Positions 1 through 64,000 of a stretch of 64,000 nucleotides of DNA are shown here, piece by piece. Numbering within the stretch: position 1 is the first letter of the stretch; every line of letters begins with the position of its first letter. The DNA is taken from assembly GCA_963815195.1 (NCBI GenBank), contig CAWFGE010000012.1, forward strand, positions 1-64,000. Reading direction: 5' to 3'. The notes under the pieces are model-generated. The model was not told the DNA's origin, did not search any database, and worked only from the letters and a program-made list of their open reading frames with translations. The stretch is from an uncultured Planctomycetaceae bacterium (GTDB lineage Bacteria > Planctomycetota > Planctomycetia > Planctomycetales > Planctomycetaceae). The position numbers and the translations under genes were made by a program.

Positions 1-13
1 GCCGCATCTTGAA

Positions 14-869
14 ATGGCACGGCACGGTCGTGGACATGCACGACTGGAAGCAGGCGCAGGAAACGCTGGCAACACACAGGCAGAACTGGCCAACATGACG
101 CGCGTGATGACGATGGCCCAGCTCACCGCGTCGATCGCGCACGAAGTCAACCAGCCTCTCTCCGGAATCATCACCAACGCCAGCACCTGTCTGCGAATGC
201 TCGATGCCGAGCCTCCGAATATTGAAGGCGCGCGTGAAACCGCCCGCCGCACGATCCGCGACGGCAATCGCGCATCCGAAGTCATCTCACGATTGCGGGC
301 TTTGTTCAGCAAGCGGCAAGCTACCACCGAGTCGGTCGATCTCAACGAAGCCGCGCGAGAAGTGATCGCGTTGCTCGTGAACAAGCTGCACAGAAACTCG
401 CGTGGTTTTGCGGTCCGAACTGGCCGACGACTTGCCGCTGATCACGGGTGATCGCGTGCAGCTTCAGCAGGTCATTATGAATCTATTGCAAAATGCATCA
501 GATGCGATGAGCGACGTGCACGGCCGCTCGCGACAGTTGCTGATTCAAACCCAGCGTGATGAAGCCGATCACGTGCGACTAACCGTGCAGGACAGTGGCA
601 TCGGTCTCGATACGCATGGCGGAGGCCGACTTTTCGACCAATTTTTCACCACCAAAAATGGCGGCATGGGAATCGGGCTGGCGGTCAGCCGATCGATTAT
701 CGAAAACCATCAGGGCCGCATCTGGGCCGAGCCAAACGACGGCCCCGGCGCGACGTTTTCATTTTCGATTCCTCGGAGTTCCGGGAGCGAGATCGGCGGG
801 CCCGTTGAGCCCGGCTCTAAGACCCGCCGCCAACAACCTGCGAAAGTTGTGAGGAATAATGATGGATAA
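14..869 (+). pseudogene. C-terminal part of a sensor histidine kinase (HisKA + HATPase_c), frameshifted near 398; 5' part outside the window
   Basis: H-box ASIAHEVNQPL in ORF 14..451; N-box QQVIMNLLQNA and G-boxes DSGIG, FFTTK, GMGIGL in ORF 402..869; removing one base at ~398 joins the frames. Confidence 0.85.
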
Positions 870-938
870 CGTCCACTTATTTCGATCATTGATGAAGATG
901 ATGAGTCTCTGCCTGACCTTATAATTGAATTTGGCTTG
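859..938 (+). pseudogene. Degenerate 5' fragment of a response regulator receiver gene, cut off by the IS21 end
   Basis: Frame from 870 reads RPLISIIDEDDESLPDLIIEFGL, resembling receiver N-termini (VxVVDDDESVRESLPDLL), and stops at the IS terminal TG. Confidence 0.5.
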
Positions 939-1281
939 TGTCACCGGGCACTTTAAAACCGGCCAGGGGTGGGCACTTCAAAACCGACAGGGGTGTGAAT
1001 GATTAGTGCCGCAACTTTGTCGCACAGTTTTTCTGTCGGTGGCAGTTTTGCTATCGGATGCTTGACCTCAATGGCTCAAGCCTCAGGTGGGGTTTTCTGG
1101 TCCTTTGAGCGTTTGGCTTGCTTATTTTCCGGGCAGTTTTTCTCCGCGGATTTCTCGCCCTGGACCCGGTGGGCACTTTGGCCGGTTTTGGGGCTTTGAT
1201 TCCCCGTCTGCGTTTGGCCGGTTTTGGCGTCCCGTTTGGGCTTCTTTTCTTGGTTGGTTTTGGTGTCCTGGGGAGTCGTTT

Positions 1282-1333
1282 TGGAGATCGGCGTGCAATT
1301 GGGACCCACTTCGGCGCGGAAATGGGACCCACC
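1282..1333. mobile_element. Terminal repeat of a second, different IS21-family element
   Basis: TG-start followed by two 23-bp-period units TCGGCG..GGGACCCAC (1288, 1311), ~65 bp downstream of the istB stop; unrelated to the 939/6340 repeats. Confidence 0.65.
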
Positions 1334-1398
1334 TGGGGTGGGGAATGATGTGGAATGGGGCAGGTTGGGAAGGAAAGACGGGCGTCGTCGGAGCCGAC

Positions 1399-1839
1399 TT
1401 AGCGGGTTTTCGGCTTCTTGTTTTCGGACGCTTTTTTGTCTTTCATCGACTGTTTGAAGCGGTAGCTTTCGCCGTTCATCTCGAAGATGTGGCAATGGTG
1501 CGTGATGCGGTCCAGTAATGCCGCGGTCATGCGTTCGCCTTGGAAGATTTGCCCCCAATCGCTAAAGGCCAGGTTGCTCGTGATCAGCAGGCTCTTGCGT
1601 TCGTAGCGATCCGCGAAGACCTGGAACAACAACTCTGCTCCCGACCGGTTGAACGACAAGTAACCCAGTTCATCCACGATCAACAAATCGAGCTTGTCGA
1701 GTTGGTTCAACAACCGCTCCAAGGTGTAATGTTTCTGAGCTTCTTCCAGGCGATTCACCAAAGCCGCGGCGGTGAAGAACTTGGTCTTATAACCCGCTCG
1801 GCACGCGGCCAGGCCCAATCCAATGCTGATATGAGTTTT
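1399..1839 (-). pseudogene. istB: istB 3' half (IS21 AAA+ helper ATPase), from the Walker A K-T-H onward
   Basis: KTHISIGLGLAACRAG...LLIVDELGY (Walker B)...LITSNL...AALLDRITHHC...GESYR. Confidence 0.9.
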
Positions 1840-1842
1840 GAC

Positions 1843-3918
1843 TCAGCCATTGTTGTGCCCCCTTGGGATAGTGATTTGCTCGGTTTCGTGATTTTTGAGT
1901 TTTAGCATGGCGTCTTTAACCTCCTCAGTTTTGGGAAACAGATAGCACCGATAAATTGGATCGACAGAAACCACGATCTGTCTTTGCTCAATTTTATGAT
2001 ACATCCAGGATATGTTGCGCCCGATTTCCTGAGCCATTTCCGCGGCGGTCCAGGCATGGGGCAGGTTCTTTGCACGCGGGCTTTTGATCCGGTAGCGATG
2101 TCTTAACTTGTTCACGATTTGCGAGGTGAATTGTTCGCCACGACAGGGATGATGGCCTTCGCGATTGAGATCCGCCGCGATCATTTCACTCGACCGGCCT
2201 TCGCTGGTTTCTTGCCGGATGCGTTCCACGATGTGCTCTTCCAAGTCCGTGTGTTTCATTGAAAAACGCCGTAGGAGAGCCGACGTTTCGGTCACCGAAC
2301 CGCCGGCCCAGACCATGCGAATTTGCACCAGCCCATCCGATTGCCGGTGAAGATTGACTCCCGTAATCATCGTCCGCAACAACGACTTCTTCGCCTCCCA
2401 AGACAACTCGGGCCAGAGTTCGGGAAGCTGCCGCCCGACATCCGCGAAGGCGTCTCGCAAGGACTTTGGTACGCGGATCGGTTGGGGAATTTCTCGGCGG
2501 GCATCCGCCAGGTTTTCTTCGGCTTGCTTTTGCGCCAACAAAGCCGATTCCCATTTCTCTTCCAGACTGGCCGCAATCAAACGGTTCTTGGGATCGACAC
2601 AGTCGTATTGTTGCTCGGCCCGATGGGCGGCGTATTGCAGTCGCCCGACGTCTTGCTCCAAATGCCGAACCACGTCCGCATGCGTGCGAGCCCTTTCGGC
2701 GGAGAGTTTCTCCAACACATCGATCTCGGCAGGCCGCAGCACTTCAAAGAAAGCTTCCGTCACCGCCTCGTCGATCTTGTTGCCGCCCAAGTACTGGCAG
2801 GATCGTTGGGCGTAATGCCGATAGCCAGAATTGCATGAGTATTGAAAGCGGTTCTCCTTGTAATTCACTCCCATCGTTCGACCGCATTTTCCGCAGCGCA
2901 ATAAGCCCGTTAACAACGCGCAGCCGTTGCGGATGGCTTGCTTGGCGGCGAGTCGTTGTTGGATGCGGAGGTTGTTTTGAGCGATTCGGCGTTGGTTGTC
3001 TTCGTACTGCTCCCAACTGATATAGGCCGGGTAGATGCCGGGAATTAAGACCGACCATTCCGCTTGGGGCCGGCGCGTGCGACCCGTGGCAGGACGACCG
3101 GGAATTCGTAGCGTGGGATCGACTTGCCGACGCCCATGAGCAAACGCGCCTGCATAAGCCGGGTTATGCAGGATCGAGCCCAACGAAGCGGCCGTGGCTT
3201 CTCTCCAAAACACTTCGCCCGCATAAAGGCCCGAAACTTGGTGCCGGGGAATCTTCAAATTTTTCTTGGCCAGGAACGTCAAGACTTTTTGAATCGTGCC
3301 CAACTCCACGAACTTGTCGAACACCAAATGCAATCGCTTTTGAATGCTCAGATCGGGATCGAGCATCACCGTCTTGTCCAGATTGCGGACCAAGCCCGTC
3401 GGCAAGTTTTGCACCAACTCGCCCCGCGCGGCCTTCGACAATCGACCCGCGTCCAATCGCAATCGGAGGCTATGGAGCTCTGCCGAAGACATCGTGCCCT
3501 TCAAGCCTAAGAGGAGCCTGTCGTTGAAATCCCGTGGATGATACAACCCATCCACATCACCGATGAGTGTGTCAAAGATCGCACACAATTCCAACAGTCG
3601 ATGCCAGTCCACATCGTTGCGGGAAAGCCGCGAAACTTCATAGCCCAGAATGATGCCGACCTTACCCAAGCCGACGTCGGCGACCATCTGTTGAAAGGCC
3701 CCGCGTCCCGCCGTTTGCGTGGCCGATTGCCCTTGATCATCCTCCAGGATGCTGACTTGTTCCGGCTTCCACCCCAACTCCAACAACCGGGTTTTCAAGG
3801 CTCGCTGGTTGTGGGCACTCTCTTGGTTTTTCTCGACCTGCTTCGTCGTGCTCTGACGAAGATATACGATCCCGCGGCGATTCAAATGGCTGGTGCTGAC
3901 TTTCATCGATCCGTTCAT
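1843..3918 (-). CDS. Large serine recombinase (resolvase, recombinase and Zn-ribbon domains), 691 aa
   Basis: YLRQST catalytic motif, EVSRLSR, LLLGLKGTMS, NPAYAG, LLTGLLRCGKCG. Confidence 0.93.
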   Translation of the reverse strand: MNGSMKVSTSHLNRRGIVYLRQSTTKQVEKNQESAHNQRALKTRLLELGWKPEQVSILEDDQGQSATQTAGRGAFQQMVADVGLGKVGIILGYEVSRLSRNDVDWHRLLELCAIFDTLIGDVDGLYHPRDFNDRLLLGLKGTMSSAELHSLRLRLDAGRLSKAARGELVQNLPTGLVRNLDKTVMLDPDLSIQKRLHLVFDKFVELGTIQKVLTFLAKKNLKIPRHQVSGLYAGEVFWREATAASLGSILHNPAYAGAFAHGRRQVDPTLRIPGRPATGRTRRPQAEWSVLIPGIYPAYISWEQYEDNQRRIAQNNLRIQQRLAAKQAIRNGCALLTGLLRCGKCGRTMGVNYKENRFQYSCNSGYRHYAQRSCQYLGGNKIDEAVTEAFFEVLRPAEIDVLEKLSAERARTHADVVRHLEQDVGRLQYAAHRAEQQYDCVDPKNRLIAASLEEKWESALLAQKQAEENLADARREIPQPIRVPKSLRDAFADVGRQLPELWPELSWEAKKSLLRTMITGVNLHRQSDGLVQIRMVWAGGSVTETSALLRRFSMKHTDLEEHIVERIRQETSEGRSSEMIAADLNREGHHPCRGEQFTSQIVNKLRHRYRIKSPRAKNLPHAWTAAEMAQEIGRNISWMYHKIEQRQIVVSVDPIYRCYLFPKTEEVKDAMLKLKNHETEQITIPRGHNNG

Positions 3919-4021
3919 GCTCCAGTTCCTCCGTTAGAATGACGACGATTTGCTGGATGATCCGCTGCTGCTCTGGAAGAGTCAGACGGTTCCACACCTG
4001 GTCCGTGGCAATGGGTGACAT
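3737..4021 (-). CDS. Small hypothetical accessory protein overlapping the LSR start
   Basis: ATG with GGAGGG/GGAAG upstream; helical N-terminus VWNRLTLPEQQRIIQQIV; position typical of small ORFs ahead of such recombinases. Confidence 0.5.
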   Translation of the reverse strand: MSPIATDQVWNRLTLPEQQRIIQQIVVILTEELEHERIDESQHQPFESPRDRISSSEHDEAGREKPRECPQPASLENPVVGVGVEAGTSQHPGG

Positions 4022-4315
4022 CGGCTTCCCTCCGAGAAAGAATATCCCGAAAGGTAGTCACCAAATCCTGGAGCGCGTCCAGGGTCAGACAGGAAGTTTT
4101 TTGGGGAGGAGCGGTGGAAAGGTTCGTGCTGCTGACGTCGATGTAGGTCATCTCGTCAGGAAAAATCTCGACTTGATAATACTGACGATAACCTGGCAGG
4201 CGGGCTAAGCCGAACAAATCAAATGTTCGGCCATAAAGCGGATGGGCCGGATCGGTGACGGTGATCTCACCGCGCGATAACTGAGTGACCAGAGGGGTCT
4301 TGTGATGGTCGGACC
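3915..4315 (-). CDS. Accessory ORF (DUF5372-like ITVTDPAHPLYGRTF motif) with no ATG upstream of the motif in the integrated state
   Basis: Frame of ORF 3915..4217 stays open upstream to the element boundary; motif recognised from memory. Confidence 0.55.
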
Positions 4316-4647
4316 TTCCCAGTTCCGGGCGGACCGAGCAGCAAAATGTCGGCGGCTTCGCGAATAAACTTCCCCGTCGCCAGGTCCATGATTCGGCGTT
4401 TGGGGAGAGTGGGGTTGAAGGAAAAATCGAGTTGGTCGAGGGTCTTCATCTCGCGGAACTGGGCCAGCTTCAATCGCCGATCGATCGCCCGTTGGCGACG
4501 GATTGCCAACTCATCGCTTAACACCAGTTCCAAGAACTCGGCATGCGACAAGCCGTTGCCGATGGCTTCTTGCAGCCTGACTTCCAAGGATTCGATCAGG
4601 CCGCTCAAGCGGAGTTGCTTCAGCATCTGCATTAAATTTCCATTCAT
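4316..4647 (-). pseudogene. istB: istB 5' half, ending in Walker A GPPGTGK
   Basis: LKQLRLSG...KTLDQLDFSFNP...ILLLGPPGTGK; ATGA overlap with the istA stop. Confidence 0.9.
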
Positions 4648-6226
4648 CGGTTTTGCTCCTTTCGAAGAGCGGCTTTGACAAACTCGGAATAACTCACCAG
4701 CGGCCGAATGACCGGGTGTTCGTCTAAAAACTCAAACTGGGCTTGCACGGGGGCGTTGCGGTCGATCAGCTTGCGAACGGTCCTCAGTCGGTAGGCTCCA
4801 TACGAGTGGGCGGTGCGGCACGCGCGTTCGATGTCCTCGCGCGAATGCTTGTCGGCCAGTTGCTTGAGGCCCATCAACACCCGCACGCCCTCAATGCCGC
4901 GTGCTCCCAGCATGGCCGCGGACCAATCCCTGGTTTCCGGGCCGATTTCGCTGACTTTCGCCAGCCACCAGGTGGCTCCGCGTTCCACGCCGGAGATTTT
5001 CCTCGCGTGCAAATGGGTGTTCTGCGTGCTGAACTTTCCCGGTTCTTGACGGGCATGCAAGGCGATCTGTTCCAGCTTGGCATTGAAGATGCGCACCAGC
5101 CGCGCATCCCAGCGCACCCAGACTTTCCTTCCCAGAAATTCCGGCGGCACGGAGTAATACGCCTTGTCCACGGAAATGTGCCCATCGCGATGCACGCTCC
5201 GCAGGGCTTCATGGAAAAACGGAAATCGTTCCAACGGCAACGGCAACGGAAACAGTGCTGACCGTTCCCGTTCGCGAAACGCCTTGCCCACTTGCTCTCT
5301 GGTCGTTCCATGAATCCGCGTATCGGCCACGGTGGATTCCCAGGCCCACAAGTGTTCGTTCTGTTCGCGCAGGCTTCGGAACGTCCGCCCTTTGAGTGCG
5401 TTTTCTTGGGCGTAGTCCACGCCGCGTTCGACCTTGCCTTTGTGTCGGGGCGTGCGAACCCGCGTGGGCAAAAACACCGTGCCGTAGTGCGCGGCGAACG
5501 ATTGAATCTTGGGGTTCAGTTCCGGGTCGAACCAATCCGCCTTGCTCACGGCGGCGCGCAAGTTATCGATGATCAGAGTCTTGGGCACACCTCCAAAATG
5601 CCAGAACGCACTCTCCAGACACCGAATGAAGTTGTCGGTGGTCTGGCGATCGATCGCTTCCGTGTAGCCTTTACGGCTGTGGCTCAGCACGACCCGCAAC
5701 ACGTGTGGCCGGCGACGACGGCCGTTCTCATCCACGACGGCCGCGGCTTGGCCAAAGTCCACTTGAGCTTCCGCGCCGGGTGCGCATTCCAATCGACGAA
5801 ACGGCAACTCCTTCGAAGACCGCAACTGCCGCACGAAGCGTTTCACGCTGTCGTAGCCATGGGGAAAATCATGGTCATTCGACAGGTCCTGGAAAATTCG
5901 CTGCGCGGAAAGTCCCTGGCCGAGCTTTTCTAAAATGACATCCCGCCAAGGCTCGCAGCGGCTCCGCGAAAGTTCCGACTCGTCCTTCTCAGAATCGTCT
6001 TCAAGGGCCTCACGAAGGTCCTCCGACCCGGCGGGCAGTTGGCCCTCGGACCCGGTGGGCACTTTGGCCTCGGACCCGGTGGGCACTTTGGCCGGTTTTG
6101 AAGCGAGATGGGCGGCCACCGTTGAACGGTGAATGCCCAATTCGCGGGCAATCTTGCGCAAAGACCAGCCTTGAGGCGCAAAGTGTGAATGGCTTGAACC
6201 GTGTCCATCGAGAGCTGATTCGACAT
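4644..6226 (-). CDS. istA: IS21 transposase IstA (DDE), apparent 1-bp frameshift near 6173
   Basis: HTH GWSLRKIARELGIHRSTV; AQVDFG, IIDNLRAAV, KGKVERGV; ATG at 6226 with GAGGA SD lies in another frame. Confidence 0.9.
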
Positions 6227-6439
6227 CGCTTGTTTTCCTCTGAGAAAACTCAAAGGAGAACAAAATGTCGAATCCCTTTCCTCTCAAAATGGCCGGTTTT
6301 GAACTGCCCACAAGTGGCCGGTTTTCACTGCCCGGTGACATTACGCCGTTTTTCGACCGGCTTATCGAACGACGGGTTCTACAGTACCAGTCTAGCCTGA
6401 TGGTGCGGGGGGCAGGGGGCTGAAAATTTCGTTTCACCG

Positions 6440-7024
6440 CTAAAACTGATAGGTGATCGCCTTGTTGTTTTCCAAGACCATCTTTTTCGCAAAGAGGGTG
6501 TCCACAATACGCTCCACCTCCTTTTGCGTAATCTTGTTCTGAAAGATCGAGAGGATGTGTTGTGCGAGGGTCTTTCGCTTCCGTGGTCGTGACTTCTTTT
6601 CCGATTTTCCAAGAATCTCAATCACGCGTTGGAAGTTTGGATCGTTCGGGGGAGGATCTCTCTTTGGTTCGAGTTCCACCATGCTGCTAATTCGCCGACA
6701 TTTCAGACCGTTTTTCTTCAGATGTCGCAGGAGAGGATCAAAGCCTTTGTCCCTGGAAAGAACAAAACATTCGAGCTGAGATTCTCGCTCGGCAATGCGG
6801 CCCAACTCACAGGCGATAAAGAAATCCAGAGCGTTCTTACCATTGGCGTCGATCCGGCTCCATTGCACGCGCGTTCCAAGTTTCTGGGCATTCGCAACCA
6901 ATTCTATGGGAATGCTTTTTTGCGATGCCCCGACAAAAATCGTGACGCGGACGTTTTTGTCCAATCGCGCAAGTTCCACGTGCTGCACGTTCTCAAAGTC
7001 GATCAGCAGTAGTCTCTGAATCAT
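6440..7024 (-). CDS. PIN/NYN-like nuclease domain protein with C-terminal winged-helix-like domain
   Basis: LLIDFENVQ, GKNALDF, SRDKGFDPL acidic PIN motifs. Confidence 0.75.
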   Translation of the reverse strand: MIQRLLLIDFENVQHVELARLDKNVRVTIFVGASQKSIPIELVANAQKLGTRVQWSRIDANGKNALDFFIACELGRIAERESQLECFVLSRDKGFDPLLRHLKKNGLKCRRISSMVELEPKRDPPPNDPNFQRVIEILGKSEKKSRPRKRKTLAQHILSIFQNKITQKEVERIVDTLFAKKMVLENNKAITYQF

Positions 7025-7428
7025 CGTGACTCGCCATCACGGTTGTCGTCGCAATTCCAGTGGCCCCGCCCACCAATCCTCCATGTCAATGTTATCATAC
7101 AGTTTGGCGGCGGAACGGCCCCTTTCTGAGGGATTCCGTGCTCGGCCCTTCGATTCCGAATCACTCCTGCAAACGACAGATTCCCTATAACCAATTCACA
7201 GAATCGATCCGGCCCCAGGTACCGGAAAAACGATGGAGTTCAAGAAGGAATGCGGCTTCGAGAGAATGTTGAATTTGTCGAACGCGAGAAAGCCTTTCCC
7301 TCCACCATTGGTGTTGTTCCTCTCAGCGGGTGAACTCATCGTGCTCAAACGAACTTCTACCTCATGGTGATCTCCCAGATCGCCACCCGGAGAAGATTGA
7401 CATCCGAGTTGGTCTTGGGAAACGTCTC

Positions 7429-8667
7429 TCAAAGCGACGACTGCCGGTAGCGATAGCACCACACTTCATCATAGCCGACCACAACGAAGACATTGCGGGC
7501 GGTGTCCATGTAGGCCAAGATCCGCTCCTTGGGACCGAACGGGGGCTTCGGCCCTTCCGGGTTGAGCTTCGTCCATTGCCTTTGGTCGGGACCGTACGCC
7601 CAAATGGCTTTGCTCTCACGCTCGTAGAGCAGAGCGACCTTTCCCACCGGGTCGAAATACATCCAGGAGCGGGCATCATGGCCGTTGGGGAGGTCCTCCG
7701 CTTCGAGTACCTGTTCCCAGCCGCTGACTTGACCATCTTGAATCTTCATGTGCCATGTCCGGGGCTTGGAATCCTTCACTGGCCCCCGGTGAGCGATCAA
7801 CAAGTGGCGGTCGGGATCGTGGCAGACCAGCGTTTCGATCGGCAGGGACGCTCCCGTCTCGCCGAGCAGTTTCCAGGTGTGCTTCATCGAATCCAGGAGC
7901 CACGCCTTGTCGCTATACTGCCAGAGTGAGCCCCTCAGTTTGGGGACGTATTCGAGCGAAGCCCCGAATTGATTTCGCGGCCAGGGCTCCTCGGTCGGAA
8001 GCGGCTGCCACTGCTTGGCTTTGAGATCGAATCCCCAAAGCGGTGGACCGGGGTAGAGGTCGTCCTTCTTGGCCCCAATGGCCTCCAACTTGTCCTTCAG
8101 GCGATAACCGGGCCAGGCACAATACCAGAGGGCCATCTGCTGCTTGGGGTCGTAGGTCAAGCCCCACCACGTGTGACCGGGATGAGCGGGGCCCCCGTTT
8201 TTCGTCCGCAGCCAACCGTCCTTGAGGACCAGCGTGTTCTTGTCGTAGTCGGTGATTGGTCCCCGGTCGTTGTAGTCGGGCGTGTAGAGCAGCACCCAAG
8301 TGTTAGAGGCCAAGTCGTATTCCCAGGCATCATTGAAGCGGTGCGGCGAACCATGATTCGCTCCACAGAAGAACGCCCGCTTGCGATCGGGCATCCAGGC
8401 CATCTTGATGGTAAAATCCCGACCTGCCGGCCCCGTCTCTTTCATGCGGTGCCAGCCCTTGGCAAAGTCTCCCAAGTCCTCGTTCACCCGTGGGTTCCCC
8501 ACAAGACAGCAACTGTTCTCGCCAAGAGCATCGAGTTTCCCGAGGAGTGCCTGATCGGGTTCCAGGATGGGCTCGGTGGGTTTGCGATCCGCGGCCCACA
8601 TCCGCCGTCCAAGCAGGGCGGCACCGCCAATGAGCGTGAATTTCAAAAAGTCCCGGCGTTTCCACAT
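7429..8667 (-). CDS. Tat-exported beta-propeller (Kelch-like) protein
   Basis: KRRDFLK Tat motif; repeated W-x-YD/W-x-LL blades. Confidence 0.65.
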   Translation of the reverse strand: MWKRRDFLKFTLIGGAALLGRRMWAADRKPTEPILEPDQALLGKLDALGENSCCLVGNPRVNEDLGDFAKGWHRMKETGPAGRDFTIKMAWMPDRKRAFFCGANHGSPHRFNDAWEYDLASNTWVLLYTPDYNDRGPITDYDKNTLVLKDGWLRTKNGGPAHPGHTWWGLTYDPKQQMALWYCAWPGYRLKDKLEAIGAKKDDLYPGPPLWGFDLKAKQWQPLPTEEPWPRNQFGASLEYVPKLRGSLWQYSDKAWLLDSMKHTWKLLGETGASLPIETLVCHDPDRHLLIAHRGPVKDSKPRTWHMKIQDGQVSGWEQVLEAEDLPNGHDARSWMYFDPVGKVALLYERESKAIWAYGPDQRQWTKLNPEGPKPPFGPKERILAYMDTARNVFVVVGYDEVWCYRYRQSSL

Positions 8668-8804
8668 GAGCTGTTATCCTTGATGAGCGTAGAAGATTTT
8701 CGGAGAACACCGCCCGTGAGAATGGCATTCTCGCAGCCCAGTCGCGAGGATTCAATCATCTCACCTGGGCGTCGGACTCAATCGGCATGGAGTCCTTGCC
8801 AGCG

Positions 8805-9317
8805 TTACCGAGCTTCGGCAAATGACTGCCACGCATCAATAATCGTTGCGGCTCTAGACTCGGCGGTGCGAATTGCACGATCCCAGGCCGGCAGCCGCAT
8901 CTCAGGTTCGTAAGCATGGCCGACAGATTTCACCGCAAGGTGGATGAGCACTCGGAGTCCGATTTCCGCGTGTGCGAATACCGCCAAGTCGCCAAGAACC
9001 TCCAGCCAAGCGTCAATGTAACGGTTGGTTCTATCCGTGGCCTCCATCCACAGTTGGGTTCGGTTTCCTTCCGGGGCCTGTGCCAGGACTCCCGTCTCGC
9101 AAGCCTCCACGACTTGTTCGAGCCGATCGCCGTCAATCGGTATCCGGCGTTGTTTCCCCGATGCTGGGTTCCTCGCGGATTCGCAATAGTTCCACAGGTC
9201 TGTCATTTTGGATTCCAGGGCGTCGAACATCTTGAGCTGCTGGCACTGATGTTCAACGAGGCGACGTGCGCCCGGCATTCGTAGAGTCATCGGCAAGTCA
9301 TCGACATGGTAAGTCAT
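8805..9317 (-). CDS. Hypothetical protein
   Basis: 170-aa ORF with GGAG SD and ATGA overlap with the upstream ORF. Confidence 0.55.
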   Translation of the reverse strand: MTYHVDDLPMTLRMPGARRLVEHQCQQLKMFDALESKMTDLWNYCESARNPASGKQRRIPIDGDRLEQVVEACETGVLAQAPEGNRTQLWMEATDRTNRYIDAWLEVLGDLAVFAHAEIGLRVLIHLAVKSVGHAYEPEMRLPAWDRAIRTAESRAATIIDAWQSFAEAR

Positions 9318-10053
9318 GTTGAATCTCCTGTATTAAGGTTGGTTTCAAGCATCTGCCGGACTTCAATCAGTGATCGAATTGCTGCCTGATGGCGTGTTTC
9401 CGCTCCCGCCAACCGCCGTTCCCACCGGCGGGCGATTGACTCCTTGGGGTGCGGCTGGGAGAAGCCCAGCTGGCAGACGGCAGCGTCCAGCATGGTGCTA
9501 AGAATCTGGTCGACCAGCATCTGTTCGGGAAGCGAATTGCCCTCGACGAGCAGACTCCTCACGCTTCTCCGCGAGCGTCTGTCTCAGCGATTCTTTTACG
9601 TCGATGGCTCCTCCAGCGGCCGGCTCGATCAGGTAATGCTTCTCTAAGTTGTGGATTCTCCTTGAGCAGTTCTCGAAGTTCGGCGAGAGCTTGCCGGTCT
9701 CCATCGGCGGCATCCGCCACCAAGGCTTCATAAGCATCAGGCGAAAGTCGGATGTTGGGCATAGGGAGTCTCCTGACCTTGGGTCGGTTGGCTCGTTTCC
9801 ATCGTTTACGAAGATTGCGCACCGCTCGGTTGGCCGACGAATGAATCAGTTGCAAGCAGCCGTCCATCGTCTCCATGATGCTCAATTCGTGCTCGGTTTT
9901 TCGTTGCTCCGCCTCACGGGTCGCCTTTTCAAGTCGCTCTGACTCCAGCAGGGTCTGGACGACCGGGTCGGAGCAGGGGCCCAGGTAGGTTCGGCGCACT
10001 CGTTCCCCCTCTCGTATCGAACGGTAGACAAAGCTCGATTTTGAATTGGACAT
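9314..10053 (-). pseudogene. Hypothetical mobile-element protein(s), fragmented over three frames
   Basis: ORFs 9559..10053, 9498..9737 and 9314..9562 look like consecutive pieces (YRSIREGERVRRTYLG; ADGDRQALAELRELL; EQMLVDQI...RHQAAIRSL); strong GGAGGAAGG SD. Confidence 0.5.
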
Positions 10054-10114
10054 GTACTACCTTCCTCCCTCGCGCGGCCGCGTAGTTCGTGGGTGCAGAA
10101 GTCCTCGAAATCGA

Positions 10115-10966
10115 CTACCCAGCTTGTGCGTATTTCCTGTTTTCGCAAATGTCAAAGTCTTCCTCGCCCGCGCCGGGAATGATGGACTCCTCGAACCCCT
10201 CGTTTTCGGGCTCGTTCCACGTGATTTCCGCTAGGATTCGTGCGCGATTCTGCAAAACGGTGGTCCCAACTGTCGTCGATTTGATGACCGACGACGATTT
10301 TCCCAGGATAAAGGGGCTCAGCTTCCACAGAGTTCGCAGGGACTGAATCTCAAACGGCAGTTGATGCACTCGAATCAGATGCTTGATCCATGCTCTTTGA
10401 CGACCGACTTCGGTGCTGAGATCGTGGTGTTCCTCCTGGTGTTTCAGGTAATCCAGCCACGCTGGAATGATGGCGGGACCATTCTTCCAGACAGACAAGA
10501 GTAGTAGGGTTTCGACGCTCGGACCCTGGTCAATCGGGAGACCGATTGCCACACGACGCACCCAGACCGTAGCCTTTATCCGGGGTCGGACGTCGAAGAA
10601 CAACGCGACGAAGGTGGCGACCGTTCGGCTCGGCAGCCCGAGCAGCCTTGCGATCACCTGATCCGACTGACCGGCCAGAACCCGAGCCCGGAGTTCAAGA
10701 ACCCGATTTGAGTCTTCCTGCTGAAGGCGTAGCGCCCAGTAAATGTCGGGGTAATCCATAGCGGCCCGACGAACCGCACGATCCGTCCGTGCCCGCTCCA
10801 GTTGGCGGGTGCAACGGACGGCGCGCTGAACCATTTTGCCGTCTCGGCGGATGGTGGCATAGCCTCCCTGCTCGATGATCTGACAGGATCGACGCCATCG
10901 CCAATCAGGCGTTATCCAAGGTGTATCCGTTCCGAAAAATTCCAGATCCTCAGCCACAAAGATCAC
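10115..10966 (-). CDS. Hypothetical protein with an HTH-like segment
   Basis: PDWRWRR N-terminal motif; GQSDQVIARLLGLPSRTVATF resembles an HTH. Confidence 0.6.
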   Translation of the reverse strand: MIFVAEDLEFFGTDTPWITPDWRWRRSCQIIEQGGYATIRRDGKMVQRAVRCTRQLERARTDRAVRRAAMDYPDIYWALRLQQEDSNRVLELRARVLAGQSDQVIARLLGLPSRTVATFVALFFDVRPRIKATVWVRRVAIGLPIDQGPSVETLLLLSVWKNGPAIIPAWLDYLKHQEEHHDLSTEVGRQRAWIKHLIRVHQLPFEIQSLRTLWKLSPFILGKSSSVIKSTTVGTTVLQNRARILAEITWNEPENEGFEESIIPGAGEEDFDICENRKYAQAG

Positions 10967-11586
10967 CTCCGATTCAGAGCAATGTGTGGATTTCGGCTTC
11001 GGCCCTTTTCGTCCGGTTTTGATTGCAGCATGATTCCCGCCTTGTCGCCGATACGATTGGCATCCGCCTCGGTGATGTGATCCTCATAGAGGAGGTACCG
11101 GAGTTTCCAAAGCCACTGTTCCCGCTTGGCCCGGTCGTGGAGGGCGAGGAACAAATCAGTCGCATACTGACTCCACAGATCCCAACGCTTCTCGCCATAG
11201 ACATTTTCGAGCCAAACACGACCGGCGGCATCCGGGACACAACCATCGCGGACGACCTCCCAGTTCATGCGATCGTTGAAGGGCTCGCTCCAGACATCCT
11301 CGACAACATCGGGCTGGATCTGATTGATCAACTCGTCGAGCCGATCCTCAAGGAGAACGTCGGGGAAAACGGGGCAGAGCATCCCATAGGTTGGTACGCC
11401 CGCATCCTGCAACCGGTGCAGGGCTTCGATCCTCGCAGTCGGACTGGAAGTCCCCATTTCAACACAACGAGCCCACTCGTCGTTGAGGGTCCCAATCGAG
11501 AGGCCAACGACGAACCTGTCCCGGTGCTCGCTAAAAAATCGCAGCCATTTTTCGGAGCCGACGACTGCATTTTTGGGCAATCCCAC
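10963..11586 (-). pseudogene. C-terminal half of a spore-photoproduct-lyase-like radical SAM protein; CxxxCxxC part missing
   Basis: VGLSIGTL...EMGTSSPTARIEALHRLQDAGVPTYGMLCPVFP; no cysteine triad. Confidence 0.55.
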
Positions 11587-11702
11587 ACCGCAACTTGTGA
11601 CCGAGCAGATCAGTGCCGGTCAGGACTCAAACAGCATGCTCGACGCTTACGCTGCGCGGCGCAGCAAGGCAGGGAGCAAACACAAGAACAGGAGATGGAA
11701 CG

Positions 11703-11897
11703 ATGAATTCAGCTCAGTTTTTCAATCTGGTGCTCTTCGGTGTGCTGGTGTGGATGGTCTACATGATGACCTTCCGCACAAAGGACTGGCTCGATCTTGA
11801 GCAGTCCAACCGGGAACGCAATGACAGAATCATGAAGGGCCTGGGGCATGCCGCCAAGGGCAGCGCCTGGCTTTTGGGCCGCTTCTTCAAGAAGTAG
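11703..11897 (+). CDS. Small membrane protein (64 aa)
   Basis: AGGAG SD; N-terminal hydrophobic helix. Confidence 0.55.
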   Translation: MNSAQFFNLVLFGVLVWMVYMMTFRTKDWLDLEQSNRERNDRIMKGLGHAAKGSAWLLGRFFKK

Positions 11898-11987
11898 GAC
11901 TGCCGCCACTTTCTTAAGACTTGTTTTCAATCATTGTCACGGGCGGGATACGTTCGTCCCGCCCTCTTCCAGCGAAGGATAAAAATT

Positions 11988-12194
11988 ATGGATGGGTACA
12001 TCCCTCTGATTGCGTTAGGCGCGTTTGCGTTCGTGGTTGCCGCCTGGGAGCATGTCTCCGAACAGCGGCGCATCAAACAGTTGCTTGATGAGAACGACCG
12101 CATGTGGAACGAGATCATCAACAAGCACCAGAAGACGATCGCAGAGGCGTATGAACAGGGCAATGCCTGCCACTTTACGATCGAACGCGATTGA
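11988..12194 (+). CDS. Small membrane protein (68 aa)
   Basis: AAGGA SD; N-terminal hydrophobic helix followed by a coiled segment. Confidence 0.5.
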   Translation: MDGYIPLIALGAFAFVVAAWEHVSEQRRIKQLLDENDRMWNEIINKHQKTIAEAYEQGNACHFTIERD

Positions 12195-12212
12195 GTCGTT
12201 TCATGCCCATCG

Positions 12213-12449
12213 TTGATACAGGACTGCCAGCGTGCCGCACTCAAAGGTTCAGCTCGAATACGATCCGCCTCTGCCGCCGGGGGTTTCGCCCCCCGTGCGC
12301 CGAGCTGGATTACGGCTGATCTGATCGAGCTTACGCTTAAGACCTGGCAACCCTTTTACGAGACGCAGTTGACCCCGGACGATGCCCTCGCGATCATAAT
12401 AGAAGTAGGTCGCTTATTTGAGGCACTCTCCGGGGGAACTGAGTCATGA
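12213..12449 (+). CDS. Small hypothetical protein translationally coupled to the integrase
   Basis: PSWITADLIELTLKTWQPFY motif; stop overlaps the integrase ATG (ATGA). Confidence 0.55.
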   Translation: MIQDCQRAALKGSARIRSASAAGGFAPRAPSWITADLIELTLKTWQPFYETQLTPDDALAIIIEVGRLFEALSGGTES

Positions 12450-13917
12450 AACGGTTCGTCGCCCTCGCCCGCGTCAGCAGCCGCGAGCAGGAACGCGAAG
12501 GCTTCTCGCTCGAAATTCAAGAGGATGCGCTGCGGCGCTACGCCGCTCAGCATGAAGGCGAAATCGCCAGGCTGTTCAAGATCGCCGAAACGGCAAGCAA
12601 GTCTGATGAGCGGAAGACCTTCCGCGAACTGGTGGCGTATGCCAAGAAGCACTGCGCCGAACTCGACGGGCTGCTGGTCTACAAAGTGGACCGTGCAGCG
12701 CGTAACCTCTTCGACTTTGTCGAGCTTGAGCGCCTCGAATCGGAATACTCGCTGCCCTTCATCTGCGTCTCGCAGCCGACGGACAGCAACCCGGCCGGCC
12801 GGATGATGCGCCGAACGCTCGCCAACATGGCGAGCTTCTACACCGAGCAGCAATCGGTCGATGTCCGCGAAGGCCTGGCCCGCCGCGTCAAGGAAGGCTG
12901 GTTTGTCGGCCTGGCGCCGTACGGCTACAGGAACGTCCGTAAGGACGGCAGGGGCATTGTCGAGGTCGATCCCCTCCCCGCTGCCAATGTCCGCCGGATG
13001 TATCACCTGTACGCCTATGAAAATCTGACGCTCGACGGGCTGGTCGAGCGGGTGAACGCCGAAGGAATGGTTTTCAGGCGGTCGCAGGCCGAGTTTCCAC
13101 GAAGCTCTGTGCATAACATTCCGAAAGATCGTGCATATATCGGAGAGATTCTGCACAAGGGACAGTGGTATCCGGGCAAGCATGAACCGCTGATTGACCG
13201 CGTGACATGGGATCGAGTGCAGACCCTGCTTGGCGGGCAGAACTACCAGAATCACGCCCTCACCTACGCCGGGGAATTCATCACCTGCGCCCATTGCGGC
13301 CATCCGATCAGCGGCGAGTGCAAGACGAAAATGACCAAGTCAGGCCCGCGATCATACGTCTACTACCGGTGCGCCAGGTACACCAAACCCGGTCACCCGC
13401 GTGTGCGCGTGCCTGAGGCGGAATTCGACCGGCAGATACTCGCCCTGTTTGACCGCATGCGCATTGACGATGACTCGGTGCGAGACTGGTTCCGGGCAGT
13501 GCTCGCGTCACAGACGCGTGACGCACAAGCGGACTCCCTCGCCCAGCGGTCGGAATTGCAGCGTCAGGAGACGCTCCTGGTTCAGCAGCAGGACCGGTTG
13601 CTCAACATGCGACTGGCCGATGACATTGGCCAGCAGGTGTTTGCCAGCAAGAGCACAGAACTGCGTGATCGCCTTTCGTCAATCAAGCTGCAGCTTGAGG
13701 CCGTCGATCGTTCACACGACGAAACGGCGGAGCTGGCAGCGAAAGTGTTTGAACTTTCTCAAACGCTTAGAAGCCAATGGCTTAGGTCCGATTACGATGC
13801 AAAGCGTCGTATCCTCGAAATCGTGTGTTTGAACTGCACGCTCGACGGCGCAACTCTTTGCCCCACAATAAGAAAGCCCTTCGACGTTCTCGCCGAAGGG
13901 CTGATTTCTGAAAATAG

Positions 13918-13936
<19 letters not shown>
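12446..13936 (+). CDS. Serine integrase (recombinase family), 496 aa
   Basis: ARVSS catalytic motif, [27 protein letters not shown]...YYRC Zn ribbon; abuts a tRNA. Confidence 0.93.
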
Positions 13937-13991
<55 letters not shown>

Positions 13992-14308
13992 GATGATGTT
14001 TGTTCCAAGGCCTCAATTGTGATTTATTTCTGACACACTTGAGCTTTCCTTAGGGAATTATGTGGTCAAAGCGGAATTGTAACGGATGTCCGCGACCGGA
14101 TACAAGTCTGGCTCGTCTATTTGTGCTTTGCGCATCGGCGATGGGAAGCCGATGCCGCCATTGGCCATTGGCGGTTGGCGATTGCTCCTTTCGCCGTGAG
14201 AACTCGCCGGGATTTGCTCGACGGTTTCGGGCGGTTCGCGAACGGGCGATTTGCTCGGCCCGGTGAGAACTCAGCGAGATTGGCCCGGCGGTATCGGGCT
14301 CGGGCGGG

Positions 14309-15285
14309 TTAGTCGCTTTCGCGGCGGGGGAGGTGTGCGACGAGCGTCCAATAGTTCGCGAAGCGAATGGCCATTTCGCGGAATCGTTCAAACTGCGGCG
14401 GTTTTTCCAAAAACGCACAGGCCCCGCGGCTGTACGATTCCCAGATGTCCTCTTCGTAGCGGCTGGCGGTGAGCATCACCACCGGCAACGTCCGCAAGGC
14501 TTCGTCCGATTTGATCTCATCGAGCAGAGCAAAGCCGGTTTTTCGCGGCATGTGGATGTCCAACACCACCAGGTCCGGCAACCGCCTCCTTTGGAACGGT
14601 CCCTGGCGGCGGAGATACGAAAGGGCCGCTTCCGCCTCGTCCAGAATCTCAGCCACCTCGATGTGCTTCGCTTCCCGCAAGGATTCCCGGAACAGCGTGG
14701 CATCGTCGTTGTTGTCGTCCACCATCAGGATCTCCACGGGACGGCGGGAGAAACATGGCGCGGCGGAATCGGACTGCGGGGAACGTTTCCTCGGGGACGG
14801 CGATGTTGTTTCGGGGGGGGTGGAGAAGAACTCCTCCTTCGGCGGAACCCGCGCGACGGATCCCCAATATTCGCCCAAGTGAAACGCCAGGCGCTCGAGC
14901 TCTTGGGGGTCGGCGGGCTTCTTGACTGCGGAGCACAGCGAAAACTCCGGCGCACGGTCCAATTCGTTCAAGGCGTTTTCATCGCCCAGGACGATCAAAG
15001 GAATCCCGGCAATTCGGGATGGGTTTTGATCCGTCCTAACAAGTCCGCGACGGTGGAACAGCCGCCGGCCGAGGAGCCGGAAGCCTCCACCAACAGCAAA
15101 TCGGGCTTGGCGAGACCTTGGGCTTGTGTTCTTTCCGTCAGAGAGGCAGAGGCCTTGCCGGTTTCCATCACATCCCGGACGCGCAGCTGGGGCGAACCGG
15201 CGAAGGCTTGCCGAAGCAGTTCCCCGTTGTCCTGCGCATTGGCAATCAGCAGGGTATCAATGATTCGATCCGACGGATCGCGCAT
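14309..15285 (-). CDS. Response regulator with a degenerate N-terminal receiver and an Rcp1-like receiver; frameshift near 15005
   Basis: ILMVDDN, PDLVVLDIHMP, PVVMLT, FLEKP; adding one G joins HPELPG to IPLIVLGD. Confidence 0.75.
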
Positions 15286-15611
15286 TGGGTTCCGAAGGTT
15301 AAAGAGGACGTTTACAAAACCGAATCACCGTGCGCGATTTAGCGCCGGAAAACCCGAAATCCGAATCCGTTTGAATTATTCTTAACTTTGGCGACTGGAA
15401 AGGCAAGTTGGCTTTACGACCCGTCTGGCTCCGAAATCGCCTTTCACGGATCCGCCGGGCGTTTCCCTGCGGTCGGGCCCGAAGCTCGAATCCGGAGATT
15501 GCTTGTGCTTTGATGGAAGTTGTGTAACAGTGGGGTTCCACAGATTTCGCAGTCGGAGTTCGTCTTCATAAGCCAAGAATTCTTAAGCCAAAAAACCGAC
15601 GGGGGAACCCG

Positions 15612-18599
15612 ATGGAATTACGCCGGCTCTTGTTCGCACTGACGGTTTTCGGGAGTGGTTTTCCGCTGGGCTTCCTCCAGGCGGAGGACGCCGCTCCTCA
15701 ATGGATTTGGGCGGGGGGTTCCCGCGGCGCGGCTCAAACGATCTTTCTGCGGACGGAGTTTTCGATTTCCAGCCGCGTGGTCCGGGCGGAGTTTTGCGGA
15801 GCGGCGGACTTTGCCGATGCCGCGGTTTCTCTCAACGGACATTCCCTAGGCGACATTGCCAATTACGGTTCGCCGCTGTGGACCGATGCGGCGCGTTGGG
15901 TTAATCGAGGCCGCAATGTGATCGCCGCGCGGTGCCAAGGTTCCGACGGTCCCTCGGCCCTTGCGATCCGCCTGCAGTTGGAATTGGCCGACGGAAGCAC
16001 GCAATTTGTGTTGTCGGATCCAACCTGGTCGGTCAGCCGCGAGCTGGAGAAAGGTTGGAATGCAGTCGCCTTTCAACCGAAGACTCGTTGGGCGAATGCC
16101 CAGAGTTTCGGCCGGGCCTTAGAGGAAATGCTGCCGCATCCCGAAGTGGACGCGGCGATCAATCCGCTGGACGATTACACACAGTGGAAGCAGGCCTTGG
16201 GCACGGACGAAGGCACTGACCCGTCGAAGTTCTCGTTGACCGAAGGCTTTGAAATCGAACGCGTGCGTTCCGCACAGGCGGGCGAAGGATTCTGGGTGAG
16301 CATCGAATTCGATCCCCGAGGCCGGTTGATCGTGGGCCGGGAGGATCGCGGGTTGTTGCGGATGACGATCCCACCCAACGGCAAGGCGGTCCACGTGGAA
16401 TCGATCGACACAGGAAACGAGGAACTTTTGGAATGCCGGGGACTCTTATGGGCCCATGACAGCCTGTATGTCTCGGCCAACAATTCCAAAGGGCTTTACC
16501 GGCTCCGCGATACCGACGGCGATGACCGGTTCGATGACGTGAAACGGATTTACGAGTCCGCGGGCGGCGTCGGGCACGGGCGGAATGATTTGGGGCTCGG
16601 GCCGGACGGGAAGGTTTACCTCATTACAGGGGATGCGGTCGATCTGCCGAGGAAACTCAAGGATCGCACGTCTCCCTTTCGCGAGCATTCGCAAGGTCGG
16701 CAAAGCCGGGAAGGGCACGTGCTGCGGTTCGATGCGGACGGCGGGCACGGCGAACTCGTGGCGGCGGGGCTGCGGAATCCTTATGGAATCGCATTTCATC
16801 CGAATGGAGAATGTTTCACGTACGATGCCGACGCCGAGTACGACATGGGCTCGCCCTGGTATCGTCCCACGCGGATCGTGCAACTTACCGTTGGCTCGGA
16901 TTACGGCTGGCGGGGCGTGACGAAAAGCTGGCCGGCTTATTATCCCGATCACGCCGACAATGCCCCGGCGGTGCTCGACATCGGCAAGGGTTCGCCGACG
17001 GGCGTGAAGTTTGCCACCAAAAGCCGTTTCCCGCGGGCGTACCGGGAATCGCTGTTCGTCTCGGATTGGGCCTATGGCCGCATCTTGCAGGTCGAATTGA
17101 CGCCGCGCGGGGCCGGTTTCGTCGGCCGGGCGAGGACGTTTCTCAAAGGGCAGCCGTTCAACATCACCGATCTGGATTTCGGTCCGGACGGGGCGATGTA
17201 CGCGGTCACCGGCGGCCGCAAAACGCAGTCGGCTCTCTATCGCATCCGCTATGTCGGCCCGAAAGTCGATGATCCCGAACCCACGCCCCAACAAACCGCC
17301 CGCGCCCGGCAGGCGGAATTGTCTCGGAAACTTGGGCAGCAATTGGAAGCCTTGCAAACCGAAACAAACCCCGAGCAGGTCCTCGCCGCGGCGTGGCCTT
17401 ATCTCGACAGTGCCGATCCGCGGATTCGTTACGCCGCGGGGATCGCCATCGAGCACCAGCGGGTTTCGCAATGGAAACAAAAAGCCCTGCGTGAAACCCG
17501 GACGACGGCGGCACTCGCCGCGCTATTGGCATTGGGCCGCGCTCCGAACGGCGGCTCGGAAAAGCAGATCCTCGATCGGCTTCTTTCATGGTCCATCCAG
17601 GAGATGACCCGTTCGCAACAATGGATGGCGCTTCAAACGTATCGGTTGTGTTTGGAGAAGATGCCCGCGATCGATGCAGAGAAAAAAGCCGCCATCGCTC
17701 GGCAACTGCTGCCGCTGTTTCCGAGTCCATCTTCCAGAATCAATATCACTCTCAGCCAGGTCTTGGCCCGGCTCGAGACGCCCGAACTCGTGCCGGCGAT
17801 CCTGAATTGGCTGCCTCAGGTCGAGGAGCAATCTTTGCGGCTGCACGGATTGTTTTTGCTGCGAAACGCCAAACACGGTTGGACCGGTGAACGCCGGCGG
17901 GACTATTTCAAGGCGCTCCTGACGATCCGCGAGTTTCGGGGCGGCGAAGGGATGCCGACGTTTGTCCGCCGGATCGAAGCCGATGCACTCGCGAACCTGA
18001 CCGATGCGGACCGGCACACGTTTGAAGAACTCCTGGCCCGCAAGGATGTCGCCGAGCCGCTGCCCGTTCAGAATCGCCCCTTCGTGCGGAAATGGATGAT
18101 CGACGACTTGGCAGCCGGCCTCGCCAGCGCGAAGGGCGGCCGCGACTTTGAGCGCGGCAAGCGGATGTTCCGCGAAGCCTTGTGCATTCGCTGCCACCGC
18201 GTCGGTTTCGATGGGGCGGCGGTGGGGCCGGACCTGACGTCCGTCGGCCGGCGATTCAGCCGCCGGGATATTCTGGAATCGATCCTGACGCCGTCGAAAG
18301 TCGTCGCGGAGCAATATCGGCTCGCGAAGATTATCACCACCGACGGCAAAACCTTGACCGGCCAGATCATCCCCGGGCGGGATTATCGCTCCCCGGTACT
18401 CGAGCTTGCGACGAAGCCGCTCGAGCCTTATGAAGTCACGGAGATTCCCAAAAGCCAGATCGAATCCTCGACCCTCTCCGAGACCTCTGTCATGCCGACC
18501 GATTTATTGAACAGCTTGTCGAAGGAAGAGATCCTCGAACTGCTGACATGGTTGGAAGCCGGCGGGAATCGAAAGCATCCGAACTATCAACAGGAATAA
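15612..18599 (+). CDS. PVC-type membrane-bound dehydrogenase-like protein with C-terminal c-type heme domain
   Basis: Signal peptide, DTDGDD, GLRNPYGIAF propeller, HEAT-like middle, CIRCH and VGPDLT. Confidence 0.85.
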   Translation: MELRRLLFALTVFGSGFPLGFLQAEDAAPQWIWAGGSRGAAQTIFLRTEFSISSRVVRAEFCGAADFADAAVSLNGHSLGDIANYGSPLWTDAARWVNRGRNVIAARCQGSDGPSALAIRLQLELADGSTQFVLSDPTWSVSRELEKGWNAVAFQPKTRWANAQSFGRALEEMLPHPEVDAAINPLDDYTQWKQALGTDEGTDPSKFSLTEGFEIERVRSAQAGEGFWVSIEFDPRGRLIVGREDRGLLRMTIPPNGKAVHVESIDTGNEELLECRGLLWAHDSLYVSANNSKGLYRLRDTDGDDRFDDVKRIYESAGGVGHGRNDLGLGPDGKVYLITGDAVDLPRKLKDRTSPFREHSQGRQSREGHVLRFDADGGHGELVAAGLRNPYGIAFHPNGECFTYDADAEYDMGSPWYRPTRIVQLTVGSDYGWRGVTKSWPAYYPDHADNAPAVLDIGKGSPTGVKFATKSRFPRAYRESLFVSDWAYGRILQVELTPRGAGFVGRARTFLKGQPFNITDLDFGPDGAMYAVTGGRKTQSALYRIRYVGPKVDDPEPTPQQTARARQAELSRKLGQQLEALQTETNPEQVLAAAWPYLDSADPRIRYAAGIAIEHQRVSQWKQKALRETRTTAALAALLALGRAPNGGSEKQILDRLLSWSIQEMTRSQQWMALQTYRLCLEKMPAIDAEKKAAIARQLLPLFPSPSSRINITLSQVLARLETPELVPAILNWLPQVEEQSLRLHGLFLLRNAKHGWTGERRRDYFKALLTIREFRGGEGMPTFVRRIEADALANLTDADRHTFEELLARKDVAEPLPVQNRPFVRKWMIDDLAAGLASAKGGRDFERGKRMFREALCIRCHRVGFDGAAVGPDLTSVGRRFSRRDILESILTPSKVVAEQYRLAKIITTDGKTLTGQIIPGRDYRSPVLELATKPLEPYEVTEIPKSQIESSTLSETSVMPTDLLNSLSKEEILELLTWLEAGGNRKHPNYQQE

Positions 18600-18632
18600 G
18601 GTTCGATGACGACAACGCACCCGGCGTTTTTT

Positions 18633-18686
18633 GTAGCGCGGCTTCCAGCCGCCGAGATCGATCGACGGCGGCAAGATGCCGCCGCT
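18633..18686. repeat. Short REP-like palindrome
   Basis: TAGCGCGGCTTCCAGCCGCC ... GGCGGCAAGATGCCGCCGCT inverted pair between genes. Confidence 0.45.
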
Positions 18687-18710
18687 CCGTTGTAATAGGC
18701 ACCGACTCGC

Positions 18711-20064
18711 GTGGCTGATGAGATGACCTATCTGGCGGAACCGCCCACTGGAGTTCGTTACCGGACCGTGGCCTGGCTGTCGGTGGCGGCCGTGCTGGCC
18801 TATCTCTGCCGAAATTCGATCGGGGCGGCCGAAAGCACGATTCGTTCCGGCTTGAAGTTTTCGGAATCGGAGTCGGGCTGGTTTCTGGGGGCGTTCTTTT
18901 GGACGTATGCCCTGTTTCAAGTTCCCGCCGGGGCGCTTGGAAAACAATACGGCACGCGGGCGGTGCTCGCCGGGAGCGCGGTGCTCTGGTCGCTGGGGAT
19001 CGCCTTGATCGGCCTCGCTCCCAACCTGCCCACCCTGATTATCGCCCAGGCGTTGATGGGTCTCGCGCAGGCGGCGGTGTTTCCCTGCGCGGTGCAGTCC
19101 GTGTCCGTCTGGATCCCGAAAGCCCGTCGGGCCTCGGCTTGCGCGGCCCTCACCATCGGCATGCAGATCGGTGCGATCCTGGCCGCCGTGTTGACGGGCC
19201 TCCTGATCGAACGCTGGGACTGGCGGCTTGTATTCCTCGCGTATTCCGCCCCCGGAATCGTCTGGGCCGTCGGCTTCTTTTTGAGCTTTCATAATCATCC
19301 CGACGAAGACGCGTCACTCAATGCGGCGGAGCGGCGTTTGATCGATGAGAGCGGCGATGAGGATGCCGATGCCGATCCCAATCTCGATGCCGATCCCGAT
19401 TCGCCATCCGACCCGGGGCTCGGTACCGAACGAATCTGGTTCCAAATCCTGACGAATCGTTCGATCCTGTGTCTCTGCGGGCAGCAGATGTTTCGCGCGG
19501 CGGGCTACTCGTTTTTTGCCCTCTGGTTTCCGACGTTTCTGCAGGAAACCCGCGGGGTGGAGATTGTGAAATCGACCTTTCTCCAAGGGACGGTTTTTAC
19601 CGCCACGCTCTTTGGCGGCTTGTACGGGGGCACGCTCGTCGATTCGATCTATAAACGCACGAATAATCTCCGCTGGAGCCGTTCCGGCGTCGGGGCCGCG
19701 TGCATGTTGTTGTGCGGGCTGTTGATCTTTTTGCGCCTACTTCGCCGAGAGCGCCGATGCGGCGGTAGCGCTCTTGGCCGTCGCGGCGTTCACGGCGGCG
19801 CTCGCGGGGCCTTGTGCGTATGTCGCGACGATCGACCTCGGGCACGAGCACGTGTCGTCGGTGTTCGGCTTGATGAACATGATGGGCAATCTCGCCGCCG
19901 CCGCGACGCCGGTCGCCATCGGTTACCTGTTTAAGTCTACGAACGATTGGAATATCGTGCTGGCTTTGTTTGCGCTCGCTTATGGGTTGGCCGCCGTTTG
20001 TTGGGCACTCGTGGATCCGGGACAGGCTCTCTCGGCGGGCGAACCATTGGCGGACGGACAATGA
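18711..20064 (+). CDS. MFS transporter (ACS/D-galactonate-like), frameshift in a T-run near 19730
   Basis: AYLCRNSIG, FFWTYALFQVPAG, WRLVF; C-terminal VFGLMNMMGNL in another frame. Confidence 0.85.
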
Positions 20065-20285
20065 CCCTGGGATTCGCTCGCCGCGGGCGCCGCCTTGGGC
20101 TGTCTTGTCATGCCTCGCCGGGGCAAGATGGTGAAAAACTTCCCCCGTCAAAAAGCTCCGACAGCGCAAACCGATCGTAAGCGAATCTGCCCGTCCGTTG
20201 TGTGGGTCAATCGGCGGCTTTATACTTGAGCCTCACGCACAGACCTCCCCCGTTTCCTTCTGAATTGAATGCAAAGGAATTTGAC

Positions 20286-21206
20286 ATGACAGACACGAGC
20301 CGCCGCGAGTTTTTGCAGGATTCCGCCCGTTTGGCCGCCGGTTCGGTGCTGGCGGGGTCGCTGTTGTCCCCGTCGCTGTTCGCGGCCGACGAGAAGAAGC
20401 CGCTTTTTAAAATCTCGCTGACCGAATACTCGCTGCACCGCATGATCGACAAGAAAGAACTCGACAACATGGACTATGCCGAGTTCACCAAGCGCGTGTT
20501 CAATATCGACGCCGTGGAATACTGGAACCGGCCGTTCTTCACGAAGGCGAACGATGCGAAGTACATCGGCCAGATGAAAAAGAACGCCGACGACGCCGGG
20601 GTGAAGGCGACCGCGATTTTGATCGACGGGGAAGGCGATCTGGGGGCTCCCGAAGAAAAGCTCCGCCAAAGCGCGGTGGACCGGCACAAGAAATGGGTGG
20701 AAGCCGCGAAGACCTTGGGCTGCCATTCCATCCGCGTGAATGCCCGCTCCAAGGGGACGTACGAAGAGCAGCAGACGCTCGCGGCGGACGGCTTAAAACG
20801 GCTCTGCGAATTCGCCAAGCCGCTGAAGATCAACATCATCGTCGAAAACCACGGCGGATTGTCCTCCAACGGGAAATGGCTGTCAGGGGTGATGAAGACC
20901 GTGGACATGGAGAACTGCGGCACGCTGCCGGACTTCGGGAACTTTCACGAATACGACCGCTATCAAGGCACGAAAGAACTCATGCCCTATGCCAAGCTCG
21001 TGAGCGCAAAAACACACGACTTCGACGAAAAAGGCAACGAAACCCACACCGATTACCTGAAAATCATGAAAATCGTGGTCGATGCGGGGTATCATGATTA
21101 TGTGGGCATCGAATACGAAGGCCGGGAAATTCCCGAAATCGAAGGCGTCCGCAAAACCAAGGCTCTCCTCGAACGCGTTCGCGACGAGTTGAGCCAGCAG
21201 AAGTGA
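20286..21206 (+). CDS. Tat-exported sugar phosphate isomerase/epimerase (xylose-isomerase-like TIM barrel)
   Basis: SRREFL Tat motif; VENHGG, LPDFGNF, VGIEYEG. Confidence 0.85.
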   Translation: MTDTSRREFLQDSARLAAGSVLAGSLLSPSLFAADEKKPLFKISLTEYSLHRMIDKKELDNMDYAEFTKRVFNIDAVEYWNRPFFTKANDAKYIGQMKKNADDAGVKATAILIDGEGDLGAPEEKLRQSAVDRHKKWVEAAKTLGCHSIRVNARSKGTYEEQQTLAADGLKRLCEFAKPLKINIIVENHGGLSSNGKWLSGVMKTVDMENCGTLPDFGNFHEYDRYQGTKELMPYAKLVSAKTHDFDEKGNETHTDYLKIMKIVVDAGYHDYVGIEYEGREIPEIEGVRKTKALLERVRDELSQQK

Positions 21207-21210
21207 TTTT

Positions 21211-21293
21211 GTGAGCGGCTGGGCGCTAGCCGCCGGTCTTGTCAAATCGAATTTCCCATCCAAACCGCCGGGGGCTAGCGCCCTTCCGCTCAC
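21211..21293. repeat. REP-like inverted repeat (GGCGCTAGCC family)
   Basis: GTGAGCGG..GGCGCTAGCC / GGCTAGCGCC..CCGCTCAC. Confidence 0.75.
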
Positions 21294-21357
21294 ATGTTGC
21301 GGGGTCGCGGAACTTCAAATCTGACGCTTCGGGTGTTATTTTGGAGGTTTTCTCTCC

Positions 21358-21555
21358 ATGTCCGAATTGACGATCCATCTCGAAGCCGGGGAACTTGATC
21401 GGCTGCGGAAACTCGCGGAGCAATGCGGCCGGTCGCCGGAAGAATTGGCCCGGGAGAATCTCCGCAAATGGCTCGCCGACGAGCGGGCCGAGTTTCTCTC
21501 GGCGGCGAACGTCATCCTGAAAAAAAACGCGGAACTCTACCGCCGATTGTCGTGA
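21358..21555 (+). CDS. Ribbon-helix-helix/CopG-like small DNA-binding protein (antitoxin-like)
   Basis: LTIHL...RLRKLAEQCGRSPEELAR; C-terminal KNAELYRRL; GGAGG SD. Confidence 0.7.
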   Translation: MSELTIHLEAGELDRLRKLAEQCGRSPEELARENLRKWLADERAEFLSAANVILKKNAELYRRLS

Positions 21556-23108
21556 TGCGCAGTTTGCAGATCTCCCCGAATCGAACACTGGTTCTCCTGC
21601 TGTTGTCCGTAATCCCACTCTGCGGTTGCGGCGGGGATAAGCAGGCCGCGCCGGGGGGTGAGACCAAACCGCCGACGGTTTCCAAGGCTTCCTCCCACCC
21701 GAAGACATCCGAGCTTCCCGACTTCGCGCCGCTGGAAGAGTTGCCGCAAGAATCGGACACCAAACCGCCGGTGTTGGTCGGGGGCTTCGGGCCGGATGAT
21801 TCGTCCCCGACGCCGCCGGTCGCTGCGAAGGCGAAGATCTATCGGCCTTCGGACACCCGTCCCAAGCACAATGCGGCGGCGCTTGCGGAACTCGGAATCC
21901 TGCGGTATGCGTCGAAGCATTTGGTGCTCTATACCGACATCAAGCCCGCACGCGCCAAGCCGCTGCCGGGGCTGGCCGATCAATTGTATAAGGCCCTGGA
22001 GGATTACTTCGGCCCGCTGCCGCCGGACCGCGAGGGCCGCGTGTTTCAGATGACCGGCTACATCATGGCGGATCGGCGGGTGTTTCGCGAGACGGGACTG
22101 TTGCCGGAGGACTTGCCGGGCTTTTATCACGGCCGGCACCGCGGGGCCGAGTTCTGGATGAACGACCAGGAATGGGATTATTACCTCCGGCATTTGATGC
22201 TGCACGAGGCGACGCATTGCTTTATGACGATCAACCGGCAAAATCCACTGCTGCCGCCGGTGTGGTACATGGAAGGCATGGCCGAGCTTTTCGGCACGCA
22301 CCGGATTGCGAAAGACGGCACCGCGGCGTTTCGAGTGATGCCCCGCGACAAGGAAGCTTTCCTGGGGTGGGGGCGAATTGAACTGATCCAGGCCGCGGCG
22401 AAGGAAGGCCGGTTTCGCACGCTGGATCAGGTGTTCGCCTTCACGGGCGACGACTACAGTGATAACGGCGCCTACGCCTGGAGTTGGGCGGTCTGCAAAT
22501 TCCTCGAGGCCCACCCGCGTTATCAAAAGCCCTTCCGCGAACTCGGCGCTGCGCCGACGTATCAGACGTTTTTGAGGCAGTTTCAAGAAGACTTCAAGGC
22601 CGAGGCCGACGACATGCGGACCGAGTGGGCCTTGTTTGCCCACGACCTCGACTTCGGCTATCAAATCGCCCAGGCCGCCATGACCTTTCGACCCGGCCAA
22701 CCGCTCGGCCCGGCTTCGACATTCGCCGAGGTGAAACTCCAAGCCGACCGCGGCTGGCAGTCGTCGGGCGTCCTGGTGGAGCAGGGCAAAAAATATACGC
22801 TCACCACGATCGGCCAATTCACGCTGGCCCAAAAGCCGAAGCCTTGGATCAGCGAAGCCGACGGCATCAGTTTTCGCTACTTCGGCGGCCGGCCGCTCGG
22901 CGAACTGCTCGGCTCGATTCGCTCGACCTCCAAGACCTCGATTCCCACGGCCCAAGTCATGCGGCAGGTGTTCCCCTGCGGCGCGAACCACACCTTCGTC
23001 GCCACGCAAACCGGCACGCTGTATCTCCGCCTCAACGACGCCTGGAACCAACTTTCCGACAACACGGGCACGGTGAACGTCCAAGTCCGGCTCGCACCTG
23101 CAAAATAA
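21555..23108 (+). CDS. Putative lipoprotein with zincin HExxH motif
   Basis: Lipobox-like PLCGC; HEATH and WYMEGMAE. Confidence 0.65.
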   Translation: MRSLQISPNRTLVLLLLSVIPLCGCGGDKQAAPGGETKPPTVSKASSHPKTSELPDFAPLEELPQESDTKPPVLVGGFGPDDSSPTPPVAAKAKIYRPSDTRPKHNAAALAELGILRYASKHLVLYTDIKPARAKPLPGLADQLYKALEDYFGPLPPDREGRVFQMTGYIMADRRVFRETGLLPEDLPGFYHGRHRGAEFWMNDQEWDYYLRHLMLHEATHCFMTINRQNPLLPPVWYMEGMAELFGTHRIAKDGTAAFRVMPRDKEAFLGWGRIELIQAAAKEGRFRTLDQVFAFTGDDYSDNGAYAWSWAVCKFLEAHPRYQKPFRELGAAPTYQTFLRQFQEDFKAEADDMRTEWALFAHDLDFGYQIAQAAMTFRPGQPLGPASTFAEVKLQADRGWQSSGVLVEQGKKYTLTTIGQFTLAQKPKPWISEADGISFRYFGGRPLGELLGSIRSTSKTSIPTAQVMRQVFPCGANHTFVATQTGTLYLRLNDAWNQLSDNTGTVNVQVRLAPAK

Positions 23109-23140
23109 AGCCGCGTCGCCCGTTTTCGATCACCCTTGGG

Positions 23141-24088
23141 TTATGCGCCGTAGTCTTTGCCCGGCCAATTCTTCCACCAGGCTTGGAATAGCTTTAGCTG
23201 TGCCTCGGCGAAATGTTTTTGGGACGGCGTGAGCTCGTCGGTTTCGTTGAAGTGCAGGCGATAGTCTTCATCGCCTGACAGCACTAAGAGGTGCTTGTAA
23301 TACAGCACCAAATCGGGGCCTTCGTCGAAACGGGACAGCACCGCGAGGGCCTCGTCCAACTCCGCGGCGAGCCGGCGGGCTTCAATATCGCCGTTGGCGG
23401 CGAGGCGGCAGAGCTTTGTAAAATGCACCACCTCGCGGGGCAGGCAGTTGCCGATGCCGGTGATCGCGCCCACGGCACCAGAGCGGACAAAGCCGTGGTA
23501 CACCTGCGTGTCGACGCCGACCATCAAGAGCACATTGTCATCGGCATGGGTGATGTGCTCGGCGGCGTAGCTCAGCGAATCCCGGCCGCCGAATTCTTTG
23601 AAGCCAACGAGATTCGAAAACTCCCGTCGGAGGTCGAAGAACAGATCGGCTTTGGTTTCGAAACCGTAATAGGGGCTGTTGTAAATCACCGCCGGGAGCT
23701 GGGGAGCCGCGCTCAACACGGCCGCGAAGTGGGCCCGCTGGGCGGCGGGGGAAACGCCTCGCGAAAGCACGCGGGGAATCACCATCAGGCCCCGCGCACC
23801 GACCTCTTGGGCATGGGCCGCGTGCGCCGCCGCGAGCTTGGGGTTCTGGGCTCCGGTCCCCACGATCACCGGCACGCCGGCCTCCGTCAACCGGCGAACG
23901 CCTTCTTGCCGCTCGGCATCGGTCAACAGCGGCCAATCGCCCATCGAACCGCAATAGACGACGCCGGTCATCCCGGCTTCCATCATCTCCTGGCCCTTTT
24001 TCACGAGGGCGACGTAATTGGGCGACCGGTCGGCAAGAGCGGGCGTCATCAATGCGGGCACGCAGCCGCGAAAGATCGAGGTGTTCAT
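23141..24088 (-). CDS. DapA-family protein, probable 1-pyrroline-4-hydroxy-2-carboxylate deaminase
   Basis: VYCGSMGDW, YNSPYYG, GFKEFGG, GPDLVLYYK. Confidence 0.75.
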   Translation of the reverse strand: MNTSIFRGCVPALMTPALADRSPNYVALVKKGQEMMEAGMTGVVYCGSMGDWPLLTDAERQEGVRRLTEAGVPVIVGTGAQNPKLAAAHAAHAQEVGARGLMVIPRVLSRGVSPAAQRAHFAAVLSAAPQLPAVIYNSPYYGFETKADLFFDLRREFSNLVGFKEFGGRDSLSYAAEHITHADDNVLLMVGVDTQVYHGFVRSGAVGAITGIGNCLPREVVHFTKLCRLAANGDIEARRLAAELDEALAVLSRFDEGPDLVLYYKHLLVLSGDEDYRLHFNETDELTPSQKHFAEAQLKLFQAWWKNWPGKDYGA

Positions 24089-24129
24089 AACGGGGTCCTT
24101 GGAAGGTTTTCATGCGGAATGAAGGCGGA

Positions 24130-25233
24130 TCAAGACACATCGACCACGCGGGGGCCGAGGACGTCGAGCCTGGGAGTGATGCCCAGCCCCGGACCGGTGC
24201 CGGCTTTCATAAAACCCTGCTCGCGCTGCGGAGCGCCTTCCGCCGTGCTCACGGTGACGTAGCTGTTGAAATCCGTGCTCGTGAAGCGAAATTCCTCGGG
24301 CGTGCTGTGGGCGAGGTGGGCGATCGCGGCGGTGGTGATGTCTCCGCCCCAACTGTCTTCGAGCGTCATCGCGATCCCCATCGACACGCACAGATCCCGG
24401 CAGAGCTTGGTTTTCGTCAGCCCGCCGAGCTTGCTGATTTTCAGATTGACGACATCCATCGCCAGGTCCGCCTTGGCCGTCAGCAATGCGTCCAGGCTGT
24501 CGATGTTCTCATCCAGAATAAACGGATGACCCGTGTTCCGGCGGACGGCGAGACATTCCCGGTAAGTCAGGCAAGGCTGCTCGATATACACGTCCAAATC
24601 CCGCACCGCGCGGACCACGCGGATCGCTTCGTGCTGGGTCCAGCCGGTGTTGGCGTCGGCGACGAGGCGGTCGGAGGCCTGCAAAATCTTGCGGGCCGCG
24701 CAAATTCTTGCAATGTCCTCGTCCGGGTCGCCGCCGACTTTGAGTTGAAACCGCGTGTAACCGGCTTCGCGGTAGCCGGCGATGTTCTTCGCCATCTCGT
24801 CCGGGGGTTGCTGGGAGATGGCGCGGTACAGCCGCACGCTCTCGCCGAACCGCCCGCCCATCAAGGTGCACACCGGCAGACCCGCGGCATGGCCCAAAAT
24901 GTCCCAGCAGGCGATATCGATGCCCGACTTGACGTAGGGATGCCCCTTGAGAGCCGCGTCCATTCGCTGATTGAGCACGAACAGTTCCCGCGAATCGAGC
25001 CCCAACAGATGCGGAGCCAATTCCTTTAAGCCGGCCCGCACGCCCTCGGCATAGGCGGGCAGATAGAACGGCCCCAACGGGCAGACCTCGCCGTATCCGA
25101 TGAGGCCGGCGTCGGTTTCGACGCCGACGATCGTGCTGTCGAACACCGACACCGATTTCCCGCCGGACCATTTGTAAGATCCTTCGATCAAAGGCAATTC
25201 GACGCGGTGGGCGAAGATCCGGCGGATTTTCAT
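24130..25233 (-). CDS. Enolase-superfamily enzyme, probable cis-3-hydroxy-L-proline dehydratase / hydroxyproline-betaine epimerase
   Basis: [39 protein letters not shown] before ATG 25233. Confidence 0.8.
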
Positions 25234-25435
25234 ATGCTGTTCTTCCTGGAAACACGGGGGGGCGGCGATTCGGGCTGCTATTGTAACCCCGCCGCCGGGA
25301 AGTTGTAGGCCGCTGGGTGATTCTTCATCCGCGCGTACGATTTGAGTTCCGAATGAACACCCGTTGGTGCTTGAGAAAGCAGTCCGCTGGATCATCCCGC
25401 AATTTAAAGCGACTCGGCGAAGGCTCGGGGATCCT

Positions 25436-25498
25436 GAGCGGCCCGGCGCTAGCCGCCGGCTCTTCGCGCAAAAACCGGCGGCTAGCGCCGGGCCGCTC
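25436..25498. repeat. REP-like inverted repeat (GGCGCTAGCC family)
   Basis: Perfect arms GAGCGGCCCGGCGCTAGCCGCCGG / CCGGCGGCTAGCGCCGGGCCGCTC. Confidence 0.85.
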
Positions 25499-25740
25499 GC
25501 GTTCTTGAGCTTGGCGACAATTCCCCAGAGAGGTCGTATTGCCGGCGCGGGATCTGGTATAAAAATTGCAACCGTAGTGGGAAAAACGCCTTCTGACCCC
25601 AGCGGAAGAAAAACCAGAACATAAATCAGCCGGAAGGCGTTAGCGCCCTGTGGCTGATCAAAGGGGCAATGATCTCGCGTGATCCTGAATGGGACATCAA
25701 ACGAACCTCGAAAGAAAGCGTCGAAATGCAAGGTGACAAA

Positions 25741-26259
25741 ATGGCGACAAATTGCGTGGTGGCCGTGTTCGATACGATGAAGCATGCCCAGTTGGCCGTG
25801 CATATTTTGGAACGCGCGGGTTTTGCTCCCGATCATGTGTCCCTGGTCACGCGGCACATTCCCGAGGGCAGCAAACTGGAAGAGGAATTGAGCATCGGGG
25901 ACGATGCGGAGCGAGATGCCGTGATCGGGGCCGCCCTGGGCGGGCTTGCGGGCGTGCTCGGCGATGCCACCCTGTTTTTTATCACCGGCTTGGGAGCGGT
26001 GGTCGCGGCGGGCCCGCTGGTGATGGCGGCGGGAGCGGTGATCGGAGGAATCATCGGGGCGATGGAAGGCTGGGGCGTCCATCATTCCCACCTGCGCGGA
26101 TACGAAGATTATGTCCGCAAAGGCAAGGTGTTGGTGGTCGTGGACGGGCTGCCGGATGAATTGATGGAAGCCGAGGACATGCTCGCCGAGACGGATGCCA
26201 GCGAAGTCCATCTCCACGCCGAGACCGGCGAAGATTCGCCGGAGGTCGAGAACACGTAA
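25741..26259 (+). CDS. General stress protein-like membrane protein (glycine zipper)
   Basis: VVAVFD...[29 protein letters not shown]. Confidence 0.75.
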
Positions 26260-26364
26260 ATTGCGGAGGAGCAAAGGCCACAAAGTGCTCGTGGGCGGTG
26301 AGCGGAGTGCCCACGGAAAATGGTTCGGTTCTCGAAATCGTAGTTCAAGAGAGGAGACGCCCTA

Positions 26365-26689
26365 ATGACCACCGAGACGACCGAGAACTGCGCGGGCGCG
26401 GCTGAGAAACGCGGTCCAGATCCTGGCCGAGGAAAAAGGCGGCATTAAAGAACGGCTGGAAGTGGCCTACATCAGCCAACTGTCCATGATCGATCACCTG
26501 CGGGAGCTTCCCGCAGATTTGGCATCGACATTTGGCTCGATCAGCTTCACGATTTCCACGGACGAATGCCGCGGGGACACGGGCACGGTGGCCAAGGAAC
26601 TGAGGCTCTTAAGCGACGACGACGCCGTCAACATCGCCCACCAAATCTTCGAGATGTTCCTCGAAACCCACGGTCTGCGAGGTCGGTGA
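26365..26689 (+). CDS. Hypothetical protein, probably frameshifted near its 5' end
   Basis: GAGGAG SD and ATG at 26365; frame of ORF 26462..26689 is open upstream (LRNAVQILAEEKGGIKERL). Confidence 0.45.
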
Positions 26690-26712
26690 TGTCTCAAGCC
26701 ACGCGAAGCGGG

Positions 26713-27681
<969 letters not shown>

Positions 27682-27702
27682 CTTGTTGCCCTTTTCGCGA
27701 GT

Positions 27703-27762
27703 ATTCTAACACCTCGGCCGACCTTTCGACTAAAATTCTAACTATTGTTAGAATGTTAGAAT
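27703..27762. promoter_or_regulatory. Four copies of ATTCTAAC/GTTAGAAT; candidate operator and/or divergent -10 boxes
   Basis: Copies at 27703, 27735, 27747, 27755; 27735-27754 is an 8-4-8 palindrome. Confidence 0.5.
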
Positions 27763-28027
27763 ATAGTGCCGAACCGATGGGTGAAATTCAACACACAGGG
27801 CCGAACTTTTTCGAAATGCGAGGCAATGGGGTGCTGTCCGACTTTGGCAGTGCGAAACGTCCTCAAGTGTCGCAATCGAGACCGGGCCGCCTGGAAAGAA
27901 TCCCGTTTCGGTCTGTCTCGCTGGGATGGGGGACGTTATGATTAGACCGTCAAACCCAAATGATTTGGGCATTCCCCTCCCTTCTGGGGGGAAGTTTTCG
28001 GGAATCTATCGAGCGCGGGTGGGAATC

Positions 28028-28348
28028 GTGTCTGAGGATCGCCTTCAATCCAAGGTGTGTGCGGAGAAACTCAAAGCTTTGGGCGAACCGATGCGGCTCC
28101 GCATTGTGGATCTCCTCCGGGACGGGGAAAAGACCGTCAGCGAAATTGCGGAAAGCCTGGGGGAAGAGGTCGTCAACATCTCCCACCATCTGGGCATTCT
28201 GTATCACGCAGGCCTTGTCGAGAAAAACAAGCGGGGCCGGTTTATGGTGTACCGCCTGCATCCCGACGTGTCGGCTGTCAGCCAGGGCGGAACGCAGCAC
28301 CTCGACTTCGGCTGCTGCCGGCTCGAAGTTCCTCACCCCGGCGAATAG
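28028..28348 (+). CDS. ArsR/SmtB family transcriptional regulator
   Basis: [13 protein letters not shown]...VSEIA...[12 protein letters not shown]...GR..YRL; C-terminal GCC. Confidence 0.88.
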
Positions 28349-28366
28349 CGGATCCGACCGGTCAGG

Positions 28367-29827
28367 CTACGGAGGCAACGGGACTTCAAACAGCAAGGCG
28401 AAGACGGCGTAAAGTCCGAAGCCCAAGGTTTGAGCGATCAGGCCCAGCACCGGCAGGTGGCGCACATTCCCCTGGGCGAGCGTCACGCCCACCAAGAGGA
28501 CGTAGAGAATCGTCAGCCAGCGGAAATCCCCCCACGCGAACGTCAAGCCCATCACATAGCCCAGCGTCCAGAAGACGCAGAGCGCCGCGAGCCGTTCTTG
28601 AACGAGCGGCCGCAGATGCCACACCAAGACAGCGGCACTCGCAAGCCCCACAAACAGGCTCCAGCCGTCGATTCCCTCCCAAGCCTGTCCCACCAAGAGA
28701 CACGTCCCCAGCACCGCCGCGGTGCCGATCTGCCATCGAAGCCGGCGGGTCTGGACCGCCCAGGCCCCCAGGAGCAAGGCGACGGCGAACATCATCAGGC
28801 GTTCCATGTTGGGGACGCCCTGGGGCTTGGAGAATTCGACGCGGGCGATCTGCTGTTCGGTCGCGGCGATTTGCTGTTCGAGGCCGCGGCCCGTGAGAAA
28901 AATCCGCTCGCAGTGGGCTTGGGCCATCTGGTCTTTCACGTAACCGGTTTCCAGGGCTTGATGGAGGGCGCTTGCCAAGACCCCGATGCGGTCCCGCGGC
29001 GTTCCTTTGGGCACCCACCAGTAAAACCGGTTGATGTTGATGATGTCGTAGCCCTGCTCGCGGGCGGTGGGCAAGTCCGGGGCGGCCGGGTTTCGCTCGG
29101 CACCGAGATGCGCCAGCCCGCGAAGCTTGGGATCGCCGCCGTCGCCGCTCGAACGAAACCGCATAAACTCCTCGATCGAAAAGCCGCTGACATCCACGTG
29201 CCCGCCGATCAGATCGACGAAGCGTTCGTTTCCCCCGCCGCTTTGGGGAAATCGAAACGTCGCCCCGGGCGCGGCCTGCTCGAGTTGCAGGCCCGCGACG
29301 TGCGTCAAGGCCCCGCGATTCACGGCGAAGGACAGCTCTCCCGGACGCCGGCGGGCCGCGGCGACCAATTCCTCCAACGTGCGGTAAGGAGAATCGGCGG
29401 CGACGGCGATCACCATTCCCAACTGCCCCGTACAAGCCACCGCATCGAAGGCTTCGGGGCCGTAACGGACCATGCCCGAGTATTTCGCGGTGATAATCGC
29501 CTCGTGCAACAATAGCACGGTATAGCCGTCGGGGGCGGCATCGCGGACATACCGGCTGCCGATGGTCGCCCCCGCGCCCCCGCGGTTGTGGATCACGACC
29601 GGGACGGGCAGGAGCTGGTCATCCTCAATGGCTTTTTTGAAAATCCGGGCGTAAGTGTCCGAGCCGCCGCCGGCCCCGAACGGGACGATGAGATTGGTCG
29701 GCCGGGCCGGGTATTCGCCGCGCTCCGGCTTCCAGCGCATCGTCAGCCAAACTCCGCCCGCGAGCCAAAGGGCGTTCAATCCCCACAAAACCGCCAAGGT
29801 CTTTCGGCTGGAGAGAGAAGGATCCAT
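28367..29827 (-). CDS. Tripartite tricarboxylate transporter binding protein (TctC/Bug) with fused C-terminal membrane domain
   Basis: YPARP..LIVPFGAGGGSDT, GAGATIG, PDGYT, PDLPTARE, PKGTP; hydrophobic tail ending FEVPLP. Confidence 0.8.
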   Translation of the reverse strand: MDPSLSSRKTLAVLWGLNALWLAGGVWLTMRWKPERGEYPARPTNLIVPFGAGGGSDTYARIFKKAIEDDQLLPVPVVIHNRGGAGATIGSRYVRDAAPDGYTVLLLHEAIITAKYSGMVRYGPEAFDAVACTGQLGMVIAVAADSPYRTLEELVAAARRRPGELSFAVNRGALTHVAGLQLEQAAPGATFRFPQSGGGNERFVDLIGGHVDVSGFSIEEFMRFRSSGDGGDPKLRGLAHLGAERNPAAPDLPTAREQGYDIININRFYWWVPKGTPRDRIGVLASALHQALETGYVKDQMAQAHCERIFLTGRGLEQQIAATEQQIARVEFSKPQGVPNMERLMMFAVALLLGAWAVQTRRLRWQIGTAAVLGTCLLVGQAWEGIDGWSLFVGLASAAVLVWHLRPLVQERLAALCVFWTLGYVMGLTFAWGDFRWLTILYVLLVGVTLAQGNVRHLPVLGLIAQTLGFGLYAVFALLFEVPLPP

Positions 29828-29846
29828 ACAACAAACGCAATCGCTC

Positions 29847-29929
29847 GGGTGGCACGCCCCTGAGCGCAGCGAAGGGCGTGGTTCAACTCGCCGACCACGC
29901 CCTTCGCTGCGCTTAGGGGCGTGCCACCC
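29847..29929. repeat. Long palindrome, 36-bp arms
   Basis: GGGTGGCACGCCCCTGAGCGCAGCGAAGGGCGTGGT and its reverse complement with one mismatch. Confidence 0.85.
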
Positions 29930-29953
29930 CGGTTATGAAAACATCGGAACGCA

Positions 29954-30529
29954 TCACCGCAGAAAGGCGCGGATGGGGCGGTACTCGGCGTGAACCTCCG
30001 CGAACGGCCGCAGGCTGACTTCAAACGGCGGATCGCCCAGGGCGGCCAAATCGGTTTTGAGCTGCTCGATGTTGGTTCCCGGAGGCGTGGCAATTTCCAT
30101 GCTGAACAAAAACCGCCGGCCGTCCCCGATCCGACCGGCTTCCAGGTTGACGATGTCGATCTGATCGTGAGCCAGCCGGCCCGAAACCAGGCGGATGATC
30201 CCCGGTTGATTCTCCCCGGCAATGGTCACAAAAAACTCCTCCGTGCCGACTTCCGGATCGTCGGGCAGGCGTTCCTGGGTCGGTTCCTTCAAGGAAACCT
30301 CGACGGCATACGGCCCGCACACGGCCCGGATGTGATCCAGCACCACGTCGGCCGTGCGGTTCTCGGGAAAGTCGGCGGCGATAATCATGGTGAAGAACTT
30401 CTCCACCACCGTCTGGCTGATGTGCCACAAATCCCCGCCCAGTTCCGCAAGGGCATTGGAGACCGCGGCCAGAATCCCCACGCGGTTCGCCGCGGTGAGG
30501 GTAATCACAAATCGTTTCGGCATGGGCAA
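29954..30529 (-). CDS. Double ACT-domain protein (GcvR-like)
   Basis: ITLTAANRVGILAAVS..LA and VTIAGENQPGII..VS. Confidence 0.8.
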   Translation of the reverse strand: MPMPKRFVITLTAANRVGILAAVSNALAELGGDLWHISQTVVEKFFTMIIAADFPENRTADVVLDHIRAVCGPYAVEVSLKEPTQERLPDDPEVGTEEFFVTIAGENQPGIIRLVSGRLAHDQIDIVNLEAGRIGDGRRFLFSMEIATPPGTNIEQLKTDLAALGDPPFEVSLRPFAEVHAEYRPIRAFLR

Positions 30530-30989
30530 TTTCGTCCGTGACAGAAAACAAGCAAGAGGTCGATCCGAAAATGGACGCGCGCTAAACCGTCGCCGATCCC
30601 ATTCTAACGCCTCCGTTGCCCGTCTGTCCCGTCACCGGCCAAATTTCCCGCGCAGACTCCCCCGGGGTTCTGGCGGCACGAAGTTCGCCGTTCCCTCACG
30701 TTCCGGCGTTGGGTGGCATGCCCAGCCGCCCCCGCACAAAGTCTGCAAGTGAGTCGTAAGTCGTGTCGTGCCCATTGAACAGCTAACCGCCGATCGAGTA
30801 CATCGGCCTATCCGGTTGGATGAACCTTGCCGCGTTGATTTCGTGGCCTTCTCTGTTACTGGCGATGGAATCTTGGTTGGCTTGGGCGATTTCTTCGCCA
30901 GTGCCACAAGTGCCACCCAGCCGAAAACGTGCCGCCGCCAACCGTCCGCCAGCCGATCGCAAAGCCCCACACGGCCGCTACCCTGTCCG

Positions 30990-31043
30990 ACCTCCCCAAA
31001 GGGCCCAAAGGGGAGGGGAAATCCTTCATTCATTGATCATCAC
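30990..31043 (+). repeat. Copy 1 of the CCTCCCC-AAAGGGCCCAAA-GGGGAGG hairpin motif
   Basis: 27 bp identical to 53798-53824, plus shared GAAATCC and TTGATCATCAC. Confidence 0.8.
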
Positions 31044-31337
31044 ACAAAAAGATCATCCGCGTCCACCGCCGCGATTCGCCGGAATGGGCGGCATTTGTTC
31101 TCCGGTTGACTTGCCGATGGCGGGAGTCTGCTTAACAATAAAAGCGAGTGCACAATCAATGCGAAGAATTCGGAACGGCGGAAACGCGCTCGCGTCGGCG
31201 AGAAACCGGGGCTACCACCCTGCGGCGGATTTTCAACCCGAAGAGAACCGGGTTGACCAATGCGATGCATGCCACCCGGATTCCGGACCGCAACATGCAA
31301 CCTTCACAAACACATCCCTCACCATAGGAGAAAACAA

Positions 31338-32414
31338 ATGCAGCGAATGGGTTTTCGCATACGGAACTGGGCGGAACGTCATTGGGCCGGGGCATTGGGC
31401 CTGGCCGTTTTAGCGGGCGGGCTGTGGGCCTTGGCACCGGCGACGGCACAGGAAGACAAAGCCGCCCCGCCGGAGTCGGCCTTCAACGTGCCCGCCGGCT
31501 TGCCGGAGATCAACCATCCCAAAGACAACCCGCTCACGGAGGCCAAGGTCAACCTCGGCAAGCAGCTTTTCTTCGACAAGCGGCTCTCGGCGGACAACAC
31601 GATTTCCTGCGCGAGCTGCCACGATCCCGAAAAAGGCTGGAGCAACGGCGAAGCGGTCGCCACCGGCGTCGGCGGCAAAAAAGGCGGCCGGAGCGCCCCG
31701 ACGATCATCAACTCGGCCTATACCCGCCTGCATTTCTGGGACGGCCGGGCCAAGTCCCTGGAAGACCAGGCCCTGGGCCCCATCCAGAATCCCATCGAAA
31801 TGAAGATGACGCTCGACGAAGTCCTCAAAAAGCTCAACGGCATTCCGGGCTACAAAAAAGAATTTCAAGAAGTCTTCGGCACCGATGTGACCTCGGACGG
31901 AATCGCCAAGGCCATCGCCGCTTACGAGCGCACGATTCTTTCGGGCGACGCCCCCTACGACCGCTTCAAAGCCGGGCAGAAAGATGCCCTTTCCGAAGCG
32001 GCTCAGCGCGGAATGGCGTTGTTCTTCGGCAAGGCTCAGTGCAGCTCCTGCCACATCGGGGCCAACTTCACCGACAACGCGTTTCACAACATCGGCGTGG
32101 GCATGGATAAAAAAGAACCGGACGTCGGCCGGGAAGCCATCAGCGGACTCGGCGGAGACAAGGGCAGCTTCAAAACCCCGACACTCCGCGAAATCGCCCG
32201 CACCGCCCCCTACATGCACGATGGCAGCCTAAAAACTCTGGAAGACGTGGTCGAGCACTACGACAAAGGCGGCATCCCGAATACCTGGCTCGACGAAGGC
32301 ATCTTCGCGCTCAAGCTCACCGACCAGGAAAAGAAGGACCTGGTGACGTTTATGAAAGAGGGGTTCGCGTGTGAGGATTATCCCAATCATAAACCACCCA
32401 AGCTTCCCGAATAG
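31338..32414 (+). CDS. Di-heme cytochrome c peroxidase (CcpA/MauG family)
   Basis: LFFDKRLS, CASCH, FWDGRA, CSSCH, FKTPTLR, PYMHDG; AGGAG SD. Confidence 0.92.
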   Translation: MQRMGFRIRNWAERHWAGALGLAVLAGGLWALAPATAQEDKAAPPESAFNVPAGLPEINHPKDNPLTEAKVNLGKQLFFDKRLSADNTISCASCHDPEKGWSNGEAVATGVGGKKGGRSAPTIINSAYTRLHFWDGRAKSLEDQALGPIQNPIEMKMTLDEVLKKLNGIPGYKKEFQEVFGTDVTSDGIAKAIAAYERTILSGDAPYDRFKAGQKDALSEAAQRGMALFFGKAQCSSCHIGANFTDNAFHNIGVGMDKKEPDVGREAISGLGGDKGSFKTPTLREIARTAPYMHDGSLKTLEDVVEHYDKGGIPNTWLDEGIFALKLTDQEKKDLVTFMKEGFACEDYPNHKPPKLPE

Positions 32415-32548
32415 GCGGTGGATTGCGAGTCGCTTCGCGTTCCTGTAGGATTCTGGCAAGTCAGGTTGTTTCGGGGAGGGAGTGTCCGCGCCTTCAGACA
32501 TTCTCTTCCCCTTTGGTCATTTGGCACTTTGGAGAAAGTGGATACCCC

Positions 32549-33817
32549 ATGATGAAAACGCACCTCTCTCTCAGAACCCTGCTGTGTTGGAGCGTCCTGA
32601 TCTGCCTTGCCCCGGCGGGCTTGATGGCTCAGGAAGCGAAAAAGACGGAAGCCCAGAACACCCAGGAAGACAAGAAGCCCGCCGCCGAAGAGAAGAAAAC
32701 CGAGGACAAAAAGCCCGCCGCCGAAGAGAAGAAAACCGACGACAAGAAGCCCGCCGCCGAAGAGAAGAAAACCGACGACAAGAAGCCCGCCGCCGAAGAG
32801 AAGAAAACCGACGACAAGAAGCCGGCCACCGAGGACAAGAAGCCCGCCGCCGAGGAAGCGGGCGTGGAGACCACGGAGATGGTCATCAATCTGGACAACC
32901 CGAGCGGACTGGCGATTCATCCCAAGACCGGGCATGTGTTTATTGCGAGCCACGACGGCGTCCACCGCTTCATCCCCGAGATGAAGCCGCTGAAGTGCCC
33001 GCTGGAGATTTCGGAATTCCCCACCGACGTGTACGGCAAAGGTCCGATGTACGACATCAGCGCTTTGGGTGTGGCGTTTTGGGATGATGAGCACCTGATC
33101 GTCGGCGAAGGCTGCCGGAAAGACGGTGAAGAACTGGTCCGCATTTACAAAATCACGGAGAAACCGCCGACGAGCTATCAGAAGGAATCCGACGCCGTTT
33201 ACACCGCCGGCCCGATTCCGCCGGGCGACGAATCCAAGATGGGCGAAGGCAACTTCTACAGCGTCGTCAAGATCGGCGATACGGTGTTCGTGAGCAGCAA
33301 CGGCGACGACACCAAGGGCTGGATCGCCTCCTTCACGATCAAAGACGGCAAAGCCACCGAACTCAAGCCCACGATCGCCACCAAAGAGAAGACGCAAGTC
33401 GATGCCCCGGTGCCTCTCGCCGCCTCCCCGGACGGCAAGCTCGTTGTGGGCCAGATGGGCGAAGTCAACGTGCCCGGCGACAGCCTGTTGTGCATTTATG
33501 ATCCCGCCAGCGGGGAACTCGAAAAGAGCTTGAAGACCGGCCTCAGCGACATCGCCGGCCTGGCTTACAGCAAAAACACCAAGAAATGGTACTGCACCGA
33601 TTTCGCCTGGGCCGAACCCGAAAACGCCGGGTTGTTCGAACTGACCATCGATGGCAACAATGTCACCCCGAAAAAACTCGCCAAGCTCGACAAGCCGACC
33701 GCCCTCGAGTTCGACAAAGACGGCAACTTGTACGTGACCGTCTTCGGCACCGGCAAAGAAGGCGACAAAATGACGCCCGGCAAACTCCTGATGATTAAAG
33801 CCGACCAACTCAAATAG
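32549..33817 (+). CDS. Secreted beta-propeller protein with N-terminal charged tandem repeats
   Basis: Signal peptide; LDNPSGLAIHP and LDKPTALEFDKDGNLYV NHL-like blades. Confidence 0.75.
   Translation: MMKTHLSLRTLLCWSVLICLAPAGLMAQEAKKTEAQNTQEDKKPAAEEKKTEDKKPAAEEKKTDDKKPAAEEKKTDDKKPAAEEKKTDDKKPATEDKKPAAEEAGVETTEMVINLDNPSGLAIHPKTGHVFIASHDGVHRFIPEMKPLKCPLEISEFPTDVYGKGPMYDISALGVAFWDDEHLIVGEGCRKDGEELVRIYKITEKPPTSYQKESDAVYTAGPIPPGDESKMGEGNFYSVVKIGDTVFVSSNGDDTKGWIASFTIKDGKATELKPTIATKEKTQVDAPVPLAASPDGKLVVGQMGEVNVPGDSLLCIYDPASGELEKSLKTGLSDIAGLAYSKNTKKWYCTDFAWAEPENAGLFELTIDGNNVTPKKLAKLDKPTALEFDKDGNLYVTVFGTGKEGDKMTPGKLLMIKADQLK
32669..32856 (+). repeat. 36-bp coding tandem repeat (DKKPAAEEKKTD, about 5 units)
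   Basis: Directly visible. Confidence 0.9.
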
Positions 33818-33844
33818 TCGGAACCATCAAACGAAGTTCACTCC

Positions 33845-33876
33845 AGACCACGGTTTTCCCCGGAAGACCGTGGTCT
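33845..33876 (+). terminator. Stem-loop after the gene, possible terminator
   Basis: AGACCACGGT...ACCGTGGTCT; weak U-tract. Confidence 0.4.
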
Positions 33877-33973
33877 CGGCATTTTCGTCCCGCGCGTGAA
33901 ATTTCGAGCGCGTTTTATAATCTGGGCGGTAGCCGCGAGCCTCCGGCTTCGATGAAATGATATTCACAAAATC

Positions 33974-34079
33974 AAGGCCGGCGGCTACGCGCCCGGCCAC
34001 TCACTTTGAAGGCCGGCGGCTAGCGCCCGGCCACTCACCTTGAAGGCCGGCGGCTAGCGCCCAGCCACTCACCTTGAAG
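33974..34079. repeat. Three tandem 34-35-bp units of a REP half-site
   Basis: AAGGCCGGCGGCTAGCGCCCGGCCACTCACCTTG x3, no spacers. Confidence 0.9.
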
Positions 34080-34176
34080 ATTCTCTTTGGAATGCAAGCC
34101 GCGATCCGGTAATCTATTTCTGCGGAGGTCCTAAAGAGATTCCTACCCCAACGTCCCTGAAAAGCGCGATGCTCCT

Positions 34177-35397
34177 ATGACCCAGATGACCCGGCTTGTC
34201 TCGCTCGCAGTGGTCACGTTGCTGATTATCTTTTTGGGCATCACGTTTTTTCACGTGATCGCCCCGTTTTTGCTGCCTTTGTTTTTGGCGGGCGTCGTCG
34301 CGATGCTCGCCCAGCCGATGCAAGCGTTTTTTGAACGGAAAACCAAGGACCGAAAGCATCTCGCGGCATGGCTGACCACGGGCAGCGTGATCTTGGGCAT
34401 CTCCGTTCCCGTCGTGCTCGGCGTTTCGCTCGCGACTTTGCAGATTTCGCTGTTCGTGCGGGGCATGCTGAAAAACAACGATTGGTCGGAAATCTCCCAC
34501 AAAGTCCGGCAGGAACTGCACATCGACAACGTCGTGGAAAAGTTGCAGCCCTTCGTATCCGAGCAAATCGACGCCGATAAGCTCCAGGCGGAATTTCAGA
34601 AAAACGTCCGGGCCGGCTTGGAACTGCTCGTCAGCAAGACCGGCGGCGTCGCCGGGCAGGCGGTGGGGTTGATCGGCGGCCTGGTCTCCATGATCGTGCA
34701 GCTGCTGACGTTTGTGATCGCGCTCTATTACTTCCTCGCCGACGGCCCCGCGCTCCTGGCGGCTTCGGAAGGTTTGATTCCGGTCGCCGTGGAATATCAG
34801 CGCGGACTCCGCCTCAAGTTTTACAACGTCGTCCGCGCGGTCGTGCTGGCGACGTTCTTCGCCGCGATCGGCCAAGGCCTCGCCAATGCGACCGTGCTCT
34901 GGTTTTTTGGGTTCCGCCAGTTCGTGATCCTGTTCATCCTGGCCACGTTCGCTTCGATGGTCCCGTTCTTCGGCACCTGGCTGGTGTGGGGGCCGTGCGT
35001 GGTCTGGTTGGCGCTTCAAGGATCGTGGATTTCCGCGACGTTGCTGTTAATCATCGGCGTGGGGTTCATCGGGATGCTGGACAACGTCATTCGCACGTAC
35101 GTGCTGCAAAGCGACGCTCAGCTCCATCCGCTGCTCGCGTTTATTTGCGTTTTGGGCGGCGTGCAGGTGATGGGGTTGTGGGGTGTGTTCATCGCCCCGA
35201 TCGTCGCGGCTATTTTGCACGCGCTGATTGTGATCTTCAACACGGAAGTCACCGAACTCTCCCACGAACGCCTTATGGAAAGCGAACCGCCCAAGCCCGA
35301 TTCCCCGCCGGACGAAGCGGCCGACGATTCCGAGCCCGAAGACAACGAACCGGAAGGCAACGAACCGGCCGCGGAACAAGAAGCCGCGGCGGAATGA
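34177..35397 (+). CDS. AI-2E family transporter
   Basis: YYFLADG, VPFFGTWLVWGP, DNVIR, LHPLL..GG...G.WG.FIAP. Confidence 0.9.
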   Translation: MTQMTRLVSLAVVTLLIIFLGITFFHVIAPFLLPLFLAGVVAMLAQPMQAFFERKTKDRKHLAAWLTTGSVILGISVPVVLGVSLATLQISLFVRGMLKNNDWSEISHKVRQELHIDNVVEKLQPFVSEQIDADKLQAEFQKNVRAGLELLVSKTGGVAGQAVGLIGGLVSMIVQLLTFVIALYYFLADGPALLAASEGLIPVAVEYQRGLRLKFYNVVRAVVLATFFAAIGQGLANATVLWFFGFRQFVILFILATFASMVPFFGTWLVWGPCVVWLALQGSWISATLLLIIGVGFIGMLDNVIRTYVLQSDAQLHPLLAFICVLGGVQVMGLWGVFIAPIVAAILHALIVIFNTEVTELSHERLMESEPPKPDSPPDEAADDSEPEDNEPEGNEPAAEQEAAAE

Positions 35398-35482
35398 TGT
35401 TGTTGCAGCGGGCCCGCGGTTTCCGCTAAGCTGAAGTTTTGGCTCATCCTCGCGTACGATTTTCCCACCCTGAAGCAGCCTC

Positions 35483-36190
35483 GTGATTCGCGTCCAAGAG
35501 TTAACCGTCACCGCCGGCTCGTTCCGCCTGGAGAACATCTCGTTCGAGGTGCCCACCGGACAATACGCCATTTTGATGGGGCAAACCGGCAGCGGAAAAA
35601 CGACGATTCTGGAATCGCTCTGCGGTTTGAAATCCGTGGTTGGCGGGACGATTCATTTGATGGGGCGGGACGTGACGTCGCTTAAGCCCGCGGAACGGGG
35701 CATCGGATTTGTCCCGCAAGAGGGGGCGCTATTTGCGACGATGAGCGTGGGCCAGCAGTTGGGCTTCGCCCTCACGGTCCGCCGCTGGAAGTCCGCCGCC
35801 ATCCGGCAGCGCATCGAAGAGCTGGCCGAGATGCTGGGGATTTCGCAGCTGCTGGACCGCCGGCCCGCCGGTCTCAGCGGCGGCGAACGCCAGCGCGTCG
35901 CCCTCGGCCGTGCTTTGGCGGCTCGGCCGCACGTGCTGTGCCTCGATGAACCCTTAAGCGCCCTGGACGATGCCACGCGGGACGCCATGTGCTCACTCTT
36001 GACCCGCGTCACGAAACAGACCGGCGTGACGACGCTGCACATCACCCACAACCGCGGGGAAGCCCGCACCTTGGCCGATGTGCTGTTTGTGCTGGAAAAC
36101 GGCACGCTCCGCATCCCCGCCGCCGAGACGCCCGAGATGCTTCCCCCGCCTGCCCCGCCTTCGCAACCCGCCGGCCGTTTTTCCGTCTGA
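35483..36190 (+). CDS. ABC transporter ATP-binding protein (molybdate/tungstate-like)
   Basis: GQTGSGKT, LSGGERQRVAL, LDEPLSALD, HITH. Confidence 0.88.
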   Translation: MIRVQELTVTAGSFRLENISFEVPTGQYAILMGQTGSGKTTILESLCGLKSVVGGTIHLMGRDVTSLKPAERGIGFVPQEGALFATMSVGQQLGFALTVRRWKSAAIRQRIEELAEMLGISQLLDRRPAGLSGGERQRVALGRALAARPHVLCLDEPLSALDDATRDAMCSLLTRVTKQTGVTTLHITHNRGEARTLADVLFVLENGTLRIPAAETPEMLPPPAPPSQPAGRFSV

Positions 36191-36345
36191 GGGCGGGAAT
36201 CCCTGTGGAGGCGTTTTTGGGTTTGTGTTAGATTCCGGGGGGTTCGACTTTGTGGCCTTTGCCCCTAAGCCCCTCTTTCCCGGAAGGTCTTCCAAGTCAA
36301 TCTGACATTCCATATACAGCTTGACTCACGATTTCCTGTTCAAGG

Positions 36346-37572
36346 ATGAACCTGGCCATGCGCACGCACTACCGCCGCCGCTCTTGGACCTCCCATTTCA
36401 TTTGGACCGCCGCGTTTGTGGCGATCGCCGCGGCCGCCGCGTGGCAGTTTCATTGGTGGCCCACGTCGGATGTGGATTTCGATGAGATCGGGGCCCATCA
36501 TCCGAAAACGGAAAGACCGCCGTCCCCGGTCCGCCCGGCGAATCATGAACAATCGGCGAAGACGGCCTCTTCCCAAGGACACGATATTTTCGCCGCCCAG
36601 ACCGAACCGGAGGTCCCGGACTTGCCGCCGTTTGCTCCGGCCGAGCCTCCCGATTTCAGCGATTTCCCCAGCCCGCCCAAATTGCTGCCGGCGAACCCCG
36701 ACGCCAGGCCGATCCCCGTTCCGTCGCGGCTCGTGCAAACCGTGGAAGGCGAACTCCCGCCGCCCCACCTTCCGCCGACGATGCCGACCGAACCGCCCCC
36801 GGCGGCGGGCATTCGGTTGCTGAACGATGAGGTTTCGGAATCTCCCCAAGCCGCGCCTGCGGAATTGCCCGCCGGTCTGAAAGCCGAGTCGCTCGCGCAG
36901 ATCGATGCCTGGCTGGCGACCGGCAATCCGAAAGACGACCTGGCCGCGCACAAGCAGCTTTCGATCCTGTATTGGGATCATCCCGAATGGCGGGAGTTCC
37001 TCAGGAGCCGAATCGAGAAGACCGCCAAGTCGATTTATTTCTCCCCGCAGCCGCACTACATGACGCCCTACACCATTCAGCCCGGCGATCAGCTGACCAA
37101 GATCGCGAAGTTGTACAACGTGCCCTGGGAGTATCTGGCGAAGCTCAACGAAGCCGACCCGCGAAAAATCCGGCCGGGGCAGAAGCTGAAGGTCATCAAA
37201 GGCCCGTTCGCCGCGGTCGTCGATTTGGGCCGCTTTGAGCTGACCATTCAGCACCACGGGTTTTTCGTGAAGCGCTACAAGGTGGGCATCGGCAAAGACG
37301 GCACCACGCCCATCGGCGAGTTCGCCGTGAAGGACAAGCTCACCAATCCGACCTATTACGGGCGGGACGGCGTCATCGCCGCGGACGATCCCCAAAATCC
37401 GCTGGGCGAATACTGGATCGACATTGGCGATTCCTACGGGATCCACGGCACGATCGATCCGGACTCCATCGGCAAAGCCGAGTCCCGCGGCTGCATCCGC
37501 ATGCTGAACGGCGATGCGGACGAGGTGTATGGCTTTTTGGGCAAGGGGGCCAAAGTCATCATCCGCCGCTGA
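36346..37572 (+). CDS. LysM + YkuD L,D-transpeptidase
   Basis: YTIQPGDQLTKIAK LysM; YGIHGT...SRGCIRM. Confidence 0.9.
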   Translation: MNLAMRTHYRRRSWTSHFIWTAAFVAIAAAAAWQFHWWPTSDVDFDEIGAHHPKTERPPSPVRPANHEQSAKTASSQGHDIFAAQTEPEVPDLPPFAPAEPPDFSDFPSPPKLLPANPDARPIPVPSRLVQTVEGELPPPHLPPTMPTEPPPAAGIRLLNDEVSESPQAAPAELPAGLKAESLAQIDAWLATGNPKDDLAAHKQLSILYWDHPEWREFLRSRIEKTAKSIYFSPQPHYMTPYTIQPGDQLTKIAKLYNVPWEYLAKLNEADPRKIRPGQKLKVIKGPFAAVVDLGRFELTIQHHGFFVKRYKVGIGKDGTTPIGEFAVKDKLTNPTYYGRDGVIAADDPQNPLGEYWIDIGDSYGIHGTIDPDSIGKAESRGCIRMLNGDADEVYGFLGKGAKVIIRR

Positions 37573-37608
37573 GCCCGATGTCTATCGCGTGAGTTGCGCG
37601 TTTCCGGA

Positions 37609-37750
37609 GTCGCGAAGTGGCGACCGCAGATTGCCTTGGGCGTAAGCCAAAGGATCTCAGGCTCAAAGAAATAGGAAAGCCGCGAAGCGGCTCGCAACTC
37701 GTTTCTCCTCTTTTCCTTGGGCTACTAACGCCCAAGGCGATCTGCGAAAC
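37609..37750. repeat. Intergenic multi-hairpin repeat element
   Basis: CGCAGATTGCCTTGGGCGT / ACGCCCAAGGCGATCTGCG arms; GTCGCGAAGTGGC and GCCGCGAAGCGGC mini-hairpins. Confidence 0.6.
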
Positions 37751-37967
37751 GCTCATCGAGCCTACGGTTCATGACGAGGACCGAACGCTCGAACGGTCCT
37801 GACTCCGGGGAAACCGGATTCTCGTTTCCGGAAAACCTCTTCTCCAAAGGGCATTCTTCACAAAAGCCGGTTGACAGAGTTTGAGCGGGTTGAAATAACA
37901 CAAACGGGGTTTACGATGTTCTCGCCATCGAAACCCGATTTGTGACCTGAACCTCAACGGAGTCAAC

Positions 37968-39239
37968 ATGGAGGACCTGGAAACCGAAGCGACGATCGCA
38001 CCGCGCACGGCGGGGTTGTCCTACGGATGGGTGATGCTTCCTTTGGCGATGCTGGCCATGTTCGCCAGTTCGCCCGGCCAAACCTATGGCGTGACGATCT
38101 TCAACGAGGCGATTCGCACCTCGCTCGACCTGTCCCACAGCGAATTGGCGCTGGCTTACATGCTGGGCACAATTCTGGGAGCGATCCCGATTTCGCTGAT
38201 CGGCTTGCAGATGGATCGGCACGGAATCCGCGCGGTGATGCTCTTCGCGGTCACCGCATTCAGCGGAGCCTGCCTGGTGCTCGCGCTGGCTCGGAATTGG
38301 GCGACGCTGATGTTGGCCTTTCTGCTGTTGCGGATGCTCGGCCCCGGGACGCTCGCGTTTCTCAGCGGCAATGTGCTGGCGTTTTGGTTCCAACGGCGAT
38401 TGGGGTCGGTCGAGTCGATTCGCCAGGTCAGCGCGTCCGCCTCGATTGCGATCGTGCCCGCGCTGAATGTCTGGCTGCTGAATGCCGGCGGTTGGCGATC
38501 CGCTTACGGCCTTTGGGGGATCGGACTTTGGGTCGTGTTATTTCCCGTGTTTTTCCTGTTCTTTCGCAATGGCCCGGAAGACCTGGGCCAATCGATCGAT
38601 CATGGGATGGAAGACGCCGCGGAACCCGCACGGGGCCGCATCGACAATCTCCCCGAACTCACCTTGCGCGAGGCGCTCTGCACGCCTGCGTTTCAGGTTG
38701 TCACGGCGGGGACGGGGTTATTCGCGATGTTGCTCACGGCCGTGACGTTCAGTCTCGTCCCCATCCTGGCCGACCGTGGACTGGGCGAACAAGACGCGGC
38801 GGCGGTGATGATGGTCTCGGCGATGGTCATGGCGCTTGCGCAGCTCAGCGGCGGATTTCTGGCGGACCGCATCGAAGCCCGCATTCTCGTATTTGTGGGA
38901 CTCTTGGGACTCAGTGCCGCAATGATCTGCTTCCAATTCGCCGCCACGCCCGCGTTGGCATCTCTCGCCGGCGCGGCGATGGGTTTTGCTCAAGGGGTTT
39001 ACTTCAGTTCCACACAGCCCTTGTGGGCGAGATATTTCGGCCGCCGGCATTTGGGGAAAATTCGAGGCGTCGTGATGAGCCTGATGGTCGCCGCCTCGAG
39101 TTTAGGCCCGCTGATCGCGGGCGTCGGCCGGGATGTTTCAGGCAGCTTTGTTCCCGTGCTGATGCTCTTCGCCGCGCTGCCGTGGCCAGTGGCGATTTGC
39201 TCCTTCCTGATCCGTCCGCCCACTCCCGAATCGCAATAG
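37968..39239 (+). CDS. MFS transporter
   Basis: SSPGQTYG, G..MDRHG.R, ARYFGRRHLGKIRG; about 12 hydrophobic segments. Confidence 0.88.
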   Translation: MEDLETEATIAPRTAGLSYGWVMLPLAMLAMFASSPGQTYGVTIFNEAIRTSLDLSHSELALAYMLGTILGAIPISLIGLQMDRHGIRAVMLFAVTAFSGACLVLALARNWATLMLAFLLLRMLGPGTLAFLSGNVLAFWFQRRLGSVESIRQVSASASIAIVPALNVWLLNAGGWRSAYGLWGIGLWVVLFPVFFLFFRNGPEDLGQSIDHGMEDAAEPARGRIDNLPELTLREALCTPAFQVVTAGTGLFAMLLTAVTFSLVPILADRGLGEQDAAAVMMVSAMVMALAQLSGGFLADRIEARILVFVGLLGLSAAMICFQFAATPALASLAGAAMGFAQGVYFSSTQPLWARYFGRRHLGKIRGVVMSLMVAASSLGPLIAGVGRDVSGSFVPVLMLFAALPWPVAICSFLIRPPTPESQ

Positions 39240-39399
39240 TGGAAAAGATCGCGCCGAGCTCTTCACGGTCATTCCTTAAAGTGATCTGTTGGGTTGGCTT
39301 GAAGTTGCTTTCCTCTCCGCCCACAATTTGCGGAAAGAAACATTCGCATGAATGTTTCGGGCGATCCGCAATTCTCTCCGCGATGATGAGGCAACCCCG

Positions 39400-42180
39400 A
39401 TGAACACAGCACGCTCTTTCCGCCTTTGGCTCGTTCTGATCGGCATGCTCGCGTTTGCCGGCGCGGGAACAAAAATGGTGGCCGCTCCGCCGGCGGGGGA
39501 TGTCGTCGAGCTGGACGATTCCACGCGGGAGAAATGTCTGAGCGTGTTGCGAAACGGGATGCGGTCGGCGGAGTTTTGGCCGTCGATCCACGCGGCCGAG
39601 GGGTTGACCTCGGGTGGGCAAGGCGATGAGGTGATCGAGTTTATCCAGCCGATGCTCAAGGGACCTTATGACGATCAACAGCGGTGCGGGTTGGCCCGCG
39701 AACTCGTACGGGCAGGCGACCTGAATGCAGCGGGAATTATGCTCAAAATTCTCGCCGGCCAAGAGAGCTTCGGCCACGTCCACGCGGCGGAGAGTTTGTA
39801 CAAAGTCGGAGAACTCGGCGACGGCAAGGCTCTGCGGAAAGCCTTCGAGCAAAGTGAAAATCCCCGGCTCAAGCTGATGGCCGCCGCCGCTTTGGGCAAG
39901 GCGGGAAACACCAAAGCGCTCAAGCACGCCCGGCAGATGATGTTCGACAAAGACCCCGAGCTCGCCCGCACCGCCGCGTGGATCGTGGCCCGCATCGGCA
40001 AACCCGACGACATCAAAGACCTGAAGCGCGGCCTCGCGAACATGACCGACGAGTTCAGCCGGTCTTACTTCGAACATGCTTTGGCGACCTTAGGTGATGA
40101 CGCGGGACGCAAAGCCTTGGCGAAGAACCTAGGGTCCCAAGATCCCGCCGTGCGGACGTATTCCGCGACGTTTGCGGGCGATGCGCGGGCGGTTTCCGTC
40201 GCTCCGCGGCTCAAGGAACTCCTCGATGATGAAAACCTCGACGTGCGAGTCCGCGCGGCTCAATCGCTGCTCGTGCTTTCAAAACCCGCCGCGGATGCCA
40301 AGAGCCTCGCCGTTTTGCCGGATGCGCAGGATGCGGTCTATCAATCCCTCGCCCAGCAAGCCCAACAGGCTCTCGAAAAACGCCGGCAGGAATACGAGAA
40401 ACTCGACACGCTCGAAAAATGCCAGGCCTGGCAGAAAGCCCGGCGGGAGTTTTTCATCGAGCAGTTGGGCGGACTGCCCGAACGCACGCCGCTCGAGGCG
40501 CAGGTCACGGGCGAACTCGATGGCGGAGATTACCGCGTGGAAAAGGTGATCTATCAAAGCCGGCCGCATCATCACGTGACGGCCACGGTCTATCTGCCCA
40601 ACACCAAGCCGCCTTATCCCGCGGTGCTCATTGCCTGCGGGCACACCAAGTCCGGCAAGGCGGCCGACTACAACCAGAAGATCGGTATCCTCCTCGCCAA
40701 GAACGGCATGGCGGCGATGTGCTACGATCCCATCGGCCAGGGCGAGCGGTCGCAAATCCTCACCGCGGACGGAAAGCCTGAGCACAGCGGCTCGACAACC
40801 GAGCATTTTCTCACGGGCGTCGGCGCAATCCTCACCGGAACCAACACCGCCGGTTACCGCGTCTGGGACGGCATCCGCGGGATCGATTATCTCTCAGGGC
40901 GAGCCGACATCGATCCCAAAAAAATCGGCTGCACCGGCTGTTCCGGCGGCGGCACGCTCACGAGTTACATCATGGCCCTCGACGACCGCGTGGGCTGCGC
41001 GGCCCCGGCTTGTTATTTGACCACGTTCGGCAAACTGATCGAGACCATCGGCCCGCAGGACGCCGAGCAAAACATCCACGCCCAAATCGCCTTCGGCATG
41101 GATCAGACCGATTACGTCCTCATGCGGGCTCCCAAGCCGACCTTGATCTGCTCGACGACCAGCGACTTCTTCAACATCGAAGGCACCTGGGACACGTTTC
41201 GCCAGGCGAAAAGGTTTTACGCCCAGTTCGGCCAGCCGGAGCAAGTCAACCTCGTCGAAAGCGCAGGCAAGCACGGCGTTACCCAAACGGGACGCGAAGC
41301 CATCGTCCGCTGGATGCAGCGCTGGCTCCTGAATGTCCATCGAGACGTGACCGACCCGGGCAGCAAAGTCTGGTCCGCGAAAGATCTCGAGTGTACGCCC
41401 CAAGGCCAGGTGCTATTGCTGGATGGAGAGTTGTCCGTGTTCGATTTGAACACGAAGCGAGCCCAGGCGTTTCAGAAGAACCGCGCGGCTTTTGCGAAGC
41501 TCAAACCCGAAGCCGCGCGAGAAACCGTCCGCCAGGTCGCGGGCATTCGCCGATTGCAGGAATTGCCCGCCGGCCGACTTCGTGCGTTGGGTTCGGTGAC
41601 GCGGGACGGTTATCAAATCCGCAAACTGGCGATGGAAGTCGAAGGCGATATATCGGTTCCCATTCTGCGAATTTCCCCCAACCAGCCCAGCGGCGAACGC
41701 GTGCTGTTCTTGTCAGGCGACGGCAAACAAACGGCCATAGAAAACGCCCAAGTCCAAGCCCTGCTCCAAGAGGGGCAGGAAGTGTGGGCCTTGGATCTCA
41801 GAGGCATCGGCGAACTGCGAAACCGCTCCAGCAGCAAGCAACTGGGTGACTGGAAAACGTTCTTCCTGGCGTATCTGCTCGATCAATCCCTCGTCGGCCG
41901 CCGGGCTGAAGATGTCGTGAAATGCGCCCGCTGGATCAATGCCGACGCGGGTCAATCCTCGAAGCCCGTGCGTTTGATCGCGACGGGCGAAGCCTGCATC
42001 GCGGCTCTCCATGCGAAAGCCCTGGAGCCGGGATTGTTCGGGCCGCTGGCGCTCGAGAACGGCATCGAATCCTGGGCCAAGGTCTGCGAAGACCCCAATC
42101 CCGACGGCCAACTGCCCAACACGATCCACGGCGTGTTGATGCACTACGACCTATCCGACCTCAAACGTCTCGCGAAGTAA
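39400..42180 (+). CDS. Secreted HEAT-repeat / acetylxylan-esterase-like alpha/beta hydrolase fusion
   Basis: Signal peptide; HEAT motifs (D.AVR..A); ACGH, YDPIGQGER, GCSGGG nucleophile elbow. Confidence 0.8.
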   Translation: MNTARSFRLWLVLIGMLAFAGAGTKMVAAPPAGDVVELDDSTREKCLSVLRNGMRSAEFWPSIHAAEGLTSGGQGDEVIEFIQPMLKGPYDDQQRCGLARELVRAGDLNAAGIMLKILAGQESFGHVHAAESLYKVGELGDGKALRKAFEQSENPRLKLMAAAALGKAGNTKALKHARQMMFDKDPELARTAAWIVARIGKPDDIKDLKRGLANMTDEFSRSYFEHALATLGDDAGRKALAKNLGSQDPAVRTYSATFAGDARAVSVAPRLKELLDDENLDVRVRAAQSLLVLSKPAADAKSLAVLPDAQDAVYQSLAQQAQQALEKRRQEYEKLDTLEKCQAWQKARREFFIEQLGGLPERTPLEAQVTGELDGGDYRVEKVIYQSRPHHHVTATVYLPNTKPPYPAVLIACGHTKSGKAADYNQKIGILLAKNGMAAMCYDPIGQGERSQILTADGKPEHSGSTTEHFLTGVGAILTGTNTAGYRVWDGIRGIDYLSGRADIDPKKIGCTGCSGGGTLTSYIMALDDRVGCAAPACYLTTFGKLIETIGPQDAEQNIHAQIAFGMDQTDYVLMRAPKPTLICSTTSDFFNIEGTWDTFRQAKRFYAQFGQPEQVNLVESAGKHGVTQTGREAIVRWMQRWLLNVHRDVTDPGSKVWSAKDLECTPQGQVLLLDGELSVFDLNTKRAQAFQKNRAAFAKLKPEAARETVRQVAGIRRLQELPAGRLRALGSVTRDGYQIRKLAMEVEGDISVPILRISPNQPSGERVLFLSGDGKQTAIENAQVQALLQEGQEVWALDLRGIGELRNRSSSKQLGDWKTFFLAYLLDQSLVGRRAEDVVKCARWINADAGQSSKPVRLIATGEACIAALHAKALEPGLFGPLALENGIESWAKVCEDPNPDGQLPNTIHGVLMHYDLSDLKRLAK

Positions 42181-42199
42181 TTCGTTCTGCGTCTTGCCC

Positions 42200-44674
42200 T
42201 CACGGAGCCAGCGGAGCCTTTTTGGGCAGCGTGACGCGGTGGGCGGTTTGCTGCTCCGCGTTGCCGGCGTCGTCGATCGCGGCGGCGGTGAGCTTTCGGT
42301 CCGTGGGCGTTTTCAGCGTGATTTTCCAATCGACGACCCCGGCACCGGAGGAAACCACTTCGGCCGGTTCGCCGTTGACGGTGATCTTCGTGATCGTGCC
42401 GTTGTCGTGCGAGACGCCTTCGAGCTCCACCGTTCCGTCCCGCTCGCGGACCGAGGTAATGGTTGTGGCGGGGGGCAGATCGTCCACGGGATCGAGCACT
42501 TCCGGCCAATCGATGTTACTGACTTCCGCCACGCGGGATTCGTTGGCGGTCAACGGAGGCATGGCTTTGTAGTCACCGCCGTCTTCCATCAAATCCTTGG
42601 CGGCGGTGCTGACGACCTTCGCATGCCGGCCGGGGCCGAAGTAATCGTGGAGATAAATCGGCACGCCCTTGGTGATCGGAGCCACCCGCGGACCGACGCC
42701 GCGATTGATGAGCGGCCAGCGGTCTTTGTGCTGTTCGGGGCGGTTCACTTTGACGTTGCGGAAATGCGTGGCCGCATCGCCCGAGAGGTTCACATCGCTG
42801 ATCTGCACCAAAGGCGTGCTTTTGTTGCCGTAGCCTGTGTCGAAGGTCAGCCCATCGACCGTGATCGTGCCGAGCTGGGCGCTGGCATCGTCCATGCCGC
42901 GGTTGAACGGCTCGGCTCCCACGTCGGAGATGTGCAGGTTGCGGTAGGCGTGGTTCTCGAACGCCGGGCGATAGATTCCGTAAGCCGCGGTTTGAATGCG
43001 GACGTTGTCCATCAGCATGTTGGGGCTGTGCGGGCGGAAGGCGTAATGCGATTTCCAGATCGTCAAGTTGCGGATCACGTGCGGATGCCTCTTGTCGGGG
43101 CCGGTCCAATCGACGCGCTTGATGTAGTCGAGCATCTTCTGATCGTGAATCGGATTGTCCGGCTGGCTGTTGCCGTTGGCGGCGACGACCATTCCATAAA
43201 AGCCTTCGGTGTGGGCTTCGTTGTCCTCGAATCGCCAGATGGGAATCGTCCGCACATCGACGAGTTCTTCCTTGCCTTCGGGCGTGAGGATCGGCAGTTG
43301 AGCGTCGAAGGAGCGATTGCTTTGCATATCGTAGCGGTAGCCGTATTCGTCGTTTTCGCAGGACACGTTTCGCACCAGGGTATTGCGGCCGTTGGCCCAC
43401 CAGAACGCGGCTCCTTCGTTGGGGTCGAAAGGCAGCACCTGTTTGGGCAGCCGTCGTCCGCGGTACGCCTGCACGCCGAGGTTGTGATCGAGCAGGTTGT
43501 AGACTTCGGTCCCGTCTTCGAGAAAATAGCCGTGGCCGACGCTTTGATAGCCGATGCAATCCCGCACCACGAGATATTGGGTGCCGTGGATCGTGATCCA
43601 GCGGTTGTGGGAGTCGACGATCGCCGCCCCGCGGACCTGGCTGCCTCGCATCGTATCGCCCACGAGATGGAAGTGGATCGAATACCGCCCCAAAACGCCT
43701 TCCTTGCCCAGATGGGCGAAGCGGGCGAAGCTGATCCCGCCGCGGCTGAAGCGATGATACACCGTATGCCCGCGAATGCCTTCCGGGTCGGCACTTTCGA
43801 TGACGACGTTCCGGGACAGGTTCGCGACTTCCGTGCGAAAGTCCCCGGAGCCGGCGTGCTCGTATTTGAGCGGCTCATCGAGAACAAGTTCGTCACCATT
43901 GATCTCGTTGATACGCCGGCGCTCGGTGGTGACATCTTCAGGATGATTCCGATAGCTGCCGCCGGCGTCTTTGCGGACGGAACCGGTGATGATGATTTCA
44001 TCGCCGATACGCCAACCCGTAACAGGTTCTGAAACCTTCACGGTCTTGGAGCCCGCGGGGGCGTCGGCGGCGAGTTTGACCCAGGTGGGGTTCAGCGGCG
44101 CGCCGTGGATTTCCATCCGCGCGGAGCAGCAGGCGATCGCCGGGGCATCGTTTTTGTCCAAGCCTTCGAGATAATGCAGCCGGATTTTCGCGGTGTGCTC
44201 GGCGGGGATCGGAGCCTCCGGCGTGCCGATTTCCAACAGCGGAATTTCGCCTTCGGGGGCGGCGCTGGGTTCGCCGGCTTTGTTGACCGAATGGAAATCG
44301 CACGCGAAACCGCTCTCGCTGCAGTGCAGGCTGTTTTGGACTTTGAGCAAAGCCACGTTGAGTTCCGTGTCCTTCTGGCGGGAAAACCTGAGCGTTCCCG
44401 CGACCTGCACCAGGCGAATCACTGCGGGGCTCTTCACATCATAGAGCACTTGAGAACCCCGGCTGATCAGCACGCGGTCGCCCGTTTTGGGCACACGGTG
44501 CGGTTCCCAGGTTTTGGGATCGGACCAGGGGCCGTTCTGCACCGCATGCACATCAAAATCCAAATGGTCCTTGCCGTCGGCATGCTCTCCCGGCTCGTGA
44601 GCGAATAAAGTCGCCGTCGTGGACACCGCCACCAACACAACAGACAGGAAACGACCGATCATGTCTCTCTCCAA
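42200..44674 (-). CDS. Secreted G8-domain protein with beta-helix (TMEM2/fibrocystin-like)
   Basis: GPWSDPKTW, GWRIGDEIIIT, EVANLSRNV, LGRYSIHFH, GHGYFLEDG. Confidence 0.82.
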   Translation of the reverse strand: MERDMIGRFLSVVLVAVSTTATLFAHEPGEHADGKDHLDFDVHAVQNGPWSDPKTWEPHRVPKTGDRVLISRGSQVLYDVKSPAVIRLVQVAGTLRFSRQKDTELNVALLKVQNSLHCSESGFACDFHSVNKAGEPSAAPEGEIPLLEIGTPEAPIPAEHTAKIRLHYLEGLDKNDAPAIACCSARMEIHGAPLNPTWVKLAADAPAGSKTVKVSEPVTGWRIGDEIIITGSVRKDAGGSYRNHPEDVTTERRRINEINGDELVLDEPLKYEHAGSGDFRTEVANLSRNVVIESADPEGIRGHTVYHRFSRGGISFARFAHLGKEGVLGRYSIHFHLVGDTMRGSQVRGAAIVDSHNRWITIHGTQYLVVRDCIGYQSVGHGYFLEDGTEVYNLLDHNLGVQAYRGRRLPKQVLPFDPNEGAAFWWANGRNTLVRNVSCENDEYGYRYDMQSNRSFDAQLPILTPEGKEELVDVRTIPIWRFEDNEAHTEGFYGMVVAANGNSQPDNPIHDQKMLDYIKRVDWTGPDKRHPHVIRNLTIWKSHYAFRPHSPNMLMDNVRIQTAAYGIYRPAFENHAYRNLHISDVGAEPFNRGMDDASAQLGTITVDGLTFDTGYGNKSTPLVQISDVNLSGDAATHFRNVKVNRPEQHKDRWPLINRGVGPRVAPITKGVPIYLHDYFGPGRHAKVVSTAAKDLMEDGGDYKAMPPLTANESRVAEVSNIDWPEVLDPVDDLPPATTITSVRERDGTVELEGVSHDNGTITKITVNGEPAEVVSSGAGVVDWKITLKTPTDRKLTAAAIDDAGNAEQQTAHRVTLPKKAPLAP

Positions 44675-44853
44675 TTGAGTTTCAAAGCATCAATTCATGC
44701 TGATCTGATTGAGATTGTAACTTTCCCCCATGTGCCCCGCAATCGGCATGGGATCTGCTTGACTGTTCTTTTGTGTCAGAACTGTTTCCCGGATATTGGG
44801 ATTGGCTGTCAGCCATTCGATCCGTTTCTATAGATTCCCAAGAGCGACCCCCA

Positions 44854-46197
44854 ATGATTGATTTTCCCGTGAACCAAAGAGCGCAACCCCGCAGCCAGCA
44901 TTCGCGAACCGGGAATCCCATTCGCGTGGGGGCTTTGGTGGATTTGCGGCTCAAGCCCACGGCGGGTGGGCATGTCAAATGCTGGCAGCATTTTGCCGAG
45001 GCCGCGACCGGTTTTCCGAACGACGTGGATCTGACGGTCCATTTCGAAGGCGAAGAAGACGAGGTCCGCGAGCTTTCGGACAACGTTCGCTATGAGCTTT
45101 TGCCGCCCGCCCTCAGCACCGAGAAGCTGCCGTTCCCCATCAAGCAGCAGGACCACACGGACTTGGCTCCCGTGCATCTTCGCTTGATGAAAGAACTCGA
45201 GCATTACGATGTGATCCACGCCACCGGCGCGTGGTTTGCCTACGCGCGGACGGCGATGCGGTTTCATCAGAAATCCGGCGTCCCCCTGGTGCTTTCCACC
45301 CACACCGACGTCCCGCGATGCGCCGAGGTGGTGGCGCGGAATACGATCCGCGGCTGGTTTGGTCAAAGCTTCGCCGGCCGGTGGCTGATCGACCGCTGGC
45401 ATTTTCCCCGCTGGATCGAGCGGCACCTCGAAGGCCGGCTCGACCGGTTTTTGGAGGACTGCGACTTTCTATTGGCCTCGAGCGAGGACGATTATAAACG
45501 CGGGCTGCAATGCCTTCCGGAAGATCGGGTGCGGCGATTGAGGCGGGGCATCGACAAAGATTTCTTTCATCCCCGGTACCGCAACCGGGCCGCCGTGGCC
45601 GCGGCGTTCCATTTGCCCGAAGACCGGCCGTGGCTGTTGTTTGTGGGCCGGTTGGAAGCCAACAAACGCCCCCTGGTGCTTGCCAAAGCAGCCCGCGCGC
45701 TCATCGAACAGGGGATCCCGGTTCAGGCGATCTTCGTGGGCAGCGGTCCGGAGCAATCCAGGTTGGCGAAGGTGCTCGGGCCCGCAGGGAGTTTTCCGGG
45801 ATCGCTGCCCCAGACCAAACTCCAAGGGCTTTACGCCTCCTCCGATCTGTTCGTGTTTCCCTCCACGTCGGAAGTCATGCCGAACGTGGTCATCGAAGCC
45901 AAAACCTCGGGCCTCCCGGTGATTCTCTCGTCCCGCGGCGGGTCCGGGCAGTTGGTCCAAAAGAATTGGGAAGACGGCCTGACGCTCAAGAGCAATCAGC
46001 CCCGCAAATGGGCGGCCGCAATCCGCTGGCTGTTGGAGGATGAAAACGCGCGGCTCGAAATGGGACAGGCCGCGCGCCGGCACATGGAAACAGCCTGGCC
46101 TTCCTGGAAAGATGTCTTATGCGAAGACCTCTTGCCGGTCTGGAGACAAGCGGCCCTTGAAGCGAGACCGGCTTCCCCGGCCGTGTCGCATCCGTGA
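44854..46197 (+). CDS. GT4 family glycosyltransferase
   Basis: LFVGRLEANK, SDLFVFPSTSEVMPNVVIEA..GLPV. Confidence 0.88.
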   Translation: MIDFPVNQRAQPRSQHSRTGNPIRVGALVDLRLKPTAGGHVKCWQHFAEAATGFPNDVDLTVHFEGEEDEVRELSDNVRYELLPPALSTEKLPFPIKQQDHTDLAPVHLRLMKELEHYDVIHATGAWFAYARTAMRFHQKSGVPLVLSTHTDVPRCAEVVARNTIRGWFGQSFAGRWLIDRWHFPRWIERHLEGRLDRFLEDCDFLLASSEDDYKRGLQCLPEDRVRRLRRGIDKDFFHPRYRNRAAVAAAFHLPEDRPWLLFVGRLEANKRPLVLAKAARALIEQGIPVQAIFVGSGPEQSRLAKVLGPAGSFPGSLPQTKLQGLYASSDLFVFPSTSEVMPNVVIEAKTSGLPVILSSRGGSGQLVQKNWEDGLTLKSNQPRKWAAAIRWLLEDENARLEMGQAARRHMETAWPSWKDVLCEDLLPVWRQAALEARPASPAVSHP

Positions 46198-46208
46198 GCG
46201 GCCGCGGG

Positions 46209-47582
46209 TTATGATTCCTCGTCGACCGCGGAGGACTCGCGGTCCTCGTCCTGGCGGGCTCGGTAATAGACTTTGATCGGCACTTCGCGGAACGGCAGCT
46301 TCTCGCGGAATACGCCCAACAGATACCGCTTCCACGATTCGTCGAACAGCGTCGAATCGTTGCATTTGAGCACGATCGTCGGCGGCTCGGTGGCGACTTG
46401 CGTGGCGAAGAGGATCTTCGGCCGGCGGTTCTTGCGGTAAGGCGGCGGATTGGTCGACACCGCCGCCCGCACGAGCTTGTTCAATTTCGATGTCCCCACG
46501 CGCTCGCGGGCTTGCTTGAAGATCGACTGGGCGAGGTTCACGACCTTTCTGATGTTTCGGCTGTCTTTGGCGGTGACGAAGGCGACCGGCACATGCCTCA
46601 TGGAGCCGAACGAGCGAAACAGATACTCGGTCCACTTCTCCACGGTCATCCCGCCTTCGAGGGCCTTGTCCCACTTGTTGACCACGAAGACGCAGGGCTT
46701 GTAATGCTCCTGGATCTCCTCGACAAGCTGCTTGTCCACGCGGGAGATCGTCTCCTGCGAGTCGAAAAACATGAAGACCACATCGGCCCGGCGAATGCTC
46801 CGCTTGGCGCGGACGAGCCCGTAATACTCGATGTCGTTGGCGAGGCTCTTGCGTTTGCGGACGCCGGGGGTGTCGATGGCAATCAGCGCTTTGCCGTCCA
46901 CCTCGAACCGCACATCCACGGAATCCCGCGTGGTGCCCGCGACTTCGCTGACGATCACCCGCTCCTCTTCGGCGAGGGCGTTGATGAACGTGCTTTTGCC
47001 CGCGTTCCGCCGGCCCACGATCGCCAGCTTGAGTTCGGGCTCGGCTCCCAAGAGTTCCCCGCTGGCCGCCTCGTCTGCCTCGGCGGGCGGGAGCTCTTTC
47101 AAAATCGCCTCGAGGAGTTCCTTGCGGTTGCGGTTGCCTTTGACGCTCGTGACCACGACCGGGGCATCCGTCAGCTTGTGGAACTCGAACCGCTCCGCAT
47201 CGGTCTTGGTCGAATCGCATTTGTTGACGACCAGTAGCTTCCGCGTTTCCAGGGGGCGGAGGCGGTCGGCGACGTCTGTATCCAATGGCGTGACGCCCGC
47301 TTGCCCGTCCACCACGAACAACAAGAGGTCGGCTTCGTCGATGCCCATTTGGATTTGGCGTTCGATGTCTTCCGCGAGGTTGTCCGCATCGACCACGCCC
47401 ATCCCGCCGGTGTCGACGAGTTCGAAGTAGCGGTCTTTTTCCTGGAGCAAATGCACAACGCGGTCGCGGGTGACGCCGGCGGTCGGATCGACGACGGACA
47501 CCTTCTTCCGGGCGAGCCAATTGAGCAGCGAGCTTTTGCCCACGTTGGGTCGGCCCACGATCACGACTTTGGGAACGGCCAT
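46209..47582 (-). CDS. der: Ribosome biogenesis GTPase Der (EngA)
   Basis: Two G domains: GRPNVGKS/GVTRD/DTGG/NKCD and GRRNAGKS/GTTRD/DTPG/NKWD. Confidence 0.96.
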   Translation of the reverse strand: MAVPKVVIVGRPNVGKSSLLNWLARKKVSVVDPTAGVTRDRVVHLLQEKDRYFELVDTGGMGVVDADNLAEDIERQIQMGIDEADLLLFVVDGQAGVTPLDTDVADRLRPLETRKLLVVNKCDSTKTDAERFEFHKLTDAPVVVTSVKGNRNRKELLEAILKELPPAEADEAASGELLGAEPELKLAIVGRRNAGKSTFINALAEEERVIVSEVAGTTRDSVDVRFEVDGKALIAIDTPGVRKRKSLANDIEYYGLVRAKRSIRRADVVFMFFDSQETISRVDKQLVEEIQEHYKPCVFVVNKWDKALEGGMTVEKWTEYLFRSFGSMRHVPVAFVTAKDSRNIRKVVNLAQSIFKQARERVGTSKLNKLVRAAVSTNPPPYRKNRRPKILFATQVATEPPTIVLKCNDSTLFDESWKRYLLGVFREKLPFREVPIKVYYRARQDEDRESSAVDEES

Positions 47583-47607
47583 GTGTTCGATTTTCCTTCG
47601 GGATGAC

Positions 47608-47669
47608 CAGCCGGAACGCGCGAGCGTCCGGTTGGCCGAATAAACTGGGCCTAGCGCCCGGCGGCTGAT
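47608..47669. repeat. REP-like element (GCTAGCGCC family variant)
   Basis: CAGCCGGAACGCGCGAGCGTCCGG ... CTAGCGCCCGGCGGCTGAT. Confidence 0.6.
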
Positions 47670-47888
47670 TGATGCGACTATTTTCCGCGAGTGATCCTCA
47701 GTCTCTCAATCCTGAGTGTAGCCGGAAGCGCCCGAATGCGGAAAGCGTGCCGACCTGAGCAGGAATCTCCGCGACCGATCGGTGACGCCGGTGGGGGTCG
47801 GTGATACAATCGAGGAGTCGAGAGAGCTTCCTTACCTTTCCTTTTGCCGTCGGATGGCGTGTCTCCCTGCCCGTCCTTGGTCAACCCG

Positions 47889-48645
47889 ATGTTCCAAACG
47901 TGTTGTCCCGAATGTTTTCATCCCATGTTTCTGCCGAATGAGGAGTTCTTTGGGCGGAAGGGGGTTTGTCCGAGTTGCGGTCACCGGTTTGTGCTCACGC
48001 CGGTGTCGTCGCCCGCCGATGCCGGTCAGAAATCGAGCGCTCCGAGCGATTCCCAATCGACGCTGGACGAGGTGTTGGGGAAACCGAAGAAAACGCCGCC
48101 GCCTTCCCCGCCGCGCGTGGCCCGGCCGGTCGCCAAGCCGCCGTCCGCAAGCGATCCGGATGACGAGGTGGTGGATCTCGATGAACTGGACCGCGAGGAC
48201 GACTCGCTGAGCGACCCCACGCCGATCTCGTTGGAGCAGCGCCGCCGGCAGGGATTGCCCAAAGAAGAGTTTCCCCGGAGCCGTCCGCCGGACTACCGGG
48301 GGGACGATGAGACCTGGGACGAGCCGGGCGATCTTTCGGAGGAGATTTCGCTCTCGGATTCCGTGGCGGCCAGATCGCGGCCGGTCGCGGATTCCCCCTC
48401 CACCAACGGCCAACACGGAAACGAAATCTTCGCCCAGGCCGAAGTCCAGCCCCGCCCGCCGGCGCGATGGAAGCGGGCGAATCGTCGTGTGGATTTTGGC
48501 GGCGGTGGTGACGCTGGGGACGGCCGTCTCCACGTATTTCGGCATCCAGGGCTATCATCTGGCCCAGGAGATCAAATCCCGCCTGGATCAATTGGCCCCC
48601 GCGGAGCCCAACGGCCGACGCCATCTTCCGCCCGAGCGGAACTGA
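47889..48645 (+). CDS. Zn-ribbon membrane-anchored hypothetical protein, probable frameshift near 48395
   Basis: CPEC...CPSCG N-terminus; transmembrane helix IVVWILAAVVTLG in the frame of ORF 48307..48645. Confidence 0.6.
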
Positions 48646-48647
48646 AA

Positions 48648-48723
48648 TGAGCGGCAAGGCGCTAGCCGCCGGTCTTGGTTTTCGGGCGTCTCCAAAACCC
48701 GAGGCTAGCGCCTACGGCTCACG
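48648..48723. repeat. REP-like inverted repeat (GGCGCTAGCC family)
   Basis: TGAGCGGCAAGGCGCTAGCC / GGCTAGCGCCTACGGCTCA. Confidence 0.75.
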
Positions 48724-48731
48724 TTTTGAGA

Positions 48732-50240
48732 TCAATCCCACCACCACGGGTGGGCTTCGGGATGGGCGTTTTCCAAGGCTCCGGTGCGGATGCCTTCGAC
48801 GCGGTCGGCCTCGTCGGTTTTGAATTCGATCGCCCGCACGGTGTCCATCGGATTGATGACCACGCCGCCGCCCACGAGCCCCACGATCAGGCCGCTGCCC
48901 GCCTGGCGGAAATTCATGACGGAATCCACGTGCTTGGGCGGGTTGCCGGGGAAGTAGGTGGCTCGCTTGGTGTCCAAGAGCAGCGACATGTTCCAGCCGA
49001 CTTTCTGCGGCAGGCGTTCTTTCTTGAACAGGGCCGCCAGGATCGAGAGGTCGATCACGTTTTGGAGTTCCGCGAAGATCGGCACCTTCTCGGTCAGTTC
49101 GGGGAATTTCTCGGTGAACTGCTTCGCAAACCGCTCGGTGGTGATGCGGGTCGTGGCGGCGTCCGCGCGTTTGCCGTTCACGCTGACGTATTCCTCCTGC
49201 GACATCAACTGGGCCCGCTGGCCGGCGAAATGAAACGCCGTGCCCTCGTCGTTTTGCTGAAACGCATCGTAAAGCGGCATGAACCAGAACCGCTGCATGC
49301 TGTTGCCGCCGCGCCCGACCATCGCCAGATGGCTGCGGAATTTGGGGACTTGGGGATTTTCGAGGGCCAGCGAAATCCGCTTCATCCGCCAGTCGGCTTC
49401 GACCAGCGTGCAGCCGAAATGCGAATCCGCAGGCACCCCCCACACCGACACGTCCTGGAGGCCCAGAATCTTCGCCATGTTCTGAAATCGGAAGGCGATT
49501 CCCTGAGGCGTGGCGGGGCTGCTGTTGGCTTTGACGTACTGCTGAAACTTGGCGAGCCGATCCTGCTGGGCGTCGATCGAACATCCAATCGCCCCCGTGC
49601 GTTCGAGCGTCCGCAGCGCGATCATCAAATCATCGAGCCGCAGCGGAGGCCGGCGAGTGGTCACGCCCACGACGCGGCCCAACTCGTCCAGCGCAAAGCC
49701 CTCCGCGGGCCCGGCGATGACCAGATCTTTCGAGGCGGGATCGACGAACACATAATCGATTCGCTGGAGGCCCGCGAGAAACTGCATCTCCGGCGGCACG
49801 ACCTTCTTGGCTTTCAGGCAGTCTTCGATCGCGGCTTCCAGACGGACGAGCGACACCTTCCGCAAATTGCTCTGAACGTTGACATCGGCATTCACGAATT
49901 TTTTCGCGAAGGCTTCGAGCTTGGTTTTGTTGAGCTGGCCGGTCTTGGCGAACGCGGGGGTGACCACGCCTTCGGCGTCGATCGAAATCCCGCCCGCGCC
50001 GCCTCCGCCGCCGCCTCCGTTGACGTTCCCGCCGCCCCCATTGACGTTGCCGCCCCCGCCCCCGCCGACATTCCCGCCGCCGCCGACGTTCCCACCGCCG
50101 CCAAAGCCCCCGCCGCCGACGTTCCCCCCGCCGCCGACCGCGCCTCCGCCTCCAAAACCTCCAAACTGGGCGGAAGCCGGGGCCTGGACGAAAAGAGCGA
50201 CTGCGAGAAACGAAGCAACGACCACGCGAGGAGAAATCAT
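48732..50240 (-). CDS. DUF1598-like protein with Gly-rich N-terminal repeats
   Basis: Signal peptide, GGGGNV repeats, GISIDAEGV, LVIAGPAE, IGCSID, RFWF, WWWD end. Confidence 0.75.
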   Translation of the reverse strand: MISPRVVVASFLAVALFVQAPASAQFGGFGGGGAVGGGGNVGGGGFGGGGNVGGGGNVGGGGGGNVNGGGGNVNGGGGGGGAGGISIDAEGVVTPAFAKTGQLNKTKLEAFAKKFVNADVNVQSNLRKVSLVRLEAAIEDCLKAKKVVPPEMQFLAGLQRIDYVFVDPASKDLVIAGPAEGFALDELGRVVGVTTRRPPLRLDDLMIALRTLERTGAIGCSIDAQQDRLAKFQQYVKANSSPATPQGIAFRFQNMAKILGLQDVSVWGVPADSHFGCTLVEADWRMKRISLALENPQVPKFRSHLAMVGRGGNSMQRFWFMPLYDAFQQNDEGTAFHFAGQRAQLMSQEEYVSVNGKRADAATTRITTERFAKQFTEKFPELTEKVPIFAELQNVIDLSILAALFKKERLPQKVGWNMSLLLDTKRATYFPGNPPKHVDSVMNFRQAGSGLIVGLVGGGVVINPMDTVRAIEFKTDEADRVEGIRTGALENAHPEAHPWWWD

Positions 50241-50370
50241 GGGTCACCTTTGAAGAAAATCAGCGTCGAGCGGGCAAAAAGAAAGGCCCGAAAGGGATGC
50301 AAGGGGGATTGCATTCCCTACCATTTATGATAACGCCCCGCCGGAAAAATTCCATGAAATCCCGAGTTTT

Positions 50371-50865
50371 TCAGAAAGAGATCGGAATCCGGCAGATCGC
50401 CCATTGGCCGAAGTTTTCCTCGACCTCCACCTGCACCGCGGACAGCCGATGCGGGCCGCGGTCGGCGAGTTTGCCCAGAAGTTGTCCGCCGATCCAGCGG
50501 GCGATGGCCTCCGCGGTCGTGTTGGGAACGGGCAGCAGCTTACAATCTTCGCGGGGGAACACCCAACGGCGGTCTTCAAACCGCACCTCGACTTCCCGGT
50601 CGCCGGCTTCCACGCGGATCTGGGCGTGCTGTGTCGGCAGGAGCACGCGGTGGTCCAACTCGTTCACGATCGACTGCAACTCGTCCCGCAGCGCGATGAA
50701 GTCGAAGACGTATTCGTTCTCATCCAAAGGCCCCGAGACCTCCACGGCCGTCCGCCAATTGTGGCCGTGCAACCGCTCGCAGATGTTGCCGTTAAACGTA
50801 ATGAAATGAGCCGCGCTAAACACCAGGTGGTCCTTGGTCACGCGGACGCGATAGAGCTCCTGCAT
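50371..50865 (-). CDS. queD: 6-carboxytetrahydropterin synthase (QueD/PTPS family)
   Basis: FSAAH, CERLHGHN, LDHR, TTAE. Confidence 0.85.
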   Translation of the reverse strand: MQELYRVRVTKDHLVFSAAHFITFNGNICERLHGHNWRTAVEVSGPLDENEYVFDFIALRDELQSIVNELDHRVLLPTQHAQIRVEAGDREVEVRFEDRRWVFPREDCKLLPVPNTTAEAIARWIGGQLLGKLADRGPHRLSAVQVEVEENFGQWAICRIPISF

Positions 50866-50941
50866 GATTGTTGCCTTTCGCCTTGTCTCGATCAGCCGGA
50901 ACGTGCAAGCGTCCGGTTATTTCCAGAACCGAAGGCTAGCG

Positions 50942-51377
50942 CTGGGCTGTTAAAAAATTGGTATTGAAGTCTAAAAACGCGGGTTCTGGCTTGCGCCACC
51001 TGTGTTCTCGTTTTTTTGGGAAAGCATTCGGGCCGAAGGCCCGGCTCTCTGTCAGCCCAGGGCCAGTGCAGCGCCGCCCTGGGTTACGGACGATCAATGA
51101 AACGCAAGCCCCAACGGGGCGGCCCGATGTGGCAGCTCTCGCCACGGAACAAGGCATTGCGTATTTCCGATTTCGGGCCGCCCCGTTGGGGCTTTGTTTT
51201 CAAGAGCCGCCCACAAAGTAAGCGGTGTTCAGGGACTCAGACAACGCAAGACCGCTTACTTCGTGCGCGGCTCAGGCATTGTTGGAAGTACTCAAATTTG
51301 AAACACTTGAATTTACGAACGGTCGAAAAGCTGCGCAAAGTCAAATCGTCGTCAACACCAGATTTTTAACGGCCCAG
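50942..51377. mobile_element. MITE-like 436-bp element with terminal inverted repeats and 7-bp target duplication, inserted in a REP
   Basis: TIRs CTGGGCTGTTAAAAAATTGGTATTGA / rc CTGGGCCGTTAAAAATCTGGTGTTGA; GCTAGCG at 50935-50941 and 51378-51384. Confidence 0.8.
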
Positions 51378-51412
51378 GCTAGCGCCCTGCGGCTAATGAA
51401 ATCATCAGCCCG

Positions 51413-51451
51413 AAAATAAAAAGACCCGGCTTCTCGGGAAAGAAACCGGGT
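51413..51451 (-). terminator. Intrinsic terminator
   Basis: Minus strand ACCCGGTTTCT-TTCCCG-AGAAGCCGGGT-CTTTTTATTTT. Confidence 0.75.
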
Positions 51452-51598
51452 GGGTTCGTCGACGAAGATGGGAGTCTGGGTTTGGTGAGGAATAGATCGT
51501 CACCCATTCCTCACCGATTTTCATACGGCGGATCCTGCATGGGCAGCCTCCTCTTCGGGGGGAACAGGATTGTGTTGGACGAATTGGAAAATGTGTCC
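51413..51598 (-). ncRNA. Candidate small RNA / small-ORF transcript
   Basis: Upstream TTGACA-18-TATCTT promoter, internal hairpins, own terminator. Confidence 0.5.
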
Positions 51599-51604
51599 GA
51601 AATC

Positions 51605-51634
51605 AAGATACCAAACGCCGCTTCAATATGTCAA
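51605..51634 (-). promoter_or_regulatory. Sigma70-type promoter
   Basis: TTGACA, 18-nt spacer ending TGG, TATCTT. Confidence 0.6.
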
Positions 51635-51680
51635 AGTTTTTCCGCCCGACTGGGAAAAAATTTCAACGAGACTTCGCCTC

Positions 51681-52448
51681 TCACTCGTCGTTCTCCGGAT
51701 GGGAGGGCGGCGGATTGGGGTTCGGCGGCGGCTGCTTTTGTTGCTGGGCGATCTTTTTCTGGAACTGCTCGAAGGCGTGCGTGATGGAACTCAGAAACCG
51801 GGGCACGTTGCCCGCGGACAGATAAACCCGAGCCGACACCGCCGAGCGGGGATAGAATGTGGTAATGAAATCGAAGGAGAACTCCGTGGCGGTGTGGCCA
51901 ATCATCACGGCGTTCGCATAAGACCCGCAAAGCATTTCGTCGGCGAGCTTCAACTGGTCGTACAGGTCCTGCACGGAGTTCTGGTTGAGAGTTACCGATT
52001 CGGAACCTCCTGCGGCGCTTGGACTTCCGGTCGTCGTCCCGGCCGGCGGGTTTTCGCCGCCTCCCGCAGTGGGGCCGGTCGCGGCGAGCGGCTGGTTCTG
52101 GGGCGGGAGCGTGGCGGTGTCGATTTGCGTCACGCCCGGCGGCGCCTGGTGCTGGAATGTCCGCTGAAAATTGCCCAAATTCTCGCGGAGGGCCGCGATA
52201 AATCGGCCCAAAACCGCAGGCGTCATCACGATCCGAGCCGCGACCTGGTGGGGCATCGTCATCCGCAGCAGAAAATCGATAATGAACTCATGCTGCCCCT
52301 GCAGCACGACCGCCCCCGTGCTGAACACGCCCCGGGCCACGCCTTTGGGAACGAGGGCGCTCACTTGAGAATGCCGAACTTCCTGGCTCTGCGGCGGCGG
52401 ATCGCCGGGCGGGGTTGTTCCTTCATGCGGCGGGCGTTCCTCGGACAT
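51681..52448 (-). CDS. Tandem DUF3467-like domain protein
   Basis: Two related halves (GVFST..V...HEFIIDFL..ARIV; GSYANAVMIGH..EFSFDFI..ARVY). Confidence 0.65.
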   Translation of the reverse strand: MSEERPPHEGTTPPGDPPPQSQEVRHSQVSALVPKGVARGVFSTGAVVLQGQHEFIIDFLLRMTMPHQVAARIVMTPAVLGRFIAALRENLGNFQRTFQHQAPPGVTQIDTATLPPQNQPLAATGPTAGGGENPPAGTTTGSPSAAGGSESVTLNQNSVQDLYDQLKLADEMLCGSYANAVMIGHTATEFSFDFITTFYPRSAVSARVYLSAGNVPRFLSSITHAFEQFQKKIAQQQKQPPPNPNPPPSHPENDE

Positions 52449-52773
52449 ACATCGGCTCGCAATGGCTAAAAAAAGAAATGTGCGCCTCCTCCGTTTGACG
52501 ATAGCACGCCCCTGGCCAATCTACAACCAAATCTTTTCCGCGAGTTTCCGCGAGGCCCACATCAGGCCCTCGCTGTGTGCGGTCGCGAAAATTGGGAAAT
52601 CCAGCAAGGCTGCGCAACATCCGGTGGTGAAGGCCTCCAAAAAACTGAACATCCGATGCAAACACGGCTTGACCGATCGGACCACAGCGGTTAGACCACT
52701 CCGTTTTTCATCGTTCCCCAACAATTGAAGTTTGTTAATAACGCACATCCACATCGGACGCTACGGAGATTCC

Positions 52774-53725
<952 letters not shown>

Positions 53726-53784
53726 GTTCGTTGAGGGTTCTTCCGGATAATCAGGGGGAACGGCGACGGTTAAAGAATCTCTTG

Positions 53785-53911
53785 TCCGCGATCTTTCACC
53801 TCCCCAAAGGGCCCAAAGGGGAGGTGAAATCCGTGGTTGATCATCACTACGGAAGCATCGACCTCGGCGGCTGAAAGCCGCCCTGGCGGAAGATGCCGCG
53901 GCGATCGCGGG
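53785..53911 (+). ncRNA. Candidate multi-stem structured RNA (copy 2 of the GGGCCC-loop motif)
   Basis: Closing stem 53786-93/53903-10 encloses three hairpins. Confidence 0.5.
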
Positions 53912-54106
53912 ATTTGGCGCGCCGTTTGCCTGATCCGAACAACAGGCTAAAATGCCGAAATTGTTGCGCAGCCAAAACGTGGGCCCGTTTCTCCATTTCA
54001 AGACGTTTGTATGATACACATTCTGAAGTCAACAACCGCCGCGGTGGGGACGATTCGCCGCGGTTGCTTGATGGGGAGACATGTTGCGCGTCGAGTCAAC
54101 AGCTGA

Positions 54107-56131
54107 ATGAAATCCATGGGAATGCCGAATTCAAATCCGAATGGCCGCAGCCGAGTCGTGATTGAAAGCGTTCGCCCCGAAATCGATGCGGGGCAGTTTC
54201 CCATCAAGCGGGTCGTGGGCGAGCGGGTCGTCGTGGAAGCGGATGTCTTCACCGACGGACACGACGAGGTCGCCGCAGTTTTGTGCTATCGCTCCCTTGA
54301 TCCCGCCGGCGAGAAAGCCGGTTGGCAGGAAACGCCCATGCAGCCGCTGGTCAACGACCGCTGGCGGGGCGAGTTCACCGTCGATCGCGAAGGCGTGGCG
54401 GTCTATACCGTCAAAGCCTGGGTCGACCGGTTCTTCACCTGGCATCACGATCTGAAAAAACGCGTGGCGGCCCATCAGGTGTCGGAGGTCGATCTCGCGA
54501 TCGGGGCCGAACTGATCGAGGCTGCGGCTCGAGAAGCGAGCGGGGGAGATCAAAAAAGTCTGGAAGCCTGGTCGCGCCGCCTCCGCAATGATGAGGCGCT
54601 GCGTCACGCCGAGGAAATCTGCGACGCCGATGAACTCGAAGACCTCATGCGCAAGAACGCCCGCAGGGATTTTGCGACGACCTATCCGCGGGAACTACGG
54701 GTCACGGTGGACCGCAAGCGGGCGGCGTTTAGTGCCTGGTACGAGATGTTCCCGCGGTCGGCGGCGGATCGGCCGCATCAGCACGGCACGTTGAGAGATG
54801 TCCTCGCCCGCCTCCCATACGTCGCGGAGATGGGGTTCGACGTGTTGTATCTTCCGCCGATCCATCCCGTCGGCCGGGCCTTTCGCAAAGGGAAGAACAA
54901 CACGACGAAAGCCTACCCCGACGATGTGGGCAGCCCGTGGGGGATCGGAGCCGACGAGGGCGGGCACAAGGCGATTCACCCCAAGCTCGGGACGATGCGG
55001 GACTTTCAGGAACTGGTCACGACGGCCCGCGAAATGGGAATCGAGATCGCGCTCGATGTCGCCTTTCAATGCTCGCCGGACCATCCCTACGTGAAGGAAC
55101 ATCCGCAGTGGTTTCGGCATCGGCCCGACGGCACGATTCAATACGCCGAGAACCCGCCCAAAAAATACCAGGACATCTACCCCTTCGATTTCGAGACCGA
55201 AGACTGGCAGGCGCTGTGGGCGGAGCTGAAAAGCATCTTTGACTTTTGGATCGAGCGGGATGTGAAGATTTTCCGCGTGGACAATCCGCACACGAAGCCT
55301 TTCGCGTTCTGGGAGTGGTGCATCGGCGAGATCAAGCGCGAGCATCCCGAGGTGCTGTTTCTGTCGGAAGCCTTCACGCGGCCGAAAATCATGTATCGGC
55401 TCGCGAAGCTGGGCTTCACGCAGTCTTACACCTATTTCGCCTGGCGGAACACGAAAACCGAGCTGACGGAGTATCTCACCGAACTCACGCAGACGCCGGT
55501 CCGCGAGTTTTTCCGCCCGAACTTCTGGCCGAACACGCCGGACATTCTGACGGAGTATCTGCAAATCGGCGGGCGGCCGGCGTTCATGGCCCGCCTGGTG
55601 CTTGCGGCCACGCTGTGTTCCAACTATGGGATCTACGGCCCGCCGTTCGAGCATCATTGGACCGCCCCGCGGGAACCGGGCAGCGAAGAGTATCTGTATT
55701 CCGAGAAGTACCAGATTCATTACCACAACCTGGATCGGCCCGATAGCCTGCGGAAATACATCGCCCGCGTGAATCAGATCCGCGCGGAATATGCCGTCCT
55801 GCACACCAACCGCAACCTGAGATTTCACCGAGTGGATAACGAGGATCTGATTTGCTACAGCAAGGCGTCGGAGGATAAAACTCAGATCGTTCTGGTCGTG
55901 TTGAATCTCGATCCGAACTATACGCAATCGGGCTTCGTGAATTTGCCTGTGGATGAGTTCGAGTTAGGGGATGTGCATCCTTATGAAGTGCATGACCTGT
56001 TGAGCGATGAGCGGTACTTGTGGCATGGCCACCGGAACTATGTGGAGCTCGCCCCGCATTTGACGCCCGCGCACATTTTCGTCATCCGCCGCCGGGTCCG
56101 CACGGAGCGGGAGTTTGAAACCTACTTGTGA
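54107..56131 (+). CDS. glgE: Alpha-1,4-glucan:maltose-1-phosphate maltosyltransferase
   Basis: WYEMFPRS, YLPPIHP, YAENPPKKYQDI, FRVDNPHTKP, NTPDIL. Confidence 0.95.
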   Translation: MKSMGMPNSNPNGRSRVVIESVRPEIDAGQFPIKRVVGERVVVEADVFTDGHDEVAAVLCYRSLDPAGEKAGWQETPMQPLVNDRWRGEFTVDREGVAVYTVKAWVDRFFTWHHDLKKRVAAHQVSEVDLAIGAELIEAAAREASGGDQKSLEAWSRRLRNDEALRHAEEICDADELEDLMRKNARRDFATTYPRELRVTVDRKRAAFSAWYEMFPRSAADRPHQHGTLRDVLARLPYVAEMGFDVLYLPPIHPVGRAFRKGKNNTTKAYPDDVGSPWGIGADEGGHKAIHPKLGTMRDFQELVTTAREMGIEIALDVAFQCSPDHPYVKEHPQWFRHRPDGTIQYAENPPKKYQDIYPFDFETEDWQALWAELKSIFDFWIERDVKIFRVDNPHTKPFAFWEWCIGEIKREHPEVLFLSEAFTRPKIMYRLAKLGFTQSYTYFAWRNTKTELTEYLTELTQTPVREFFRPNFWPNTPDILTEYLQIGGRPAFMARLVLAATLCSNYGIYGPPFEHHWTAPREPGSEEYLYSEKYQIHYHNLDRPDSLRKYIARVNQIRAEYAVLHTNRNLRFHRVDNEDLICYSKASEDKTQIVLVVLNLDPNYTQSGFVNLPVDEFELGDVHPYEVHDLLSDERYLWHGHRNYVELAPHLTPAHIFVIRRRVRTEREFETYL

Positions 56132-56165
56132 CCGAACACAATCGAATTGACAGAAAGGTTTTGCC

Positions 56166-59100
56166 GTGGCAACGCGGATGATGGAAACACAACCCGCCGC
56201 CGTCAAACCCATTGCAGCGCGGGATCCGCTGTGGTTTAAGGATGCGGTGATTTACCAGCTCCACGTCAAGGCCTATTGCGACTCCAACGGCGACGGCATC
56301 GGCGATTTTCCCGGCCTGACCGAAAAGCTCGACTACATCCGCGACCTGGGCGTGACGGCGATCTGGCTCCTGCCTTTTTTTCATTCGCCCCTCAGGGACG
56401 ATGGCTACGACATCGCCGACTACACCCGCATCCACGAGAACTACGGGACGCTCGACGATTTTCAGTTTTTCCTGGAGGAAGCCCATCGCCGGGATCTGCG
56501 GGTGATCACCGAAATGGTCATGAACCACACCTCGGACCAGCACGAGTGGTTTCAGAAATCCCGGCGGGCCAAGCCCGGCAGCAAGTGGCGCGACTTCTAC
56601 GTTTGGAGCGACACCGACGAGCGCTATCCGGAAGCCCGTGTTATCTTTCAGGACTTCGAGACGTCGAATTGGACGTGGGATCCGGTGGCCGAGGCCTATT
56701 TCTGGCACCGCTTTTATCATCATCAGCCGGATTTGAACTTCGACAACCCGGAAGTCCACGAGGCGATTTTCAAGGCGATCGATTTCTGGCTCGACCGGGG
56801 CGTGGACGGGATGCGGCTCGATGCGGTGCCTTATTTGTACGAACGCGAAGGCACGAACTGCGAGAACCTGCCGGAGACGCACGGGTTCCTCAAGGAGCTT
56901 CGCCAGCACGTGGACGAAAAATACGCCGACAAGATGCTGCTCGCCGAGGCCAACCAGTGGCCCGAAGACGCGGCGTCGTATTACGGCGACGGCGACGAGT
57001 GCCACATGAATTTTCACTTCCCGCTGATGCCTCGGCTGTTCATGGCGATCGAACGCGAAGACCGGTTTCCGATCATCGACATTCTCGAGCAAACGCCCCG
57101 GCTGCCGGACAATTGCCAGTGGGGGATTTTTCTCCGCAACCATGACGAGTTGACGCTGGAGATGGTGACCGACGAAGAGCGGGACTATATGTACCGGGCG
57201 TACGTGGACGATCCGCGGGCCCGCGTCAACTTGGGCATTCGCCGCCGACTGGCTCCGCTGTTAAGAGACGACCGCCGCAAGGTGGAGTTGATGAACGGGC
57301 TGTTGTTGTCGCTGCCGGGGACGCCGATTATTTATTACGGCGATGAAATCCGCATGGGGGACAACATTTTTCTGGGGGACCGCGACGGCGTCCGCACGCC
57401 GATGCAGTGGAACGACGACCGCAACGCCGGCTTCTCGCGGGCGAATCCGCAGCGGCTGTTTCTGCCGGTGATTATCGATGCCCCGTTTCACTTTTCGTCC
57501 CGGAATGTCGAGGTGGAGCAAAGCCGGCCGCATTCGATGCTGTGGTGGATGCGGCGGATCATCAGCATTCGGCAGCAGCACCCGGCGTTCGGGCGGGGGA
57601 CCATTGAGTTCGCCGTTTCGGATAACTCGAAAGTCCTGGCCTTTCTCCGCGAATACGACGGCGAAACGATTCTCGTCGTCGCGAACCTGTCGCGGTACGT
57701 GCAATGTGCCGAGCTCGATCTTTCGCGGTTCCGCGGCCGCGTGCCCAAGGAGATTTTCGGCCAGACCAAATTCCCGCCGATCGGCGAGCTGCCTTATTTC
57801 TTGACGCTCGGCTCGTATTCGTTTTATTGGTTTCGCCTGCAATGGGAGCACGGGGAAGCCGAGGCCTGCAGTCTCCAACTGCCGACCTGCCGGGTGGACG
57901 GGTCTTGGGATTCGCTGTTTCAGGGCCGGCCCCTCAAGCGGTTGGAGGAGGCCTTGCCGACCTATCTCCAGCGGCACCGCTGGTTCGCGGGAAAGGCCCG
58001 GCCCATTCAGCAGACCAAGCTGCTCGATGTGCTTTCGGTGCACGATGTCGAGGACGTCACGGACGAAATCAAACGGCCGGAGAGTTTTCCCGGCGGAAGC
58101 CTGGCGGCGACGCGGATTCTTCTCGTGCGGGTCGAGTATGCCGAAGGCGAGCCGGAGACGTACGTGCTGCCCGTGGTGTTCGCCCAAGGGGGGCAGGAAC
58201 TCAACATCCTAGGCGACCGGCCGAGCGCGGGGATCATCTCGGTCGCCCGATCCGAGGACGGGGCCGGAGCGACGCTGTGCGACACCACCCACGAACCGGA
58301 ATTCTGGCTGCTGCTGTTTCATGCCTTGGCCACCGGTTCCGTCATTCCCGGCCAGCGCGGCCGGTTGGAATCTTTTCAGACGGACATCTTCCCGGCGCTC
58401 CGCGAGAACCTGTCGTTGGAGATTGCACTCCACGGCGGCGAGCAGAGCAACACCTCGGCGATCCTGGGCAACCAGTTGATCTTGAAGCTCTTCCGCCGCA
58501 TCGACCAGGGCGAAAATCCCGATCTGGAAATCGGCCGCTACCTCACGGAGCAAACCGAGCTTGCCTGCGTGCCGAAGGTCGGCGGAGCACTCGAATACAA
58601 AGACAAAAAGAAAACGCGGTTCACGCTGGCGGTGCTGCACGAGTTTGTGGCCAACGAAGGCGATGCCTGGGTTTACACGCTCGACGAACTCGACCGCTAT
58701 TTCGAGCACATCAAATCCGAGCTCCCCGGTGCGGTGCCCACGCCGGAAATGCTGCCGACGGGGACGCTGTTGGAGTTGACCGGTCAAGAGCCGCCCGAAC
58801 TGGCCCGGCATGTGATCGGCACGTATTTGGAATCGACCGAACTGCTCGGCCGGCGCACGGCGGAATTGCACTTGGCGCTCGCGGCGGGGGAAAGCGACGC
58901 CTTCGCTCCGGAACCGTTTACCAAGCTCTATCAGCGGAGCGTGTATCAATCGATGCGCTCGCAGGCTCGGCGAACGTTGAGCCTGCTCCGCAAGCAGTTG
59001 AAGAAATTGCCCGAAGCGGTCGCTCCCAGTGCGGAGCGTTTGGTGCAAAGCGAAGCGGTACTCTTGGAGCGGTTTCGCGAACTCTCGGAGCACCGCATCC

Positions 59101-59576
59101 ACGCCGCCCGCACGCGCTGCCACGGCGATTTTCATTTGGGGCAGGTGCTTTTCACGGGGAAGGATTTTGTGATCATCGATTTCGAAGGCGAACCGGACCG
59201 GCCCATCGGAGAGCGGCGGATCAAGCATTCGCCGCTCCGGGACGTGGCGGGGATGATCCGCTCCATTCATTATGCGTCCCACGCGGCGCTGCGAAGCTCG
59301 GCCGGGCATTCGCTGTTGCCTTCGGAAATGGACAAGGGCATCGCGGACTGGTTTCCCGTGTGGTACGTGTGGAGCGCGGTGTCTTATCTGAAAGCCTATC
59401 TGGCCGAAGCCTCGCGCGGCGAATTTCTGCCCCAGGAGCGGAACGATCTGGAAATCCTGCTCGATGCCTACCTGCTGGAGAAGGCCGTGTACGAACTGGG
59501 CTACGAACTCAACAACCGACCCGACTGGGTGCCGATCCCGCTGGAAGGGATTCTGCATTTGATTGAACCAGGCTAG
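56166..59576 (+). CDS. treS: Trehalose synthase fused to maltokinase (TreS-Mak/Pep2)
   Basis: RLDAVPYL, FLRNHDELTLE; C-terminal EQSNTS, HGDFHLGQVL, IDFEGEP. Confidence 0.95.
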   Translation: MATRMMETQPAAVKPIAARDPLWFKDAVIYQLHVKAYCDSNGDGIGDFPGLTEKLDYIRDLGVTAIWLLPFFHSPLRDDGYDIADYTRIHENYGTLDDFQFFLEEAHRRDLRVITEMVMNHTSDQHEWFQKSRRAKPGSKWRDFYVWSDTDERYPEARVIFQDFETSNWTWDPVAEAYFWHRFYHHQPDLNFDNPEVHEAIFKAIDFWLDRGVDGMRLDAVPYLYEREGTNCENLPETHGFLKELRQHVDEKYADKMLLAEANQWPEDAASYYGDGDECHMNFHFPLMPRLFMAIEREDRFPIIDILEQTPRLPDNCQWGIFLRNHDELTLEMVTDEERDYMYRAYVDDPRARVNLGIRRRLAPLLRDDRRKVELMNGLLLSLPGTPIIYYGDEIRMGDNIFLGDRDGVRTPMQWNDDRNAGFSRANPQRLFLPVIIDAPFHFSSRNVEVEQSRPHSMLWWMRRIISIRQQHPAFGRGTIEFAVSDNSKVLAFLREYDGETILVVANLSRYVQCAELDLSRFRGRVPKEIFGQTKFPPIGELPYFLTLGSYSFYWFRLQWEHGEAEACSLQLPTCRVDGSWDSLFQGRPLKRLEEALPTYLQRHRWFAGKARPIQQTKLLDVLSVHDVEDVTDEIKRPESFPGGSLAATRILLVRVEYAEGEPETYVLPVVFAQGGQELNILGDRPSAGIISVARSEDGAGATLCDTTHEPEFWLLLFHALATGSVIPGQRGRLESFQTDIFPALRENLSLEIALHGGEQSNTSAILGNQLILKLFRRIDQGENPDLEIGRYLTEQTELACVPKVGGALEYKDKKKTRFTLAVLHEFVANEGDAWVYTLDELDRYFEHIKSELPGAVPTPEMLPTGTLLELTGQEPPELARHVIGTYLESTELLGRRTAELHLALAAGESDAFAPEPFTKLYQRSVYQSMRSQARRTLSLLRKQLKKLPEAVAPSAERLVQSEAVLLERFRELSEHRIHAARTRCHGDFHLGQVLFTGKDFVIIDFEGEPDRPIGERRIKHSPLRDVAGMIRSIHYASHAALRSSAGHSLLPSEMDKGIADWFPVWYVWSAVSYLKAYLAEASRGEFLPQERNDLEILLDAYLLEKAVYELGYELNNRPDWVPIPLEGILHLIEPG

Positions 59577-59710
59577 CGACGATTGAAGAAACCAGATCAC
59601 CCCGAACGCGATAGCGTCCGGTTGCCCCATGAACCGGGGCGAGCGCCCTGCGGCTGATAAACATGACCGTTTTGGATAACCCTCACTCACTGAAAAACCC
59701 TCCCTATAAC

Positions 59711-61889
59711 ATGTCAACCCTACCGCCCCAACTCGAAGAGCTGGCCCGATGCTTCGGCGTTTTGACTTCGTATCACGATGTTTACAAGAAGCATCGGGAC
59801 GTTTCCGCCGAGACCGTGTTGGCCGTGCTCGAGGTGTTGGGCGTGGATTTGCCGACGCTGGGCCGCGCCGGCGAGGTGTTAAAGGCCGAGCAAACGGCGC
59901 GTCTCGAGCGCGGCATTGCACCGGTGATCGTGCATTGGGAAGGCGAATCGCAGGAGTTCCCGTTCTCCTTGCCCGCGGAACAGGCGACCGGAAAACTCGT
60001 CTGCGAGATTGCGGTGGAAGATCAAAGCCGCACGCTTACGGAGTCGTACCAACTGGATAAGCTGGCCCGAAAGCCCAGCCCTTGCGGGCGGTTTGTGACG
60101 GTCTCGCTGCCGATCCCGCGGGACGTCGGCCCGGGGTATCATCAACTGTCGATCGAGCATGCGGATGGCCGGTTTCGTTCGCTGTTGATCTCCGCGCCGC
60201 TCCGCGGCTATTCCGGAGAACAAGACCGCCGGGATTGGGGATGTTTTCTGCCTTTGTATTCCCTCAAAAGCGCGCGGAACTGGGGGGCGGGGGACTTTAC
60301 GGATTTGCACAACTTCACGCACTGGGTCGCCGAGCACGGCGGAAGCGTCGTGGGCACGCTGCCCATGTTGGCGGCGTTTCTGGACGAGCCTTGCGATCCA
60401 AGCCCCTATGCCCCCGCAAGCCGGCTCGCTTGGAATGAGTTCTATCTCGACGTGGAGCGGATTCCCGAATTTGCCGGCTGCACGAAGGCGGCGGAGGCCG
60501 TTCGCTCCGACTCGTTCCGCGCGGAGTTGGCGGCGGTTCGGAGTACCGAACTTGTGGAGTACCGCAAGCTGATGGCCCTCAAACGGCAGGTGCTTGAGCC
60601 ATTGGCGGACAAGTTCTTTGAAGAGAAACCCGCCGCGCGGTTTGCCCGGTTCGAGCGGTTTCTCGAAACTCATCCGCATGTGGAAAACTACGCGGAGTTC
60701 CGAGCGGCCCAGGAACGGCGGCCCACCGACTGGCGGGAATGGCCCGACGCGATGCGGCCCGGTCAACTCACGGACCGCGACTTTGATCCGCGGAGCAAGC
60801 AATATCATCTCTACGTGCAATGGGTCGCGACGAATCAGTTGGAAAACCTGGCCGAGGCTTCGGGCGGCGGGTTGTATCTCGATTTGCCTTTGGGGGTCCG
60901 GCCGGACGGCTATGATGTCTGGCGATGGCACGATCTCTATGCGACAGAGGCCTCCGCGGGATCGCCGCCCGATGCGATGTGGACGAAGGGGCAAGACTGG
61001 GGCTTTCCGCCGTTGCATCCGGAGCGGATTCGCGAAGACGGCTACCGGCACGTGCGGGATTATCTTCGGCATCACTTGCGGCTCGCGCGGATCCTCCGCA
61101 TCGATCATGTGATGCAGTTGCACCGCTTGTATTGGGTGCCCCGCGGCTTGGGGGCCCATCAGGGGGCCTATGTCCAATATCGGCCGGAGGAATTCTACGC
61201 GATTTTGAATCTGGAATCGCACCGCTGCCGAACCACGCTCGTCGGCGAAAACCTGGGCACGGTTCCACCCGCCGTCAACGAAGCCATGATTCGGCATGGC
61301 ATGCAGCGAATGTACGTCGTGCAATACGAAATCGCGGAAGAAGAGGTCGAAGAGGAACTCGAGGGGAATGATTTCGAACCCGTCCGCAGCGATTATTCTG
61401 CGGGACGTGCCTGCGGACACCTTGGCGTCCATGAACACGCACGACATGGCGACCTTCGCCGCGTGGTGGCGGGGCGAGGACATTTGGCTCCGGCGGGATC
61501 TCGATCTCATCGATCAACAGGAAGCCGAGCGCCAGCAGGAGGAACTCCAACACGTGCGAAACGAACTCGTCGGCTGGCTTTGCTCGCGAAACTGGCTTGG
61601 GGGATCCGCAGCGGACGAATCGCAAATCCTGGCGGCGATTCTCCGGTTTATCTCCGCGAGCGCCGCGGACGTGGTGCTCGTGAATCTGGAAGACCTGTGG
61701 CTCGAAGCCCGCCCGCAAAACGTGCCGGGCACGGGGTCGGAGCGCCCCAACTGGAAGCGCAAAGCGGCGTTGGCTTATGAAGAGTTCACGCAGTCTCCGC
61801 CCGTGCTGGCCGCTTTGCAAATGGTTGCCCGCTTGCGTCAGGAGGCTCAAACCGAGGCGGCCGAGAAGCAAGAAGGAGCGAGAGAATGA
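59711..61889 (+). CDS. malQ: 4-alpha-glucanotransferase (GH77), frameshift in a C-run near 61380
   Basis: SPYAPASR, YLDLPLG, GQDWG, RIDH, GENLG; THDM and NVPGT..PNW in the next frame. Confidence 0.9.
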
Positions 61890-63739
61890 CGCAGCATCCC
61901 GACTATCCGCCGACACTGGGCGCCCTCCGCGTGGGCGACCGCAAATACCAGTTTCGCGTCTGGGCCCCGAAGGTGCAAAGCCTGGATCTGAGGCTGCTCG
62001 ATCCCAGCGAACGAATCTCGCCGATGAAGCGCCGCGACCGGGGCTATTATGAATGCGAGGCCGAAGACGTGAAACCGGGCACGCGGTATTTTTACCGCAT
62101 CGACGGCGCGCGGGATCGGCCCGATCCGGCTTCGCGGTTTCAGCCCGAAGGCGTGCACCGCGCCTCGGCGGTCGTCGATCCGCTCTTCCCGTGGACCGAC
62201 GCCCATTGGCACGGCGTTCCGCTCCAGCAATACATCATCTACGAATTGCACGTGGGCACGTTCACTCCGGAGGGCACGTTCGACGCGGCGATTTCTTATT
62301 TGGACGGCCTCAAGCAGCTCGGCCTCACCGCGGTCGAGCTGATGCCCGTGGCCCAATTTCCCGGCAGCCGGAACTGGGGTTACGACGGCGTGCATCCGTT
62401 TGCCGTACAGAACTCCTACGGCGGGCCGGACGGATTAAAACGCTTCGTCGATGCCGCCCATCACCGCGGGCTCGCTGTGATTGTGGACGCGGTCTATAAC
62501 CATCTCGGCCCGGAAGGCAATTACCTTGCGGAGTTCGGGCACTACTTCACGGATCGGCATCACACGCCTTGGGGCCCGGCGGTCAATTTTGACGATCGCG
62601 GCAGCGATGAGGTCCGGCGGTTCTTCATCGAAAACGCGCTGTATTGGATCAGCGAGTTTCACATCGACGCCCTCAGGCTCGATGCGGTGCATGCGATCTT
62701 CGATTTCTCGGCGACGCCTTTCCTGGAGGAACTCGCCGATGCCGTCCGTCTGGAAGGCGAACGCGAAGGCCGGCGGGTCTATACGATCGCGGAAAGCAGC
62801 CTGAACGATACCCGGCTGATCAAAGCGAAGGAAGTCGGCGGCTACGGCCTCGACGCCCAATGGTGCGACGACCTGCACCATGCCCTGCGAACGGAATTGA
62901 CCGGCGAGCGATCCGGGTATTACGTCGATTACCACGGGTTTGATGACATTGCAAAAGCCTACCGCGACGGCTTCGTGCAGGATGGGCGGTATTCGGAATA
63001 TCGCGGCCGCCGGCATGGGAACTCGGCCCGCGGGATCGATCCGATCAAGCTCGTCGTCTGCTCGCAGAACCACGATCAGGTCGGCAACCGCCTCGCGGGA
63101 GAGCGGCCGGGCGAATTGGTTTCGTTCGAAAAGCAGAAGCTGGCGGCGGCCGCGGTGATTCTCTCGCCGTATTTGCCGATGTTGTTTATGGGCGAGGAAT
63201 ATGGCGAAACGGCACCGTTTCAGTTTTTTGTCAGCCATACCGATCCCGATTTGATCGAAGCCGTCCGCCGGGGCCGAAAACAAGAGTTCGCCCGCTTCCA
63301 ATGGAAAGAAGAACCGCCCGACCCGCAAGCGGAAGCCACATTTCTCCGCTCGAAGCTCGATCATAATCTAAAAAGCGAGACCCGGCACCGCACCTTGCGC
63401 GAGTTGTATCGGGCCTTGATCCATCTGCGAAAAACCGAACCGGCGCTCGCGTTTCCCAAACGGGATCGGATGGAAATCCGCACATTGGAACCCATTCGCG
63501 GGTTCGTTGTCATGCGGTGCGCGGCCGGGAGTTTGTTGCTCACCATTCTGCATTTTGGAACGGAATCTGCGGATGCCGGCCTGGAATTGCCGGCGGGAAC
63601 GTGGAGCAAAATCCTCGATTCCGCCGAGACCGAATGGCACGGTCCGGGAAGCGAGCTCCCCGCGTCGTTGGAATCATCAGGCGATGTTGTGCTTTCCCTG
63701 CCGCCGAATTCCGCCGTGGTCTATAGGCGATTGGGATAG
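61886..63739 (+). CDS. treZ: Malto-oligosyltrehalose trehalohydrolase
   Basis: [47 protein letters not shown]. Confidence 0.95.
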
Positions 63740-63762
63740 GAAACCGAGACAGGAAACCTTAT

Positions 63763-64000
<238 letters not shown>

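Follow-up and report, generated by a model that had tools for sequence, protein, structure and literature searches.

The window, the whole 64,000-nucleotide stretch of contig CAWFGE010000012.1 (GenBank assembly GCA_963815195.1) that was analysed, comes from an uncultured Planctomycetaceae bacterium. It contains a mobile element inserted into istB of an IS21-family host element, and all features described here are on the minus strand. The mobile element spans 1838..4317 including both copies of an AA crossover. It has a size of 2480 bp when integrated, corresponding to a 2478-bp circle, and encodes ORF1, an overlapping ORF2 and a large serine recombinase (LSR). The transposase gene istA (4644..6437; Pfam rve and Mu-transpos_C_2) lies upstream on the same strand, and any read-through transcription of the integrated element probably originates there. 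The 5' part of istB (4318..4647) runs up to the G-T-G of the Walker A motif and covers positions 2-106 of the Pfam IstB_IS21 profile. The 3' part (1399..1837) resumes at the third base of the Lys codon and covers profile positions 105-236. The insertion point is thus the AA of the Walker A Lys codon. The left AA copy (4316..4317) supplies the first two bases of this codon in istB GPPGTGK and the right AA copy (1838..1839) forms the right terminus of the element.

Eight full copies and one partial copy were present in the source genome with 99.4-100% identity, in at least three types of left flank and at least four types of right flank. The left boundary was GG[GA]-AA/GGTCC and the right boundary GAGTC-AA/[AG]A[CG] in all genome copies. 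Joining the flanks restored G-x-G-K-[TS], and related istB genes with intact P-loops, equivalent to the empty site, were found at C23:241474-241689 and on C10. Contigs from other metagenomes diverge exactly at 1838 and 4317, as expected of loose ends. The ends and the crossover are therefore fixed independently by the copies, the P-loop restoration and the other metagenomes, and the crossover given in the preliminary description is borne out. The insertion is of the LSR type: attL and attR share a 2-bp crossover (AA in the eight copies), beyond which the target is not duplicated. The presence of several copies in different istB types implies past movement. Some copies have chimeric-looking flanks; rearrangement is an unnecessary explanation of these, at least for the C18-type pairing, which was also found as an intact istB.

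The LSR gene (1843..3918) encodes 691 amino acids. Pfam domains Resolvase (17-167), Recombinase (197-315) and Zn_ribbon_recom (335-389) place the product among the large serine recombinases, and an alignment of 26 homologues shows conservation of the Y-x-R-x-S motif. The gene is preceded by a strong Shine-Dalgarno (SD) sequence of its own, GGAGGTG. The small overlapping gene ORF2 (3737..4021) likewise has a GGAGGG of its own, 6 nt from its ATG. A core of approximately 45 residues at its N-terminus is conserved, with tblastn matches in 37 of 81 related loci. ORF2 and the LSR gene therefore have start sites in cis in the window element while ORF1 has none.

The body of ORF1 (3915..4316) comprises 133 codons plus a stop which overlaps the recombinase start (ATGA). 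Its frame is open from AGG at 4316 to 3915. The first ATG, GTG or TTG in this frame is a TTG at 4217 (codon 34), past the ITVTDPAHPLYGRTF motif, and the upstream flank contains no start back to an in-frame stop 44 codons away. ORF1 is nevertheless a real gene, as evidenced by 189 representative relatives (E<=1e-3), a confident fold and third-position variation. The protein is conserved across phyla. The AF2 model has a mean pLDDT of 81.8, exceeding 90 over most of residues 20-100. Among 36 distinct left ends the third codon positions are the most variable from element nt +16 onward (1.14-1.43 bits vs 0.10-0.66); the entropy pattern of codons 1-5 is unlike that of coding sequence. Only three weak matches were obtained in a phylum-wide sample of 401 genomes. 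Three weak matches were also seen in a plasmid collection, in messy or unannotated regions.

The lack of a start is shared by the relatives. No ATG occurred before codon 11 in ORF1 left ends of the P-loop group (48 left ends), and 36 of the 48 had no ATG, GTG or TTG before codon 18. In 22 of the 48 the flank had no start before an in-frame stop, in 24 some in-frame start was present within the left flank, and 12 had a GTG or ATG at codons 10-13. No internal or flank start was conserved among the 48.

ORF1 is predicted to fold into an SH3/KOW-like barrel, after which come a helix and a basic tail. Fold searches returned only generic SH3/KOW/Tudor-like small barrels (Foldseek E>=0.026, VIA Z<=5.5), from which no function was readable. 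The protein had been labelled DUF5372-like, and this label stands as a remote relationship. ORF1 has the same motif, [VI]TVTDPxHPL[FY]G, and the same size as DUF5372 (PF17342). PF17342 was carried by 28 of the 30 nearest ESM-Atlas clusters and matched by 5 of 105 distant relatives found with an ORF1 profile, two of them above the family cut-off (the Pfam gathering score, 25 bits). The window protein itself fails the Pfam model: it scored below that cut-off, and a search against Pfam gave no families at E<=10. PF17342 was likewise matched by none of the 32 closer relatives at E<=0.01, and a search of the genome with the PF17342 model recovered no ORF1 copy. DUF5372 has no described function, and none of the papers in the collection searched mentions it.

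Seven of the nine IstB-like P-loops in the source genome are occupied, because the elements act as parasites of parasites: the DNA to which they home codes for conserved motifs in proteins of other mobile elements. Across the relatives the targets are IstB, ParA-like, serine recombinase and IS5-like transposase genes, and the targeted motifs are the Walker A Lys (IstB and ParA-like ATPases), DGxY/DP (serine recombinases) and LAK/TH (IS5-like transposase). Insertions in P-loop genes always have the same orientation and codon phase, so that the frame relation to the target is constant. This constancy would suit a route by which integrated elements make ORF1 fused to the first 110 residues of IstB (or of another target), by programmed +1 frameshifting or termination-reinitiation, and a database protein, P0014, is an in-frame IstB-ORF1 fusion. 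P0014, however, differs from its out-of-frame twin P0030 by one homopolymer A, possibly through a sequencing error. The frame of ORF1 is +1, and the GGG-AAG-G at the boundary contains no slippery sequence. The target frame stops 5-21 codons into the element at places that vary, and elements of subfamily B enter recombinase genes in either orientation. A fusion is accordingly very improbable. The N-terminal extensions given by gene callers to relatives are +1-frame read-through of the P-loops.

A start in phase with ORF1 was found at the far end of the element. The minus-strand sequence of the right end is AAGGGGG (1864-1858), CACAACA and ATG (1850-1848). The ATG is located 7 nt past AAGGGGG and 11 nt before the crossover. 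In the integrated state it reads 31 codons of out-of-frame istB and then a stop. The proposed ORF1 translation-initiation region (1840..1864) would comprise the SD-like AAGGGGG, the ATG and three codons to the crossover, and the same bases also form the attP P arm and the last recombinase codons. The attP P' arm (4290..4315) also encodes ORF1 codons 1-9 and mirrors the right-end arm (symmetry by eye). Joining the two ends at AA in silico adds four junction codons to ORF1, giving 137. The sequence statements of the preliminary description on the right-end ATG, the start-less frame open to 3915, the 137-codon joined ORF and its SD all hold. With a start 11 nt before the crossover and a coding signature that resumes within 16 nt after it, attP lies inside a gene of its own element.

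The same arrangement was looked for in 37 related elements with both ends defined. Left out were loci in which the contig ends before the crossover (L060, L080), loci with an in-phase ATG by eye and a crossover not independently fixed (L075, L092), and loci with a disrupted or absent recombinase or right end (L070, L077, L085, L101, L124); the right end was missing from all others left out. A canonical start was located exactly at -11, in phase and with no stop, in 36 of the 37 (33 ATG, one GTG and two TTG). The exception, L123, has a CTG at -11 and an in-phase ATG at -38. The suggestion that homologues would carry a start near the right end in frame with ORF1 is thus upheld, and the in-silico junction was free of stops in all 37 elements. 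An SD-like motif was present 7-9 nt upstream of the start in 32 of 35 elements. The start geometry is kept across crossovers AA, TA and GT (TA and GT in other subfamilies) and several target genes, and with the LSR stop 1 to 631 nt from the crossover. Some subfamilies have an LSR stop that lies 24-631 nt earlier, and in these too the terminus keeps the ATG together with a GGAGGG or GAGGG block. The geometry is also kept in L084, where approximately 600 bp of cargo lies between the LSR gene and the terminus. Element lengths range from 2446 to 3229 bp and are 0, 1 or 2 modulo 3, again with the geometry kept. That the 2478-bp circle is a multiple of three was considered as a meaningful feature and rejected, given these three classes among relatives. 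As the elements are all homologous and show no indels between start and crossover, the conservation of phase amounts to little more than a single ancestral event, with a prior of 1 in 3, and does not represent 37 trials.

The bases of the right end may be conserved for another reason. By eye attP is quasi-palindromic, and the mirrored P' arm has a G-rich block (positions 19-22), 7 nt and a [T/G]TG (positions 9-11), so the two blocks recur at equal distances in both arms. Given this half-site symmetry, LSR binding by itself may account for the conservation of the SD-like block and of the TG in the start codon; the P arm differs only in the A at position 11 and a stronger purine run. The block and NTG would then be half-site motifs, and ORF1 would be translated while integrated from an internal GTG or TTG, a near-cognate codon or a +1-frame start in the target, with no state switch. 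The in-frame starts in 24 of 48 left flanks and the GTG or ATG at codons 10-13 in 12 of 48 elements are in keeping with this. The boundary codon of the G761 element is ATG, so that some relatives could initiate while integrated and gating need not be absolute across the family. Against such translation, none of these starts is conserved, 22 of the 48 flanks have none, and the flank is unreliable because targets differ. All internal starts lie downstream of the point, 16 nt from the end, at which the coding signature begins. Products started from codon 34 onward, the situation in the window, would lack the most conserved motif (residues 18-30, in the predicted interface described below). The P arm has an ATG in 33 of 37 elements where the mirrored P' arm has TTG or GTG. 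We regard binding-site conservation with translation in the integrated state as unlikely overall. Over the 24 nt that precede the LSR stop, the third positions are less variable than the first and second (0.41 vs 0.70), a pattern which shows an extra constraint without identifying its kind.

The excised form was searched for directly. The exact 40-nt in-silico circle junction had no matches in the whole genome and 103 loci. No circle or tandem joints over 1500-4700 were found in Logan contigs of four metagenome runs; these contigs drop rare forms, so a missing junction is not evidence of absence, although it does suit translation of ORF1 in the integrated state. A consensus promoter scan of the integrated sequence (1500-4700) found nothing on the element strand, where the host promoter type may differ from the consensus. 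The two matches on the opposite strand equal the chance rate.

A gene built at the junction, with a start taken from the other end and joined to its body in the circle, is the best-supported reading of these data, with a probability of about 0.7. The arrangement of the ends suggests that complete ORF1 protein can most likely be made only after excision and circle closure. The attP site would lie inside the accessory gene ORF1, the P arm giving the SD-like block, the ATG and three codons and the P' arm giving 133 codons. In the integrated state ORF1 would be startless and either not made or made only by accident, while ORF2 and the LSR could be expressed from their own starts, probably via istA-istB read-through transcripts. 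Excision by the LSR would join the ends at AA and make the 137-codon ORF1 translatable.

A complex of ORF1 and the LSR was modelled with an ipSAE of 0.74, compared to 0.00 for the best of three controls. Among solved complexes 116 of 157 attained this ipSAE mark, as did 2 of 215 mismatched pairs; both counts are rough because our own alignments were used. The runs agreed in at least 58% of contacts and the partner pLDDT was at least 61. The predicted interface involves LSR residues 341-346, 393-408 and 481-544 and ORF1 residues 23-28, 51-57 and 73-92, and includes the ORF1 DPxHPL motif, which all internal starts would leave out because they lie downstream of it. ORF1 is thus predicted to sit on the zinc-ribbon and coiled-coil base of the LSR, where directionality factors act. 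This placement strengthens the case that ORF1 may act as a directionality switch.

Of 28 elements, 21 have an NTGA in which the ORF1 stop and the LSR start overlap and, in subfamily A as in the window (TGA at 1845-1843), the LSR stop lies 4 nt past the ORF1 ATG. Because of these two overlaps the circle would be coding throughout and its genes coupled. By analogy with the junction promoter of Tn4451, the junction ORF might be real with its protein sequence of minor importance, serving as an upstream coupling ORF that raises LSR translation in the circle. This is improbable. The ORF1 protein has conserved relatives in several phyla, a confident fold and a predicted interaction with the LSR. A strong Shine-Dalgarno, GGAGGTG, already serves the LSR, and in 4 of the 28 elements the ORF1 stop is at least 38 nt from the LSR start.

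Under the junction-built reading ORF1 would most likely bias the LSR in the excised state, so that the direction of recombination follows the topology of the element. ORF1 resembles recombination directionality factors (RDFs) of serine integrases, such as phiC31 gp3 and SPbeta SprB, in being a small accessory protein encoded beside an LSR; its predicted contact is with the zinc domain at the coiled-coil base. Binding of phiC31 gp3 to phiC31 integrase via the zinc domain is described in PMC5814800, and RDFs are described as lacking a common fold in PMC11795197. No match of ORF1 to a known RDF was found by sequence or fold. Excision requires a classical RDF to be present beforehand. ORF1, in contrast, would become available only afterwards and would therefore have to favour integration or damp further excision to benefit the element. 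A tentative generalisation, to which we give clearly less than even odds, is that in widespread minimal LSR transposons attP is the translation-initiation region of an RDF-like, DUF5372-like partner present only when excised, and that the logic of direction is inverted relative to phage integrases. The LSR alone would excise and the LSR with the circle-made factor would integrate, and integration would destroy the factor gene and so reset the system.

Parts of this arrangement have precedents. In SSV-type integrases of fuselloviruses and Thermococcales attP lies inside int, and integration splits the gene which only the excised circle has whole (PMC7253208). The likeness is a recombination site within one of the element's own genes. 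The tyrosine integrase itself is split in that system, whereas here the start site and four codons of an accessory protein are detached and the enzyme is a serine recombinase, intact in both states. Mycobacteriophage BPs and its relatives show integration-dependent immunity, in which a regulatory gene contains attP and its product differs between the integrated and free states (PMC4557955). There the enzyme is a tyrosine integrase and the carrier a full phage, compared to the 2.5-kb element here. In BPs immunity the exchange affects the 3' end of the repressor, which has two active forms that differ in stability; here the 5' start would be removed, predicting on/off control. End joining creates an expression signal specific to the circle in Tn4451/Tn4453 (TnpX), IS circle junctions, ICEclc Pcirc and ICEKp1 P3'end, and Tn4451 is moved by a large serine recombinase (Lyras and Rood 2000, as cited in PMC13023037, which also covers the circle signals). 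Those signals are transcriptional, with hexamers joined or a promoter placed upstream of int, whereas here the SD, ATG and first codons would be joined to the body of an ORF. The novelty initially proposed is narrowed by these systems, as genes split by their own attP and an LSR circle-junction promoter are both known; what is new is the translational-start variant.

Large serine recombinases are leading tools for the insertion of large DNA, and control of direction is their main practical limit. A cofactor set by the recombination state would, if the reading is true, be a new and very compact way to self-limit the reaction. Most gene callers mis-start or miss ORF1 relatives because the start is at the other end of the element. 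If true, the finding would give a first functional context for DUF5372 and a much larger unannotated periphery (the 189 representatives, each of a cluster), and the elements would possess a self-sensing switch without a regulator, within 2.5 kb of fully coding DNA.

The element occupied 4317 to 1838 on the minus strand and interrupted istB of an IS21-family unit. On the same strand istA was located at 6437 to 4644 and istB began at 4647, with the break after the Walker A sequence G-P-P-G-T-G. Bases 1 and 2 of the Lys codon were the AA at 4317-4316. A foreign stretch of 2476 bp separated it from another AA at 1839-1838, beyond which istB continued (K-T-H-I-S-I-G-L...). The insert comprised three genes, all encoded on the minus strand. 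ORF1 (4316 to 3915) had no match in Pfam. ORF2 (4021 to 3737) lay in an overlapping frame with its own GGAGGG, a 6 nt spacing and an ATG. The third gene (3918 to 1843) encoded a large serine recombinase (LSR) of 691 aa with Resolvase, Recombinase and Zn_ribbon_recom domains. The ORF1 stop overlapped the LSR start as ATGA. An ATG was present at 1850-1848 and the LSR stop (1845-1843) was found 4 nt beyond it. All base-level statements made on 1838..4317 in the preliminary description were correct on re-reading of the window sequence. When the element is integrated, the right-end Shine-Dalgarno (SD) and ATG lead out of frame into istB for 31 codons, up to a TGA (1848-1758, minus strand), and any resulting peptide is probably a by-product.

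The window genome contained the element in eight complete copies and one partial copy, at 99.4-100% identity. At least three left-flank types and at least four right-flank types were represented among them, and every site was an IstB-type P-loop codon. The left junction was invariably GG[GA]-AA followed by the element and the right junction was invariably the element followed by AA-[AG]A[CG]. Joining the flanks regained G-x-G-K-[TS]. Uninterrupted relatives of the target were located on contigs C23 (241474-241689) and C10, and seven of the nine IstB-like P-loops found in the window genome with the target query were occupied. Element-sharing contigs from other metagenomes broke away exactly at 1838 and 4317. 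The copies in different flanks, the restored P-loop and these breakpoints bear out the AA as the true crossover, as had been proposed, so that the circle would be 2478 bp.

ORF1 has the features of a real gene. A profile search returned 189 ORF1 cluster representatives at E<=1e-3, with the family motif N-T-P-L-V-T-E-x-C-E-G-x-V-T-V-T-D-P-x-H-P-L-[FY]-G-R. AlphaFold predicted a confident small beta-barrel and a long helix (mean pLDDT 81.8, >90 across most of residues 20-100). Codon-position variability was calculated within the closest subfamily (36 distinct left ends). Third positions were the most variable from element nt +16 on (1.14-1.43 bits compared to 0.10-0.66), and codons 1-5 had a non-coding-like pattern. 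The Pfam model DUF5372 was not reached by the window ORF1 protein or by 32 relatives. It was reached by 5 of 105 distant ORF1 relatives, two of them above the cut-off, and 28 of the 30 nearest Atlas clusters carried it. By sequence comparison the relationship is thus one of remote kinship and not membership. The earlier label "DUF5372-like" holds in that sense through the distant relatives and Atlas clusters, although the window protein itself falls below the model.

A start codon for ORF1 is missing. The earliest ATG, GTG or TTG in the window ORF1 is codon 34, and the window left flank has no start in the ORF1 frame back to a stop 44 codons upstream. None of 48 related left ends had an ATG before codon 11, 36 had no canonical start before codon 18, and in 22 the flank lacked a start before an in-frame stop. 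Family proteins in the databases carry N-terminal extensions that are a +1-frame reading of the target P-loop (e.g. ...W-G-V-R-E-Q-E-N-L-N-Q-H-N-T-P-L-V-T-E), evidently because gene callers sought an ORF1 start that does not exist. A start-less gene of this kind is likely to escape annotation pipelines. ORF1-like frames were also present in two complete plasmids of named Pseudomonadota (NZ_AP023183.1, 803955-804260; NZ_CP141049.1, 1008189-1008401), with no annotated gene beneath them.

The preliminary description had proposed that circularisation joins the SD and ATG of the right end to start-less ORF1, giving a 137-aa ORF. Related elements were gathered from one genome-contig locus, 80 metagenome loci and two further genomes. 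For P-loop targets the crossover was set by the target reading frame (G-x-G-K left, K-[TS]-H... right). For other targets it was set from the shared core sequence or by comparing one element across flanks, with hand-coded rules. Both ends could be defined in 37 elements. In 36 of them a canonical start (33 ATG, 1 GTG, 2 TTG) preceded the first base of the crossover by exactly 11 nt, in phase with ORF1 over the in-silico junction and with no stop between. The exception, element L123, had CTG at this position and carried an ATG in phase at -38, where 8 of the 16 closest elements likewise had ATG. The 37 elements are not independent, as L044/45, L078/79, L088/91/95 and L089/94 are each the same element at different sites. 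Their crossovers were AA, TA and GT, and their lengths ranged from 2446 to 3229 bp with all residues modulo 3 represented. The distance from LSR stop to crossover was 1, 6, 24-45 or 631 nt. Where the LSR did not reach the terminus, the short tail past its stop ran from GGAGGG or GAGGG through a 7-nt spacer and an ATG with three further codons to the crossover. In element L084 about 600 bp of cargo separates the LSR from the terminal SD/ATG block, which is kept, so the family can carry passengers. This cargo (L084:2698-3330, between recombinase stop and right terminus) is a helix-turn-helix, transposase-like ORF. The proposed frame therefore recurs across the junction in relatives circularised in silico, and the arrangement is far from a chance feature of a single locus.

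The symmetry of attP may offer another reason for part of this conservation. Comparison of the two arms by eye showed attP to be a quasi-palindrome: counted from the crossover, each arm has NTG at positions 9-11 and a G-rich block at 19-22. In the P arm (right end) these read as Shine-Dalgarno and start codon, and in the P' arm (left end) their complement encodes the conserved Q-R-N-T-P of ORF1. Since the arms share both blocks, recombinase binding alone could keep an SD-like block and a TG. Two features set the P arm apart, a fuller purine run and the A of the ATG, which is present in 33 of 37 elements against T or G at the mirrored P' position. Third-position variability was reduced in the last eight LSR codons (0.41 compared to 0.70 bits), which shows an extra constraint at the nucleotide level, whatever its kind. 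Because the stretch from start to crossover has no indels, the conserved phase counts as roughly one ancestral event, and the case rests mainly on elimination. ORF1 is conserved over Planctomycetota, Chloroflexota and Pseudomonadota-type records and so would have to be translated, and the only conserved start is the one across the junction.

Some relatives may start ORF1 otherwise. In element L122 (contig C5 of the relative's genome G761, encoding database protein P0001) the boundary codon is ATG, formed by the second crossover A and TG, besides the -11 ATG in the circle, so ORF1 could start there when integrated too. GTG or ATG was present at codons 10-13 in 12 of the 48 relatives. Database protein P0014 is an in-frame IstB fusion, though its difference from its twin P0030 is a single homopolymer A and may be a sequencing error. 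No circle junction was found in the window genome, 103 loci or the metagenome contigs of four runs, and a promoter scan found no promoter-like site on the element strand. Completion of ORF1 only by circularisation is the best-supported explanation (probability roughly 0.7), given a conserved ORF1 without a start and an in-phase start at the other end in relatives.

ORF2 overlaps the ORF1 tail and LSR codons 1-60. It gave tblastn matches in 37 of 81 related loci, with a conserved core of approximately V-W-x-x-L-x(6-8)-I-V-x-I-L-T-E-E-V-E-x-E-R-F, and had no family match in Pfam. ORF2 could be the true excision factor.

Fold searches with ORF1 returned only generic SH3/KOW-like barrels. The predicted complex of ORF1 with the full LSR had an ipSAE of 0.74 in all three runs, while the best of three controls had 0.00. 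Of 157 solved complexes 116 attained this ipSAE mark, as did 2 of 215 mismatched pairs, counts that are only rough with the custom alignments used. Contacts agreed in at least 58% and partner pLDDT was at least 61. The modelled interface involved the zinc ribbon (341-346) and the flanks of the coiled-coil insert (393-408 and 481-544) of the LSR, and the DPxHPL motif and helix of ORF1. Structures of complexes between LSRs and recombination directionality factors (RDFs) exist, so part of the score could be learned likeness. The factor gp3 of phiC31 binds its integrase through the zinc domain (PMC5814800) and RDFs have no common fold (PMC11795197). ORF1 would thus resemble an RDF in its predicted place of binding to the LSR. 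A classical RDF that appeared only once the element had left its site would impede reinsertion, and ORF1 is a post-excision product in the proposal. As a speculation that makes the most sense of this arrangement, ORF1 may favor integration or damp excision, perhaps opposing ORF2. In such an inverted scheme the LSR by itself would carry out attL x attR and ORF1 would turn it toward attP x attB, the reverse of what a classical RDF does. The ORF1 stop and LSR start overlapped as NTGA in 21 of 28 elements, which suggests that the two may be translationally coupled in the circle as well. The proposed role of ORF1 as a topology-sensing directionality cofactor is plausible.

The family homes to DNA encoding conserved protein motifs of other mobile-element genes (window 1838-4317, the other window-genome copies, and loci L044, L057, L065, L076, L079 and L098). 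With crossover AA the target was the Walker A Lys codon of IstB and ParA-like ATPases. With crossover TA it was the Tyr codon in the D-G-x-Y|D-P motif of other serine recombinase genes, where the core is palindromic and insertion occurs in either orientation. A further target was the L-A-K|T-H motif of an IS5-like transposase. Within the recombinase-targeting subfamily the flanks of L065, L069, L073, L085 and L100 did not come from one continuous target gene, and the right flanks of L078, L093 and L100 were likewise discontinuous with it. Examples were Y-D-P-A-x-Y-N read in opposing directions on the two sides, or a right flank of unrelated sequence. Inversions or deletions between copies may account for this, as may chimeric assembly at the repeat.

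In IS110-type elements, circle formation restores the promoter of their guide RNA. Among large serine recombinases, a circle-specific promoter is described for TnpX of Tn4451 (Lyras and Rood 2000, cited in PMC13023037, which also discusses such promoters for ICEclc and ICEKp1). Splitting of a gene by the element's own attP is established for SSV-type integrases (PMC7253208) and integration-dependent immunity (PMC4557955). A literature search, provisional as subscription journals lay mostly outside it, returned no description of a detached start codon or ribosome-binding site, nothing on LSR elements in istB and nothing on DUF5372. In contrast to the known split genes, the detached part here would be the start codon and ribosome-binding site. 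Junction-completed ORF1 would represent a new version of the principle of an attP inside a gene, in a hitherto undescribed family of minimal LSR elements.

Follow-up and report, generated by a model that had tools for sequence, protein, structure and literature searches.

A minimal serine-recombinase element, probably of the NGRIS-4 superfamily, inserted at the Walker A lysine codon of IS21 istB genes in a Planctomycetaceae genome

Analysis of a 64,000-nucleotide stretch of DNA from an uncultured Planctomycetaceae bacterium (the window) identified a 2,478-bp element that interrupts the istB gene of an IS21-type insertion sequence and consists of ORF1 (DUF5372-like), a small ORF2 and a 691-aa large serine recombinase. 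Taken as a whole, and with the role proposed below for ORF1 included, the data are probably best explained by an integrative element of the NGRIS-4 (y4bA-D) superfamily that is minimal, present in multiple copies and resident in insertion sequences.

The recombinase gene (1843..3918; this and all features below lie on the reverse strand) matched PF00239 (Resolvase), PF07508 (Recombinase) and PF13408 (Zn_ribbon_recom), and the presence of all three domains together with the catalytic serine identifies a large serine recombinase element. Residues Y19, R21, S23, S96, R97 and R100, as well as four zinc cysteines, were invariant across the 47 sequences compared. ORF2 (3737..4021) has an ATG and a ribosome site of its own and encodes a small helical protein; conservation covers approximately the first 40 residues, the remainder overlapping the recombinase gene. 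It had no Pfam matches, and its frame, start and W/L/I/E pattern were also seen in relatives L001, L002, L003, L007, L008 and L009. The three ORFs occupy the whole length of the element, which contains neither a relaxase gene nor a regulator gene, and a promoter and terminator scan returned nothing above chance level.

Both element ends could be placed to the nucleotide. The 5′ half of istB (4318..4647; IstB_IS21 profile 2–106) runs up to the Walker A glycines and meets the element arm at attL (4294..4340) across a core AA (4317-4316), whereas at attR (1815..1864) the element arm is followed by a second AA (1839-1838), after which the 3′ half (1399..1837; IstB_IS21 profile 112–236) resumes from the third base of the lysine codon. 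These two points were the start of all nine left junctions and the end of all seven readable right junctions of the copies in this genome, each of them on the Walker A lysine codon of an istB gene. The 2-nt AA is common to both junctions without target duplication, and a single AA is present in empty alleles. When deletions of 2470–2485 bp were tried, removal of 2478 bp left an uninterrupted frame of 256 aa containing a normal GxxGxGKT motif. In the rebuilt attP, ATGG (1850-1847) pairs with CCAT (4308-4305) at a distance of 7 nt on either side of the core; GGGG (1861-1858) is mirrored by CCCC (4297-4294). The original prediction, which had described a serine-recombinase element set precisely into the Walker A codons of istB, with split halves ending and resuming at AA, a frame restored by loss of 2478 bp and symmetric GGGG and ATGG blocks at equal distances, was thus borne out. 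Complementarity between the arms extended to 13 of 30 positions (p ~0.02 against shuffles; 0.04–0.08 for shorter arms) and was far stronger in relatives, with 10–11 perfect core-adjacent pairs in L002 and L007. Neither an attP of the circle nor an empty-site joint was found among the contigs of four DNA runs, and no RNA dataset was among the 20 runs listed; as the DNA search covered contigs only, neither result speaks for absence.

All 16 junctions therefore fall on one codon, on one strand, of one gene family, although the 8.9-Mb genome has many other IS genes. The nine copies are spread over three unrelated istB types, always in the same orientation as istB, and for two of these types intact empty alleles were located (C23:241690 and C9:15060). 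In four of the seven whole copies the recombinase frame was shortened by indel errors of the assembly. The further claim that P-loop codons are targeted held for istB Walker A and for no other P-loop gene: despite 496 P-loop-like motifs in long open frames (a crude count), no copy was present at any other P-loop in the genome, and one relative had its junction in a tyrosine-recombinase gene without a P-loop there. P-loop targeting in general was accordingly rejected and, as read from the sequence, the target is istB. The recombinase would join a near-palindromic attP to a degenerate attB, namely the conserved istB Walker A codons, with crossover within the AA of the lysine codon in co-orientation with istB, and movement would proceed via an excised circle.

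Among the seven closest relatives, the only close ones found with flanks, 10 of 11 readable junctions were at istB Walker A (left 4/4, right 6/7). The exception was the right flank of L007, the tyrosine-recombinase gene mentioned above. In a tree of 105 recombinases, for which target labels were assigned by hand from flank motifs and 60 rows remained "other", the recombinase described here belonged to a clade of eight (SH-aLRT 100), every member of which has istB Walker A at one or both ends. There are exceptions to the targeting besides L007: in the sister clade, the left junctions of L011, L012, L020 and L024 were not at Walker A, and 26 of 38 further right flanks had no transposase-type or HTH match. 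The off-target junctions of L007, L011, L012, L020 and L024, together with the few conserved attB letters (GG, GG, GG, AA and CA), would suit a recombinase of loose specificity whose istB sites are merely the survivors of selection, insertions into IS genes being cheap for the host. Survival alone, however, cannot account for the concentration of all 16 junctions on a single codon and strand, and other branches hold other fixed codons, so that this explanation appears very improbable.

The window copy lies in what appears to be a rearranged locus, with the left half of one IS21 ("A") and the right half of another ("B"). To the left half belong the left terminal inverted repeat of IS21 A (6290..6340), its istA transposase (4644..6226; rve and Mu-transpos_C_2, ATG at 6226) and the istB 5′ half. 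A 1-nt frameshift in istA near 6175 is probably an assembly error, and run X1 showed one extra C behind 6175. The istB 3′ half is that of IS21 B: it was 99.7–100% identical to 3′ halves on contigs C7 and C8, where a different 5′ half precedes it, and it differs in type from the own 3′ half of istB-A, which is joined in the empty allele C23:241690. Beyond it lies the right terminal inverted repeat of IS21 B (1282..1346), situated inside the last istB-A codons; the C7/C8 match begins exactly at 1282, and on both contigs the 33-bp IS-B end borders D+B′ elements on both sides. The right end of IS21 A then follows (939..1281), comprising its terminal inverted repeat at 939, which forms an inverted repeat with 6290-6340, and last istB-A codons. 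This end was 100% identical to IS-A right ends on C14 and C21 and shares no target duplication with the 6340 end; the intact IS-A relative on C23 has one of 6 bp. Apart from that intact IS, no target duplications pairing IS ends across contigs agreed.

Mismatched flank halves were seen in three of the seven whole copies and reflect recombination or mis-assembly. If mis-assembly at the 2.5-kb repeat is responsible, the true locus would be a single interrupted IS21, which concerns the chimera and not the targeting. Contigs C14, C19, C21 and C23 all terminate at or a few bases from the right junction of the element, the assembly carries indel errors (the shortened recombinase frames and the extra base at 6175), and no piece in the four DNA runs, where contigs only were searched, spanned the window arrangement. 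Against this, the IS-B right end within the last istB-A codons, with unique sequence beyond, is consistent with a nested insertion and subsequent loss of the segment between two direct copies; in addition, private variants of the copies make a mosaic, and similar mismatches occur in unrelated assemblies (L007 and L032). We consider mis-joining a serious possibility, albeit the less likely one.

The arrangement bears directly on the original proposal of a reversible off-switch for IS21 mobility, similar to the skin element, in which timed excision would restore IstB or, in a variant, excision would let the host IS make empty copies before re-entry. Excision across the AA core would leave a precise, in-frame junction, and the empty alleles are intact. 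In addition, a D-type 5′ half was occupied in 5/5 cases, with no empty D+B′ istB in the assembly and yet left ends of that IS at three places with different flanks, and helper-embedded satellites gate phage genes in this manner (PMC10111431). The halves in the window, however, derive from two different IS21s, and therefore the excision product at this locus would be a hybrid gene and not the original istB; the predicted recovery of istB holds as regards frame but not as regards the gene, which four of the seven whole copies would regain at the Walker A junction in principle. Moreover, the 3′ half matching the left IS was interrupted by a second recombinase element in 5/5 element-side copies found, interrupted IS copies occupy several places with different outer flanks, and the flank of L001 encodes K-P-H in place of K-T-H, with loss of the motif threonine. 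Sister branches are inserted on the opposite strand of transposase genes, and thus the design is not tied to control of istB; a regulator gene is lacking, and promoter signals were no more than chance. A regulated switch is consequently improbable. The benefit to the element would instead be a safe, abundant and mobile landing site, with the knockout of istB a by-product that does not serve the host.

As read from the sequence, ORF1 is divided in the integrated form. Its body (3915..4316), with a predicted SH3-type barrel and C-terminal helix, begins at the left end, and in the integrated form the first ATG, GTG or TTG does not occur before codon 34. At the right end, a purine-rich ribosome-binding site (1864-1858) and an ATG (1850-1848) point outward (1848..1864), and this ATG is in frame with ORF1 only across attP, giving a circle form of 137 aa. 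Since the start is at one end and the body at the other, full-length ORF1 is, as judged from the reading frames, producible only from the circle. The same ATG was rejected as a new start for the istB 3′ half, since it is out of frame there and its reading frame ends after 31 codons. The right-end ATG occupied the same place in seven of 10 Walker A elements, the other three having CTG and an in-frame ATG 9 codons upstream. The far-end start was found in three registers: in the window clade, in the NGRIS-4 branch (18/18 stop-free) and in the second element of this genome.

Direct Pfam searches with ORF1 gave no match, while profile–profile comparison with DUF5372-type ORFs gave a probability of 95.7 (E 9e-9). 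Its predicted structure (pLDDT 84) retrieved only generic SH3/KOW barrels in fold searches, the best at Z 6.9 (rmsd 3.0, 62 aligned) and none at Z 8, and a fold search against viral proteins gave no match at E 0.001. A model of ORF1 in complex with the recombinase, built on our own alignments, scored 0.68 (best control 0.00); solved complexes attained the mark for this score in 116 of 157 cases and mismatched pairs in 2 of 215. The runs shared at least 84% of contacts, with partner pLDDT of at least 72. The modelled interface includes H25, P26 and L85, the three family-invariant residues of ORF1, and on the recombinase side the zinc ribbon together with the two feet of the coiled coil, where the SPbeta factor has been placed (PMC11722253, PMC12286644). 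ORF1 is thus a likely partner of the recombinase, which on this model it probably binds at the zinc-domain/coiled-coil hinge, the site of directionality factors.

ORF1 may set the direction of recombination depending on the element's state. For excision, a classical directionality factor has to be present beforehand, which a circle-only gene cannot provide. The reading that fits best is that ORF1 favors integration or the capture of loose targets and that the recombinase alone would excise, like TnpX, although we judge this about evenly matched with a classical excision factor. TnpX-type enzymes carry out both excision and integration without a factor (PMC5704250). As an excision factor, ORF1 would come into play after a rare first excision (through a leaky near-cognate start or supply in trans), when the circle would make ORF1, delay its own re-insertion and trigger excision of sister copies, and ends of different copies would recombine and shuffle istB halves. 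The predicted binding at a known factor site, a CTG (codon 9 in the left-end frame) that precedes all interface residues, and the shuffled flanks in this genome, L007 and L032 are compatible with such a course. Relatives do not keep the CTG, however, a non-replicating circle that blocked its own integration would be lost, and shuffles made by the recombinase should leave empty hybrids, whereas the observed hybrids are filled. This fuller scenario is rather unlikely.

The nearest named system was found on pNGR234a of Sinorhizobium fredii NGR234, where NGR_RS29835 is 39% identical to the recombinase over 643 aa (E 5e-126) and forms part of a DUF5372–HTH–small-ORF–recombinase cassette within a transposase gene. 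We take this cassette (NGR_RS29820-29835) to be NGRIS-4/y4bA-D. All nine NGRIS-4 copies were reportedly found within other IS elements by Perret et al. in 1997, and that work is not known to describe codon-level targeting or a split gene. Placement of the element in the superfamily follows from gene order, with a DUF5372-type gene first and a y4bA-type recombinase last, its stop adjoining the right end. Residence within another IS and a right-end start that reads into DUF5372 in frame through a 2-nt core are also shared. In contrast, NGRIS-4 is 3.3 kb in length, has an extra HTH gene and is inserted not in istB but on the opposite strand of DDE transposase genes, with a TT core on the K/N codon that lies four codons ahead of the catalytic Glu. 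The element thus lies outside the four-gene 3.3-kb branch, having three ORFs in 2,478 bp, co-orientation with istB and a separate tree branch. A protein search with a cutoff of E 1e-50 gave 6,946 proteins. Among distant relatives for which both ends could be placed, the core dinucleotide was identical at the two predicted ends in 22/22 loci, and all but one of the 22 left TT cores lay on a K/N codon four codons before a transposase Glu. Because the ends were set by fixed spacing from the start codon and the ORF1 motif, the in-frame count is partly built in, and the independent evidence comes from the core match and from the frame of the host gene. No relative was detected in viral contigs with the patterns used, and an open-literature search returned no description of this element. 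Tentatively, and with some doubt, these loci might form a large unnamed superfamily of minimal serine-recombinase elements that find their addresses in catalytic-motif codons of other mobile elements (the istB Walker A lysine, DDE catalytic-Glu helix, post-Walker-B proline and IS4-/IS66-type genes), in which DUF5372 would be a circle-only directionality cofactor acting in reverse, making an excision-prone recombinase an integrase for degenerate targets.

Other systems share single features. The skin element in sigK is likewise a large serine recombinase element interrupting a gene whose frame can be restored, but it is single-copy, in a host developmental gene, and excised on a developmental cue; the element described here has nine copies in three istB types and no single developmental-gene site. 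Helper-embedded PICIs use a tyrosine integrase. They are phage satellites with replication genes, and excision has been demonstrated experimentally for PICIs (PMC10111431), whereas the present element is read from sequence. With phage and ICE large serine integrases and their directionality factors (SPbeta SprA/SprB, phiC31 and Bxb1; PMC11722253 and PMC12286644), the element shares domain order, a 2-nt crossover, a symmetric attP and, as predicted here, a small partner on DBD2 and the coiled-coil hinge. It differs from them in lacking phage and transfer genes, in its many copies and degenerate protein-motif target, and in a partner gene that is cut by attP and encodes an SH3-type barrel. The serine-recombinase IMEs in Tn5252-type ICE genes (traG, maff2 and SNF2) and Tn4451/TnpX also disrupt conserved genes of another mobile element at a 2-bp core (PMC5704250); compared with those, the element has no relaxase or cargo, has insertion sequences as hosts, carries a candidate cofactor and has sequence-diverse targets in several phyla.

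These results point to a layer of parasites within insertion sequences for which protein motifs serve as DNA addresses. Their presence would explain many of the istB and transposase genes that are annotated as split, and they can shuffle halves between unrelated IS genes. DUF5372 gains a testable function, and with a cofactor gene that is complete only across attP, recombinase direction would be set in a new manner. Recombinases whose branches have shifted between distinct degenerate targets would also offer a natural series in which integrase specificity could be studied and redirected.

The 2,478-bp insert lies in a minus-strand IS21-type region bounded by terminal inverted repeats at 939 and 6340. 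On the same strand are istA (4644–6226), the istB 5′ half (4647 to 4318, upstream of the insert in the gene sense), a large serine recombinase of 691 aa (1843–3918) with Resolvase, Recombinase, and zinc ribbon domains, and the istB 3′ half, which runs to 1399. An AA dinucleotide, bases 1–2 of the istB Walker A lysine codon, is present at both istB/insert junctions (4317–4316 and 1839–1838). The symmetric GGGG and ATGG blocks noted earlier are present in the inferred attP (the joined element ends) as ATGG/CCAT and GGGG/CCCC; arm symmetry is modest here (13/30 positions, p ~0.02) and strong in relatives. None of the 47 sequences compared departs from the catalytic residues of Y-x-R-x-S and S-R-x-x-R or from the four zinc cysteines. 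The 1-nt istA frameshift at 6175 does not occur in the contigs of X1, one of four public DNA runs compared, and probably stems from mis-assembly, as the frameshifted recombinase genes of 4/7 whole copies probably do. Tandem repeats of 24 and 36 nt (1157–1270 and 6017–6100), K-P-A-K-V-P-T-G-S-like, recur in the linker at the IstA N terminus and, outside coding sequence, in the right end of this IS21 element (IS-A). The C-terminal region of a histidine kinase, in two frames split near 400–450, occupies 1–870, and a PIN7-domain gene (6440–7024) lies immediately beyond the left end of the IS.

The same genome holds nine left and eight right ends of the element at 98–100% identity, one right end being truncated by a contig end. 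All nine left junctions come right after an istB 5′ half that ends in the Walker A glycine, and at all seven readable right junctions the gene continues with K-[T/S] of a 3′ half. The 5′ halves belong to three unrelated types (A in three copies, D in five, and E in one), as the 3′ halves do to three types (B′, C′, and F′). Intact empty alleles pair A with C′ (C23:241690) and E with F′ (C9:15060); D and B′ form the third natural pair, because one 33-bp repeat is found at both ends of those elements. No copy was found outside istB in this genome, where six istB Walker A sites are unoccupied. A diverged remnant (C6:1454–1560, 80% identity), its upstream part cut by another IS, has its right junction ∼7 nt deeper into the same B′-type istB.

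Computed removal of the 2,478 bp from the window left an open frame of 256 aa whose Walker A motif is normal, in keeping with the in-frame restoration noted earlier. However, the window is chimeric: its 5′ half is of type A and its 3′ half of type B′, and the halves are likewise mismatched on C15 and C16 (3/7 whole copies). At 1282, inside the final codons of istB-A, is the right end of a second IS21 element (IS-B), with the IS-A right end coming next. No target duplication is common to the window's two IS-A ends, in contrast to the 6-bp one of the intact relative on C23. Recombination between element copies, whose variants form a mosaic pattern, would explain the mismatch. So would assembly mis-joins, in keeping with four contigs that break at the element and indel errors in the assembly. 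A, D, B′, and C′ junctions were found singly in contigs of the four public runs; no contig there spanned the A/B′ arrangement or carried an element circle or an emptied istB site. Under either explanation, the “restored” istB is not the original gene.

In 5/5 element-side copies, a second recombinase element, 35% identical, also breaks the C′ half, downstream of its Walker B. This element (C21:170–2800, also on C14, C16, C18, and C19; empty site C23:241875) sits in istB-A in a proline codon directly after Walker B, with a CC core.

These features bear on the proposal that the element is a reversible off-switch comparable to skin. Unlike skin, it is multi-copy and sits in a selfish target gene; its istB genes are mismatched or doubly broken, and no sign of regulation was seen, leaving the analogy weak. 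In a softer form, transient excision may let the host IS spread, with which the occupation of all D-type copies is consistent.

Relatives came from three sources: a genome scan gave seven loci, 401 searched genomes gave 19 matches, and a metagenome scan contributed its best 80 of 598. In a recombinase tree (n = 105), the window falls within a clade of eight (SH-aLRT 100) that includes Chloroflexota and Planctomycetota records with widely divergent istB targets. Tabulation of flanks, proposed earlier as a check, placed 4/4 readable left junctions of the seven clade relatives at the istB Walker A lysine and 6/7 right junctions in istB. The exception is L007: its left junction is at the istB Walker A, but on the right (5172–5300) a tyrosine-recombinase gene is hit in a lysine codon, directly ahead of the H-x-L-R-H motif; the recombinase gene there also holds a 2.4-kb insertion. 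Within the sister clade, Walker A is the site for two loci (L010 and L018) but not for four readable left junctions. The L001 flank has Pro where the motif has Thr. Behind the recombinase lies an additional HTH gene at L018:2896–3273, inside the element and ahead of its right end, and at L020:3046–3423. A second locus with mismatched flanks, after L007, is L032 from an unrelated assembly, IstA-like on the left and of another integrase-core family on the right.

NGR_RS29835 of pNGR234a shares 39% identity with the window recombinase over 643 aa and comes last in a DUF5372–HTH–small ORF–recombinase cassette, which interrupts a transposase gene on the opposite strand with a TT core. This cassette is NGRIS-4, reportedly described inside other IS elements in 1997. 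Of 33 distant loci (<44% identity) that have a DUF5372-type motif and sufficient left flank, the predicted core is TT in 22. For 21 of those, the host strand encodes K or N and, four codons on, Glu, which is the pattern seen at the last catalytic residue of DDE transposases. Wherever both ends could be located, they carried one and the same dinucleotide (22/22; four are non-TT, and two are identical copies). Right flanks of 38 further loci, with junctions unmapped, matched transposases or reverse transcriptases (10), HTH (2), and other families (5), with no match for 21. Bradyrhizobium/Rhizobium plasmid homologues (H6–H39, 36–37%) often adjoin or overlap annotated IS66 tnpB, the family also flanking L098. 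In a further branch (L038, L046, L055, L076, L039, and L051), insertions, read by eye, seem to lie beside W-x-x-E and P-I-E, motifs of IS4- and IS630-type transposases, respectively. Targets cluster on the recombinase tree far beyond shuffled labels (15 changes versus a mean of 41.9, with labels set by hand and shared by kin).

ORF2 and the recombinase each have their own start. ORF1 (4316 to 3915, minus strand) is open from the left end of the element; in its integrated form, no possible start (ATG, GTG, or TTG) comes earlier than codon 34. At the right end, a purine-rich site and ATG (1864–1848, minus strand) overlap the last recombinase codons; joined to ORF1 across the core, this start gives a 137-aa frame, whereas in the integrated state it enters istB in another frame and reaches a stop. 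The ATG is kept in 7/10 Walker A elements; the other three have CTG there and, nine codons upstream, an ATG in frame. In the NGRIS-4 branch the site is a near-perfect GGAGGT, and the start, 11 nt ahead of the core, reads stop-free into DUF5372 in 18/18, a count partly built into end placement; matching cores and fitting host frames confirm the ends. In the second element of the window's genome, the right-end start is in frame with a DUF5372-like ORF in a third register, and an internal ATG is also present.

ORF1 matched a DUF5372-type profile (probability 95.7, E 9e-9), and its predicted fold (pLDDT 84) combines an SH3-type barrel and a C-terminal helix; fold searches gave no specific structural match. 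A complex model of ORF1 with recombinase residues 325–691 scored 0.68 against 0.00 for the best control, a mark reached by 116/157 solved complexes and 2/215 mismatched pairs; runs agreed in at least 84% of contacts, with partner pLDDT at least 72. Modeled contacts involve the zinc ribbon (341–346), coiled-coil feet (393–416 and 481–498), and the second half of DBD2 (512–543), and on ORF1 include H25, P26, and L85, the sole invariant residues in 44 family members. As a prediction, the model supports binding of ORF1 to the recombinase.

Serine-recombinase IMEs inside genes of Tn5252-type ICEs (PMC5704250) and helper-embedded satellites within genes of other mobile elements (PMC10111431) are already known. 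Neither the open-access literature searched nor the text and eight supplementary files of Durrant et al. describe istB Walker A targeting, a DUF5372 role, or an attP-split gene.

The element at the istB Walker A is real. Its sequences show that crossover uses 2 nt of the lysine codon, that orientation is fixed, that unrelated istB genes are used repeatedly, and that ORF1 is split. The element would move via a circle and gain copies through excision and then re-insertion, with ORF1 setting the direction of recombination. TnpX-type enzymes can excise alone (PMC5704250). ORF1 could nearly as likely be a classical excision factor, supplied leakily or in trans; for a product made only from the circle, what makes most sense is a role as an integration or target-capture aid to a recombinase able to excise alone.
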